A DNA stretch of 64,000 nt from Blastocladiella emersonii ATCC 22665. Taxonomy: Eukaryota > Fungi > Blastocladiomycota. The DNA is taken from NCBI GenBank assembly GCA_025594325.1, contig JANHCV010000016.1, forward strand, positions 497,734 through 561,733, given 5' to 3'. Positions 1 to 64,000 of the stretch are shown piece after piece. Position 1 is the first letter of the stretch; the number at the start of each line of letters is the position of its first letter. The notes under the pieces are model-generated. The model did not search any database. It had not been told where the DNA came from and saw only the letters and a list, made by a program, of their open reading frames with translations. The translations under genes and the position numbers were made by a program.

Positions 1-1
1 A

Positions 2-3000
2 CTCGCCGACTCGGCCGGCTACCGCTTCACGTCCCCGGCGAGCGGCCCGTCACAGTCGGCGCTCCGCAACGACTGGGGCGACAAGCCCGGCGTGTTCGCG
101 AGTCTGGTGCGCCAGAAGCTGTCGGAGCTGCTCCTCGCCGCGCCCGACCACACGGTCCCGTCCGAGGAGCTGATCGTCGGTCTCGGCCTCGACCCGCAAA
201 AGTACCCGCGCCAGCGCAAGTGGTTCAACCGCACCATCGCGTCCATGGTCGCCACGGGTCACGTCGAGCGCATCCAGCGGCCCGGCGGGCCCTCGACGCG
301 CCGCCTTGTCAACTGCATCCACCTGCTCGTCCCCTACCGCATGCCCGTCACGGTCGGCTCGCTCGCCCCGCTCTCGGGCGGCGTCCGCCGCGCCACCGAC
401 CACGTCTCGGACTCGCAGAACCGCGGCTCGTTCCGCCAGATCGCGGTCGTCGACGACGACGCGCCCGCCGCCGCCGGCAGCGACGACTCGGGCGTCCAGG
501 TCAACACCCCGCGCCACAACAACTTGGACGGCGGCGTCATCTCGGTCACGGGCGGTGCGGCTGCTGCCAACGGCCTCGTCCACGACTCGGGCCTGCTCCA
601 GGACGGCGTCCTCGCCGACCTGCCGTTCGAGTACCAGATCCACCGGCTGCTCGCGCTGACGCCCGACGGGCTCACGGCGGGCCAGCTGCGCCGCCAGCTC
701 GGCCGCATCGGCGCGCGCCCCTTCAACAAGTTCATTGACCGCCTGATCCTGTCCAAGAAGACAGTCCCCGGCGCCCTCGTCGTTCACCGCGTCGCCGAGA
801 ACCGCGGCCGCGAGCGCCGCTACCGCTACTTCACCGACGCCGCCATGAACTCGCTCCAGGCCGCCGACCAGAGCGTCCAGGTCCTCATGCGCGAGCAGGA
901 CCGCCGCACCGCCATCACCAACCTCGTCGTCGCCGGCGCCACCCAGACCAACGTCGCGGCCGCCTCAGCCGCTGTTGTTGCCGTGTCCGCGTGCAACTCG
1001 GCCGCGGGCACGCCCCTCGTCGGGCGCGGTGCGGGCCGAGGCGCCTCGTCTCCCGCTGGCGCTGCTGCTGGTGCCGCGGCGCCGGGCACCCCGGCGCCTG
1101 CGTCCAAGTCCCCGCCGCACGCGGGCTCCGCTCTCGCGCGCGTCATGGGGACGCCCGCGCCTACTACCGAAATCGTCGACGTGGACACGCCCGGCTCGTC
1201 GTCCGCTCCCGGCACCGAGCCGCGCGCGCCGCGTACGGTTTCGGGCGCCACCTTCTCGCCGTCGAACCCGCCGTCGTCGGTCCTCGCCGCGACCTCGACT
1301 CGCCCGCTCAGCGCGCCCGCGCCGTCGTCGGCCGTGTCGCTCGGCGTGCGCACCACGGTCGAGGCGGTGCGGCGGCGCATCATCCTGCTCGAGATTCTGG
1401 CCGAGCACCGCGTCGCGCTGTACAACCACGAGCTGCTCAAGGAGATGCAGTCGCGGTACATTTCGCGGTACCCCGAGGCCGCCGGCAGCAACATGGACAA
1501 GAAGACGCTGCAGCGCGTCGTCGAGCACCTGCGCGTCGAGAAGCGCCTCGAGCAGAAGGTCGTCAACTTTGGCATGATCCACGGCGCGCCCGAAAAGTCG
1601 GAGCTCCTCGTCATGTGCGACGTCGACAACCCCGTCACCGACGAGGAGGTGCTCGACAAGGTCAAGGAGATCGAGGGCCGGCTGCTGTACGCCACGGGCT
1701 CCCGCGTCACCGATGCGCCGACCCGCGACTGGTCCCACTCGGGACCCACGCCCAGGGCCGAGGACGGCGGCAGCGACTCGGGTGACGGCGGTGACTCGGA
1801 CACCGGGTCGGGCCGGCGCGGGTCCACGTCGCAGCTGCCCGTCGACGCGCCGCTCCACGGCGACGGCGCCCGTGCTGCGCGGTCGCACGCGGCGGCGCAC
1901 TGGCGCGTAGTCGCGCAGCAGTACGGGTGGCAGGACGCGCGCATGCTGCGTGCCAAGATGCTGTACCAGTTCCTGTACGAGCGGACGTCGGCCGAGGTGG
2001 CGCCCGACCACGTCTTCGAGACGACCATCATCTTCCGCGAGCTCACGCTCGGCATGTACCTGCAGCTGATCGGGCACACGCACGTGTCGGAGCGGCTCAG
2101 CGCGTACTTTGACCAGCACCAGGACACGCCGCTGATCTGCATCGCCGAGGACGTGCGCGGCGAGCTGCTCGGCAACGACCGCACCAAGCGCCGGTTCAAG
2201 TCGCACGTCATGCACCTGCTCAACATCCTGTCGGCGCTCAACGTGATCCACCCGGTCGGCCTCGAGGGCTACTTCAAGACGGTGAGCGAGCTATCGCCGC
2301 TCCACCACAAGTATGTCGTCCCGCGCACCTTCCGCATGCTCAACTACCTCGCCCCGCGCCACGAGCGCGTCGAGCTCCAGGAGCGCGACGTGTCGACGCT
2401 TGGCCGCATGCACCTGTTCTGGAGCGAGCTCGAGGTCATGCGCGCCGCCACCGCGCCCCTCCTCACCGGGTCCTTGGTCACGGCCGATACGCCCGACCCA
2501 GCCAACGGCGTCGCGCGCAATTCTCCGGTGACCTCGGGCCTGACCCACCCCGCCGCCGAGGAAGCCGCCCGCAGCGCCGAGGCTCTGGCGGCCGACGGCG
2601 CCGACGGCGCCGACACCACCACGGCCTCCGCCGCGCCCTCCACCTCGCCCCTCACCTCGCCCATGCCGACCCCCGCACCCGTCGTGGTCCCGTCCATGGC
2701 GCCGCCGCTCGTCGGCCAGGGCAACCAGGAGAGCGACCCGATCAAGTTCATTGGCCTGGCGCGCAACTGGATCCCGACCACGACGCTGAGCAAGCGGCAG
2801 CGGCGCACCCTCGAGCAGGTGTGCGACCCGACCACGGGGCAGACGCCGCGCAACCACTACAACACGTGCCAGGAGCTCGCGTTGCAGACCGGGCTCACGA
2901 TGCAGCGCGTCAAGCAGTTCCTCAAGCGGTTCGAGGACGACTACGTCCGCCGCAAGGTCATGGACGAGGAAGGGCTCGCGATGCCCGGGTTCGCCGGCAT

Positions 3001-5329
3001 GCAGCTGCGCAACCGGCCCGGCGCCGCCATGTCGGGCGAGGGCGGCGAGGGGAGCGATGGCGACGACGCGTCTTCGCGCACCGTGGCCGACACGCACGCC
3101 ATGTTCGGGCCCGTCGGCGCCTCCGCCCGCCGGTTCGCCCGCTCGGGCACGTCCGCGGCCATGGCGCGCCTGAGCGAGCGGCGCGGGCGCACGTCGGACG
3201 GCGGCGCCAAGGCCGTCAGCTTGCAGCGGCAGCAGCAGGCAGGCGGCGGCGGCACGCGCGGGCGCAAGACCGGGACGCGCGGCAATGGCCGCGCCGGCAA
3301 GGCCAAGCAGCGCGGCAGCAAGCTGGCGGGCACGGTGCAGCTGATCGATCCCGAAACGGGCGCGGTCGAGCTGGCCAAGCCCAAGCGCACGCGCTTCTCG
3401 TGGAACCCCGAAGCCGACGTGCAGCTGATCCACGCGTGGGTCATCCTCAACTACCGCGTGACGTGCGGCGCGATGCGCAGCATGTCGTGGAAGACGGCGA
3501 CCGTCATGTTTGGCGGCCGCCCCGTCGGCACGATCCGCCGCCGCATCATGCTGCTGCTCAAGGTGCCCGACTGGGCGCTGCGCGCCAAGCGGCTCGAGCG
3601 CGCGTGGGCCGCGCACCTCGGCGAGGGGTGCCCCGACTGCGCCGCGGCCGGGACTGGCGCTGCGGGCGAGTCGTCGACGACGTCGGCCTCGACGCCCGTG
3701 CTCGACGCGGACGCGGCGCCCGCCACCACGTCAGGTGCCGCCGCGTGGGACCTGGCCAAGTGCATGGAGCACCTCGCGGCGCTCCCGCTCGACACGTACT
3801 CGGGCATGGCTGCGAGCGGGCCGCACGGCGGGTGCGACCTGCCCGACTCGATCGAGGAGCTCGAGGCCATGTTCGAGGTGCACGCAACGCCCACGGTCCC
3901 GTTCCACGAGCGCAAGGACCAGGAGGCCACGGCACGCGCCAAGCTCGTGCTCATGTACGAGAACGCCATGTACGTCGACCCGATCGAGCCCGAGCCCGCC
4001 GCGATCTTCCCGATCGTGTCGCCCGCCGAGGACGACGAGGAGACCGAGAAGACTGCGGCCTACGACGGCCAGTCGGTCGCGGACCACGCGGACACGCGCC
4101 TGTTCCACGACGTCGCCGCGGTCACGTCGAAGGCTCGCCCCACCGCGTCGGGCGGCAGCACCAACAGCGCCGCCGACTCGGACTCGGACGAGCGCGGCCC
4201 GCCGGCAATGTCGGCCAAGGAGCGCGAGCAGATGCAGGTGGTGATCCAGCTGCTCAAGATGATCTGCCTGACGCCCGACTCGCAGTACAACTCGACGCAG
4301 GCGTTTGCGATGCTGCACACGTTCTCGGGGTCGGTTCTCGAGCGCGCGCTAGCGGCCGTGCGCGAGTCGGGCGCCCTCGTCCGGCTCCGCGCCCACCACG
4401 GCAAGTCGCGCGTCATCCCCGGCCGCAACTACGCGCTCTCGGACCGGTTCTGCGCCCAGCTGTACGGCAACACGGCGCAGACCCAGATCGCGCAGGCCGT
4501 GCGGGCCCTCACCCAGCTCCATGACACCCTGCAGGGCACGGACCCCACGGCCACGGCCACCGGCGACGCCGACGCGTCGCACGAGTTCATGCTCGAGGAC
4601 ATGGTCGAGGACGGCACGATGCTGGCCCTCATTGACCTGCAGGCCGCGGGCCACATCAAGCTCGACGTGCAGATCAACCGCGCGCGGCTGTTCGCGCTGC
4701 CTATTGTCCCCGCGCGGTCGCGCGCGTTCGACATGGAGCTGCCCGTCGCGATCAAGGTCGCGCCGACGCTGCCCGTCCCGCAACGGCAGCTCGGTGACGG
4801 CAAGGTGCCGTCGACGCACGAGCTGGTGCTCGGGCGCACGTACGTGACGACGGCCGAGGACGACGACATGATGGGCGGCGAGCCGGCGACACCCGCTGGC
4901 CCGCCGTTCGTGCGGCTCGGGTTCTCGGCGCCGGTGTGGGTCGACCCGCGCGACGAGGAGAGCATGCGGCTGTACTGCATCCCGCGCACGCGCATGGTGC
5001 CCGACGCGGCGGCCGATGCCGAGGTCGCGGCGCTCGAGCCCGTGCCCGAGCTGCGGCCGTGGATCGTGCCGCGCATCTGGAACAACATCCACGGGCACGT
5101 CGAGCCCGCGATTCTGAGGTCCGCCATGACGTGTGTGCTCGCGTTCCTGATGCGCAACCCGGGCGCGCGGCTGTCGTGGCTGTGCGACCGGTTCGACCTC
5201 ATCTTCCAGCGCGTCGAGGTCGAGGAGCTCGTCGAGCAGCTCGAGTTCCGCGGCGCCGTGCTGACCCAGATCGCGGACGGCCAGGTCTACGTGTTCCTGT
5301 GCGACGGCTTCTACCACAAGATCCTCTAA
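2..5329 (+). CDS. TFC3: RNA polymerase III transcription factor TFIIIC, largest (B-block-binding) subunit tau138/Tfc3/Sfc3-like; 5' end truncated by the window edge
   Basis: Intronless 1,745+ aa ORF; the frame stays open upstream of the listed GTG back to position 2. It has several winged-helix-like segments, an RTRFSWNPEADVQLIHAWVIL motif and a C-terminal WNNIHGHV..SAMTCVLAFLMRNPG segment typical of Tfc3/Sfc3/GTF3C1. Recognised from family knowledge. Confidence 0.8.
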   Translation, partial: LADSAGYRFTSPASGPSQSALRNDWGDKPGVFASLVRQKLSELLLAAPDHTVPSEELIVGLGLDPQKYPRQRKWFNRTIASMVATGHVERIQRPGGPSTRRLVNCIHLLVPYRMPVTVGSLAPLSGGVRRATDHVSDSQNRGSFRQIAVVDDDAPAAAGSDDSGVQVNTPRHNNLDGGVISVTGGAAAANGLVHDSGLLQDGVLADLPFEYQIHRLLALTPDGLTAGQLRRQLGRIGARPFNKFIDRLILSKKTVPGALVVHRVAENRGRERRYRYFTDAAMNSLQAADQSVQVLMREQDRRTAITNLVVAGATQTNVAAASAAVVAVSACNSAAGTPLVGRGAGRGASSPAGAAAGAAAPGTPAPASKSPPHAGSALARVMGTPAPTTEIVDVDTPGSSSAPGTEPRAPRTVSGATFSPSNPPSSVLAATSTRPLSAPAPSSAVSLGVRTTVEAVRRRIILLEILAEHRVALYNHELLKEMQSRYISRYPEAAGSNMDKKTLQRVVEHLRVEKRLEQKVVNFGMIHGAPEKSELLVMCDVDNPVTDEEVLDKVKEIEGRLLYATGSRVTDAPTRDWSHSGPTPRAEDGGSDSGDGGDSDTGSGRRGSTSQLPVDAPLHGDGARAARSHAAAHWRVVAQQYGWQDARMLRAKMLYQFLYERTSAEVAPDHVFETTIIFRELTLGMYLQLIGHTHVSERLSAYFDQHQDTPLICIAEDVRGELLGNDRTKRRFKSHVMHLLNILSALNVIHPVGLEGYFKTVSELSPLHHKYVVPRTFRMLNYLAPRHERVELQERDVSTLGRMHLFWSELEVMRAATAPLLTGSLVTADTPDPANGVARNSPVTSGLTHPAAEEAARSAEALAADGADGADTTTASAAPSTSPLTSPMPTPAPVVVPSMAPPLVGQGNQESDPIKFIGLARNWIPTTTLSKRQRRTLEQVCDPTTGQTPRNHYNTCQELALQTGLTMQRVKQFLKRFEDDYVRRKVMDEEGLAMPGFAGMQLRNRPGAAMSGEGGEGSDGDDASSRTVADTHAMFGPVGASARRFARSGTSAAMARLSERRGRTSDGGAKAVSLQRQQQAGGGGTRGRKTGTRGNGRAGKAKQRGSKLAGTVQLIDPETGAVELAKPKRTRFSWNPEADVQLIHAWVILNYRVTCGAMRSMSWKTATVMFGGRPVGTIRRRIMLLLKVPDWALRAKRLERAWAAHLGEGCPDCAAAGTGAAGESSTTSASTPVLDADAAPATTSGAAAWDLAKCMEHLAALPLDTYSGMAASGPHGGCDLPDSIEELEAMFEVHATPTVPFHERKDQEATARAKLVLMYENAMYVDPIEPEPAAIFPIVSPAEDDEETEKTAAYDGQSVADHADTRLFHDVAAVTSKARPTASGGSTNSAADSDSDERGPPAMSAKEREQMQVVIQLLKMICLTPDSQYNSTQAFAMLHTFSGSVLERALAAVRESGALVRLRAHHGKSRVIPGRNYALSDRFCAQLYGNTAQTQIAQAVRALTQLHDTLQGTDPTATATGDADASHEFMLEDMVEDGTMLALIDLQAAGHIKLDVQINRARLFALPIVPARSRAFDMELPVAIKVAPTLPVPQRQLGDGKVPSTHELVLGRTYVTTAEDDDMMGGEPATPAGPPFVRLGFSAPVWVDPRDEESMRLYCIPRTRMVPDAAADAEVAALEPVPELRPWIVPRIWNNIHGHVEPAILRSAMTCVLAFLMRNPGARLSWLCDRFDLIFQRVEVEELVEQLEFRGAVLTQIADGQVYVFLCDGFYHKIL

Positions 5330-5374
5330 GCCTTCTGACCATTGTTGTTTTGATTTCAATCTATTGCGCTCGTT

Positions 5375-7609
5375 TTACACGCCAAGCAACGTCGCCACTT
5401 CTTCGGCAGACCGCATCGCGCTCACCTCGTCTGCGAGCGCCGGGTCCGCTTGCACCGCATCGACGATGGCGCGGTACGCGGCGAGGAACTGCGCCGACCC
5501 GGCGCTCGCGACGACCGCGGCGTGCGTGTGCATTGCGAGGCGGCCGAGGACGCGGCCGACGTCGGTGACGGCGCCCGCCATGAGGAACGCGTCGAGGTCG
5601 CGGACCGCGGACTGCAGGGTCGGCGCGTCGAGGCCGAGCTCGGACAGCGTCGCGGCGGGCGATGGTGACCGCGCTTGGTGGTGCTCGAGGAGCTCGGTAA
5701 TGGGCGCGAGGCCCGATGCGGTGAGGAGGGCCGATGACTACGCGGACGCAGTGTTAGCCATGGCGGTTCCTCGCGCGAGGTGAACGCAGCGTACCAGTTC
5801 CGAGGTGAGCGAGTCGACGTAGATCTGGACCTGGTTGGCGAGCGCGGCGCGTTTCTCGTCGGACAGGGCAGCGAGTGCGTCGCGGAGATACTCGAGGCAG
5901 TTGACCATGTAGACGCCGGCGTCGGCGCGCGGGATGGCCTGGGCGGCAATGACACAGGCGCGGACGCACGGGTCGACGACGAGGTCGACGATGGGCCGCA
6001 TCTCGGGTGGTGCCGCGGCCGTGGACTGCAGGTAGCGCGCGTGCGTCGCGGCGATGCTGCGCAGGTGGCCGGCGGTGCGGCGGACCGACGGGGTCGGGAG
6101 CAGGTCCGCAGCGTCGGGCGCGTCCCACTCGACGGCGGCGGAAGCCGCCATGGCGTCAAGCGCGTCCTTGAACTGGCGCAGGGCAAAGAACTGGAGCCTA
6201 TGGCGTGAAGCGGTTAGCGGGGCGGATCAAGAGGGCAGGAAGCGAGGTACTCTTTGGTGGTAGCCGCGAGCGGTGACGCGGGGAGGAGGACCTTGAGCAG
6301 CATCTGATAGTTGACGACGAGGACGTGGTAGACGCGGTAGGCGAGGGTCGGGTCGTCACGGAGCGGTGTCGCGAGGTCGAGGCTGCTGCGCGAGCCCGCG
6401 GCCGAGGAATTCTCTGCACTCGCGCGGGTGACGGCCTGCTCGATGCGGGTCTGGAGCGGGCGGCAGATCCCCGCAATGCTGCGGTCAACGAGATCGACGG
6501 CGCGCGAGCGGGGCAGGCCGACGTCCGAGGTCCACAGGGCGAGCTCGGATGCGAGGGCCTGGTGGACCCAAGCGTACACGTCGGCGACGAGGCGTTCGGG
6601 GTCGTCACCAGTAGAAGCGCCGGCGGCGATGCTGCTGGCAGTGGACCCGCGGCGCGATGGTGGAGCCCCACCACCCGGGGCTGTTGCGGACGCGGGCGGG
6701 TTGCGGGACAGCGCAGCGTCACCAAACCAGCGCGAGAGTGCGGTGCGGCGGTGAGCGACGGCGTCGTCGAGCAGTGCGTCGAGGAGGACGGTGCGGCGCG
6801 ACAGGTGGGCGAGGACGGCGGGCAGGACAGCGGGGAGGTCGGGGGCGAGGGCAGCAAAGACCGGGAGGCGGGCCTGGGCCCAGGCGAACATGTGGTCGTG
6901 CGCGGTCTCGATGTGGATGAGCGTAGTTGCCATGATGTCCTTGGCGAGCGGGTTGTTGGGGAAGTCGAGCTTGTCCTTGAGCAGCTGCTCGAGGGAGACG
7001 GCGCGGTTGAGGGCGGCGAAGAAGTCGGGCGAGAGGTCCGAGGAGGGCGACGAGAGTAGGGCGAGCTCGGCGGGCGACAGGGTGAAGTCGGCGAGGAAGG
7101 CGGTCAGGGCGTCGCGCTGCGCGGTAAGGGCATCCCTGTTGTGAGGCCGGGTCAGGACGTGCACAGCGAGGTTACGACTAGCAAGTGCACATTTCGGAGC
7201 GGTGCTCGAGGGCGACGCGCACAAACTCGCCCGTCTGCGAGCGGGCAAAGGCGAGGTCGTCGGCGACGGCGCGGCAGTGGGCGTCCATGGCGGCGATGCC
7301 GTCGCACACGGCGTCGGCCTCGGCCACGACGGCGTCGGCGAGGGCGGCGAGGTCCTCGTAGGCACGCCACTGGTCGTCCTCGACAGCGCGCGGCAGGGCG
7401 GCGGGCGCGGGCGGTGGCGCAGCGCCGCACCAGGCGTCGAGGGCGGCGAGCGCAGCAGCGCGCTGGCGGGTGCCCTCGCGGTCCGTGGCGGCGGAGCGGA
7501 ACAGCGGCGACGCGAGGGCGGCGGCGAGCGACTCGGTGGCGGCGGCGGTTGCGGTCGTTGGTGGCGGATACATTGCGGGCAGTGTGCGGTCGCGCGAGCG
7601 GTGATCCAT
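5375..7609 (-). CDS. COG6: Conserved oligomeric Golgi complex subunit 6 (multi-exon)
   Basis: ORF pieces 7178-7663, 6214-7677, 5738-6151 and 5375-5581 are separated by short intron-like gaps. Motifs FLADFTLSPAELALL..DFFAAL, WVHQALASE and VYMVNCLEYL match COG6. Start codon and exact exon borders are approximate. Confidence 0.75.
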
Positions 7610-8055
7610 GGCGCCCCGCGGGCGATCGAGGGAGCGCAGACCCGGCATGGCGCGCCCTGCCAACTCATCGTGGCCAACGCGTCGCGGTCGCGGGCATCAC
7701 GCCGCAGCCCGTGCGCCGTCGCCGTGTGGCGGGACGCGTCTCGGGCAAAGTCGGGCCGGCTCGCCAGTCACGTCGGCAAGCCGCATGAGCGAGCGCGGGA
7801 GAGCAACGCCTTCACCGTCGCCTTGTCCGCGACCGCGCCCCAACCGCTGCTGCTTCTCCCCGCGCTTACGCGGCCCACTCACACCCCACACACCCTGCCA
7901 TGTATGTCCTGCCCTTCCACGCGCGCGCGCGCCGCCCGACGCGCGTGCCCGACGACGGCGACGCGGCCCGCGGCCCGGACCCCCAGCGACCCGCTGCTGA
8001 CGCTGCAACCGCCGCGCCCAACCCGCCAGCAGCCCCCGCCCCCGCACCGCCGATC

Positions 8056-9270
8056 ATGCGCAACGCCAAGGTGTTTGCCGGGTCGTCGCACCAGGACCTG
8101 GCCCAGGCCATCGTCGACCGCCTCGGCATCTCGTGCGCGCCGCTCGCCATCAAGCAGCACGCCAACCACGAGACCTCCGTCGACATTGGCGTGTCGGTGC
8201 GCAACCAGGACGTGTTCATCATCCAGTCGGGCAGCGACAGCATCAACGACAGCCTTATGGAGCTCATGATCCTCATCAACTCGTGCCGCATCTCCTCGGC
8301 CTCGCGCATCACGGCCATCCTCCCCTACTTCCCCTACGCCAAGCAGTCCAAGAAGAAGAAATCGCGCGGCGCCGTCACCGCCAAGCTGCTCGCCAACATG
8401 CTGACCGTGGCGGGTGTCGACCACATTGTCACCCTCGACCTGCACCACGACCAGATGCAGGGCTTCTTCTCCAAGCCCGTCGACAACCTGCTCGCCGAGC
8501 CCTCGCTGTGCAAGTACGTCGCCGAGCACCTCGACGACTACCGCCACGCCGTCGTCGTCGCCAAGAACCCCGGCGGCGTCAAGCGCGTCACCCAGCTCGC
8601 CGACCGCCTCAAGATCGACTTTGCCCTCATCCACCAGGACAAGTCCGTCCCGAAGCCCGCCAAGGCATCGGCCCCGCGCCGCAAGACGCCCTCGGCCGCG
8701 GCCGGCGGGGCCCCGCCCACGCTGTCGACCACGGCCAACTCGTCCACGTCGTCGACCAACCTCCTCCAGACCGCCGCCTCGACCGACTCCATGGCCATTG
8801 CCACCACGCACGGACCCGTGCGCTCCACCACCACCACGGCCAACCTCGACGACGTGGAGATGGGCGGCGAGGACGCCCTGCACCTGGTCGAGGTGTTCGA
8901 GACCCAGTGGCACGAGGACGGCCTGCAGCTCGTCGGCGACGTGGACGGCCGCCCGTGCATCCTCGTCGACGACATTGTCGACAAGCCCAGCTCGTTCCTG
9001 TCCGCCGCCAAGCTGCTTCGCCGCCGCGGCGCGACTCACGTCTACGTCATGGCCACCCACGGCGTGCTGTCCAACGACGCCCTCGCCCAGTTTGAGGAGT
9101 GCGACGCCATCCACAAGGTCATTGTCACCAACTCGTACCCGATCTCGCTCGACAAGCAGGCCATGTCCTCCAAGCTCGAGATCATCGACATCTCGGGCGT
9201 CCTCGCCGAGGCCATCCGCCGCACCCACAACGGCGAGTCCATTTCGTACCTCTTCCACACCCCGCTGTAA
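8056..9270 (+). CDS. PRS1: Ribose-phosphate pyrophosphokinase, fungal Prs1 type with central non-homologous insertion
   Basis: MRNAKVFAGSSH..., ELMILINSCRISSASRITAILPYFPYAKQ, DLHHDQMQGFF, LVGDVDGRPCILVDDIVD, MATHG and VIVTNSYP. An Ala/Ser/Thr-rich insertion sits where yeast Prs1 has its NHR region. Confidence 0.93.
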   Translation: MRNAKVFAGSSHQDLAQAIVDRLGISCAPLAIKQHANHETSVDIGVSVRNQDVFIIQSGSDSINDSLMELMILINSCRISSASRITAILPYFPYAKQSKKKKSRGAVTAKLLANMLTVAGVDHIVTLDLHHDQMQGFFSKPVDNLLAEPSLCKYVAEHLDDYRHAVVVAKNPGGVKRVTQLADRLKIDFALIHQDKSVPKPAKASAPRRKTPSAAAGGAPPTLSTTANSSTSSTNLLQTAASTDSMAIATTHGPVRSTTTTANLDDVEMGGEDALHLVEVFETQWHEDGLQLVGDVDGRPCILVDDIVDKPSSFLSAAKLLRRRGATHVYVMATHGVLSNDALAQFEECDAIHKVIVTNSYPISLDKQAMSSKLEIIDISGVLAEAIRRTHNGESISYLFHTPL

Positions 9271-9342
9271 GCTCTCTCGCTCTCCTCTCCCTCTCGTCAT
9301 GCCTTACCCCACCTCCTTGAAGAAGAAACTAGTTTTATCATA

Positions 9343-10281
9343 TCACACCTCACCCACGGGGATCGCGTACACGCGCAGCTCGTCGTCGCCCGATCCGAGC
9401 GGGTGGTCCTCGACGACGCGGAACCCGAGCGCCTTGAGCGCGAGCCGGAGCGGGAGGTCGCTCGCCATGGCCACGACTCGCACCTCGTCCGCAGCGCCCG
9501 TCGGTCCGCTCGCGGCCCCCGCGCCGTACTTGGCGCGCAGGTACCGCTCGGCCGAGCGCAGCATGTGCTCGAGAATGCCCGGCGTGTGCACCGTCGGCGT
9601 CGTGAAGGCGGGTTTCTCGTCGCTTCCGTGGTCGGCGTGGGCGGTCGGCGCGGCGGTGGCCACGCTCACGTAGTGCCGCAGGTGCTGGGCGGCTCGGCGG
9701 CCGCATACGAGGGTCGTGAGCCGGAGCACGCCGAGCAGGCCCGCGTCAGCGGCGGACTCGTCGCGGTCGGCTCGGAACTTGGTCGCCGGGGCACGGACGA
9801 TCGACTTGGTGGCCGAGACGCACGAAACGGCGGACGTGGCCTCCTCGTAGCGCGGCGGCGGGAGCGGCATCGCGTCGGTGGGGGCCTCGGGATCGGTTTC
9901 CCCAGAATCGCCGCGGAAGATCTCGTCGGTGGTGGCCAGGACGCGGTCGAACGCGCCGACCTCGGACACGGGCGCGTGAGCCGTGACGCGGACGGCGAAC
10001 CGGTCCTCGGGGCGGCCGAGCGTCGTAGACCACGCCACCTCGCGGAGCGTTGCGGCGCGGAGCGTGGTCTTGATGACGGAGCCCTTGTGCGCGGGCGGCT
10101 GCGGGATCGCGATGAAGGCGCGGTACGCGGCGGTGCGCGCGGCCGGGTCGGACAGCTTGTGCAGCTTGGTCGCAAAGAAGCGCGCGCCGCACGGGGGCGA
10201 GGTGCGCGGCGACGGCGTCGTGGTGGGCATCGGGTAGAAGCCGTGCGAGGCGGCGGCGTGCATGGATTGCGGCACGGGCAT
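9343..10281 (-). CDS. Hypothetical protein, C-terminal half weakly GNAT-like
   Basis: 312-aa ORF with GC3-rich coding bias. GILEHMLRSAERYLR...VRVVAMASDLPLRLALKALGFRVV resembles GNAT motifs A/B. True start uncertain. Confidence 0.45.
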   Translation of the reverse strand: MPVPQSMHAAASHGFYPMPTTTPSPRTSPPCGARFFATKLHKLSDPAARTAAYRAFIAIPQPPAHKGSVIKTTLRAATLREVAWSTTLGRPEDRFAVRVTAHAPVSEVGAFDRVLATTDEIFRGDSGETDPEAPTDAMPLPPPRYEEATSAVSCVSATKSIVRAPATKFRADRDESAADAGLLGVLRLTTLVCGRRAAQHLRHYVSVATAAPTAHADHGSDEKPAFTTPTVHTPGILEHMLRSAERYLRAKYGAGAASGPTGAADEVRVVAMASDLPLRLALKALGFRVVEDHPLGSGDDELRVYAIPVGEV

Positions 10282-11124
10282 AGTGGATCGGTGGTCGGAT
10301 CAGATGTTGGTTGCTGGTAGGGAGAGGAGGGACGGCAGGGGATCGCCGCCTTTTGAAGGCCCCGGCCGCGGCCGACCATCGCGGAAGCTAAGCGGCGCCA
10401 TCGGGTCGACCTCCGGGCAACACTCGACCACGTACGTGGGAGTGCCGCGCTGGGCCGGGTCCGTGGTCGCGGGCGGGGAGGAGAGGCGCGGTTGAGTCGG
10501 CGGGGCACCGGGGCCGGGCCAGGGCCGGGCCATCTCGCGGGCCCGGGTGGCTGAGCCTCCACATCAGCGCGGGCTCCGGTTTGTTCTGCCTGGCCACTTG
10601 TGATTCATCCACCCCAGCTGTGCCGGTTGAATCACACCAACTTTCAGCGTAAGCCCATCGATAGCGGACGAATTCGGTCGCGTGCGTCAATCTGCCGACT
10701 CCGCGTTGCCGCCGTGGGAGTAAGCGCCACCCTCACTCATGCACGACGACGGGTGGGCACGGCGCGGGTGGTCATCGCGGTCGTCATCGTCGAGGATGAT
10801 CTCTTCCTGCGCGCGTTGTCGACACCGGAAGCAGCCGCCGGCCGACGCGATCGGCCACGCTTCAGGACGCGAGCAGGGACACGAGCGCGGAACGCCGCCC
10901 GGCGCGAGACACCGTGGTGCGAGACATCAGGTGACCCCACGCGGCGCCTCGAATTTCTCTGCTTTGCCGCTCAGCGTTTTGCTTCGCGCCGATCGCCTCG
11001 CGGCCGTTGGAGCAGTACCACGCCCATTCGTGCAATGTAACTGTCTATGCAACTCGATGAAACGCCCTCTTCGACGCCATGTGCTCACGATGAGCGCGCC
11101 CGCGACCCCGAGTAGCCCGCCACC

Positions 11125-11615
11125 ATGAGCTTCCTCGGCGCCTTCCGCTCCAGCCTGGTCCAGCTCGGCGGCCGCCTCAAGTGCGCTCTTCTCGCTGCTG
11201 CACCTTGTGATGCTAGGACCCACGGCTGACCCCGCGGCGTATCCTCCCCTCGCGTAGCAAGATCCCATGGCGCATGTCCACCACGCGCAAGGCTAACATG
11301 CGCAAGCGCCTGCGTGCCGTCGACGACGTGGTGGGCACCCTCAACACGTCCGGTGTGCACTTCAAGGCTCTGGTGCGCTTGCCTCCTTGCTCGCTATACC
11401 CGCGTCACCGCGTCCTAACCCCTGACCGCACCACCCCCGAACAGGACGAGGCCCTCAAGGTCCCGACCGAGGCCGCCATGAACTCGCGCAACAAGTACTG
11501 GGTCTTTGCCCGCAACCACCCGGGCCTCAAGAAGGCCGCCCACAAGGTCCCCAAGTTCACCAAGGTCGAGCTCCCGCGCGAGTGGCCAGTCGGCCTCCGC
11601 AAGATGCTCAAGTAA
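11125..11615 (+). CDS. MRPL31: Mitochondrial ribosomal protein mL60 (MRPL31), 3 exons
   Basis: Splicing (GTGCGC...TAG and GTGCGC...CAG introns) gives MSFLGAFRSSLVQLGGRLNKIPWRMSTTRKANMRKRLRAVDDVV...KYWVFARNHPGLKKAAHKVPKFTK, matching the fungal mL60 signatures KIPWRMS and HKVPKWTK. Confidence 0.85.
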
Positions 11616-11727
11616 ATCCTCATCTTGCCCGCTTCTCGTTCCCCTCATATTAGCTGATGTACACACTTTTTTTGGTTTCACTTTCGCTCGTACGGATCGA
11701 TCGATTCACACCCAAGACGACTCCTAT

Positions 11728-14700
11728 TCACTCGTTCTCAATCACCAGCTCGCCCGCCGCCATCATCGGGGACGCCACGAGCGGCGACGACGTGACGGGT
11801 ACTGGCGGTGTCGGCGTCCTCCTCGGCGTCGCAGGCATTCCAGACGCGGCCGGCGTCATGGCAAGGAGCGACCCGCTACCAGACACGAACAGCGACCCGG
11901 ACCTCAGCGGCCCTCCCGCGTCGAACAGCTGTTCGATGCGCGCCTTCCACTCGTCCGGGTTCGTCATGCGCTCGAGCTGCTCAGTCATGCGCGCCGTGTG
12001 CTCGCCGCTGCCGATCCCGAGCGTCCCAATGCGGGTCGGCATGCTCATCATGATCGACGCGCGCGCAGCGTCCCCGCTGCTCGTCGCGATCGGGGACGAG
12101 GACAGGAGCGCGAGCGTCTCTGACCCGACGCCGACCGCGGAGCGCGCCCGCGGCCACACCCACCGGACGGGCGCCGACACGAACCACAGCACGCTGCGCA
12201 CCGCGCGGATCGCGAGGAGGACTGCCCAGAGCAGCGCCGAAAGGCCCGCGAGGAGGTAGCTGAGCAGCGTGTACGCCGTCTCGAGCACCGCGTCGTCGCC
12301 CGGCGCGCGTCGCGTCCGGCCCAGCGCGTGGTCCTCGACGCGCTTGATCTACACCCGCGGGAGTCAGTCCCGTGCACGTTGAAACCGACCAGGAACTGTG
12401 AGCGTACCGTCTGGAGATACTTGCCGTTGATATCCCACTGCAGGTCCTCCATCATCCCCGCAAGCCCGTCCGCCTCGCCTTCAATTTCACGCTGCGTGTC
12501 GCGCGCCACTGCAAGGTCGCGCTCGGCGCGCTGCAGCGCCGAGTCCCACGCCGCGAGCACCTTGCCGATCTCGGGCACCGCCGTCCACGCCGCGCGCACC
12601 TCGCCCGCTCGTTTTGCCGCGTCGCTCGCGACCGCTGACGCCCGCGAACACGCTCCGCGTACGTCGTCGAGCAGCTGCACGCCCGCGGTATCGAGCGCGT
12701 CGAGCCGCGGCGCTACCGAGTCCCCGAGGACCCGCGCGGTGCGCGCCGTCGCGAGGATCACGGCACGGTCGGCAGATGACAAAGTCCACGCGGGGAGGTC
12801 GAGCACGGCGGCGGTCGCGGGAGTCCACGAGTCGATGGTCGCGAGCCGCGACGGCTGGCTGTTGCTCGAGTCGCCGAGTGCGGCGGGGTCGACGGGGTCG
12901 GGGACGAATGCCGGGGGTGGGAGCACGAGCGCGCCGAGTCCCGTCTCCTCGTCCGCCACGTCGTCGTCGCCGCCGCCGTTGTGCACGACGACCAGCGAGC
13001 CCGACTTGGGCAGCGTGCCCGGGATCGTCTCGAGCGCGCCGCCGCCGTACGCCGCGTACTTGGGCGACGTCGCGGACGGCGGCAGCGGGCCCATGCGCGG
13101 CGAGTTGATGGGCACCGACCGCCGGCGCCCCGACTGCACCCGCACGGGCTGCTGCTGGTTGACCGGTTCAGCTGCGTCCCGCGTCGCGACGGTCGGCTCG
13201 CTCCCGCCGACGTGCCCGCCGCTGCTGCTGCGCCCCGATGTCGACGGGAGGCGGTGCTGCGACGCGCCGGTCCCCGCCGTCGACCCGATCGCTCCGCCGC
13301 TCCCCATCGCGTGCTCCCCCGACGCCGACGAGGCATACATGGACGACCCCGGGATCGCGCCGAGCGGGGCGAGATCGCCCGCGCCATCGAGACCCGGTGC
13401 ACTCGCTGCACGCGCCGCGCGGGTGAGCCGCGTATCGACGCTCGACTCGAGCGACTCGGCCGACGACGGCGGGGCCGTGGCAAGAGACAGGTCGAGCGCG
13501 AGCTCGCCGTTCTCGACCTCCCACTCGCACCACCGGCGGCGGCGGCCGAACGGGAACCCACTGCCGGGCGCTGCGGCGGCGGCAGGAGCGGTCGCGGACT
13601 GCGGAGTGGCAGCGGCGCCACCGGCACGCAGCGGCGACGACTCGGAGCCCGACGAGAAGACGGACTGCGCGGTCGTCGACACGGACAGGTTCTTGCGGTG
13701 CAGCGGCGGCGGCGCGGGTGCGGTCTGCGCGGCCTGGGCCGGGGATAGTGGGTGGTGCGGGTGGTAACGGCTGCCCGAGTGCGACGGCTGTTGGAGGTAC
13801 CGGCGGCGCAGCGCGCGGAGCGGGTTGTACCCCGGCGGGGTTGGCGGGACCGCGGACTCGGATCCCGCAGCGGAGGCGTCGGGCAGCGCGGCGTACACGG
13901 ACGCGTAGCGGTCGGAGAGGTACGCCTTGACCTGAGCCGCGCGGTCGAGGGCCGCGGGCGACGCGGGCGGGAGAGCGCCAGGCACGCTCGAGGAATTCGG
14001 GGCACGCGCCGACGGCGGCGGGATGACGGTCGGGATGGGCGCGCCGCTCTCGACGGAGGCGCTGTTGAGCGGGACGCCGAACAGCGACGACGACGTGATG
14101 CCGCTAAGTAGGACGCGTGTGCGCCGTGCTGCGTCGGGGGTGACGGCGTCGGCGCTGCTGCCCGGCGGCGTGATGGCGCCTGACGACGCGGACGAGGAGA
14201 GCGGCAGGACGGCGCCGCTCGCGCGCGAGCTCGGCGACATGGCGGCGGCCCAGGCGGGCAGCATGGCCGAGTACGCCGACGAGGAGCGCGACATGCCCGA
14301 CGGGTCGGTCGTGGCGGCGCTGCTGCTCGTGTTGCTCCCTGCCGCAGTACCCGCGCTGCGGCCCGACGTGTTTGGCGACACGGATGCGGCCGTCAGCTGC
14401 AGCGCGAGCGCCAGGGCGGCGGCGTCGGGGATGGCCTGGTCGACGGCGCGCAGCAGGTCCGCGTCGGATGCGGTCGTGGTCGCCGCGGCCGCCATGACGG
14501 GGTCGGCGGGAGCGCCACCCGTCGTTGCTGATGGTGTCTGCTGCGTCAGGAGCGACGGCAGGACGGGCCTCTGCGGGGTGCCCTGCGTCGCGGCAGCAGC
14601 ATGCAGCGGCGGGTCGAGTGGCGCTCGGCGCGGCGGACTGCTCGACGCGACGACGGCGTTCCCCGCAATAGCCGGGTCGCCAACCTCGCGCGTCGGCGCA

Positions 14701-14813
14701 GACGGTTGCTTCAGGAGCTGGCGCGTGAGGACGGCAGTGTTGCCGCGGTCGTCATCGTCGGAGCCCGAGGACGACGAGGACGAAAAGTCTTTGTTGCGCC
14801 ATGACGGGAGCAT
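11728..14813 (-). CDS. Mtc4-like protein (low-complexity N-terminus, YNPL motif, coiled coil, C-terminal transmembrane segment); intron about 12349-12407
   Basis: ORFs 12048-14948 and 11728-12288 join through a GTACGC...TAG intron. AAQVKAYLSDRY...YNPLRALRRR...WEVENGELALD, then a coiled coil and a hydrophobic segment (TLLSYLLAGLSALLWAVLLAI), resemble fungal Mtc4 as I recall it. Confidence 0.5.
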
Positions 14814-15031
14814 GGCCGTGGCGGGCGGGATCCCCAGGCAGTGTCGATGCGTAGCGTTTTCCGTGTGCTTCGTGGTGATGAGAGGGAGAACGAGAGGGAG
14901 GATGAGAACTTCGCGAGGTCGAGGTCGGCGGCGACGGTCCCCCCGCAATCTCGCGCGCGGCTCGCGGCAGCACCCCCGGGGCCGCCCGGAAGATCAAGAT
15001 CTACGTGCTAGCGAGTCTATTACATCCAAAA

Positions 15032-15934
15032 TCACCCGCTGGTGCGGAGGTTGACGGCGACACGCGTGCCCGGGACGTAGTACACGTCGCCGAGCGGAAC
15101 ACCGAGGCGCGCCTCGTCCATGGTGTAGAAGGGGGCCTCGCCGAGCGTGTCGTCGACCGAGGCCACGCCGGTGCGCGTGTCCGAGTCGATGAGGTACAGC
15201 CGCGGGGAGATCGCCGCCGTGGTTGCCGAGGCGTCGGTGCGTGCGCTCGCGACCCACACGGCGTTGCGCTGGGCCATGGCGCGCGGCGAGTAGACGACGG
15301 TGCTGTTGGCCTGGCAGAACCCGAGCGGGTACGGGAACGCGTCGGCGTCGAGCTTCGGGTACTCGAGTGCGTGGAAGACGAGGGCGACGGTGGTGGTGCC
15401 GGCGAGCGCCGGGTCGCGGCACGGCCGCCGCACCATCAAGTGTGCGTGCCACAGGTCGTACGGCGACAGCGTGAGCCCCGTCCCCGCGCGCGGGCCGGCG
15501 ATGGACTCGAACAGGCCGAGCACGTACTGCTCGAGCACGGGCGACTGCCACGGCGCGACGAGGGCCGCGCTCGACAGCACGCACCGCCCGAACGTCGGGA
15601 ACGCAAACTGCGTGGTGCGATCGACCAGGCCGGCCGTCGCAGCCGTCGCGTTGGCTTCGGGCACGAGCCGCTGCGTCGCCGCGGTGACGAGCGCGCGGAG
15701 CGCCTGCTGCAACTTCGGATCGGCCACGGCCGGGGCGGCGAGCGCGCGAGCGTACTTGGGCGGGCGCGCCGCCGGCGCCTTGATGAGCGCATCCAGGAAC
15801 GTGTCGCCCTCCTGGGTCGTGCACTTCGGGATGGCCGCCGAAGCGGAAGCGGGGACCGGGCTGGCTGACACGGACACGGCCACGACGGCGAGGGCCGCCG
15901 CGAGGGCCAGCAGCAGCAGCGATCTATGCTTCAT
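15032..15934 (-). CDS. Secreted hypothetical protein
   Basis: 300-aa intronless ORF with a clear N-terminal signal peptide (MKHRSLLLLALAAALAVVAVSVSA) and a globular-looking C-terminal domain (LVFHALEYP...FPYPLGFCQANS...MAQRNAVW). Confidence 0.7.
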   Translation of the reverse strand: MKHRSLLLLALAAALAVVAVSVSASPVPASASAAIPKCTTQEGDTFLDALIKAPAARPPKYARALAAPAVADPKLQQALRALVTAATQRLVPEANATAATAGLVDRTTQFAFPTFGRCVLSSAALVAPWQSPVLEQYVLGLFESIAGPRAGTGLTLSPYDLWHAHLMVRRPCRDPALAGTTTVALVFHALEYPKLDADAFPYPLGFCQANSTVVYSPRAMAQRNAVWVASARTDASATTAAISPRLYLIDSDTRTGVASVDDTLGEAPFYTMDEARLGVPLGDVYYVPGTRVAVNLRTSG

Positions 15935-16101
15935 GGTTTCTATCGCCCGCCGGATCTATACTGCGTGTGATTCACTGAGGGAGAGGGGAGAGGAAGCTGA
16001 GGAGGATCGCCGTTGCGAGTTGTTCGGCTGCCGCTCGCTCTCGCTTCCGACCAAACCTCTTTCTTTCTCTCCGGCGAACACCACTCGCTGCAACGTAACT
16101 G

Positions 16102-17352
16102 ATGAACTCGCGGACACCGCCAGCGACGGCCGGCGCCAAGCCGCGCCCGTTCGTGCTGGCGTACCAGGACCTCGACAACGTCGACGCCCCGACGTCGCTG
16201 TGCCGCGACACGACGCACTCGTCGCAGAAGATCGCCATCGCCGCCGACGGCGTCACGGTGCGCGGCGACAAGGGGTACCGCCAGGTCAAGGCCAACCACG
16301 GCGTCACCGAGGGCCGCTGGTACTTTGAGGTCACCGTCTCCGCCATGGCCGCCAACGACAACGCCCGCATCGGCTGGGCCACCATCGCCGCCGACCTGCA
16401 GGCACCGTGCGGCTTCGACGTCTTCTCGTACGGCTTCCGCGCGAGCCCCGGCACGCTGTTCCACGACTCGCGCCCCGTCACCCCGCCCACCGTCCCGCCA
16501 CCAGGCCTTGCCGCCGCACCCGCGCACGACGGCATGGACGTGGACGGTGCCAGCGCGCCGCCGCACCCGCTCGCGCAGGGGTACCGCGAGGGCGACGTGC
16601 TCGGCGTCATGATCTACCTGCCGCCCCCGACCCCCGAACAGCAGGTCTTGCTCAACGAGCGCCGCTGGATCCCGCCCACCACCTACAAGCAGATCAAGCT
16701 GCCGCTGCCCCTCCCGAAACTCGGGCCCAAGAGCGAGATCCGCTACTTCCGCAACGGCGTCGACCTCGGGCCCGCCTTCACCGACCTGAACCTCGGCAAG
16801 TACTACCCGGCCGTGTCGCTGTTCCGCGACGCCGAAGTCGTCGTCAACATGGGACCCAAGTTCAAGTTCCCGCCGCTCTCGCTCATCACCGAGGCCGAGC
16901 TGCCCATCATCCCGCTGCCGCCCGCCGTTACTCTGGCTGCCGCCCTCGCTGCGCAAGCGGCCGCTGCCGCGGGCGCGCCCCCGCCCGTCGACGAGGACGG
17001 CGTGCCGCGCCCCGCCAAGCTGCCGCCGCCCGAGGAGCTCGCCGCGCTCGAGGCCGCCGAGGTCAGCAACAAGCAGCGCCGCTTGTGGGCGTTCGACACC
17101 ATGCACAACTACTCGCGGTGCTTCCCCGCGTCGCGCGTACGGGATCTCGCACCGTGCATCCCGGTGATTCCTGTGGCGTCCGCGGGCGAGCCGGGTGCCG
17201 ACGGGGCGGGTGTGCCCTACGCGACCGTCTCGCCGGTCCGCCCGACCTCGGCATCCACGTCCTCGCTCGTGCTACTCTCGCCCGGGCTGCGGCCGTCTCC
17301 CGTCCGCATCGCGCCGGCGGCACCGCTCGGTCCCATCCTATCGCCACGGTGA
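16102..17352 (+). CDS. ASH2: COMPASS/Set1 complex SPRY-domain subunit Ash2/Bre2
   Basis: GDKGYRQVKANHGVTEGRWYFEV, RIGWA..LQAPCGFDVFSYGFR..PGTLFH, YREGDVLGVMIYLP, SEIRYFRNGVDLGPAFTDL and YYPAVSLF..VVVNMGPKFKFPP form the ASH2L SPRY signature. Confidence 0.9.
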   Translation: MNSRTPPATAGAKPRPFVLAYQDLDNVDAPTSLCRDTTHSSQKIAIAADGVTVRGDKGYRQVKANHGVTEGRWYFEVTVSAMAANDNARIGWATIAADLQAPCGFDVFSYGFRASPGTLFHDSRPVTPPTVPPPGLAAAPAHDGMDVDGASAPPHPLAQGYREGDVLGVMIYLPPPTPEQQVLLNERRWIPPTTYKQIKLPLPLPKLGPKSEIRYFRNGVDLGPAFTDLNLGKYYPAVSLFRDAEVVVNMGPKFKFPPLSLITEAELPIIPLPPAVTLAAALAAQAAAAAGAPPPVDEDGVPRPAKLPPPEELAALEAAEVSNKQRRLWAFDTMHNYSRCFPASRVRDLAPCIPVIPVASAGEPGADGAGVPYATVSPVRPTSASTSSLVLLSPGLRPSPVRIAPAAPLGPILSPR

Positions 17353-17435
17353 CACTCGGCTACGAAGACCACGGGAGTACATGAATAAATAGTTATTTAC
17401 ATCACACCCAGACGTGTACAGCGACACCACGAAAT

Positions 17436-20400
17436 CTAAAAGTCAAGGAGCCCGAATCGGCTCGACGCGCGGGTTGCCGCGGCCGACGCGGGGCGCGCCG
17501 GATCGCTCGCGAGGGCATCGCTGAACCGCGAGTGCGTTGACATGAGGTCCACGTCCTTGGCGAGGAGCGCCTCGATGCCGGCGCCGGCGCCCGTAGCCGA
17601 GGCGGGGCCGTGGACCGCGATGCCGAGCCCGCCGCTGCCCTCGAGGTCGTCGTCAAACGAGAACAGTCCGCTGCCTGACTTGCCCGTGGCGGTACCGCCG
17701 AGGATGCCGAACGACGGCAGGAAACCGCTTGTCGGGCGAGGGGCGGAGAAGGCCGGCGGTGCTGGAGCCGATGGAAGGAACGGCAGAAGCATCGGCACAG
17801 CGGGAGCCGAGGGAGGGACGGGCGCGCCAGAGGAGGTCGAGGCGGCGACGGGGGCGACAAGTGCGGTTGGAGCTGTCGGCGGCGCGCAGGGAGCCGGGTG
17901 CAGAGCGACGGCGGGTATTGATTCGGGTTGAGGAAGGGGAGATGGCGACCGTGCTGCGAGCGAGAGTGGCGGGGCGGGCGCCGAATGCGCCACGGGTCGC
18001 GGCGAAGGCGCAGAAGGGGATATCGGAGCCGCGACAGCTGGAGCTACGATGGCGGAAGGAATCTCGGCGACATTGGACGACAGCTTGATCGGGCTGTCGT
18101 GCTTGGGCACAAGCGTAGCGCGCGAGAGGAGATCCGAGACCGCTGCGACGTTGGTTGGTGAGGCGGACGTCGCCGGTGCCAGTACAGTCGGCGGCGAGTC
18201 TGGGCGAGGCCGCCCTGGCGTCGGACCCATAGCGGGCGACGTCAACTGGCCGCACGAGGGAACTGTGATCGGCGGCGACGGTGGCGAGGGCGGCGAGGGT
18301 GGCAAGCGAGCGGGAGCGGACACGACTGGCGGTGCCGGTGCCGGCGAGGACGCCGGCTGCGAGCCGAGCGCGGCGTCTTGGGCTGGCGCGGGTCGGTCGA
18401 CTGGATTCGCCGCCGCCACCGCAGCCGGAGACTTGCGCAAAGCAGCAGCCGGCGCAGTTGAAGGACGTGGCGAGACGGCCGAGTCGCGGCGGCCAGTCGA
18501 ACCCGGGAAGCTCGACGTGGCCACGGAGTGCGAAAGTGGCGTTCCAGAAGCAGCCGCGGGCGGCGTAGCAGTCACTGAGGCCGCGTGCGCCCGCGTGTCG
18601 ACACGAGGTGAAGGCTGACTCGGGGTCGTTGCTGACGGGGAGGCTCGAGGCTCCGAAAGCTGCGACACGCTACGCCGATTCGAGGATGGTGTCGCCTGCG
18701 GGATCGTGTCGGGCGAGGCCACACGCCGGCGTTTCGACGCCGATCCAGATAGCCCGGGGCTCGCGTTGAGCGCGGCGGGCTCATCGAGAAGCGACGAGCT
18801 GCGCTTGCGCGAAGCGAGCGCGGTGAGCGGGATCTGCGAGTGCGGCGTCATGGCGACCGGCTTGTCAATCTCCTGGGTGCCCTGCGACTGTGACCGGGCC
18901 GCGCGGGCGAGCAGCGTCATGGGACGGAGCAGGTCCGACGACGAGGAGGGGGAGGGCGTCGTCTGCGAGCGACCGAGCGAGGCGCGGCCAGTGAGACGCA
19001 GGTTGGTCGAGGCGGGTTTCGCAGTCGAGGACACGACGGACGGCTGCGACTGCGGCGTCTTGTCGGCGACGAGCACCGTGCGGGTCGCGAGCGAGGGGGT
19101 CGGTGGTGCGCGCGGGGAGACGGTCTCAGCGCGACGCATGGCCGCGGAGAGCGCGAGCGCTCCACCGGAACCGGCGCGCAGCTGAGCGCTGGGTGTCTCA
19201 CGCGAGCGATCCGAGACATTGACCGAAGCAGGTGCGGGAGATGGGGTCGGAACGCTCGACGGGCTGAGGAGCAAGCGCTTGCCGAGAAGCGGCGAGGGTA
19301 CAGCGGCAGCGGGAGCCGAGCGCGGTGCAGCGAGATGTTGCGAGGGACGCGGTGCCGTGGCAGGTCTCTCGGGTGCGACAGTGGGCGGCGGTGGTGGTGC
19401 GACAGCGGGCGGTTGCGACTGCACCGGAACGCTGCCACGTCGCGGGTCGACCAGCGCCGGCTGCACGGCAAGCGGTGGTGGTGGTGACGGCGGATTCCCG
19501 GAGGAGAAAACGGATTGAGAAGCCCGAGGCGCAGAAGCAGGTCGAGATGCGGACGACGACCGTGACGCAGGAACAGGAGCAAAAGTAGAGGCGAACCGAG
19601 TGGTGGGCGCCGACGCGACCCGAGATGCGGGAAACTCGACCTGGATGGGGACGGTTGGGGTTCCCAGCACGGAGCGAGGAACGGTTGGCGGCCGAGTTCT
19701 AGGTGCTGAGCTGGGGCGAATGACGATCCGCGGCGGCGCCGTCGGCGGGGCGATCACGGTGCCCTTGCGCGCGTCAACGCGCGGAGCCGAAGTCGCGGTC
19801 GATGAGGGGACGGTGGCGGGAGGTGGTCCACGCGCGGGCGTCGCGCGCGAAGGAGGAAGCGTCGCAGGTGACTGACGCTGCGGCACCTCGAGCGGCGACA
19901 TGACTCGGGCGGGGGTGGCCGAAGCCGAGACAGACGGAAGGCGAAGCTTCGGTGCCGAGGGGGTGGGGTGCGCAGTGTCGGGCGGAGGAAGTTTGTGCGG
20001 GGTCGAGCCGGCATGGGCAGTGTTGTACGACAGCGGAGCAGCACCAGAAGCAGGAACGGGCGCCGTGGGCGTCCTTTGGGTAGTCGCAGGGTGGGCAGTC
20101 GCAGGACGGGAAGTGCTTCCGGGTCGGCGAGCCGAGATAGGGCGAGGTTTCGGGATCGAGGAAGCGGGAGTCGCTCCGGGCGTCGTTGCGGGAACGAGAG
20201 CGGGCGCGGGGGTAGCGGCAGGTGCCGGGCCGGCCGCTAGGGGCGGAGGAGCGACATTGCCGGCACGCGGAGCAGGCGTGGACGTTGCAGCAGGGCGCGA
20301 AGCAGACGGTGCGGTACCGGTAGGACGTGGAGCCGGCGTGGAAGTAGCGGAAGCGCGTCGCGAAGCAGGTGTTTCCGTCGCACCAGCGGGCAAAGCGGGT

Positions 20401-20971
20401 GTCCCCATTGCGGCAAGACGCGGAGCCGGAGTGGCAGTAGCGGAAGCGCGCGGAGCGGGCGTTCCCGTCGCGGTAGCACGCGGAGCAGGTGTTCGCGTCG
20501 CGGCAGGATGCGGACCCGGCGTAGTGGAAGCGGAAGCACGCGGAGCAGGCGCTCCTGCTGCACTCGCGCGCGGTGTGGACGTTCCATTCGCGGTTGGACG
20601 GGAAGCCGGCGTAGTGGCTGCCGAGGTCACGGCGGCAGTGCCGGGCGCCGCGTATTTGGGCACAAAGGGCTACATGCGGACGTCGTGCGTGAGCAGCGGG
20701 TCCAGCAGGAGCCAGTTTCGAGGCGGAAACGCACTCGTTTGGTGTGGTTGTTGGACCAGTGGAGCTGGTAGCCGGCGAGCGACACGAGCGGCTTCGGGCC
20801 GAGCTCCCGCTTGGACTGCTGCACGAGGAGGAGCAGGTTGGCGCTGAGCGGGGGCAACTTGGGCGGCGGGCGAGCGCCCCCGCGGAGAGCGACCTTGCCC
20901 GTGCGGCGGAGGCCCGATACGATCCGAGGCGCGGCGGCGGGCCGGGGCAGATTCGAGCGCGTCGAGGACAT
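17436..20971 (-). CDS. Large Pro/Ala/Ser/Thr-rich, probably disordered protein; intron 20670-20734
   Basis: Exon 1 (ATG at 20971, MSSTRSNLP...WSNNHTKR) splices via GTGCGT...TAG in frame into the 1,075-aa ORF. Only the short N- and C-terminal segments look ordered. Confidence 0.6.
20250..20620 (-). repeat. Coding minisatellite with ~30-bp period encoding about 12 degenerate 10-aa repeats (consensus TPAPRASATG)
   Basis: Translation shows TPASRPTANG/TSTPRASAAG/APAPRASAST/TPAPRATATG/TPAPRASATA/TPAPRLAAMG and further copies. Confidence 0.75.
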
Positions 20972-21335
20972 TGCGCCGAGTTGTCGGTTGACTAGAGATA
21001 CATTGGCGTCTGGGTGGTGGGTGGCGGAGCAGCAAACGCGCGAGTCACTCGAAATCCAAGGTGAATCGATGGCCTGCCACGCCCATCAGCACCGACGCGT
21101 CGCCCGCATGCAGGTGACAGCGCGCGACGTCGACAGCGACGAAGACTCTGCGCGGCCCGCTCGAACTCCTTCTCTCCGCCTCCATCCCCACAATGTAGCA
21201 TCCACGGAGAACCCGTGAAACACTGTGCAACGCGGCCGACCGCATAAAGTCTCCCCGATCCCCGCGCTCCCAGCTCGACCCGCTGTCCGATCACCGCTCC
21301 TCCCCCCGCCGGCCGCTGTACCCTCCCTTCCCAAC

Positions 21336-22439
21336 ATGACCGTCACGACCCCTACTGCCGCCCCGGCTCTCGCCCCCTCGGTCCCGGTCCCTGCTGCCGA
21401 CGACATCTTTGCCCAGGTCCACGCCACGTGCGCTGCCCTCGCCGAGTCGCGCGGCCTGCTCACCGACGCCGAGGCCGGCCGTCGCTTCCTCAACGAGACC
21501 CTCACCCGCGACGTGTACGACGAGCTGGTCTCCGCCTCGTTCCGGACGCTCCCGCTGCGCTTCGACTCGGACCTCGAGCACGTCAACTTCCTCGCCGTGC
21601 GCGCCCTGCTCAACTTTGGCAGCGGGTACCGCGCCGAGCTCAAGGCGCTGACGGGCCGCGGCGCGTGGGAGAACATCCAGTTCCTGCTCATGGCCATGCA
21701 CCTCGACAGCGAGCGTCTCGACGCCAAGCGCCTGGCCTCGATCTCGTCGCACGAGGTAGCCTCGCTCGCCAACCTGCCCACCCACGTCGACGCGCCCACG
21801 GGCATGCCCGGCATCACCATGTCGGCGCCCTCGCCCGCTGCCCCGCTCATTGACCTCCTGACGCGCGCCCTCAACGACACGGGCCGCACACTGCTCGAGA
21901 TCGGGTCGCCCTCGCTCGGCCACTTTGTCATGCAGGCGATTGGCGACTCGCGCCGCGCCGCCCGCCTCGTCAGCGCCCTCGCTTCCACGTTCCCCGTGTT
22001 CCGCGACGTGGCCGCGCTCCCGTCGGGCGAGCCCGTGTACCTCCTCAAGAAGGCCCAGTACCTCGCCATGGACCTGCAGCACCTGATGCCGCACCTCGAC
22101 GCCGTGCAGTGGGTCGACGCCGCCGACATTGGCATCCCGAGCGACAATGTGATTCCCTCGGTTCTCGTGCACCTCGACATCGTGGTGCTCCCGCTCGCCC
22201 TGCGCCAGCTCCTCGCCGACGCGACCTCGCCCGACGGCCGCGCCATCACGGTCGACGCCCCAACCATGGCTGCCCTGCGCGCCGCCAGTGTCGCGGCGAT
22301 CCGCGAGATCACCCCGCACTCGCCGTTCGAGCCGCGGTCGACGGTTGTCCTCGGATCCATTGTGTGGGCGTGGGCCAAGCACGGCGACAACCGCACCAAG
22401 ATCCCGCGCCTGACGCTCAAGGAGACGTGCATGTTCTGA
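21336..22439 (+). CDS. QNG1: Queuosine 5'-phosphate N-glycosylase/hydrolase (queuosine salvage, DUF2419/C9orf64 family)
   Basis: FLAVRALLNFGSGYR, FPVFRDV, VYLLKKAQYL..DL, DNVIPSVLVHLDIV and LRAASVAA follow the Q_salvage family motif order. Confidence 0.82.
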   Translation: MTVTTPTAAPALAPSVPVPAADDIFAQVHATCAALAESRGLLTDAEAGRRFLNETLTRDVYDELVSASFRTLPLRFDSDLEHVNFLAVRALLNFGSGYRAELKALTGRGAWENIQFLLMAMHLDSERLDAKRLASISSHEVASLANLPTHVDAPTGMPGITMSAPSPAAPLIDLLTRALNDTGRTLLEIGSPSLGHFVMQAIGDSRRAARLVSALASTFPVFRDVAALPSGEPVYLLKKAQYLAMDLQHLMPHLDAVQWVDAADIGIPSDNVIPSVLVHLDIVVLPLALRQLLADATSPDGRAITVDAPTMAALRAASVAAIREITPHSPFEPRSTVVLGSIVWAWAKHGDNRTKIPRLTLKETCMF

Positions 22440-23693
22440 ACCGGCGCCAACGCCAGCGCCAGCGCCTCGATCGAGTCATGTCTCATTATCCCAATGTAAT
22501 TCAACTGTTTCTCACGCTCCCGTCCCCTTGTCCGTCGGTTGCGCAGCAAACCATCGCGTTGAGAGGTCCTCGAGTTGGCCGCGGCCATGGCCGGCGTGAA
22601 TTCGACGCGCCGAAGCCGGGCCCGCGAGGCCCTTCATTACGAGCGCAACAACGATTACAGTCACACGCCCCCATCCTGGCCCCGACCATCATCTTTGGGT
22701 CATGAGGCTCGGTCCGCAGCGTGGGCCCATGGCTGGCTTCCCGGCCACATCAGCGCGATGATGGTGAAGCAGGGCGTCGAGCTGAGCCTCACGGCGGCCA
22801 CCGACCGGCCATGGCCGCCGCCGCCGGGGCATCGTTGTTGCCACACGTTCGTTCGGCGCCGCCCACGTCCACGTCCTGCGCAGCACGGCTCGGCTCGGGT
22901 TCCCCGCCTTTCCCGGCATCAAGACAATCATCGGGTGCGTGGAGGGGTCTTGTGACGCTCATGGCCACGATGGGCCATCGTCGGCGTGGACCCATGGCCC
23001 TGTTGAAAACCACAAGAGCGATGGTTTCGTGTCGCCCCGTCGCTGCCCGCGCGATCACCTCCAGGATCACGGCGAGGGGACCGCGGCCAGCGGCCAACAT
23101 TCGCGTCACCATTGAGCGCGTTGTAGCGAACATCAACGCGGAGGATTTGCACTGTGGCGCAGTCGGGCGTTTAAGCGCAGCGAGCGCTTGGAGCACGCGA
23201 CGCGGTCATGGGGTCGGTTATAAACTGGCCTCGTGCGCGGCTTCTCTTCCAAGCCAATGAGCAGCGGGCGCGCCGCGTGGCTGTGGCGGCACGCGTACGA
23301 GATAAGCGATGATGACAGGCTACAGGACCGGCCCCAGGCCCCAGGCACGAAAACGTCATGCGACCGACTTGCCCGCAAGCTCGACCTCAAGCGACCTCGG
23401 CGCCGCCACGCACGCACGCATGTCCGTCGGCCCGAGCTCGCCTGCTGCGCCTACAAGTAGCGCGCCCCTCCCCGCACCCACCGCTGGTGCTGGCCCGCTT
23501 CCTGTCCCTGGCCGACGCAGCTGTGCTGCCTCGTGTAACCCTCCTCCCCTCCCCTCCCCACCTCCATCACCTCTCGGCGTCGCTGTTCGCGCATCGAGTC
23601 GCCCCTTTGCCGCCGCGCTCGTTGTCTCGTGTCTCGCATCGGTCCCGGACCATCTGCCGCCGTCCCCCTCCGTTTGCGCCAAGTCGGACCGCC

Positions 23694-25448
23694 ATGGCGC
23701 AACCGCAACGTCAACAGCAACTGCACTCGTCGTCCGCGATGAGCGCTTCCTCTCCTTCCACTGCATCATACCCTCCCGTCCCTGCTGCGCCATCCTTCTC
23801 CACATCGGCCGCGAAGCGTAAATCGCCGAGTTCTCGCCGCCAGGACGCGCCGTGCCCCATACGCATCGCCATCGCGCCGTACCCGCCCGTCGCCTCCGCT
23901 TCTCCCACTTCCGCGGCCATTCCGAGCCCGCGCACTGCCACCCCTCGCCAGCGCCGACTCTCTTCTTCATCGTCCGGCAGCCGGAGCCCCATGGTCGCCA
24001 CCTCGTCCAGCCGCCGCGGCAGCGCGAGCTGGGAGTCGCCCCTGCCGACGCCCACCACGCCGTCGCTCCCGACCCCGCTGCACCGGCCCGCGGTCCAGCT
24101 CATGTACACGCACCACCACACACAGGGCACCCTGACGTGCCACGCGTGCCAGAAGACGATGCCGCTCGCGCGCCGCCCTCGCGGCCAGCCGTGGTGCGTT
24201 GTGATGCGGTGACTCCGCCACCGTCGTGATCGGATCACTGATCTTATCTCGCCCGCCCTCAGTCTCCAGTACACGATCAAGTACCATGAGGCAACCGACC
24301 AGCACGCCATCTGCGCCGTCGGCTACTACCTGTGGTCCACGACGTCGCGCTCGACGGCGCACCCGTACACGCCGCCGCCGAACCTCGCGCGCTACTCGGG
24401 AACGCTCTCCGTCACGGCCCTCGAGTGCCTCCTCTTCAACCCGCTGTATTCGGTCCAGCGTAGTGGGACCGGCGGCGCCGTGGTCTGCCACGCGTGCAAC
24501 GTGGCCATCCCGTACGTGTCGAGCGGTACCTCGGCCAAGGGTGCCGGCGGCGGGCTCATGTCGCCCAACGGCCCGCGCTCGGGATCCGGCCCGCTGTCCG
24601 CGAGCCTCGACGCGGTTGCGGCCACGGTTGCTCACGAGAACACATCGGCGCACGAGCTCGGCGTGCTCCGCGCGTCGATGCAGGTCACTCGCGCGTGGGG
24701 CCGCCGGATCCGCATCTGCGCGGCCCCGGCCGACGGCGGGCCCGGCCACACGTGCGGCGAAGGCGCGCCGCCCGAGCTCAACGTCGGCGAGCTCGTGCTG
24801 ACGGACCAGGAGCGCGAGTGGCAGGCCGAGCGGCGCGCGAACGCGAGCGCTGCGGCCGCGGCTGCTGCTACACCGGCTCCCGTCACCACGGCGTCCGCCG
24901 CTTCAACAACGTCCGTCCACATCCAGCCCCCGGCGGTGCACGCACCGGCCTGTCCCGCGGCGCCGCGCAAGCGGTGCAAGTCGGGCACGTCCATGATGCC
25001 GGCGGCGTACCCGGCGGGCCGCGCGGCGCAGGTGTCGCACGCCATGGCCGTCGAGCCGTCGGTCCCCGAGTCGCGCAACGTCCCCGCGCTCGTGTCGCCG
25101 CCTGGATCGCGGCCACGGCTACTAGGGCTCGAGGACGCGCGGCCATTCCCGCCGCCCGTCGCGTACGCGGCACCCGCGGCCGAGGGCGCGTGGGAATACC
25201 AAGCGCCGCCAGCGGTGCTTCAGCCGTCGCCGCCGCAGCAGCACGACCCGCCGCAGCAGCGTTACCCGCAGGAGAACTACTACCAGCTCCCGCCGCTGCC
25301 GCAATACCAGCGCCATGTGCCCTCGCACGTGGGCTACGCGGCATCGAATTCGGGTCTCGACGCGCTCGCAGCGGCTGCAGTGGCCGTGGCCACCCCCGAG
25401 GCGCGGCCGGAGCCTCGACGGATCCGCATCCAGGACCTCCTTAACTAA
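23694..25448 (+). CDS. Hypothetical putative Zn-binding regulator with two CHAC motifs; intron 24194-24262
   Basis: The GTGCGT...CAG intron joins GTLTCHACQKTMP...QPC in frame to LQYTIKYH...GAVVCHACNVAIPY. The rest is low-complexity Ser/Pro/Gln sequence ending in RIRIQDLLN. Confidence 0.6.
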
Positions 25449-25936
25449 ACCCATTCCAAGTGTCGGCGTGCCGCGTTCCCCCCCTATTCTCGTGTAAATA
25501 CACTTATTTCGAAGTCCAATGCCTGTGCGCGAGCGGACTGCTTCAGGGACCGAGTGGCGCGGCGCGTGAGCTGACGCGTCTGACGGACTCGGTGCTTCGC
25601 GACCACAACCTCGCGCGAACGCTCTCGTATATAAGCGAGGGCTCCCGTGCCCAGGCGCGCGCGGGTTTGTTCTGTATACTTACCTATTGTGAATCGTCGA
25701 TGATCAAGAAGGCCGATGATTGCACGTCCGGCTGCGCGCATCGCACTCCCGCGCGCGGCTCGGGCGGGCGCAGCGGTTGGCTCGCCTGCCGACTGTCGCA
25801 GCAAATTTTTGATAGTCGCACGGCTTTCCGTGCGCACTGAGTTGTTGATTTATGCCTGCCGCGAAAACCCAGCCAAATGTATCGACGCCATGTATCAACA
25901 ACCTCTGCCGTCTATCGTCACCCGCGCCGAAGGCTC

Positions 25937-27918
25937 CTACTCACCGCCCGCGGCCGCCTTGATCGCGTTCCCGAGCACGTCAAAGAACATGCCGCTCGGC
26001 CGCGGTCCCGCACCCGCCGCTGTACCCGCGACACGCGCCACGGCCGCACCGACACGCAGTACCGTGTCCTCGTCCCACCACCGGCCGAGGATCTGGAATC
26101 CGATCGGGCACCCCGTGGCCGCGTCGACGCCGACGGGGCAGCTGAGCGCGGGCAGGCCCGAGAAGTTGCCGAGCGTGGCGAACCGCATGCCGTTAATGGT
26201 GCCCGCAGCGTCGCTGATGCCATGCGCGACGCTGCCGGGCGTGATGGGGGGCGCCGAGAAGGGCGTCATGGGGAGCACGATCACGTCGGCGTGCGCGAAG
26301 ATGGTGTCGCGCAGCACGTCGAGCGTGCGCGTGCGCATGCGCTGCGCCGTCAGGTAGTCGTCGACCTTGGCCGCGGCCTGCGCGTGGCACAGCAGCTGCG
26401 TCGGCAGCCCGAGCCGCCCGATCTTGGTCGGGTACCGGTGCCGCACCAGCGAGAAAATCTCGGACGTGATCGACATGACGTGCCCCGTACGGATGAGGTG
26501 CAGGTCTGGGATCACAATGTCGACGAGCTCGGCGCCGCACTGCGCCACGAGCGCGTCCAGGACCGCCTGGCACACCGTGACCACGTCGAGGTCGGCGTCG
26601 CGGAAGTAGTCGCCGTAGTAGCCGAGGCGCAGGCCCTTGAGCGGCGTGGGCGCTGCCGCCCCGCTGCTGGTCGCGGTCGCGAGGTAGGACGGGAGCGACG
26701 GCAGCGGCTGCAGCAGGCTGAGCGGGACCGTCGGGTCGTGGCCCGCCATGACGGCGTACCCGATGGCCACGTCCTCGAGCGACGCGCCGAGCGGGCCAAT
26801 GTGGCCCGTGGACGGGTCGAGGCACGGCGTCGGCGCGCCCGACACGCGCGACCACGTCGGCTTGAGCCCCCACACGCCGCAGTACGACGCGGGGATGCGC
26901 ACGCTGCCGCCGCCGTCGGCGCCCACGGCCAGCGGCACGAAGCCCGCCGCCACGGCCGCGGCGCTCCCACCGGAACTTCCACCCGTGTGGCGGTCGAGGT
27001 CGTGCGGGTTGCGCGCGACGCCGCAGCGGCCGATCGGGTTGCAGGTGATCACGTCGAGCCCGAGCTCGGCCATGTTGGTCTTGCCGACGAGCAGCGCGCC
27101 GGCGTCGCGCAGCCGGGCGACGCAGAAGCTGTCGTGCGCGGCCTTGTCAATGTCGGCGTTGAAGAAGTCGGTGCCGAACATGGCGGGGGTCAGACCCTTG
27201 ACGTCGAGCTCGTCCTTGACGGCGACGGGCACGCCGTCGAGCACGCTCTTGGGCGCGCCCGCCTTCCACCGCGCCGTGCTCTCGGCGGCGGCCGCGAGGA
27301 CCAGCGCGTCGTCGACGACGATGAAGGCGCGCAGCGGCGGCGAGTACGCGTTGGACGCGGCAATCGCGGCGAGCAGCGTCCGCGCGACATCGGTCGGCGT
27401 CACGGCGCCCGCCGCGTACTGCGCGTGGTAGTCGCGGATTGTCCAGTGACGGAACGGGTGCTCGGCCGACGCGGGCCGAGACGCGGGCACGGGCAGCGCG
27501 GCAAAGTCGGCGACGGAGACCTGTACAGCAGGCACGCAAGTCAGCTTCTATTCAGAACACGCTCACACTTTGGCACGTACCGGGCGCGCCTTGGCCGCAT
27601 CCAGGGCGTCGTGCGACGGCGGGACGAGCGGGTACAGCGACGCGTCCTCGCGCAAGTCGAGCCCGCGCAGCGCCGTCATGCCGGCGTCGGCCCAGATGCG
27701 CGCCGATACGGCGGGCAGCGCCCACGCAACCTGCGCGACGGCCCACTGCGGGAACCAGCCCTCGAGGACCGGCGCCTTGCCGCGGATCGGCGTGTACGTT
27801 GCCGTGATGGCGGTCACGGCAGCAGCAGCAGCGGCGGCAACGGCAACGGCCTCGCCGGCACCGCGGCGGGTCGGCGAGGGGTCACGCTTGGGCTTCGGGT
27901 CCGAGTCCGAGTTCATGG
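25937..27918 (-). CDS. FAAH: Amidase-signature family fatty acid amide hydrolase, plant FAAH-like; intron 27521-27580
   Basis: Amidase triad motifs VAVKDE, GGSSGGS and GADGGGSVRIPA are present. The N-terminal APVLEG and FRHWTIRDY...TPTDVA segments resemble Arabidopsis FAAH. The GTACGT...CAG intron splices in frame. Start codon approximate. Confidence 0.85.
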
Positions 27919-28439
27919 TGTGCTCCATCGATGTCGTCGTGGGAGAGCGAGGATGGGCCGGAGCGCGATGGACCGCTTTTGTAGTCCCCCTCGCCCACGC
28001 CCGTCCTTGCCGGAACCCTCTTGGGGCCTCGGAGCGACGACGGCGGCGGCGGGGGCGGCGGCGGAGATTCGGGGGGACATGTGGGCGGGGGACGGCCGAG
28101 CGGGTGGGTCGGCGCCGAGCAGGGCCCAGGGGGGGCGACAACCGCGCGCGCTGTGGAAGCGATGATCGACACAGGGAAGCCGACGCGTGCCATAGACTGC
28201 CACTCCAATCCGCCTCTCAGGCCTCCGCTTGCGCCACCCGCCACATCGCCTCGGCCGCTTTTCTCTCTCTCTTTGACCTCGGCAAGCCCGTGGATCGCAA
28301 TAAACATGATAACTATGCATTACAAAAATGTTCTCTCTTGCTGCAACTGCCCGATCTCTGACTTCCCTCGCGGGCCCGTGACCCGTTGGACTCGGCGCGC
28401 GGCGCGAAGCTGCGCCTGGCACGATCTCGCCGACCGTGT

Positions 28440-31390
28440 CTACGACTGGGGACCCACATGAGTGCCGTTGCGGTGGAAGCCGCGGTTGCTCGGTCTCGAC
28501 TCGATGCCGCCCTCGACTTCGTCTGCTGGGCGCTTGCGCGGGCGGTCGGCGGGGGCGGCGGGAGCGATCGGAGTGCCGCGTGCCCATCCCTCGCCGCGCA
28601 TCGTCCCCCACACGCCCGTGTTGCGCTTGTACCCGCCGATCATCGAGTGCCGCGACGAGGACCCGACGAACCCGCCGCGCTCGTCAAACGGCTTCGCGAG
28701 CTGCTCGGCCGAGTGGTCGGCCTTGCTCATGGCGAGCAGGATCACGATGCGTGGCAGCGTGTTGGACTTGGCGCGCCCGTCCTGGCCCCACGCGTTGCGG
28801 CAGCCCGAGAAGTACGCCTCGACCATGTCGGTGGTGAGGAAGCGCTGCCGCCACGGCTTGGCGTTCGGCCCTGGGTTGGCGCGAACGTAGCGCTCGTCAA
28901 AGGCCTTGAACGCGCCAATGATGCTGAACAGGGCCGTGATGGTGCAGGTGGGGATGCCGGACACGTACTTGGTCGGCGACCCGCCGTCGGCCAAACACCA
29001 CTTCTCGAGGAACGCGAGGTAGAAGATGCTGCCGGCCTCGTCGACGAGCTGGTGCCGCTGCTCAATGCCGAGGTTGGAGCTGTTCATCGCGTCCTGGAGC
29101 TTGCGGCAGGTGTTGAGGATGATGCAGAGTCCAGTACCTTTTTCGTTGTTGGGTCCGGCCGCCTCGCGCACCTTGTCGATGCACTCCATTGAGAACAGCC
29201 TTAGCGCCTCGGGAACGTTTTGTCGATCGCGTTTCTTCCACTTTGGGCCGAGCACCTCGGGGAACAGCTTGATGATCTTGTCGATCAGCGTGTGGTCCGT
29301 CTTGCCCTCAATGGAGCTCTCGCTGAAGTGGATCGCGGCGCGCTTGAACGCGTGGTCGCGGTCGTGCACCGTCACGATCTCGTGCAGCTGACCGTCGAGC
29401 CCGACTCGAACCACAGGAACCCATGGTACTCGCCGTACGTCGTGCTTGGGGTTGAGCTTCAGGCGCGCGTCGATCCACAGCACCGTCTGCACGCTCGTGA
29501 ACGCCGCCTGTGTGACCGTCGCGGAAGGGCTCCGTCTCAGCTTGTCGCGGACCTTGATGATGGCCTTGATGTGCACGTCTTTCTTCCAGGTCGTGAAGTA
29601 GTGCTCATTCCACTTGGCCTTGACGTCGCTCGAGTTGTTGAGCAGCGACATGGCCGAATCGACGTTGCAGTTGAACCACTCGCGCAGCGCATCTTCCTCC
29701 ATGTTCTTCCACTGCGCTTGCGCGTCACGAACCATCTGCGGGTAGCACGCCGCGCCAGGTCCGCGACCCATGAGGCAGTTGGCGTTCGAGCCGTCGCTCC
29801 TATACAAGCAAACTCGCTGTCAGCAAGCGCCGCTGATGTGGGACGAGGAGAACGTACGCTTGGGCGGCCACCGAGATACCAGCTTTCTTGAGCTCGTAGT
29901 TGATGTATCGCAGTACGGGTAGAATGATGCTGGCGGATTCGGATGCGACGAGAAGGCGAGCGACCACGAACTGCAGGTTGTTGAGCGCGTCGGTCACGGT
30001 GAAGACGAGAATTTTCGTCGCCGCAGCGGTGACGGCCACGAGCGCGTCGTGGGCACCGTCGAGCGCCTCGATGATGAGCTGCAGCAGATCAAGGGCAACC
30101 TTGGTCGGGCGCTGTACCGGGCCCTGCTCAGTCATGACCATGGCCACCTGCTGTTCGAGCTGCTGCGCGTGGAGCTCGAGCCAGGAAATGTTCCTAATCA
30201 GACACAGCAAAGGTAAGCGGTCATGATCGCCGACCACAAACCTGTTGAGCGTACATATGGACACGGCTGCGCTTGGCGCTCAGCTTGGCGAGGGCCACCT
30301 TGGCCTTCTCCTTGGAGGCGTCCGAGGTCTCGGGGCTCTCGATCTTGCTCCGCTTCCTCTCCTCTTTTTCAGCGAGCGCCTCCGAGTATACGTTCGCGCG
30401 CTCGCAGAGGTAGCGCAGCGTGTCGATGACCTGCTGCGCGCACTTGCAAAGCTTGTTCTTCTCGTTGAAACCTGGGAGGGCGGTGGCCGGTGCTGGTGCA
30501 GCGCCGCCGCTCTCCGACCCGACCGCGGCTGCTGCTGTTGCGGCTGGCGCGGCGTGGAACTCGGACACGGCCTGCTCGGCCGCATCGCACGCGTCGTTGA
30601 GCTCGTCGACCTTGAGCTTGTCGATCAGCTCAACGGGGAGCGCGAACTTGGGGTCGGACGCGTCCTTGAAGCGCTCGTCGTGGACTACACGCGGATCCGG
30701 ACGTCAGGGCGCGCGTATCGAGCGACAAAAACGCACGAAGCGAGCCGCACCGGGTTCCGCTAGAAGCTTGAACGCCATGTCGAGGTTACCAAACTCTGGG
30801 CCGCCTTGGACGATGCCGTCCTCATAGTGACGCGGCTCGTCGGGCTTGTCCGTGCCGTCGAACGCGACACACACTTCCACGATGTTGCCCTTGGCCTTCT
30901 GCTCCGTCACGTACTTGGCCACGTCCTCGATGCGGCCGTACTGGAGCCCGATCGGGTTCTTCTTGTCCAGGTCCTGCTTGGCCTTGCGCTGCACTGTGCG
31001 CGTGTCCGGGATGAACAGGTTGATGAGGTGCGGGGTGCCGTGTGCGTTGTGACGGACGCCGTCAGTCAGGCCGGCGGGCACGGCCTTTCCGGGCCCGCGC
31101 AGGTACCGGAACGCCTTGTGGCCGCCGCCCTCGGCGTGGAAGTAGCACCACGCCTCGATCGTCGCGGAATCGTAGAACGTGATCGTGATGCCGAGAACGC
31201 CGCGGACTTGGTCGCGAATATGTAGGAACATGAACTGCTTGCGGGGGAGCACGCTGTCCTTGGACAGCGCCGTGGCCAGCTGGATGAGGAGCTCGATGCC
31301 CTCCTTGTCCTTGATCTGCACGGCGAGAATGGCGAGCGACTGCACGTCCTCGGACCCGCCGCACGTCGAAGAGCGCAGCGTGGCGAACAA
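28440..31390 (-). mobile_element. P-element/THAP9-superfamily DDE transposase gene, spliced (introns 30685-30750, 30194-30254, 29800-29857); 5' end unresolved
   Basis: Three canonical introns (GTGCGG..TAG, GTACGC..TAG, GTACGT..TAG) join four ORF pieces in frame with no stops. Motifs appear in P-family order: GGGHKAFRYLRG..FIPDTRTVQR, VCVAFDGT (D1), ATKILVF, AGISVAAQASDGSNAN (D2), HDRDHAFK (DxxH), DRQNVPEALRLFS and FLTTDMVEAYFSGCR (E). Confidence 0.78.
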
Positions 31391-31556
31391 GGGAGTGAAG
31401 CATTGGACGGTGAATAGATCTGAGTATATATAGGGAGGAAATCATGCAGGCAATGGACAATGATGGGAGGTCAAGTTCGAGAACGAGCGCGACAGCGGCT
31501 GCTGCTTGCACGACAGCGAAGCCATGCGGATCTCGAAGTTGAGCTTGAGCTTGAGC

Positions 31557-32282
31557 TTACAGGAACGGATCCAGTTGATGGGCGGCGGCAGCAGCGAGAG
31601 GCCCGAGTTGGGCGAGCGGGACACCAAACCCGACCGCGACGGCAGGTTGAGCGGCGTGCGTGTGGAACCCGGGAGCCGCAGCGGGCAGGTGGACGGGCGC
31701 GTTGAGGCCGTGCGTGGCGCCGGCGAGGTCGATGGGCGCGTGGAGACCGTACGCCGGCGCGGGTGCGGGCGTTGTGCCCGGGCCGGAGCCCAGCCCTTGG
31801 ACGAGCTCGGCAGAAGAAGTCGATGGACTCGAGGGTAGCTCCGAGTAGGAGATGAGCGGGACAAAACTCGGCACGTCGGGGCTCGAGGTGCAAACGTCCG
31901 TCGCGTGGAGACGTTCCACCGCCCTCGCGACTTTCTCGACCACACCCGTCTCGTACTCCTGCATGGACGCGAGCCAGTAGCGCGTCGACTCGTCCCACAC
32001 GCGGTACCCCCAGTACCAGTCGGCCTTGTGCATGTGCAGCTCGTACCGCGCGTTCACCTCCTGGATGGCGCTAGCGAGGTTACGCTCCAGGTCCGACTCG
32101 GCGCGCGCAAACGTGCCGAGCGCCGCAGCCCGCGCCGCATCCCAAGCGGTTGGATGGTCCTGCGGGCCAGCGAGGGCGAGGGCGCGGCGGTGGCAGTGCT
32201 CGATTCGCGCGGTAGTCGACTGGCGCAGGATCTCTCGGAACATCTGCGCCTCCTCGCGGGCGACGCGTCGCCGGAACGTCAT
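31557..32282 (-). CDS. Hypothetical ORF immediately upstream of the transposase (possible 5' exon)
   Basis: 241-aa ORF with a helical, Trp-rich N-terminal half. Its stop lies inside a GTAAGC splice-donor-like sequence, suggesting it may splice onward. Confidence 0.45.
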   Translation of the reverse strand: MTFRRRVAREEAQMFREILRQSTTARIEHCHRRALALAGPQDHPTAWDAARAAALGTFARAESDLERNLASAIQEVNARYELHMHKADWYWGYRVWDESTRYWLASMQEYETGVVEKVARAVERLHATDVCTSSPDVPSFVPLISYSELPSSPSTSSAELVQGLGSGPGTTPAPAPAYGLHAPIDLAGATHGLNAPVHLPAAAPGFHTHAAQPAVAVGFGVPLAQLGPLAAAAAHQLDPFL

Positions 32283-32708
32283 GACGCGCGTGATGTCGGT
32301 CGGGTCATGAATTCGAGCATAAGTTCGCGGAACTTCTTCTCCGACATCACATGTTCATGGAGCGGCCATTTCATTGCATAGAGTGGGAATCGTTCATGCA
32401 CGATGAGGGAAGCGGAAGGAGCTGTCGACGGGTGGGCAAGCTGACCGCCGCGCGCGAGCGAGACGCGTGGGGGACGCGTTGAAAGGAGTGGCAGCCACTC
32501 GACTTTATGGCACGCGGATGGCCGTTGTCGCCCCCCTGAGCAGGGCCGCCGATCAGCCGCGGGCGGCACCGCTGCCGCCGACTCGGCCACCTCGGCAACG
32601 ACGGAGGAGGGAGGGAGACGACAAAGAGGGATGTATATGTTGTTACGTGTGGGGTGGGTAGATTCGACAAAACGGAGGGCAAGAGGGGGAAGAGAACGAC
32701 GGGGCCGC

Positions 32709-34965
32709 TCAGACGGCGCCGAGCGACATGAGGCCGACCTGGGTCTGCAGCACCTCCATGGCCATCTTGACCTCGAGGTGGCGGCGCGCTTCCCGCAGCC
32801 AGCCCTCGGCCAGGATCTTGGGCCACCCGGCGAGGGCGTTGAGCTCGCGCGTCGCCGCCTCGAGGTCCTCGCGCTGCAGGTGCCACTCGACGCGCGCCAG
32901 CACGCTCTCGACGCCGCCCTCCTTGTACAGCGCCGGCGTCTTGGGGATCATGAGCGCTGACAGCGCCCGCGACACCGTGTACGACAGGAACCCGACCGGC
33001 GGCACGTCCGTGCCCTGCGCCGTCGCCCCGGACTTGGCCGCCGCCGTGCGGATCGCGTCGCCCGCCGCCGACGACTCGGGTAGCATCGACGCCACCAGCG
33101 CCGCGAGCGACTGCACGCTGTCGTTCTCGCCCGACGCCGGCAGCAGCGCCGCGCGCCGCACCTCGGGCACCACCGACTGCGTGAACCGCACGTGCAGCTC
33201 CGGGAACGACGCGATCCCCGCGTTCTGCGTGTCGGCGTCGACCGTGTCCAGCACGCTGCGCATCAGCTCGTCGCCGAGCGTCAGCTTGCGCAGCAGCTCC
33301 CACTGCGCCCGGAACGGCATCGACCGCGCCGCCGTGCGGCCCGCCGCGCTCGTGTCGAACAGCGTCGCGTGCAGCGCCTGCAGCGCAGAGTACAGCGAGT
33401 GCACGTGGTACGACGAGTGCAGCTTTTCGGCGTTGATGAAGCAGATCTTCTCCAGGTACTTGAGCTTCAGCGTCAGGTGGTCGAGCCGCGCGAGCCGCCC
33501 GCTGCGCTCGTGGTCCAGGCGGTCCTGCAGCTGGCGCCGCCACGTCGCCTCGAGCTCCTTGGCCTGCGTCGAGAGCAGCTCACGCGTCGCCGCCGCCCAC
33601 TGCTGCTCGTACGCCGCCAGCGTCGCCGCGTGCTTGCCCTCCTCGGATGCCAGCGCCGCCGCGCCGGCCGCCTCGACCTGGGCGCGCTCCGCGGCAAACT
33701 GCGCGCGCAGGGCGTCCTCGTGCGTCGCGAGCACCGCGCGGAACTCCTCGGCCTGCTGGGCGAGGACCGCCGTCACGAGCTCGTTCTGCTCGTCGGTGAG
33801 CAGGTCGAGCTGCGTCGCCACGGCGTCGAGGTCGTGCTCGGCCGACTGCAGCACCTCGCGGATCTTGTTGTACGACGGGCGCACCGACGGCGACGTCTGC
33901 GCGAGCGCGCTCATGATGGCGTTGAGCCGGTTGAGCGAGTGCTGCAGCGAGTCGACGGCCTTGGACCGGCCCTCGGGCCGCTTGCGCGGCGCAGCGTCCT
34001 CGACGAGCAACGCGGCATCGGCACCCGACAGGGACTCGAGCGCGGCCTGCACCTTGGCGGGGGCCTCCTCGGCGCCCTTGGCCGCAGCCACGGTCGCAGC
34101 GGCGGTCGACGCGGCAGCCACGACGGCGGCAGCGGCGGCCTCGACGGGGACGACGGCCTCCGCGGTCGTGGCAGCGGCAGCGGCAGCGACGGGCTCCTCG
34201 GGCGCGCGGGCAGCCTTGGCCTCGCGGGCGGGCGACGCGGCGCGCTTCGCCGGCTGCTTCTTGGCGGCGGGAGCAGCGGGCTGCTCGGGCGCGGGCGTCG
34301 CAGCAGGAACGACGGGCTCCTCGGCCTTGGCGGCAGGAGCGGGAGCCGCGACCTCACGCTGCACGGGCGCGGGCGTGGGAGCGGCGACGCGGGCAGGCGC
34401 GGGCGCGGAGACGGTCTCGCGGACAGCCTCCTTGACCTTGACCTCGGCCTGCTTGGCGACGGTCACGACAGTGCTCTCGACGGTCTTGGTGCCGGCGGCG
34501 AGCGCGTCCCACGGGAGCATGGGCGCCGAGGCCTTGAGCTTGTTGCGGAACGGCTCGTCGTTGGCCGCGTGGTACAGGGTGCCGGCCACACCGACCATAG
34601 TCAGGAACAGCGTCGAGTAGAGCACGCGCTTGAAGCCCGAGCCGGCCGCGGACGAGCCGGCGTCCTCGAACGGCTCCTCGTCGGGCTTGCTGATCTTGGG
34701 CTCAGGCTTGGCGGCGGCAGCGGACGTCGCGGCAGCAGGCGAAGCGGCAGCAGCGGCGGGGGCCGTGGTCGGAGCGGCAGCGGGCGTCTCCGGCTTGGGG
34801 GCTTCGGTGGAGAGCGGGCGCGCCGAGTGGGGCAGCTACACTCGCAGGACACACGTCAGGGTCTCGACCCAGGCGATCAGAGGTCGCAGAGGCACACACC
34901 AGGGCAGCCGAGGCCTGGCGAGCTGCCAGGGAGCGCGCGGCGGAGAAGCGCGAGAGGCGGAGCAT
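32709..34965 (-). CDS. MIC60: MICOS complex subunit Mic60/mitofilin
   Basis: Arg-rich mitochondrial presequence in exon 1 (MLRLSRFSAARSLAARQ), one TM segment (LYSTLFLTMVGVAGTLY) and a long coiled coil. The mitofilin C-terminus reads VESVLARVEWHLQREDLEAATRELNALAGWPKILAEGWLREARRHLEV. Confidence 0.92.
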
Positions 34966-35312
34966 GGTGGGTGGAGACTCTCGAGTCGCCGCAGTCGCCG
35001 TGGACGGTCGTTGAGGGCGCGATCGGGGCGGCCGTCTGAAGCTACGTGGTTTGCCGCAAGTGAGCGGGAGAGGCGGGGTCCGTCAGAGTGTGCCGGGGGT
35101 GATGAAGGGGGTCGGCAGCAGCGGCCGCGGTGGTCGCCGCCGACCCGAGCCTGTTGATCGCCCTGTCAGGTGAGCTCGCGTCTTGCCATATATCATACTC
35201 GCTCGCGGGAATATCACGGCGGAGGCACACGGCAAGAAAAGGTGGGGACATGATACATTTACACAGCTAACCAAGACTAAATCACACTCCAGGCGGCTTG
35301 GGGACCGGCCAT

Positions 35313-35882
35313 CTACTTGCGGCCGCGGCCACGGCGCCCAACCATCTGGAAGCCGTCCTCGTCGACCACGGGCCCGCGCCGCTGCGGCTCGGCCTCAGTG
35401 CCATCCACCTGCATGCCGTCCTCGCCCGCGGGCGGGGCCGTGAGCGGGGCCGGCTCGTCCTCGCCGTCGCTGCCAGAGTCGTCCGAGTCGGAGTCGGCCT
35501 GGGCCGCGCGGCTGGCCGTCGGCAGGCGCGTGTTGGGGAACTGCTTGCGCAGGGCGTCGACGCGCGCGTAGTTGCCCGCGGCGCAGTCCTTGTACATGAG
35601 GTAGAGCACCTTGCCCATCTCGTAGCCCGAGTTGTCCTCGAGAATCGTCTTGAACTCCTCGCTCATCACGTCGTCGAGCACGTCGGCAATGTCGTCGACG
35701 TCGATCTTGTGGCCCTCGTCGACGAGGTACTCGGCCACTGTGTTCATGAACCACTTGGCCTTGTCCTCGGACTCGTGCCCGCCCCACCCCTGCTCCACGG
35801 CCGTGCGCAGGGCAAACCAGTTGGACAGGAGCAGCGTGACGCCGTCGTGCAGCTGCTGGGCGTGCGCAGAGTTCATGGCCAT
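35313..35882 (-). CDS. TSR2: Pre-rRNA-processing protein Tsr2
   Basis: WFALRTAVEQGWGG (WGG domain), DVMSEEFKTILEDNS and C-terminal VDEDGFQMVGRRGR. Confidence 0.9.
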   Translation of the reverse strand: MAMNSAHAQQLHDGVTLLLSNWFALRTAVEQGWGGHESEDKAKWFMNTVAEYLVDEGHKIDVDDIADVLDDVMSEEFKTILEDNSGYEMGKVLYLMYKDCAAGNYARVDALRKQFPNTRLPTASRAAQADSDSDDSGSDGEDEPAPLTAPPAGEDGMQVDGTEAEPQRRGPVVDEDGFQMVGRRGRGRK

Positions 35883-36093
35883 TGTTATGCGGGTTTCTTG
35901 AGGGTTCGCAAGTGGGGAGGGCGATGGCGTTGCAAAGAGGAACATCGAGGTGCCCATCGCAACGGGTCAGCGCGCATCACCTGACGGCAGCGCAGCCACT
36001 CGCATCTACGCGTTGCTCCCCGCCGTCGCCCTGCATCGCGACCATCACAGAGCGATCCCGACGTGAACGTGAGAACGTAACCACGAAGACACC

Positions 36094-37061
36094 ATGAAAA
36101 CGCCGCGCGACATCAAGAACAAGCACAAGCGCGAGGACGTGTACCACAAGCAGAAGGCGGAGCGCAACCGCGAGAAGCACGAGGAGCGCAAGCGGCGCAA
36201 GAAGCTCGAGGACGCCAACCCGGAGCTGCGCGAGGAGCGCCTCAAGAAGAACATCCCGCGCACCATCGAGAACGCCAAGGAGTACCAGGAGGCCATTGTC
36301 GGCGACGACGAGGAGGTGTTTGCCGACGAGGACACGGACGAGTTTGCCTCGTACTTCCTCGAGGGCCGCGCGCCCAAGATGTGCGTCACCACCAACATGC
36401 GCCCGAGCAAGGACCTGCACCAGTTTGCCAAGGAGTTTGCCCGCATGTTCCCGACCGCCGAGGTGCGCAAGCGCGGCGGTTTCGAGATCAAGGAGATCAT
36501 CAGCTACTGCAAGGAGCGCGACTACACGGACCTGATTGTGCTGCACGAGGACAAGAAGCAGGACGGCCCGAGTACGTATTCTGCATCGACCATGCGCGCC
36601 GTGACCGTGCTGACTTGTCGTCTCGCTGAACAGACGCGGCCATCTTCATCCACCTGCCCGACGGTCCGACCGCCTACTTCAAGCTGTCCAACATCAAGCT
36701 CTCGCACGAGATCAACGGCGGCCCTAAGGTGTCGCCGCACCACCCGGAGATCATCCTCAACAACTTCAACACGCGGCTCGGCCACACGATCGGGCGGTAC
36801 TTTGCGACCATGTTCCCGCCAGTGCCTGAGTTCGAGGGCCGGCAGGTCGTCACGTTCCACAACCAGCGCGACTTCATCTTCGTGCGGCGGCACCGCTACG
36901 TGTTCGAGAACAAAGAGAAGGTCAAGCTGCAGGAGCTCGGGCCCAAGTTCACCATGAAGCTGCGCTGGCTGCAGAAGGGCACCTTCGACACCAAGTACGG
37001 CGACTACGAGTGGTCGTTCGCCCAGAAGATGGAGACGTCGCGGAGGAAGTTCTTCCTGTAA
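36094..37061 (+). CDS. RPF1: Brix-domain 60S biogenesis factor Rpf1; one intron at about 36572-36632
   Basis: N-terminal [28 protein letters not shown] and PKMCVTT. After splicing it continues [70 protein letters not shown]. Confidence 0.92.
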
Positions 37062-37325
37062 GCGCTTGCCGCGGTCGTCGCTGCTCGCGTGCTCGACCTT
37101 GTCCCTGTATTATACTAGTAGAAACCCCTGTCTTTGGTCCAATCTGCGACTTTTCGTGAGTTTGCCATCGGATGGCCGGCGTGGAGAAGAGCGTCGCGCC
37201 GTGACGTAACCACGAGGGCCGCGCGTCGATCAACACGGCCGGCGACCGCTCCTCTCCCTCCCCTCACAAACCCTTGAACCTCAGGGACTACACCGCTCTC
37301 TGCAACGTTATCAACAACCTGAACC

Positions 37326-38264
37326 ATGCTCCGCACACTCGTGTCCACCGCCGCCGTGGCGCGCCTGCCGCGCGCGGCCTCTGCTGCCATGATGTCCACG
37401 GCCGGGCCATCGGGCTCCATCGACGACGTCCGCCAGACGCTCCTCAGCACGGCGCTGTCGCTCGTCCCCGAGCACTCCTTCACGGACAAGGCCATTGCCG
37501 AGGCCGCCAAGCTGCACAACTTCCCGCCCACGATCCGCGGCCTGGCCCCGCACGGCACCCGCGATCTCATCGAGCACCTCTTCGAGGAGGGCATCTCGGT
37601 CGTGCGCGCCGAGCACGAGCTTCTTCTCGCGTACGGCCTCGTCGGTGCAAGCAATTCGCGTTGCCGATGACTCACGGCGCCCATCGCGACGCGACGCGTG
37701 TAGCGAGAACCCCGACAAGAAGCCCGGCATGACCAAGACCGTCACGCACCTGTCGCGCAAGCGCCTCGAGTTCATGGCGCCGTACATCCAGCAGTGGCCC
37801 GAAGCTGTGAAGGTCCTGGCGCATCCGACCAACGTGCCGTTTGCGCTGCACCACCTGCACAAGCTCGTCGACGAGATGTGGTTCTTGGCTGGCGACAAGA
37901 GCTACGACGTATGAATTCTCTCCTCCGCTGCCACCCCGCCGCGTCGCTGACCCTCGCGTCAACCCGCGCGTAGACCAACTACTACACGAAGCGCGCGCTG
38001 CTCGCCGGTGTCTACTCGTCGACGGAGCTGTTCATGACGACCGACCGGTCGCCGGGCTACGCCAACACGTGGGCGTTCCTGGACGCGCGGTTCAAGGACT
38101 CGGCCAAGATCGGCAAGGCGTCGAGTCAGTTCAAAACCCAGGCCGAGTGGGCCGCCAACAACCTCAAGGGTATCCTCATGTCGGTACGCGCGATCCTGCG
38201 AGCTGCCGCTCCGCAACGAGCACTAACGCTTCCCCTCGCCATGTAGCGCGGTGTCCGGTTCTAG
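37326..38264 (+). CDS. COQ9: Ubiquinone biosynthesis lipid-binding protein Coq9 (multi-exon)
   Basis: Presequence, then RLEFMAPYIQQWPEA, HLHKLVDEMWFLAGDKSYD, NYYTKRALLAGVYSSTELFMTTDRSPGY..TWAFLDAR. Confidence 0.9.
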
Positions 38265-38286
38265 GGGAGTCGGAACGAGTATATCA

Positions 38287-40169
38287 TCACCCTTTCTTGT
38301 CGTCGTCACTCTTCTCCTTTTTGCCAAAGAATGCGGAAATCGATCGTTGCTTCGGATCCGCCGCCTTCTGCTTGGCCGCCGCCGTGACGCGCTTGGCCTT
38401 GGTCGACGCCGCGGCCTTGGCAGCAGCGCCCTTGCCCTTGGGCCTCTTGTCGAGGAGCGCGAGCGCCTTCTTCATCCCCGTCGAGACCGCATCCTCGTGC
38501 AGCTCGTCGACCGTGAGCCACCGCACCGCGCGCTCGCCGAGCTCGGCCGCGCTCACGTCGTCGCCGGTGCCCTCGGGACACCGCACGCGGTACACCTGCA
38601 TCGTTTGGCGGATGTGCGAGAAGAGGTGCACCACGGACCCGAGCGGCTCGAGCTCCGCGCTGTCGCCCGCGACGACCGTCGCGAGCGCCGCCACCGTGTC
38701 CATGTCCGCGCGGTTCGGGAACTCCCACATGCCCGCGAGCAGACCCGTCGCCGGCCGCTGCGACACGAGCAGCTTGCCATCGCCCGCGCGGTGCAGCAGA
38801 CACACGTGGATCGTCTCCTCGCGCGGCGCCTTCTTCTTGGGCTTGCGCGGGAAGTCGGTTGCGGTCGTCGGCGGGTCCGTCGCCGCCTCGGACCACGTTG
38901 AACACGCGTCGCAGGTGCAGCTCAGGTCGCGGCCCGGCGTCGCAGCCCAGCACGACGCGCGGATCGGGCATGTGTCGCAGCTCGGCGACGTCGGCGTGCA
39001 CACGAGCGCGCCGAGCTCCATGAGCGCCTCGTTGAACGGACCTGGTCGTGACGGGTCGACGAGCGCGGCCGCCAGTTTCCTAGATTCGAGTAGTTGGTAA
39101 GTGGGGTGGTCGAGGCGCAGCAGACTGAGGTAACGCACCAGTGTAGGTCGATGGACTTCTTGGCCTTGGGATCGCCGCCGAGCGCGCGCAGGCGCGAGAG
39201 CACGCGGACCACGTTCCCGTCGACGAGCGGGGCGCGCTGGCCGTACGCAATGGACGCAATGGCGCCCGCCGTGTACTTGCCAATGCCCCCAATCTCCTTC
39301 TCGAGCCGCTCGGCCGTCTCGGGTAGTGCGCCGCCGTACTTTTCGACGAGCAGTCGAGCCGACTCGAGCAGCCGGCGCCCGCGCGAGTAGTACCCGAGCC
39401 CGGCCCACGCCTGGTTGACCTCCTCGATGTCGGCCTCCGCGAGCGCGTGCACCGTCGGCCACCGCGCCATCCACTTTTCGTAGTACGGGATCACGGTCGC
39501 GACCTGCGTCTGCTGGCACATGATCTCGCTCACCCACACCTCGTACGCGCGCTGGCCGCGGTCGGCGGGCCCGGTGGCCGTCGTAGCAGGAGCGGCCGAG
39601 CTGACGGCGGGCGACTTGCGCTTGAGGCGAGGGCGCGGATCGGTGCCAGCGTCCGAGTCCTCGAACGAGCTACCGGCGTCGTCGTCATCGTCGTCGCTGG
39701 AGGAGGGGAGCTCGGCCTCGCTGGCTGAGGACTCGGCGGCTGAGGCGGGCCGATCCGCGCCGTCGTCATCGTCCGAGCCGTAATCGACCGTCAAACGCGC
39801 GCGCTTGCTCGCCTGCACGGCAGCTGCGCGGCGAGGGCGCTTCACTGGCGAAGACGGGTCCGCTGCTGGTGGCGATGCGGCAGCAGAAGCCTCGGGCTCG
39901 ACGCGCAAGGGCTTCGGGGAGGGCAGCACAAGCTCGGACACGGCGGCCGTTGCGACGGCGGGCGCCTCAGTCGACGTCGAGGCCTCGGGTTCGGCATCGA
40001 CGCCGCCGGACACGCTCGTGCTAGGGCCGTAGCGGCGCCACGGGAGGTCGCGGCGGTGGACGTCGAACCAGCCGAGCAGCTGCGAGCGGATGGCGGCCAG
40101 CTCGCGCGTCGCAAATGCGTGCGGCACGGGCGTGTCCTCGATGTCGGTCAGGTCATCGGCGCTACTCAT
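38287..40169 (-). CDS. MUTYH: A/G-specific adenine DNA glycosylase MutY/MUTYH; intron at about 39080-39140
   Basis: [52 protein letters not shown], the HhH motif [28 protein letters not shown], the Fe-S motif [17 protein letters not shown] and a NUDIX-like C-terminus [16 protein letters not shown]. Confidence 0.95.
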
Positions 40170-40380
40170 GTTTCATGGCAAGAAGGGCAGTCGATGAGAG
40201 AGAAGAGGGAGAAGGGACCACGAGCGAAGGTCGGCACCGACCACGGCTCAGCCAGCGCGGTATCCTCACTTCTCCCTCCTCACACCTTCACACTTCCATG
40301 AAGCAGGCGCCACCACGCCATAGTGAATGCAACGCGCCCTGATCTGTGCCACGAATCGACTTGCTCCGCTTTTGGCGACC

Positions 40381-41682
40381 ATGACGACGACCTTGCGCCT
40401 CTTCGGTTCGTGTCGCGGCCGAGCCGAGCCCTACTGCGACCCTGCATACTGACGAGCAGTCCGACGAGAGGACAGACATTGGACTGAACCTTACGGATCC
40501 CATGTTCCGTGGCGAGTACCATGGGAAGCAGAAGCACGCTGGTACGGCGCTCCGAGCAGGCCCGACTGCTCGGAGGAAGTCGCTGATGGACGGTTGCTGC
40601 ATGGTAGAAGACCTGGTCGCGGTCCTGGAGCGCGCCAAGGCGAGCGGCGTCGAGCGCATGATGGTGACGGGCGGCAACCTCAAGGAGTCGCGCGAGGCGC
40701 TCGCGCTGGCCAAGGAGCACGGTGCGGCGTCGTGTCCGCTCGTAAAGCACGACGGGGGCCACTCACCCTTGCTCGTGTAGACGGGCTCTACTCGACGGTC
40801 GGCGTGCACCCGACGCGATGCCTCGACTTTGGCGACGATCCCGACGCGTACTATGGCGAGCTCCTCGCGCTCGCGCAGGAGGGCAAGCGTGCCGGCAAGG
40901 TGGTGGCGATCGGCGAGTGCGGGCTCGACTATGACCGGCTGCATTTTTGCCCGGCCGACGTGCAGCGGACCTACTTTGCGCGCCAATTTGAACTGGCGCG
41001 CGAGACGGGCCTGCCCATGTTCCTCCACGACCGCAACCCCGGGAGTACGTGTCTCTGGGGTGCTTCACGGGTACCTGGCCGCTGACCATCGCCTCAACGC
41101 GTAGTGGACATGCACGAGCTGCTGAGCAAGCACCGCGACGCCTTTTCGACGGGCGTGGTGCACAGCTTCACGGGCACGGTCGAGGAGGTGAAGCGGCACC
41201 TGGACCTCGGGCTGTACATTGGCATCAACGGCTGCTCGCTCAAGACGGAGGAGAACCTCGAGATGGTCAAGGCGATCCCGCTCGACCGGTTGATGCTCGA
41301 GACTGGTACGCGCCCGGTCTGCAAGAGCTTGGTGGGCGACATGTCACTCATCCCGAGACCTGGTGTAGACGCGCCGTGGTGCGACATTCGTCCGACGCAC
41401 GCGTCGGCTGCGTTTGTCAAGGAGGCGGCCGCGGCGGGCCTCGCACCTGCCTCGCCCAGCGACGCGTACCCGTTCCCGGGCTACTTCTTCGCCGAGGCGA
41501 ACAGCGCCAAGAAGCCCGAGCGGCACCAGGTCGGCAAGATGGTCAAGGGCCGCAACGAGCCGTGCGCCATGATCAAGGTCCTGCTCGCGGTGGCGGCAGT
41601 GCGCGGCGAGGACCCCGCGACGGTCGCCGGGGCCGTGTGGGACAACGCGACGCGCGTTTTCTACCCGCACGTCGGCGCCTAG
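40381..41682 (+). CDS. TATDN1: TatD-family nuclease (TATDN1-like), multi-exon
   Basis: [83 protein letters not shown] and VKGRNEPC. Confidence 0.92.
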
Positions 41683-41968
41683 ATGTACTATACACATACG
41701 TTCATAGCCGAGAGGCCGTAGCGGCGGGAGGTTGTTGAAAGGGCGGGGCCGCGGACATCGGCGTCCCTGCCGCCGCCCACCGCGCAGCCCACCGCACACC
41801 CACCGCACACGAAGCGGGGGACGGCGGCCCCGGCTCGCACGCGCGCGCCGCCCTGCGCTTCGGCGCTGTTCCCCGTCCCTACAAACACCCCGCCGCACTC
41901 CCCCGCTCTCTCTTCGCGCAACCCGCAGCTCCGTCCTCTGCGCACCCTGACCCGCTAAACAACGTGCA

Positions 41969-44486
41969 ATGATGATGGAATACCTGTTTGGCGCGCCCGC
42001 CGTCAAGCCCGAGGTCTTCTCGATCGAGACGCCCGGCGCCCCCGACGTCCCCGGCGAGGGCAAGGTGCGCACGACGCGTCTCTGCGGGGGCCGCCTTCGT
42101 TCCTGTCCGCGGCCGGTTCGTGCTGACGCGTGAGGCCGCGCCCCCGATCGCCCCGTGTGTAGCCGCGCCGCGCCGCGTACCTCGGCGACAAGGAGCTCAC
42201 CAGCACGCCCCGCCGCAGTACGTCGTCCTGTTCCTTCCGCATCCTAGAGCATCCAGTTGACGCCGGTTACTTGCGCACCCGTGTAGCGCCCACCATCTGG
42301 GCGACGTTCGCCCGCTCCGCCAAGCTGTACGGCTCCCGCCCGTACCTCGGCCACCGCCCGATCGTCAACGGCACCGCGCTGCCCTACGTCTGGCAGACCT
42401 ACGCCGAGGTCGCCAACCGCGTCAACCACCTCGGGTACGCCCCTTCGTCCTCGCACGAGTCCGCTCCGTGTAGCGCAGCTCACACTCGTCGCGGCCCCCG
42501 TCTAGCTCGGCCCTCGTCGCCAAGAAGCTCAAGGCCGGCGCCAACGTCGGCATCTACTCGATCAACTGCCCCGAGTGGATGATCTCGGCCCTCGCCCTGT
42601 TCCGCCAGAGCATGGTCTCCGTCCCGCTCTACGACACGCTCGGCGACGAGGCCATTGTCCACATCATCTCGCAGACCGAGATAGAGCTCGCCTTCGTCTC
42701 CGTCGCCAAGCTCAACAACCTCTTCAAGGTGCGCGCCCAGATCCCGACCCTGCGCACCATCGTCACCTTTGGCGAGGTTGGCGAGGAGGTCGTCAACAAG
42801 GCCACCTCGCTCGGCATCGAGCTCATCTCACTTTACGAGATGGAGCACCTCGGCGCCAAGGCGCCCGCCCCCGAGAACCCGCCCGAGCCCAGTACGTTTC
42901 CTGTTCCTAATATTCTGCCTGACCGGACGCAGTGAGGCTTGACTCTGTGGCGCGTCGCGTCGCGTCGCGTCCTCGCCTACTTCTACTCACTCCATCCCCT
43001 CGACTGTGCAGGCACCATCTCTACCATCTGCTACACCTCGGGCACCACGGGCCCCCACCCTAAGGGCGCTGTCCTCACCCACCACATGTCGGTCTCGACC
43101 AACAACGCCGTCACCACCGCCATGAACGCCGGCAAGTTCCCGACCTTTGCCAACGGCGGCGTGCACTTCAGCTACCTCCCGCTCGCCCACGTCTTTGAGA
43201 ACACGGTCCAGGTCTTTGCCATCCAGCACGGTGGGTGCGTCGGCTTCTACCAGGGCGACACCCTCAAGATTCTCGAGGACATCCAGGAGCTCAAGCCCAC
43301 CTGCTTCATCTCCGTCCCGCGCCTCCTGAACCGCATCTACGACAAGGTCTGGGCCGGCGTTCGCGCCAAGGTACGGCCGCCACGGCTTCTCGTAGCGCTA
43401 CCGGCGCGAGACAAGACCGCTCACCTCATTCGCACGCTGTAGGGCGGTATCGGAGAGACGCTGTTCAACATGGCCTACAACGCCAAGCTCGAGTCGCTCA
43501 AGAACGGCTACAACACGAGCCTGCTGTGGGACACGCTCGTCTTCTCCAAGATCCGCGCCCTGCTCGGCGGCCGCGTCTCGTTCGTCCTGACGGGCAGTGC
43601 GCCGCTCAGCCCCGAGGTCATGCAGTTCCTCCGCGTCGCTCTCGGCGTCGAGGTCATCGAGGGATACGGACAGACTGGTACGCTTCGACGCATCCGAGCG
43701 CTCACTGCCGCCGTCCGTTCACTCACTCACGCGTTGCCCGTGTGTGTAGAGGTGCACGCTGCCGCCTGCATCACCTGGTCGGGCGACTACGAGGCCGGCC
43801 ACGTCGGCGTGCCGCTGCCGTGCAACGAGGTCAAGCTGATCGACGTGCCGTCCATGAACTACACGTCCAAGGACAAGCCGTTCCCGCGCGGCGAGATCTG
43901 CATCCGCGGGCACAACTCGTTCAAGGGCTACTACAAGGAGCCCGAGAAGTCGGCCGAGGCCGTCGACAAGGACGGGTGGGTGCACACGGGTGACGTGGGT
44001 ATGTGGGACGCGCGCGGCCGCCTCGTCATCATCGACCGCGTCAAGAACATCTTCAAGCTGTCGCAGGGCGAGTACGTGGCTCCCGAGCGCGTCGAGGGCG
44101 TGTACCAGCAGCACCCGATCGTCGCCCAGGCGTTCCTGTACGGCCACTCGCTCGAGTCGTACACGGTGACCGTCGTCGTCCCCGACGAGCCCGAGTTCAT
44201 CAAGTGGGCCGTCGCCAACCAGTTTGCACCGTCGGTCGAGGCCGCCGACTACAAGGCGCTCGCGGCCAACCCCGAGGTCGTCAAGAAGGCGCTCGCCACG
44301 CTCCAGGAGCACGGCCGCGCGCTCGGCCTCAAGGGCTTCGAGAACCCGCGCGCCCTGCACCTCGAGACGGTGCCCTTCTCGGTCGAGAACAACCTCCTCA
44401 CGCCCACGTTCAAGCTGCGCCGCCACGACGCCCGCGCGTACTACCAGGAGATCCTCGACGGCCTGTACCGCTCCATCAACGAGTAG
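41969..44486 (+). CDS. ACSL: Long-chain fatty acyl-CoA synthetase (ACSL type), multi-exon
   Basis: TICYTSGTTGPHPKGAVLTH, SYLPLAHVFE, GSAPLSPEV, EGYGQTE, RGEICIRG, GWVHTGDVG, IIDRVKNIFKLSQGEYVAPERVE and LLTPTFKLRR. Confidence 0.93.
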
Positions 44487-44768
44487 CGGGTGGCTCTCCA
44501 TCAATTTGCGTGTTTCCTGTCGTTCTATTATTCGAATCGTTTTCTTGCTGAGCTAATCGGCAACGTTCCCGGTGATGTGTGGGCAGGGGTGGTGCAAGGC
44601 GAGAGAGAAAATGCGTCTCACACTGCTCACATGATTTCGCGGCGCGTGGGCCAAGTGTCTCGCACCGCCACCGCCGCAGCTCCGGCACACACACACGCGC
44701 ATGATCGAGCACCCAATAGTTATGCTCTCTCCTCAATCGCAAATGTAACTTAACTTAATGCACCTATC

Positions 44769-46707
44769 ATGGATGAACGCCGCACCTCCGCCGCGAGCTC
44801 CGCGAGCTCCGATCCGAGCCCGAAGCCAACCGCGCGCAAGCGCGACAGTCAAGCTGGGCGTGCGAGTCGCGCAAAGTCTAGCTCGCTCATTTCTTTACCT
44901 CGGCGCGGACCACTGCGGTTTGCCGTTAGCGCGGCAATTCTCATCGCGACATGTGTCGTTGTGAGCGTCGTCGCTTTCATCACGGGAATCGTCTCCGTCA
45001 AGGAAAACCTCAGTAAGTGGGGATTCCCGCTGGCCGATAATGCGCGCGCTGTTTACAATGGTTTGACGTGGGGGCTCGGCGGCCTCCTCTTCCGTTCGCA
45101 CTATTCCATCGTTTACGGTGCTGTTTTCGAGTCGCGCGTCGTTCTGCTCGCGTACCGCTTCTATTTTCTCGGGCTAGCAACCGTCACGGCTGTACGCGTC
45201 GCTGTTGTTCAGCTCGGTGGGTCCGCGGAAGCCCACAGCGCTGCGGTCAAATTGTGCGACCACTTCTCGTACCTGTACTTGATGGTTGTCCTGCCTCTCG
45301 TGTTCTACACTCAAGTCAAGCATCTGGGTGCAGCATCGCCATCCCCGATCCCAAAGCAGAACCCGCTCTCGCTGTTCTGGGTCACCATGTTGGCCGCCGT
45401 CGCGTACTGGACCTCGTACCTCACGACCTCTACTACCGGAGCCGTCGTGGTCATGGCCGGGTCCTTCACCATCGCTATGCTCGCTTGTGTGATCGCGTAC
45501 CGCGCCATGGGCCGGCTCGACCTTTATTCTCGAAACTTTGGCTACTCGGCCCTGCTGTACATTGGTTACCATCTTACGCGCGGGATTCCGAAGCTCATGT
45601 ATACGGTCCTCGCCACCAAACCAGGCGCGGCGGCCGCGACGTGGGTGATCTTCGGGTTCCGCATGCTTTACGCGACCTTTGTCCTCTTCATCGACGAGTT
45701 TATGCTCGCCACGTTCGGCAATCCTATCCTGTGGGGAACTTTCTACACTCGCGTACGTAGCCGTGTCTGTGGGCCACGTCCGACCACAACAAACTGACGT
45801 CCGGGTCGTTGCCGTGTAGATTGGCGAGGCCCTGGTCACGATCTGCGCGGTCATGAACTACACCAACAACACGACCGACGTGCTCATCTACATGCTCGGC
45901 AACGTGATCATGACGTCGCTCAAGGACTCGGGCGTCGCCGAAGATCTGCGTTTCCTTCGAACCCACGGGTACTGCGTCCTGTCGCCGCCAACGACTATTG
46001 GCAGCGACGTCGACTCGGGGCCACGCGGCATCATGTCGACGACGGGTGCCGTCGCGGCAGAGTCTATGGTCCGATCGAGCATGGGCGCGGGCGCGACGAG
46101 CCTGCGGCGGACAAGCGACATTGACAGGGTCGCGTCAACGCCGCACTTGGCTGCGCAACCCGCCATCACGAGCAAGGCCGACAAGATCCAGCTCATGGCC
46201 TTCGACTTACGACTGCAGATTGCCCGCTCCGAGATGATGCTCATGGCGCGCGTCGGGGCAATCATCATCTACCTGGTCTGCCTCGGCGTCGCGTGCGCGA
46301 CCGGCCTCACCAACTCGACCAAGGTCCAGTTCCCGGCATCGACGATGATCGCGGTCGAGCTGCTCGTCGGCACGGTCATCGAGATTGTCGTGTCGCGCGT
46401 CGTGGCCACGTTCATCTTTCGGTGGAAGGTCGCACGGCTGCGCGGCCTGGCTGCCAAGGAGCAGGGGCTGACCAGCACGACAAGTGCAGCGGCCGCGTCC
46501 GTTAACGGGTCCGCGTCCGCCAGCCCGAACGGAAGCGGCAGCGTGGCCATCAACGCGGCGCACAAAAGACCGCCTTCGCCGCGCGGGATCCGGCTCGGCC
46601 TCGCGCTGTGGTCGACGGCGCTCCCGTCCAACACAGACTTCTTCTACCTGGTGCTCATGTCGTGCGCCTTCGCCTGCTCAATACAAATGGGGCCATGGAC
46701 TACCTGA
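44769..46707 (+). CDS. Hypothetical multi-pass membrane protein (~620 aa); intron 45753-45819
   Basis: ORFs 44769-45797 and 45853-46707 join in frame through a GTACGT...TAG intron. There are about 10 hydrophobic segments. No family recognised. Confidence 0.6.
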
Positions 46708-48005
46708 ACATGCAGTTGATCGGACGCGGCGGAGCGGAGCTCGCGAAGCGCGTGGCAGCCCACACGATTCATGGTCCCCCGAGTTCCGGTGGCTCTCGGG
46801 CTTTGAGCTTGTGCACTTTCCGAAGTGCGATGGGGGAAACAGGTCAGTCCATCAAGCCGCAGTGCAACGTGGCCGCCGTTGACGTGGCGACTCGGCGCGT
46901 CGCTTGGCGCGGACCGGCGTACATAAGGGCAGGCTCCCCCGACCGCCGTCCAGACCGCCTCCGTCGCTCGGCTTTCACTTTTGATGCAGCTGATTTTGGG
47001 TTACAACTCGGGGTCGCGCGAGGTCACGGATGAGGTCGACGCGGCCAGCGGCCAGAGCCCTCCCGCGCCGCCCGCCCGGCCACCGTCATGCGCCTCGTGC
47101 TCAACTAAACTCAGTGCTGGGCCGAGTTGACAGCGACGACCTTCTGCCCGCTCGCTCGGCGACGGGTGAGGTCGACGGAGTTCGTGGTGGAGGTGTGGGC
47201 AAAGTCGCGTCGCGCCTCACACGAGGCGGTGATGTCATCGGGGCCAAGCCACGAACAGATGCCACGACACAACTCCGCGAACGCAGATGCCACGCTTCAA
47301 CTCCGTTCACGCCCACCCGCACACAGCAACGTTTTGCGCTTCATGCAAAGTCGCCATCGCGTGCATCGTCGTGGCCCATGTGGGGAGCCTGTGGGCAGCC
47401 TGAATTCGCAGCGGATGCGCGGCGACGTCGTCACCAGGTCGGCTCGATGGAGTTTAGGCGCAGCATCCCTGGCGACGACGAGGGAGAGCGCTGCATGGCC
47501 GTCGTCGCCGTGCCCGCAGAGCTGCGGCCATCGTACGCCGCCAGGGAGCCATGATCAGGCTCAGATCGTTCGCGACGATGGCCGCCGTGGTCCTCGTCGT
47601 CAGGAAGCGTGAGGATGAGGGTCTAGCGCCCGACTTGAAGGTCGGTTGAGTTGAGCGATCGGCGGGCGGGCGGCAAGTTGAGACGGCCGCCTTCGCCACA
47701 CCCGGGCCTGCACCCGGGCCGCCGCCCCAGCCTCCCTCCCCTCTCGCTCTCGCCCCCCCCCCCCCCTCCCGCTCTCTCGCCCTCAGTTAAATAGGTGCCC
47801 TCCCCTCCTCCATCATTCTTAGATCGTCACCAGCACCGGCCGGCCTCCAACCCCTTCACCTCGCTCGCCCGTCGCCGTCGCCGCTGCTCCTCTGGGCCTC
47901 CTCCCCTCTTCCCCGAGGCGCCCGCTCTCTCCATCTCTCCCTGCAACGTTGCGAACGCTTCGTACTCGTCGCTGCTCTCTCCCCGGACCCGCCGCCGCCA
48001 TCACC

Positions 48006-51000
48006 ATGGTCGGTTCTCGATTTGGCCTGCGCGCCGCCCTGGTCGCCGCCGTCGCTGGCTATGCCGCGGCGACCCCCTTCCTCCACACGGTCAACCAGCA
48101 GTACCCGAACGGCACCATGTGGTACGTCGCCTCGCCGGCTCTTCGACCTGCTGAAGGTGGCAACGATCGCTCACGCGCCCGCCGATCCCTGTCCGTAGCG
48201 AGCTGCCGAGCTTCCTCGACCAGTCGTGCCCGCAGCTCTGCGCGTCCGACGTGGCCAAGTGCCCCGACGCCTACCGGCCCAAGTGCCCCGCCGGCACCAC
48301 CTACTGCGTCGACGGCACCTGCCAGGCCTCGTGCCCCGCCGACGCCGTGTCGCCGTGCGCGTGCCCGTCGTCCTTCGACTCGTCCTTCGACACGTACAAG
48401 TCGTGGTACCCGTGCATGGCCGACGCCGGCAAGCCCGAGACGGGCCTCCTCGTCGTCAACCTGACCAAGGTGCAGCCCACCAACCGCGCCGACCGCCTGC
48501 TCGAGGTGTGCAACGCCCAGATCCTGCGCAGCGCAGCCGACAAGGACGCGACCGCCTTCCTCGCCTGCCCCGTCCGCGTCGTCCCCGCCTACACGCTCGA
48601 CCTGCCCATCTGGAAGTCGTTCTGGGGCATGCTCGGCATCCAGGCCACCGTCATCGCCTTCTTCCTCGCCCTCAAGACCGTCTCCGAGCGCTCGATCCGC
48701 AAGGCCGCCGACGCCTTCGCCGCCGGCTCGGGCTCCGACTCGGACGAGCCGCTCGCCGCCGCGACCGCCGCCCCCGGCGAGAAGCAGCTGCTCGAGCACT
48801 TCCGCCATGACTCGTTCTTCGATGTCCACGCCCTGCCCGCCTCGACCAAGATCGCCGAGAAGGCCGCCTCCGTGACCCCCGCCAAGAAGCTGTCGCCCAG
48901 CGACCCGGGCTACATCCGCTTCGCCTACTACGTCAACCACCCGCTCGGCACTCTCGGTTTCTACCTCTCGGTCGCCTGGATCCTGTACCTGCAGGTCTTC
49001 CTCGCCCTCACCGTCTACGACTACTACGGCTCGCTCTCGGCCACGCCCACGGTCCTCTTCTACCTCACCGACTACCAGATCCCCTTCGGCTTCGTGTTCG
49101 CGTGGCACTTCATGGTCATCACCCTCGTCGTCTGGCGCATCGGCGGCGTCGTCACGGTCCGCAACTGGTTCCGCATCCGCGTCCGCGACGTGCACCAAGC
49201 CCAGTTCGTCGTCGTCACCCGCCGCATCGACGCGATCCGCGCCACGGACCACGCCGAGAAGGGCTTCATCAAGGGCATGCTCGCCCTCGTCGCCGCTGTC
49301 GAGCGCCTCGCCGACCAGTACCTCAAGTTCTCACTCAAGGTCACGGCCCACCAGGTCCACATCTCGCAGCACGTCCGCGTCCCCTACTTTTACGACGAGT
49401 GCATCCGCTACGTCTACAACCCGCTCGTGCGCGACTTCACCCCGTACCCGTACTCGCTCGGCGACGGCCTCAGCGAGCTCGCGGCCCTCGGCAACGCCAC
49501 AGCCGACAAGGGCGGCCTCCCGACCGAGACGGTCGACCAGCGCCAGGACCTGATCGGCCTCAACGAGATCGACATCCCCGCCCGCAGCTTCGTCGACCTG
49601 TGGACGTCCGAGGTCGGCGGCTGGTTCTACCTGTACCAGGGCAGCTGCCTGTGGGTCTGGTACTACTTCTCGTACTGGCAGATGGGTCTCGTCCTCACGG
49701 TCGTGATCCTGATCGCCTCGCTCATCAAGACCCGCGTCAGCTTCAAGTCGCACCGCCGCATCCGCATGCTCGCCTCCATGACCACCAACGTGACGGTGCT
49801 GCGTAACGGCGCGTGGACCGTCGTCGACAGCCGCGCCCTCGCGCCCGGCGACGTGGTCCAGGTCTCGGCCGGCGTCCTGTCGGTCGACGTGCTGCTGTGC
49901 CGCGGCCAGGCCCTGCTCGACGAGAGCTCGCTCACGGGCGAGTCGCGCCCGATCCGCAAGTTCCCCGCCCCGACGAACGACGAGTCGTCGCTCAGCTTCA
50001 CGCACCACAAGCGCCACATCCTGCTCGCCGGCACGGGCATCCTGCAGGCCGACGAGGGCGCCTACGGCCTGGTGCTCAAGACCAACGTCAACACGTCGCG
50101 CGGCCAGCTCATCCAGAAGATGCTGCACCCGACGCCCATCACTTTCGTCTTCGACGAGCAGCTCAAGGTCGTGCTCGTGATGATGCTGACGTGGGGCGTG
50201 CTGTGCTTCTCCATGGTCCTGTACGAGATGGGCAACGGCACCATCGCGTCGTGGTTCTACGCGCTGTTCATCATCTCCGAGATCATCTCGCCGCTGCTGC
50301 CCGCGGTGCTCGTCGCCGGCCAGTCGGTCGCCGCCGACCGCCTCGTGTCCAAGCACCAGGTGTACTGCATTGACCTGCCGCGCATCACCATGGCCGGCAA
50401 GACGCAGCTCTTCTGCTTCGACAAGACGGGCACGCTGACCAAGGAGGGGCTCGACATGTGGGGCTTCCTCCCCGCCTCGGCCTCGCTGCCGAACGGCGGC
50501 GGTGACGGCGACGCGTCGTCGGGCAAGCTGATCGAGCTCCAGTCCGACTACGCCCGCCTCGGCGCCCAGGACCGCCTCGGCCTCGCCACGGCGCACTCGC
50601 TCACGGCGCACGAGCGCCAGCTGCTCGGCAACCCGGTCGACGTGTCCATGTTCGAGTTCACGGGCTGCGCCCTGCAGGGCGACGATGTGACGGCCGCCAC
50701 GGGCGAGTCGCTCGCGCGCATCGTCAAGCGCTACGAGTTCATCCACGCCAAGCAGACCATGGCCTCGCTCGTCGAGTCGACCGTCGACAAGAAGCTGCAC
50801 ATCTTCGTCAAGGGCTCGTACGAGAAGATCCGCGCCATGTGCGTGCCCGGCTCGATCCCCGCGTGGTACGACGAGATGGCGCGCGGCTACGCCAAGCGCG
50901 GCGGCTACGTGCTCGCGCTCGCGTCCAAGCCGTGCTCGCTGTCCATCGACGCCGCCATCCACCAGGACCGCGACGACGTCGAGCGCGACGTGTCGCTCAT

Positions 51001-52489
51001 GGGCCTCGTCGTCTTCCGCAACACGCTCAAGCCCGACACCAAGGACGCCATCGACGAGCTGCACCGCGGCCTGTGCCGCACCGTCATGATCTCGGGCGAC
51101 AACGTGTTCACGTGCGTGTACATTGCCCGCGAGTGCGGCCTCACGCCCATCGTCAACGAGCAGTACGCGCGCTGCATCTATGCCGACATTGCCGGTGCCG
51201 GCGAGGACTCGGTCACGTCCAGCCGCCGCAACAGCAACACGTCGTCGTCGGCCTCGTCGTCGGTCCCCGCCCCCGGCTCGCTCGTCTGGCGCGACGTCGA
51301 CACCGAGGAGATCATCTCGCCCGCCGAGCTCGACGCCCTGTGGCAGCAGCGCAACGTCAAGGCGCTCGACCTCGCCGCCTCGGGTCCCGCGTGGGCCAAG
51401 CTCGTCGACTCGGGCGACGCCGACAAGTACCTCCTGTCGTTCCGCGTGTGGGGCCGCATGTCGCCCGAGCAGAAGATCGACGTGGTCAAGCGCCACATGG
51501 CCGACGGGCTCATCGTCGCCATGTGCGGTGACGGCGGTAACGACTGCGGTGCTCTCAACGCGGCGCACGTCGGTGTCGCGCTGTCCGAGGCCGAGGCCTC
51601 GATCGTCGCGCCCTTCTCGTCCAAGACCAAGTCGGTCCGCTCGTGTGTCGACCTCATTGCCGAGGGCCGCGCCGCGCTCGCGTCGTCGTTCGCCGGGTTC
51701 AAGTTCCTCATCATGTACGGCATGACCATGTCCAGTTTCTGCCTGGTCCAGTACTACTTCTCGGTCGTGCTGCCGCAGTGGGTGTGGATCTACATCGACG
51801 GCATCATCGTCGTGTCGACCATCTACGCGCTCACGCAGGCCAAGGCGCTCAAGCACCTCGAGCCCCGCCGCCCGACCGCGCAGCTGCTCGGGCCGCAGAC
51901 CATCCTCTCGATCCTGTCGCAGGCCGCCGTCAACTGGACCTACCTGTTCCTCGGCATCTACTGGCTGTTCCAGCAGGACTGGTTCCGCTGCAACGAATTC
52001 GACGCGTCCGCGGTCGTCGACCTCGGCAAGTGGTGGCTCCTGGGCGACAACTACGAGTCGACCATGATCTCGGCCATCGTCGTGTGCCAGTTCATCAACA
52101 ACGGCGCCGTCTTCAACTTTGGCCACTACTTCCGCCGCTCGTGGTTCTCGAACCGCGTGTACGCGCTCCTGTACGTGGTGCTGCTCACGGTCATCTCGAC
52201 GCTCATCCTCTCGGACCCGTCGGCCTTCACATGCCTGTTCCGCATTAACTGCGGCAGCCCATCGTCACTCGTCGAGCTCGGCTACCCCAAGCCGACGTGG
52301 TCCATGGACCCGTACAACTCGCTGCTCGGCCACAACGTCCTGCCCGTGCCGTTCCGCTGGAAGCTCTTCACCTACGTCATGTCCAACGTCGTGCTCGGCC
52401 TCTGCATCGAGCGCCTCGTCATCCTCGGCCCCGTCCGCGAGTACATTCGCACCAAGTACCCGCTCTCGCGCAAGTACATTCCCCTGTAA
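48006..52489 (+). CDS. P5-type (ATP13A/Ypk9-like) P-type ATPase with an N-terminal signal peptide and Cys-rich domain; intron after exon 1 (~48122-48198)
   Basis: DESSLTGES (A domain), CFDKTGTLT (phosphorylation site), FVKGSYEKI, MISGDN, RMSPEQK and MCGDGGNDCGALNAAHVGVALSEAEASIVAPFSS (P5B-like). Exon 1 MVGSRFGLRAALVAAVAGYAAA is a signal peptide. Confidence 0.88.
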
Positions 52490-54294
52490 TTCACTCGTCC
52501 CTCACCTAGTCTGCACCCCTATTGCACTATTCCAATCATAGATCTCGATTTTTTGACTACTCCACCATCTCGCCTTTCATCATCTTGAGCTGTTCGTTCG
52601 CTGGAAGAGTGAGTGCGGTGCGGTGCGGAAGAGAAACCGACTGAGGAAGAAAGAAGCATGGAGGCGCGACTGGTAACGGAGGCGGGGCGAGCGGCAGGTG
52701 CGCTTAGAGGGGGTCAAAAGGGGGTAGGCGGTGAAGAGCGAATCCACACGAGGCCGGAGGAGCGCAGGCTGGTGGTTGCCAGCGAGGAGTCCTAGCTGCA
52801 AGAGCGTGAGCGCGTAATACGGCTCTAGTTTGCCGCACCTCAAACGCTGCACAACCCAAGTGTGGCGGCTCCAAGGTGACTCTGACCAAGGACCAAACTC
52901 GAACGCTGCTGCAGCCGTATTACACACGTGCTTCTTGCCAATTGCCTGACGCTAGGTTGTAGATCTTTCAAAGATCTATCAAAGAGTATAACAAAGGTTG
53001 GGGGTGACTTGAGTCACATAAGGGAGCAATGGGCAGCAAATGTGTCTCACGCTTGAGTCGACCGCACAAGGGCGAAACGATCAGATTGGACGTGGACACC
53101 TTCAGAAACCTTTGAGTAGACTATTCCATCTGCCGAATGCCGCTGAGAACGCGCGCATAAGTCAAAGGGTGATTCCAAATGGGCGTTGTCAACCTCATCG
53201 AGTTGTGTCCAAACCGACCCCACGAGGCCAAGAAGACCAGATTGAGCATGCTCACTTTGACCAACTATGTTCGTTCAGCTATCAGCTGCAGATTGCTGTC
53301 GAGAACACGCGCCTAGGTCAAAGGGTGATTCCAAACGGGCGTTGACGCGCAAAGTCCCTCGCCGCAACCCTCTTGCTGCGGCGAGGTCGCGCGCAACTCC
53401 ACCTTGCCTGCCAACACGTCAAAGCTCAATCACCACCGTTGATCCGTCCAGCAGGCGGCGTTATGGAGTCTGTAGCAAAGAGTAACGTGCACGCAAGCAG
53501 CACCTTTGAGCAGCGCTGTAGAGGGGAAGTAAGCAAACTTTGAGCGCTCAATGCTGCCCACGAGATGGAGCGCGATCTTTCCCAGCTGTGTCTCATTGCA
53601 CGCAAGGTGAGCAGCAGTGGCTCGTCAAGCAGGCAAGGAACAGGACAGAGTAGGGAAGGCGTGAGGGAGCCGATCTGAAGCTAAGCGTGTTCCGGAGCAC
53701 CCTGCTGAGTCGAACGCGTGCTCAGCACGGCGCGCGTGCAGGCAGGCAGCCGCAGTAGCAAGTAGCGACAGGCGGGGGCTGCTGCTTCCACATGCAAGCG
53801 TGAGACCTGCGCGCGCGCGTGTGATAACAGCAAGGAAACCAAAGTAGCAAGGGTGGCGGCGATGGTGCGCCGCGGCAGCAGGTGCGTTCCGCGTCGGAGA
53901 GCGAGCCGCCGCTGCCCCACCGCCCAGAACAGGCGCGGCCGCTCTGGGATTCGGGATGGGATCGAGAGCAGAGCGGAGGGAGCGCGACGCGAGGTCAACA
54001 ACGACGACAAGCCGGACGAACACCATCAAGTCACCCAACCCACCGTGTTGCTTGCTCGTGGGCCGGGTCGGCCTACGCCCGCCGCCGCACCGACCACTCG
54101 CCCGTCCAGTTTGAGCACCATCTCGAGTTTGGCGGCAGGTCCGAGTACCTTGCTCGCTGCGCAGCGAGATCCCACAGCGAGGCAGCGAGCGAAGGCGGCT
54201 CTCACGGAGGCCAGGAGCAGCGGCGCGAGCAGCGCAGGTGGGGCGGGTGGGACCTGCGCGGGCGCGCGGAAACCAGACGACAAGCACACGCGCG

Positions 54295-54318
54295 CGAGCG
54301 AGCGAGCGAGCGAGCGAG
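54295..54318 (+). repeat. (GCGA)n microsatellite within each array unit
   Basis: gcgagcgagcgagcgagcgagcga, present in each full copy. Confidence 0.8.
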
Positions 54319-55020
54319 AAGGGAGGCGAGTCCATTCGAGACACGACGAGAGAGCGCCGCGCCGCGCCGGTCAAAGGTTGAGGGTGGGGGTGGGTGCTGG
54401 CGGCGGGGGCCGCCAGCACACGATTTTTCGATCATACCCTTCACTTGAGGGCAGCAGTAGCAGCGTAGGGGCGCAATGCAGCAAGACGGATCACCCAAAA
54501 CCCTCAAACGCAGCTGCCGCCGCTGGATCAAGTCTAGACGGGAGGAGTCGAGTTGCCTCCGTGGCGAGAAGGGCGGCGGTCCGAGTCTGCGTTCCAGACG
54601 CCAGGATCGCATCCATTCGAGGCACAGATGCATGTTGCAGCGGGTCATATATTCCATGAGATGTCATTGCGGGTTTGGTGAAGTCTCGACTTTGGGGATG
54701 AGTGAGCGGTCGCGATCGCCGCGCGAGCAAGCGAAAACAGCTCGGGCATCAGGTGACAATTGCCTGACCGCTGCGAGACGCGTTTCGAGACGCGCTTTTG
54801 GCGCTCTGCCTCGGGAGACGGGCAGACGACGCACAACTGCCTCCCAACACCACACGCTTGATTGAGCCCATGCCGCGTTGCGCGGTGGGTGCATCACGTT
54901 CACATCGCAGAGTACGCACACGCGCGGGGGCCCAGAAGGCACTTGGGCAAAGTTGTTTTATGTATCGTCGGGGAGTAGTGAGCCAAAGCAGTCAGGTCTC
55001 TCTAGTTCCGGGCTGGCGAG

Positions 55021-55037
55021 CAGGGTTCGAGTCCCTG
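55021..55037 (+). promoter_or_regulatory. tRNA T-arm-like hairpin containing a consensus Pol III B-box (repeated at 57761, 60501, 63241)
   Basis: CAGGG-TTCGAGT-CCCTG is a perfect 5-bp stem with a 7-nt T-loop. GGTTCGAGTCC matches the B-box consensus GGTTCGANTCC. Confidence 0.5.
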
Positions 55038-58000
55038 TCGCATCTCGTCCAGTCCGCGTCATAGTATTGTAAAGGAGCCAGAGTTGCTCTGGCTGCGATG
55101 GTTCGCTACTCCAGTGGAGCAGTTGAGGCTTGGGCCGCGTACGGTGCATGTCCTGCGGCAGACACACACGTATCATGATTGGGCGCCTAGCGTAAGATCC
55201 CGTGGCCAGGTGGTCATCTTAGACTCAACCCGCAATCGTGGCGAATCCACGGGATAGAGGTGGAACAGATCCGGCTCAGTGGCAGTGAGCACGGTGAACA
55301 CAGCAGCTCCCAGCCCCAAGCGGCTGCTCCCTCCCTTTTGCACCATACAAGAAAATTGCGTTTACCTAAAGTACATGAAGGCGTGCACCGTACCTGCGTT
55401 TTGAGCCACTGTTACGCCGGATCAGATCAAGAACAGTGGGTTGTCGCTGTTTGCTGAACCTTCCTGAAGCCAGCTCAAGCCGTGTCCAGCGGGCGTATCT
55501 CAGAAATTTCACGTAGAACGTGTGCATGTCATGGCTAGCAAAGTTGCTTAGCTTGCGTACGGCTCTAGTTTGCCGCACCTCAAACGCTGCACAACCCAAG
55601 TGTGGCGGCTCCAAGGTGACTCTGACCAAGGACCAAACTCGAACGCTGCTGCAGCCGTATTACACACGTGCTTCTTGCCAATTGCCTGACGCTAGGTTGT
55701 AGATCTTTCAAAGATCTATCAAAGAGTATAACAAAGGTTGGGGGTGACTTGAGTCACATAAGGGAGCAATGGGCAGCAAATGTGTCTCACGCTTGAGTCG
55801 ACCGCACAAGGGCGAAACGATCAGATTGGACGTGGACACCTTCAGAAACCTTTGAGTAGACTATTCCATCTGCCGAATGCCGCTGAGAACGCGCGCATAA
55901 GTCAAAGGGTGATTCCAAATGGGCGTTGTCAACCTCATCGAGTTGTGTCCAAACCGACCCCACGAGGCCAAGAAGACCAGATTGAGCATGCTCACTTTGA
56001 CCAACTATGTTCGTTCAGCTATCAGCTGCAGATTGCTGTCGAGAACACGCGCCTAGGTCAAAGGGTGATTCCAAACGGGCGTTGACGCGCAAAGTCCCTC
56101 GCCGCAACCCTCTTGCTGCGGCGAGGTCGCGCGCAACTCCACCTTGCCTGCCAACACGTCAAAGCTCAATCACCACCGTTGATCCGTCCAGCAGGCGGCG
56201 TTATGGAGTCTGTAGCAAAGAGTAACGTGCACGCAAGCAGCACCTTTGAGCAGCGCTGTAGAGGGGAAGTAAGCAAACTTTGAGCGCTCAATGCTGCCCA
56301 CGAGATGGAGCGCGATCTTTCCCAGCTGTGTCTCATTGCACGCAAGGTGAGCAGCAGTGGCTCGTCAAGCAGGCAAGGAACAGGACAGAGTAGGGAAGGC
56401 GTGAGGGAGCCGATCTGAAGCTAAGCGTGTTCCGGAGCACCCTGCTGAGTCGAACGCGTGCTCAGCACGGCGCGCGTGCAGGCAGGCAGCCGCAGTAGCA
56501 AGTAGCGACAGGCGGGGGCTGCTGCTTCCACATGCAAGCGTGAGACCTGCGCGCGCGCGTGTGATAACAGCAAGGAAACCAAAGTAGCAAGGGTGGCGGC
56601 GATGGTGCGCCGCGGCAGCAGGTGCGTTCCGCGTCGGAGAGCGAGCCGCCGCTGCCCCACCGCCCAGAACAGGCGCGGCCGCTCTGGGATTCGGGATGGG
56701 ATCGAGAGCAGAGCGGAGGGAGCGCGACGCGAGGTCAACAACGACGACAAGCCGGACGAACACCATCAAGTCACCCAACCCACCGTGTTGCTTGCTCGTG
56801 GGCCGGGTCGGCCTACGCCCGCCGCCGCACCGACCACTCGCCCGTCCAGTTTGAGCACCATCTCGAGTTTGGCGGCAGGTCCGAGTACCTTGCTCGCTGC
56901 GCAGCGAGATCCCACAGCGAGGCAGCGAGCGAAGGCGGCTCTCACGGAGGCCAGGAGCAGCGGCGCGAGCAGCGCAGGTGGGGCGGGTGGGACCTGCGCG
57001 GGCGCGCGGAAACCAGACGACAAGCACACGCGCGCGAGCGAGCGAGCGAGCGAGCGAGAAGGGAGGCGAGTCCATTCGAGACACGACGAGAGAGCGCCGC
57101 GCCGCGCCGGTCAAAGGTTGAGGGTGGGGGTGGGTGCTGGCGGCGGGGGCCGCCAGCACACGATTTTTCGATCATACCCTTCACTTGAGGGCAGCAGTAG
57201 CAGCGTAGGGGCGCAATGCAGCAAGACGGATCACCCAAAACCCTCAAACGCAGCTGCCGCCGCTGGATCAAGTCTAGACGGGAGGAGTCGAGTTGCCTCC
57301 GTGGCGAGAAGGGCGGCGGTCCGAGTCTGCGTTCCAGACGCCAGGATCGCATCCATTCGAGGCACAGATGCATGTTGCAGCGGGTCATATATTCCATGAG
57401 ATGTCATTGCGGGTTTGGTGAAGTCTCGACTTTGGGGATGAGTGAGCGGTCGCGATCGCCGCGCGAGCAAGCGAAAACAGCTCGGGCATCAGGTGACAAT
57501 TGCCTGACCGCTGCGAGACGCGTTTCGAGACGCGCTTTTGGCGCTCTGCCTCGGGAGACGGGCAGACGACGCACAACTGCCTCCCAACACCACACGCTTG
57601 ATTGAGCCCATGCCGCGTTGCGCGGTGGGTGCATCACGTTCACATCGCAGAGTACGCACACGCGCGGGGGCCCAGAAGGCACTTGGGCAAAGTTGTTTTA
57701 TGTATCGTCGGGGAGTAGTGAGCCAAAGCAGTCAGGTCTCTCTAGTTCCGGGCTGGCGAGCAGGGTTCGAGTCCCTGTCGCATCTCGTCCAGTCCGCGTC
57801 ATAGTATTGTAAAGGAGCCAGAGTTGCTCTGGCTGCGATGGTTCGCTACTCCAGTGGAGCAGTTGAGGCTTGGGCCGCGTACGGTGCATGTCCTGCGGCA
57901 GACACACACGTATCATGATTGGGCGCCTAGCGTAAGATCCCGTGGCCAGGTGGTCATCTTAGACTCAACCCGCAATCGTGGCGAATCCACGGGATAGAGG

Positions 58001-61000
58001 TGGAACAGATCCGGCTCAGTGGCAGTGAGCACGGTGAACACAGCAGCTCCCAGCCCCAAGCGGCTGCTCCCTCCCTTTTGCACCATACAAGAAAATTGCG
58101 TTTACCTAAAGTACATGAAGGCGTGCACCGTACCTGCGTTTTGAGCCACTGTTACGCCGGATCAGATCAAGAACAGTGGGTTGTCGCTGTTTGCTGAACC
58201 TTCCTGAAGCCAGCTCAAGCCGTGTCCAGCGGGCGTATCTCAGAAATTTCACGTAGAACGTGTGCATGTCATGGCTAGCAAAGTTGCTTAGCTTGCGTAC
58301 GGCTCTAGTTTGCCGCACCTCAAACGCTGCACAACCCAAGTGTGGCGGCTCCAAGGTGACTCTGACCAAGGACCAAACTCGAACGCTGCTGCAGCCGTAT
58401 TACACACGTGCTTCTTGCCAATTGCCTGACGCTAGGTTGTAGATCTTTCAAAGATCTATCAAAGAGTATAACAAAGGTTGGGGGTGACTTGAGTCACATA
58501 AGGGAGCAATGGGCAGCAAATGTGTCTCACGCTTGAGTCGACCGCACAAGGGCGAAACGATCAGATTGGACGTGGACACCTTCAGAAACCTTTGAGTAGA
58601 CTATTCCATCTGCCGAATGCCGCTGAGAACGCGCGCATAAGTCAAAGGGTGATTCCAAATGGGCGTTGTCAACCTCATCGAGTTGTGTCCAAACCGACCC
58701 CACGAGGCCAAGAAGACCAGATTGAGCATGCTCACTTTGACCAACTATGTTCGTTCAGCTATCAGCTGCAGATTGCTGTCGAGAACACGCGCCTAGGTCA
58801 AAGGGTGATTCCAAACGGGCGTTGACGCGCAAAGTCCCTCGCCGCAACCCTCTTGCTGCGGCGAGGTCGCGCGCAACTCCACCTTGCCTGCCAACACGTC
58901 AAAGCTCAATCACCACCGTTGATCCGTCCAGCAGGCGGCGTTATGGAGTCTGTAGCAAAGAGTAACGTGCACGCAAGCAGCACCTTTGAGCAGCGCTGTA
59001 GAGGGGAAGTAAGCAAACTTTGAGCGCTCAATGCTGCCCACGAGATGGAGCGCGATCTTTCCCAGCTGTGTCTCATTGCACGCAAGGTGAGCAGCAGTGG
59101 CTCGTCAAGCAGGCAAGGAACAGGACAGAGTAGGGAAGGCGTGAGGGAGCCGATCTGAAGCTAAGCGTGTTCCGGAGCACCCTGCTGAGTCGAACGCGTG
59201 CTCAGCACGGCGCGCGTGCAGGCAGGCAGCCGCAGTAGCAAGTAGCGACAGGCGGGGGCTGCTGCTTCCACATGCAAGCGTGAGACCTGCGCGCGCGCGT
59301 GTGATAACAGCAAGGAAACCAAAGTAGCAAGGGTGGCGGCGATGGTGCGCCGCGGCAGCAGGTGCGTTCCGCGTCGGAGAGCGAGCCGCCGCTGCCCCAC
59401 CGCCCAGAACAGGCGCGGCCGCTCTGGGATTCGGGATGGGATCGAGAGCAGAGCGGAGGGAGCGCGACGCGAGGTCAACAACGACGACAAGCCGGACGAA
59501 CACCATCAAGTCACCCAACCCACCGTGTTGCTTGCTCGTGGGCCGGGTCGGCCTACGCCCGCCGCCGCACCGACCACTCGCCCGTCCAGTTTGAGCACCA
59601 TCTCGAGTTTGGCGGCAGGTCCGAGTACCTTGCTCGCTGCGCAGCGAGATCCCACAGCGAGGCAGCGAGCGAAGGCGGCTCTCACGGAGGCCAGGAGCAG
59701 CGGCGCGAGCAGCGCAGGTGGGGCGGGTGGGACCTGCGCGGGCGCGCGGAAACCAGACGACAAGCACACGCGCGCGAGCGAGCGAGCGAGCGAGCGAGAA
59801 GGGAGGCGAGTCCATTCGAGACACGACGAGAGAGCGCCGCGCCGCGCCGGTCAAAGGTTGAGGGTGGGGGTGGGTGCTGGCGGCGGGGGCCGCCAGCACA
59901 CGATTTTTCGATCATACCCTTCACTTGAGGGCAGCAGTAGCAGCGTAGGGGCGCAATGCAGCAAGACGGATCACCCAAAACCCTCAAACGCAGCTGCCGC
60001 CGCTGGATCAAGTCTAGACGGGAGGAGTCGAGTTGCCTCCGTGGCGAGAAGGGCGGCGGTCCGAGTCTGCGTTCCAGACGCCAGGATCGCATCCATTCGA
60101 GGCACAGATGCATGTTGCAGCGGGTCATATATTCCATGAGATGTCATTGCGGGTTTGGTGAAGTCTCGACTTTGGGGATGAGTGAGCGGTCGCGATCGCC
60201 GCGCGAGCAAGCGAAAACAGCTCGGGCATCAGGTGACAATTGCCTGACCGCTGCGAGACGCGTTTCGAGACGCGCTTTTGGCGCTCTGCCTCGGGAGACG
60301 GGCAGACGACGCACAACTGCCTCCCAACACCACACGCTTGATTGAGCCCATGCCGCGTTGCGCGGTGGGTGCATCACGTTCACATCGCAGAGTACGCACA
60401 CGCGCGGGGGCCCAGAAGGCACTTGGGCAAAGTTGTTTTATGTATCGTCGGGGAGTAGTGAGCCAAAGCAGTCAGGTCTCTCTAGTTCCGGGCTGGCGAG
60501 CAGGGTTCGAGTCCCTGTCGCATCTCGTCCAGTCCGCGTCATAGTATTGTAAAGGAGCCAGAGTTGCTCTGGCTGCGATGGTTCGCTACTCCAGTGGAGC
60601 AGTTGAGGCTTGGGCCGCGTACGGTGCATGTCCTGCGGCAGACACACACGTATCATGATTGGGCGCCTAGCGTAAGATCCCGTGGCCAGGTGGTCATCTT
60701 AGACTCAACCCGCAATCGTGGCGAATCCACGGGATAGAGGTGGAACAGATCCGGCTCAGTGGCAGTGAGCACGGTGAACACAGCAGCTCCCAGCCCCAAG
60801 CGGCTGCTCCCTCCCTTTTGCACCATACAAGAAAATTGCGTTTACCTAAAGTACATGAAGGCGTGCACCGTACCTGCGTTTTGAGCCACTGTTACGCCGG
60901 ATCAGATCAAGAACAGTGGGTTGTCGCTGTTTGCTGAACCTTCCTGAAGCCAGCTCAAGCCGTGTCCAGCGGGCGTATCTCAGAAATTTCACGTAGAACG

Positions 61001-64000
61001 TGTGCATGTCATGGCTAGCAAAGTTGCTTAGCTTGCGTACGGCTCTAGTTTGCCGCACCTCAAACGCTGCACAACCCAAGTGTGGCGGCTCCAAGGTGAC
61101 TCTGACCAAGGACCAAACTCGAACGCTGCTGCAGCCGTATTACACACGTGCTTCTTGCCAATTGCCTGACGCTAGGTTGTAGATCTTTCAAAGATCTATC
61201 AAAGAGTATAACAAAGGTTGGGGGTGACTTGAGTCACATAAGGGAGCAATGGGCAGCAAATGTGTCTCACGCTTGAGTCGACCGCACAAGGGCGAAACGA
61301 TCAGATTGGACGTGGACACCTTCAGAAACCTTTGAGTAGACTATTCCATCTGCCGAATGCCGCTGAGAACGCGCGCATAAGTCAAAGGGTGATTCCAAAT
61401 GGGCGTTGTCAACCTCATCGAGTTGTGTCCAAACCGACCCCACGAGGCCAAGAAGACCAGATTGAGCATGCTCACTTTGACCAACTATGTTCGTTCAGCT
61501 ATCAGCTGCAGATTGCTGTCGAGAACACGCGCCTAGGTCAAAGGGTGATTCCAAACGGGCGTTGACGCGCAAAGTCCCTCGCCGCAACCCTCTTGCTGCG
61601 GCGAGGTCGCGCGCAACTCCACCTTGCCTGCCAACACGTCAAAGCTCAATCACCACCGTTGATCCGTCCAGCAGGCGGCGTTATGGAGTCTGTAGCAAAG
61701 AGTAACGTGCACGCAAGCAGCACCTTTGAGCAGCGCTGTAGAGGGGAAGTAAGCAAACTTTGAGCGCTCAATGCTGCCCACGAGATGGAGCGCGATCTTT
61801 CCCAGCTGTGTCTCATTGCACGCAAGGTGAGCAGCAGTGGCTCGTCAAGCAGGCAAGGAACAGGACAGAGTAGGGAAGGCGTGAGGGAGCCGATCTGAAG
61901 CTAAGCGTGTTCCGGAGCACCCTGCTGAGTCGAACGCGTGCTCAGCACGGCGCGCGTGCAGGCAGGCAGCCGCAGTAGCAAGTAGCGACAGGCGGGGGCT
62001 GCTGCTTCCACATGCAAGCGTGAGACCTGCGCGCGCGCGTGTGATAACAGCAAGGAAACCAAAGTAGCAAGGGTGGCGGCGATGGTGCGCCGCGGCAGCA
62101 GGTGCGTTCCGCGTCGGAGAGCGAGCCGCCGCTGCCCCACCGCCCAGAACAGGCGCGGCCGCTCTGGGATTCGGGATGGGATCGAGAGCAGAGCGGAGGG
62201 AGCGCGACGCGAGGTCAACAACGACGACAAGCCGGACGAACACCATCAAGTCACCCAACCCACCGTGTTGCTTGCTCGTGGGCCGGGTCGGCCTACGCCC
62301 GCCGCCGCACCGACCACTCGCCCGTCCAGTTTGAGCACCATCTCGAGTTTGGCGGCAGGTCCGAGTACCTTGCTCGCTGCGCAGCGAGATCCCACAGCGA
62401 GGCAGCGAGCGAAGGCGGCTCTCACGGAGGCCAGGAGCAGCGGCGCGAGCAGCGCAGGTGGGGCGGGTGGGACCTGCGCGGGCGCGCGGAAACCAGACGA
62501 CAAGCACACGCGCGCGAGCGAGCGAGCGAGCGAGCGAGAAGGGAGGCGAGTCCATTCGAGACACGACGAGAGAGCGCCGCGCCGCGCCGGTCAAAGGTTG
62601 AGGGTGGGGGTGGGTGCTGGCGGCGGGGGCCGCCAGCACACGATTTTTCGATCATACCCTTCACTTGAGGGCAGCAGTAGCAGCGTAGGGGCGCAATGCA
62701 GCAAGACGGATCACCCAAAACCCTCAAACGCAGCTGCCGCCGCTGGATCAAGTCTAGACGGGAGGAGTCGAGTTGCCTCCGTGGCGAGAAGGGCGGCGGT
62801 CCGAGTCTGCGTTCCAGACGCCAGGATCGCATCCATTCGAGGCACAGATGCATGTTGCAGCGGGTCATATATTCCATGAGATGTCATTGCGGGTTTGGTG
62901 AAGTCTCGACTTTGGGGATGAGTGAGCGGTCGCGATCGCCGCGCGAGCAAGCGAAAACAGCTCGGGCATCAGGTGACAATTGCCTGACCGCTGCGAGACG
63001 CGTTTCGAGACGCGCTTTTGGCGCTCTGCCTCGGGAGACGGGCAGACGACGCACAACTGCCTCCCAACACCACACGCTTGATTGAGCCCATGCCGCGTTG
63101 CGCGGTGGGTGCATCACGTTCACATCGCAGAGTACGCACACGCGCGGGGGCCCAGAAGGCACTTGGGCAAAGTTGTTTTATGTATCGTCGGGGAGTAGTG
63201 AGCCAAAGCAGTCAGGTCTCTCTAGTTCCGGGCTGGCGAGCAGGGTTCGAGTCCCTGTCGCATCTCGTCCAGTCCGCGTCATAGTATTGTAAAGGAGCCA
63301 GAGTTGCTCTGGCTGCGATGGTTCGCTACTCCAGTGGAGCAGTTGAGGCTTGGGCCGCGTACGGTGCATGTCCTGCGGCAGACACACACGTATCATGATT
63401 GGGCGCCTAGCGTAAGATCCCGTGGCCAGGTGGTCATCTTAGACTCAACCCGCAATCGTGGCGAATCCACGGGATAGAGGTGGAACAGATCCGGCTCAGT
63501 GGCAGTGAGCACGGTGAACACAGCAGCTCCCAGCCCCAAGCGGCTGCTCCCTCCCTTTTGCACCATACAAGAAAATTGCGTTTACCTAAAGTACATGAAG
63601 GCGTGCACCGTACCTGCGTTTTGAGCCACTGTTACGCCGGATCAGATCAAGAACAGTGGGTTGTCGCTGTTTGCTGAACCTTCCTGAAGCCAGCTCAAGC
63701 CGTGTCCAGCGGGCGTATCTCAGAAATTTCACGTAGAACGTGTGCATGTCATGGCTAGCAAAGTTGCTTAGCTTGCGTACGGCTCTAGTTTGCCGCACCT
63801 CAAACGCTGCACAACCCAAGTGTGGCGGCTCCAAGGTGACTCTGACCAAGGACCAAACTCGAACGCTGCTGCAGCCGTATTACACACGTGCTTCTTGCCA
63901 ATTGCCTGACGCTAGGTTGTAGATCTTTCAAAGATCTATCAAAGAGTATAACAAAGGTTGGGGGTGACTTGAGTCACATAAGGGAGCAATGGGCAGCAAA

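Follow-up and report, generated by a model that had tools for sequence, protein, structure and literature searches.

A non-coding tandem array beyond the last gene

What replaces the genes at the end of this contig of Blastocladiella emersonii, and does the sequence repeated there carry a function of its own? The window analysed here, 64,000 nucleotides long, ends where contig C8 (561,733 bp) ends. Its last gene is a plus-strand open reading frame of 1,412 amino acids (48251-52489) for a P-type (P5-like) ATPase, in which a Pfam search detected the domains E1-E2_ATPase (1.3e-19), Hydrolase (5.5e-10) and Cation_ATPase (2.9e-4). A unique spacer of 328 bp (52490-52817), close to the 330 bp or so of the initial annotation and without homology to the end of the repeat unit, separates the ATPase stop codon from the array. 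Spacing and self-comparison place a 2,740-bp unit in head-to-tail order on the plus strand from 52818 to 64000; at the left border a run of mismatches begins and the repeat match breaks off precisely at 52817/52818. Copies begin at 52818, 55558, 58298, 61038 and 63778, the last being cut by the window end. No mismatch was found between successive copies across these five starts, so that the array described earlier as at least four identical repeats amounts to 4.08 copies at 100% identity; because the array runs off the contig, this copy number is a lower bound. Its GC content is 0.593 against 0.684 for window bases 1-52000, which bears out the impression that the array is less GC-rich than the genes.

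The unit is non-coding. A Pfam search of 16 open reading frames in the unit returned no domain, a Rep or helicase domain included, and the open frames differ among the variants of the unit found on C8 and on two further contigs, C18 and C11, through indels whose lengths are not divisible by three. The first impression that these frames hold no recognisable domain was therefore sound, and a tandem array of a protein-coding gene can be discarded, the frame being unconserved between the variants. The same holds for the statement that rRNA, 5S and snRNA are missing: Rfam gave no match to these or to any other family in 50000-58500 at E≤1. ARAGORN found no tRNA or tmRNA. A search for terminal direct or inverted transposon repeats in the unit was negative, as first noted, and an LTR, TIR or Helitron transposon was rejected on this ground, together with the empty Pfam search of the 16 frames and the variable phase at which the arrays begin (see below).

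Sister arrays and the telomere

Related arrays occupy two other contig ends. The one at the end of C18 begins at 2005206 and comprises 5.9 copies of a 2,745-bp unit 99.3% identical to that of C8; the one at the start of C11 (C11:95-18781) comprises 6.5 copies of a 2,857-bp unit about 95% identical. (AAACCT)n occupies positions 1-94 of C11 and meets the array without a gap at unit position 2029, whose equivalent in C8 lies at 54846 (+) according to a comparison of the junctions. Read along the unit, the C11 sequence passes straight into (GGTTTA)n, that is, TTTAGG telomere repeats, the motif also given for the published assembly of this species (PMC9730499). All three arrays share one orientation relative to the chromosome end: C8 end (+), C18 end (+), C11 start (-). 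Because the C11 array abuts telomere repeats and each of the three is directed towards the chromosome end, the evidence supports a subtelomeric macrosatellite at at least three chromosome ends, telomere-joined on C11 and, on C8, stopping at the end of the contig. Among the possibilities raised by the initial annotation, the subtelomeric one is thus upheld. The ends of C8 and C18 are probably chromosome ends, and the arrays account for the points at which the published assembly breaks off on these contigs.

Copies of one array resemble each other more than they resemble copies of another. Comparison of adjacent copies gave no difference over 15,743 positions in C11, none in C8 and 5 in C18, where three of the five fall in the ill-defined first 8 bases of the array; from one array to another the divergence is 0.7-5%. 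Each array is flanked by its own unique sequence and begins at its own phase of the unit, namely position 1 on C8, 948 on C18 and 589 on C11. A solo piece of the unit on C20 crosses the unit junction (2740 to 1), so the tandem arrangement must have existed in vivo. Fragments of the unit are also dispersed on C5 and C17. We attach no meaning to the near-coincidence of breakpoints at unit positions 589 (C11) and 600 (C20), which is compatible with chance (about 12%, given 15 junction pairs).

These observations bear on two readings that we consider highly improbable. One is an assembly artefact, in which a sequence present in one or a few copies was falsely expanded or its identity was created by the assembler. 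The perfect identity of the C8 and C11 copies within their arrays and the fact that C8 stops inside the array are what such an error might look like. Mis-assembly is nonetheless unlikely because the three arrays differ in unit variant (2740, 2745 and 2857 bp), in their unique flanks and in start phase, and one of them carries a telomere cap. The C20 piece spanning the junction also speaks against it, as does the mean length of the HiFi reads from which the assembly was built, 10.5 kb, or more than three units (PMC9730499). The other reading is a centromeric satellite, or a concatemer derived from a rolling-circle element, a Helitron or an episome. A long, homogeneous, non-coding unit would suit either origin. 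Against a centromere, the arrays are terminal on contigs or chromosomes, with one directly under a telomere. Against a concatemer, the unit contains no Rep/helicase or other domain, and what appears to be the unit junction reflects only where in the unit the C8 array happens to start; it is not the terminus of an element, given that the arrays begin at phases 1, 948 and 589. Both of these earlier proposals thus lose their footing.

A constrained block with features of an RNA gene

One part of the unit stands apart. A block of about 374 nt (unit positions 2149-2522), here called X, lies on the plus strand at 54966-55339 and, in identical copies, at 57706-58079, 60446-60819 and 63186-63559; its 5' end is unmapped and could reach upstream to about 54932. 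Constraint, paralogues, fold and compensatory pairs all single out this block. The genome holds 19 copies at five loci, among them a single isolated copy on C20 and a pair on C6 that is 85% identical to the X of the arrays, and a covariance model of the X core run over the genome recovered only these 19. Array variants diverge by 3-4% elsewhere in the unit and by almost nothing in X: relative to C11 we counted 1 substitution where about 14 were expected (P 1.4e-5), and relative to C20, 2 where about 12 were expected (P 7e-4). The constrained stretch, unit 2142-2527, agrees with the predicted RNA, and the first differences on its 3' side fall at unit 2528-2531. Similarity between the array X and the C6 copies begins at the predicted 5' end and is lost right after a T-run; some 250 bp upstream of X are also common to the C6 copies and the array unit. 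Relative to C6, X divides into a 5' domain of about 147 nt that is 27% diverged and a 3' core of about 225 nt that is 7% diverged. An argument for selection from the identity of the C6 pair was withdrawn, both copies lying within an inverted duplication that is itself 100% identical.

The predicted fold of X has a minimum free energy of -162 kcal/mol, with z-scores of -3.8 and -3.6 against shuffled sequence, and both G-U pairs and folding energy favour the plus strand. Five pairs are changed on both sides between X and C6, compared with 1.2 ± 1.0 in shuffles (0/500) and 0-1 in slid controls; this covariation rests on one diverged lineage, C6, because exact-pattern scans of metagenome contigs and viral contigs for homologues returned nothing. 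In the fold predicted from a single sequence, the changes break 13 pairs, fewer than the 21 expected (p ~0.004). When the alignment was weighted 3:1 towards the array copies, eight pairs were broken in the C6 copy, and each of the three substitutions inside the array family disrupts a predicted pair of X.

Signals of the polymerase III type accompany the fold. A T-arm-like hairpin with a 5-bp stem and a 7-nt loop (55021-55037, +) contains a perfect B box, GGTTCGAGTCC, at 55024-55034, an exact match to GGTTCGANNCC. This B box is invariant in 19/19 copies and, in the 64-kb window, occurs only in the four copies of X. The 38-nt block around the hairpin has a single difference from C6; its divergence is 2.6%, that of the 5' domain as a whole 27%. 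No convincing A box (TRGCNNAGTGG) lies 30-60 nt before the B box; the best match, with 2 mismatches, precedes it by 68 nt (54945) and lies upstream of the presumed start of X, and the C6 copy has none at ≤2 mismatches. Promoters with A and B boxes borne in a leader have fungal precedent in the RPR1, SNR52, tRNA-5S and tRNA-RUF70 genes (PMC2566860). The conserved block closes with a T4 run (55336-55339, +), delimited by alignment with C6 and a candidate polymerase III terminator. It is weak by fungal standards: the run is T8 in the C6 paralogues, and the U6 genes of B. emersonii end in T8-T9. About 190 nt 5' of X, a direct repeat, GAGACGCG-TTTC-GAGACGCG (54775-54794, +), emerged from alignment of the array unit with C6, is retained in the C6 paralogues and is a possible upstream control element of X. 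A promoter motif shared by the upstream region with U6 or RNase P-like genes proved unconvincing.

X resembles no catalogued RNA closely. In 54900-55400 at E≤10, Rfam reported only a weak match to the tRNA-like mascRNA (E 0.1; 20.8 bits, below the cut-off of 42.5) and one chance-level match of 15 nt; at gathering thresholds the C6 and C20 loci gave nothing. X is neither RNase P nor SRP RNA, and MRP RNA was likewise rejected: better candidates are sited elsewhere in the genome, which has separate SRP-like, RNase P-like and U6 genes outside X. Telomerase RNA was dismissed since X has no stretch complementary to TTTAGG; the sole ACCTAAA, which C11 has in mutated form and C6 lacks, sits 25 nt 3' of the T-run.

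Two alternatives to an RNA gene must be weighed at this point. The block could be part of a plain subtelomeric satellite with no RNA product, either as a DNA element, such as a replication element or a TFIIIC/B-box site that acts as a boundary or tether, or as the result of local gene conversion between ends. The architecture is typical of subtelomeric satellites as outlined in PMC8287924, no piece of the 5' domain varies less than the B-box block, and the disruption of predicted pairs by substitutions in the array family fits a DNA element as well. A binding site, however, leaves unexplained some 380 bp of constraint ending exactly at the T-run, as well as the compensatory changes and the z-score of the fold, and the block is retained at three non-telomeric loci. 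We therefore judge this alternative unlikely, though it is the one to be taken most seriously. Less probable still, X might be a selfish polymerase III retroelement, such as a tRNA-derived SINE, the array having grown from a transposon-rich chromosome end. The tRNA-like B-box hairpin near the 5' end, the length of about 370 nt and the dispersed fragments of the unit on C5 and C17 would be in keeping with such an origin. A retroelement would be expected in more than five loci and 19 copies, a number that even the covariance model did not raise, and retroposed copies would not be expected to share the 250 bp upstream that C6 and the array unit have in common. X moreover lacks an A-rich or LINE-like tail, its 3' end has no other genomic match at E≤10, and ARAGORN detects no tRNA-like gene.

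Lesser features are scattered over the rest of the unit. The window contains 49 TCAAAG/CTTTGA sites where shuffles give 13.1 ± 3.5, with 10 per unit against only 7 across 52.8 kb of genes. Nine of those in each unit form a cluster with the core GTCAAAGG (52968-53543 in the first copy), and the C11 variant keeps 7/10 of the sites of the unit. On the strength of this enrichment the GTCAAAGG cluster may be regarded as a set of candidate protein-binding sites. A repeat search revealed an internal 62-nt direct repeat (53127-53188 and 53283-53344, +; 84% identical), both copies of which bear one GTCAAAGG site. The segment 53600-54430 stands out in composition (GC ~0.67) and contains a (GCGA)7 microsatellite at 54290-54318 plus a G-run, and a 9-bp GC hairpin followed by T5 at 54396-54428; its long open reading frames are not conserved between variants.

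A proposed RNA gene amplified at chromosome ends

The reading that we favour, with a probability of roughly 0.6, is that X is an orphan polymerase III-type RNA gene, about 374 nt long and amplified in at least three subtelomeric macrosatellite arrays, its expression and function being predicted. The option of an array of an unknown ncRNA gene, raised by the initial annotation, thus gains substance in silico from a conserved, structured block of that length with a B box and a T-run. In outline, a non-coding unit of 2.7-2.9 kb is repeated head-to-tail in fixed orientation and would fill the interval from the last gene to the telomere. Within each array, copies presumably stay identical through gene conversion or unequal exchange; exchange between chromosome ends would be rarer, and each end would therefore have its own variant. 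X is the single constrained element of the unit and would be transcribed toward the telomere. From its features we infer transcription, the polymerase, processing and a function: polymerase III would start from the tRNA-like B-box hairpin in the fast-evolving 5' "leader" domain of about 147 nt and stop at the T-run, and the functional RNA would be the 3' domain, which evolves slowly and is about 225 nt long. The arrays would provide a high dosage of the X gene, as 5S or rDNA arrays do.

One could go further and see in X a new, abundant and structured family of polymerase III-type RNA specific to blastoclad fungi, amplified next to telomeres, present on C6 in two copies with strong terminators, and contributing its conserved 3' domain of about 225 nt to an undescribed ribonucleoprotein. 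We advance this fuller version only tentatively, at somewhat less than even odds. Subtelomeric satellites are common and mostly regarded as filler; here the unit is organised around a sequence resembling an RNA gene, constrained, structured and retained also at non-telomeric loci. If X is transcribed, it would represent an orphan RNA family from early-diverging fungi, whose non-coding RNAs are almost unstudied, and chromosome ends would act as a dosage reservoir for a non-ribosomal RNA.

Several known systems offer partial analogies. Like X, tRNA-derived SINEs are a few hundred nucleotides long with a B-box hairpin in the 5' part, whereas X has no dispersed retroposed copies and no tail, and its upstream flanks are common to loci. 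RPR1, SNR52, ZOD1 and the Yarrowia tRNA-5S and tRNA-RUF70 dicistrons (PMC2566860) have, like X, a tRNA-like B box in a faster-evolving 5' part and an end at a T-run; unlike in genes of the RPR1/SNR52/ZOD1 type, the A box of X is unconvincing, and removal of a leader is a proposal. The Sultan arrays of Chlamydomonas reinhardtii, as portrayed in PMC8287924, are formed by a species-specific tandem element directly beside the telomere at many ends, with copies closer within an end than between ends, as in B. emersonii. In contrast to Sultan, the B. emersonii array is known so far at three or more ends, and its unit has a constrained block resembling an RNA gene that occurs also at non-telomeric loci. 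The unit is also about three times as long as that of Sultan. The human D4Z4 macrosatellite, with a 3.3-kb unit in the subtelomeres of 4q and 10q, is likewise kilobase-scale and GC-rich, recurs with high identity on different chromosomes and is endowed with a gene in each unit. That gene is the protein-coding DUX4, whereas the B. emersonii unit has no conserved open reading frame and an RNA-type element instead. A further parallel is offered by tandem RNA genes in subtelomeres. The oocyte 5S arrays of Xenopus lie near telomeres, and rDNA is found at chromosome ends in the class D subtelomeres described for Chlamydomonas in PMC8287924. X differs from these in matching no rRNA, 5S or other Rfam family; what its arrays would have in common with them is an RNA gene repeated in tandem in the subtelomere, an arrangement that in those systems supplies gene dosage.

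Tandem arrays at contig and chromosome ends

The array is a perfect tandem repeat of a 2,740-bp unit spanning 52818-64000 of the window (unit position 1 being 52818), with copies starting at 52818, 55558, 58298, 61038 and 63778 and no mismatch between successive copies. The repeat match breaks sharply at 52817/52818, 328 bp past the stop codon of the flanking ORF, a P-type ATPase (48251-52489), and GC content is 0.593 in the array versus 0.684 in the preceding 52 kb. These data bear out the initial annotation as to the period, the identity of the copies, their lower GC and the start about 330 bp beyond the ATPase gene. The window corresponds to 497734-561733 of contig C8, whose final base is 561,733; the array thus reaches the contig end and its copy number, 4.08, is a lower bound. 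The assembly examined comprises 32.65 Mb in 21 contigs; the published ATCC 22665 assembly has 21 contigs (N50 2.02 Mb; PacBio HiFi reads of ~10.5 kb, LJA) and telomere motif AAACCT (PMC9730499).

Sister arrays were not retrieved with the whole unit as query; a 377-nt piece yielded 19 copies. One array runs from C18:2005206 to, and past, the right contig end; its unit, a variant of 2,745 bp that shares 99.3% identity with that of C8, is present 5.9 times. Another occupies the minus strand of C11:95-18781, where a variant of 2,857 bp (~95% identity) is repeated 6.5 times, and C11:1-94 consists of telomere repeats fused directly to unit position 2029. Contigs C2 and C11 both open with such (AAACCT)n tracts, that is, TTTAGG telomere repeats. 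The C2 tract is 889 bp of (AACCTA)n (C2:1-889), and the 9 kb beyond it contain no 2.7-kb unit, so the array is not present at every chromosome end. Read from the interior outwards, the C8, C18 and C11 arrays share one orientation, the unit's plus strand running on into the G-rich telomere strand. The three arrays bear the hallmarks of a subtelomeric repeat family: the telomere-joined C11 array, the location at three ends and the common orientation all favor the subtelomeric macrosatellite among the options first proposed.

The initial annotation had also suggested aligning the copies. Adjacent copies show no differences in C8 or C11 and five in C18 (three of which fall in its first 8 bases, where the array boundary is fuzzy), while the arrays are 0.7-5% apart. 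The proximal flanks of the C11 and C18 arrays are paralogous (93% identity across 2.76 kb) and encode a phosphodiesterase with a receiver domain. These last genes before the arrays (C11:19883-22480 and C18:2001496-2004400) are PDEase_I paralogues with ~93% DNA identity; the receiver domain was seen in the C11 copy, for which more upstream sequence was read. The region is a subtelomeric segmental duplication containing a signalling gene. The C8 flank is unrelated to either, although the C8 array is nearly identical to that of C18, which suggests that array sequence was recently transferred between non-homologous ends. An isolated fragment of the unit, C20:873433-875657 (96% identity), contains unit 1099-2740 followed by 1-600; since it crosses the unit junction, it must come from a tandem copy.

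Short degenerate fragments with 75-95% identity to the unit are present at C17:13173-16302 and C5:1206826-1206982. They take in a 62-nt internal repeat family, located 14 kb from the C17 start, and those on C17 may be the relic of another subtelomere. Sequence sharing among contig ends is frequent: the C20 start recurs, as its reverse complement, at the ends of C4, C15 and C16, the C21 start matches the C5 and C3 ends, and the C4 start matches the C7 end, so a few further repeat families account for breaks in the assembly. The C12 termini are reverse-complementary, and C13 has CTG/CAG runs at both ends.

Nature of the repeat unit

None of 16 unit ORFs matches a Pfam domain, and the long open frames of the GC-rich part shift frame among the C8, C18 and C11 variants because the intervening indels are not multiples of three. 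A search for terminal direct or inverted repeats found none. The unit is thus non-coding and not a transposon, as the initial annotation held in seeing neither coding capacity nor the terminal repeats of a known TE. Its suggestion of a rolling-circle concatemer fared less well: the arrays start at unit positions 1 (C8), 948 (C18) and 589 (C11), so what looks like a unit junction in the window does not mark the end of an element, and the want of a fixed end rules out a Helitron or other rolling-circle element.

TCAAAG/CTTTGA sites (core GTCAAAGG) number ten per unit, and nine cluster inside 576 bp; only seven occur in the 52.8 kb of genes, and the whole window has 49 versus 13 ± 3.5 in window shuffles. 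Seven of the ten are retained in the C11 variant, and they are candidate protein-binding sites. Once per unit (window 54380-54428), the telomere-ward strand has a G-run, possibly forming a G-quadruplex, then a perfect 9-bp GC hairpin and T5.

A constrained, structured element in each unit

Between C8 and C11, 88 positions are substituted outside unit 2149-2522 (3.7%) and one inside (Poisson P 1.4e-5); between C8 and C20, 58 differ outside and two inside (P 7e-4). A difference-free stretch against C20 (unit 2142-2527) coincides with window 54966-55339 (+), the first copy of this candidate RNA gene, RNA X. Paralogues with 85% identity lie at C6:725715-726089 (+) and 933007-933381 (-). Similarity between C6 and the unit climbs at the predicted 5' end of RNA X and drops off immediately past its T-run; some 250 bp upstream show weaker, patchy similarity, including a GAGACGCG-TTTC-GAGACGCG repeat. 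A covariance model of the core found no paralogues beyond these known copies in the genome, and metagenome and viral contigs, scanned for exact patterns, gave no homologues.

The two C6 copies are mutually identical, which is uninformative because both sit within a perfectly identical inverted duplication (C6:725590-727589 and 931507-933500, ~207 kb apart). Its identity is 100% from 125 nt upstream of RNA X to at least 1.5 kb downstream and ~80% further upstream; the whole may form a palindrome of very large size. Several small-RNA genes, namely U6, an RNase P-like RNA and RNA X, are arranged as inverted pairs whose members lie tens to hundreds of kb from each other (C11:1755494(+)/1775232(-), C17:899240(+)/927840(-) and the C6 pair).

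RNA X folds at -162 kcal/mol (z -3.8; C6 copy, z -3.6) into a 5' domain, formed by a branched hairpin of ~147 nt, and a ~225-nt 3' domain that is multi-branched and has a long closing helix. In the consensus structure, five pairs differ at both bases between the array lineage and the C6 lineage and yet remain paired (shuffles, 1.2 ± 1.0, 0/500 reaching five; slid controls, 0-1). In the C8-only fold, 13 changed pairs are broken versus 21 expected (p about 0.004). Both folding energy and the G-U pairs point to the plus strand.

Comparison with Rfam, another proposal of the initial annotation, returned no family at E≤1. Relaxing this to E≤10 added a tRNA-like (mascRNA) match, below the cut-off, at the B-box hairpin and a 15-nt match at chance level, but nothing more. 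Other loci in the genome encode SRP-like RNAs (C6 and C15) and RNase P-like RNAs (three, on C17), as well as three U6 genes, and RNA X was accordingly rejected as an SRP or RNase P RNA. The RNase P-like paralogues (C17:1027453-1027784, 899240-899584 and 927839-928183; 59 and 49 bits to RNaseP_nuc) have 5' and 3' ends in common, a GCTATAAA box ~35 nt upstream and no downstream T-run; no clear RNase MRP RNA candidate was identified. Telomerase RNA was rejected, as RNA X lacks a TTTAGG template and the downstream ACCTAAA is not conserved. The latter (window 55364-55370, unit 2547-2553), which consists of the complement of one telomere repeat and an extra base, sits 25 nt past the T-run and is probably due to chance, being mutated in the C11 variant and missing in C6. 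Nor does RNA X have the behaviour of a SINE: there are five loci, with upstream sequence in common and no tail.

Proposed expression and known parallels

Divergence is 27% in the 5' domain and 7% in the 3' core. Within the former, a 38-nt block (2.6%) surrounds a hairpin that resembles a T arm and carries a perfect B box, GGTTCGAGTCC. We propose that RNA polymerase III would transcribe RNA X from this internal hairpin and stop at the T-run; the rapidly evolving 5' domain would be a leader bearing the promoter, the conserved 3' domain the functional RNA, and the arrays would supply RNA X dosage. Counting against this scheme are the failure to find a convincing A box, a T-run of only T4 in array copies (T8 in C6 copies, T8-T9 in U6 genes) and three substitutions inside the array family that disrupt predicted pairs. 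The main rival explanation is that the B-box block acts at the DNA level, for example by binding TFIIIC as a boundary or tether. As for the array of an unknown ncRNA gene envisaged in the initial annotation, each unit does contain a constrained block with a predicted fold, RNA X, whose transcription we infer.

The arrays sit at contig or chromosome ends and are homogenised per end around a constrained, structurally coherent, telomere-facing block. The feature is real, a non-coding subtelomeric macrosatellite, and as such of a known kind; what is unusual is its core, a constrained orphan element that resembles an RNA gene of the polymerase III type. A close parallel to the arrays is provided by the Sultan arrays of Chlamydomonas, whose elements duplicate inside a subtelomere and far more rarely move between subtelomeres (PMC8287924). 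For the leader-promoter layout, fungal precedent exists in RPR1, SNR52 and the tRNA-led 5S and RUF70 genes, whose organization matches the leader and functional RNA that we envision for RNA X (PMC2566860).
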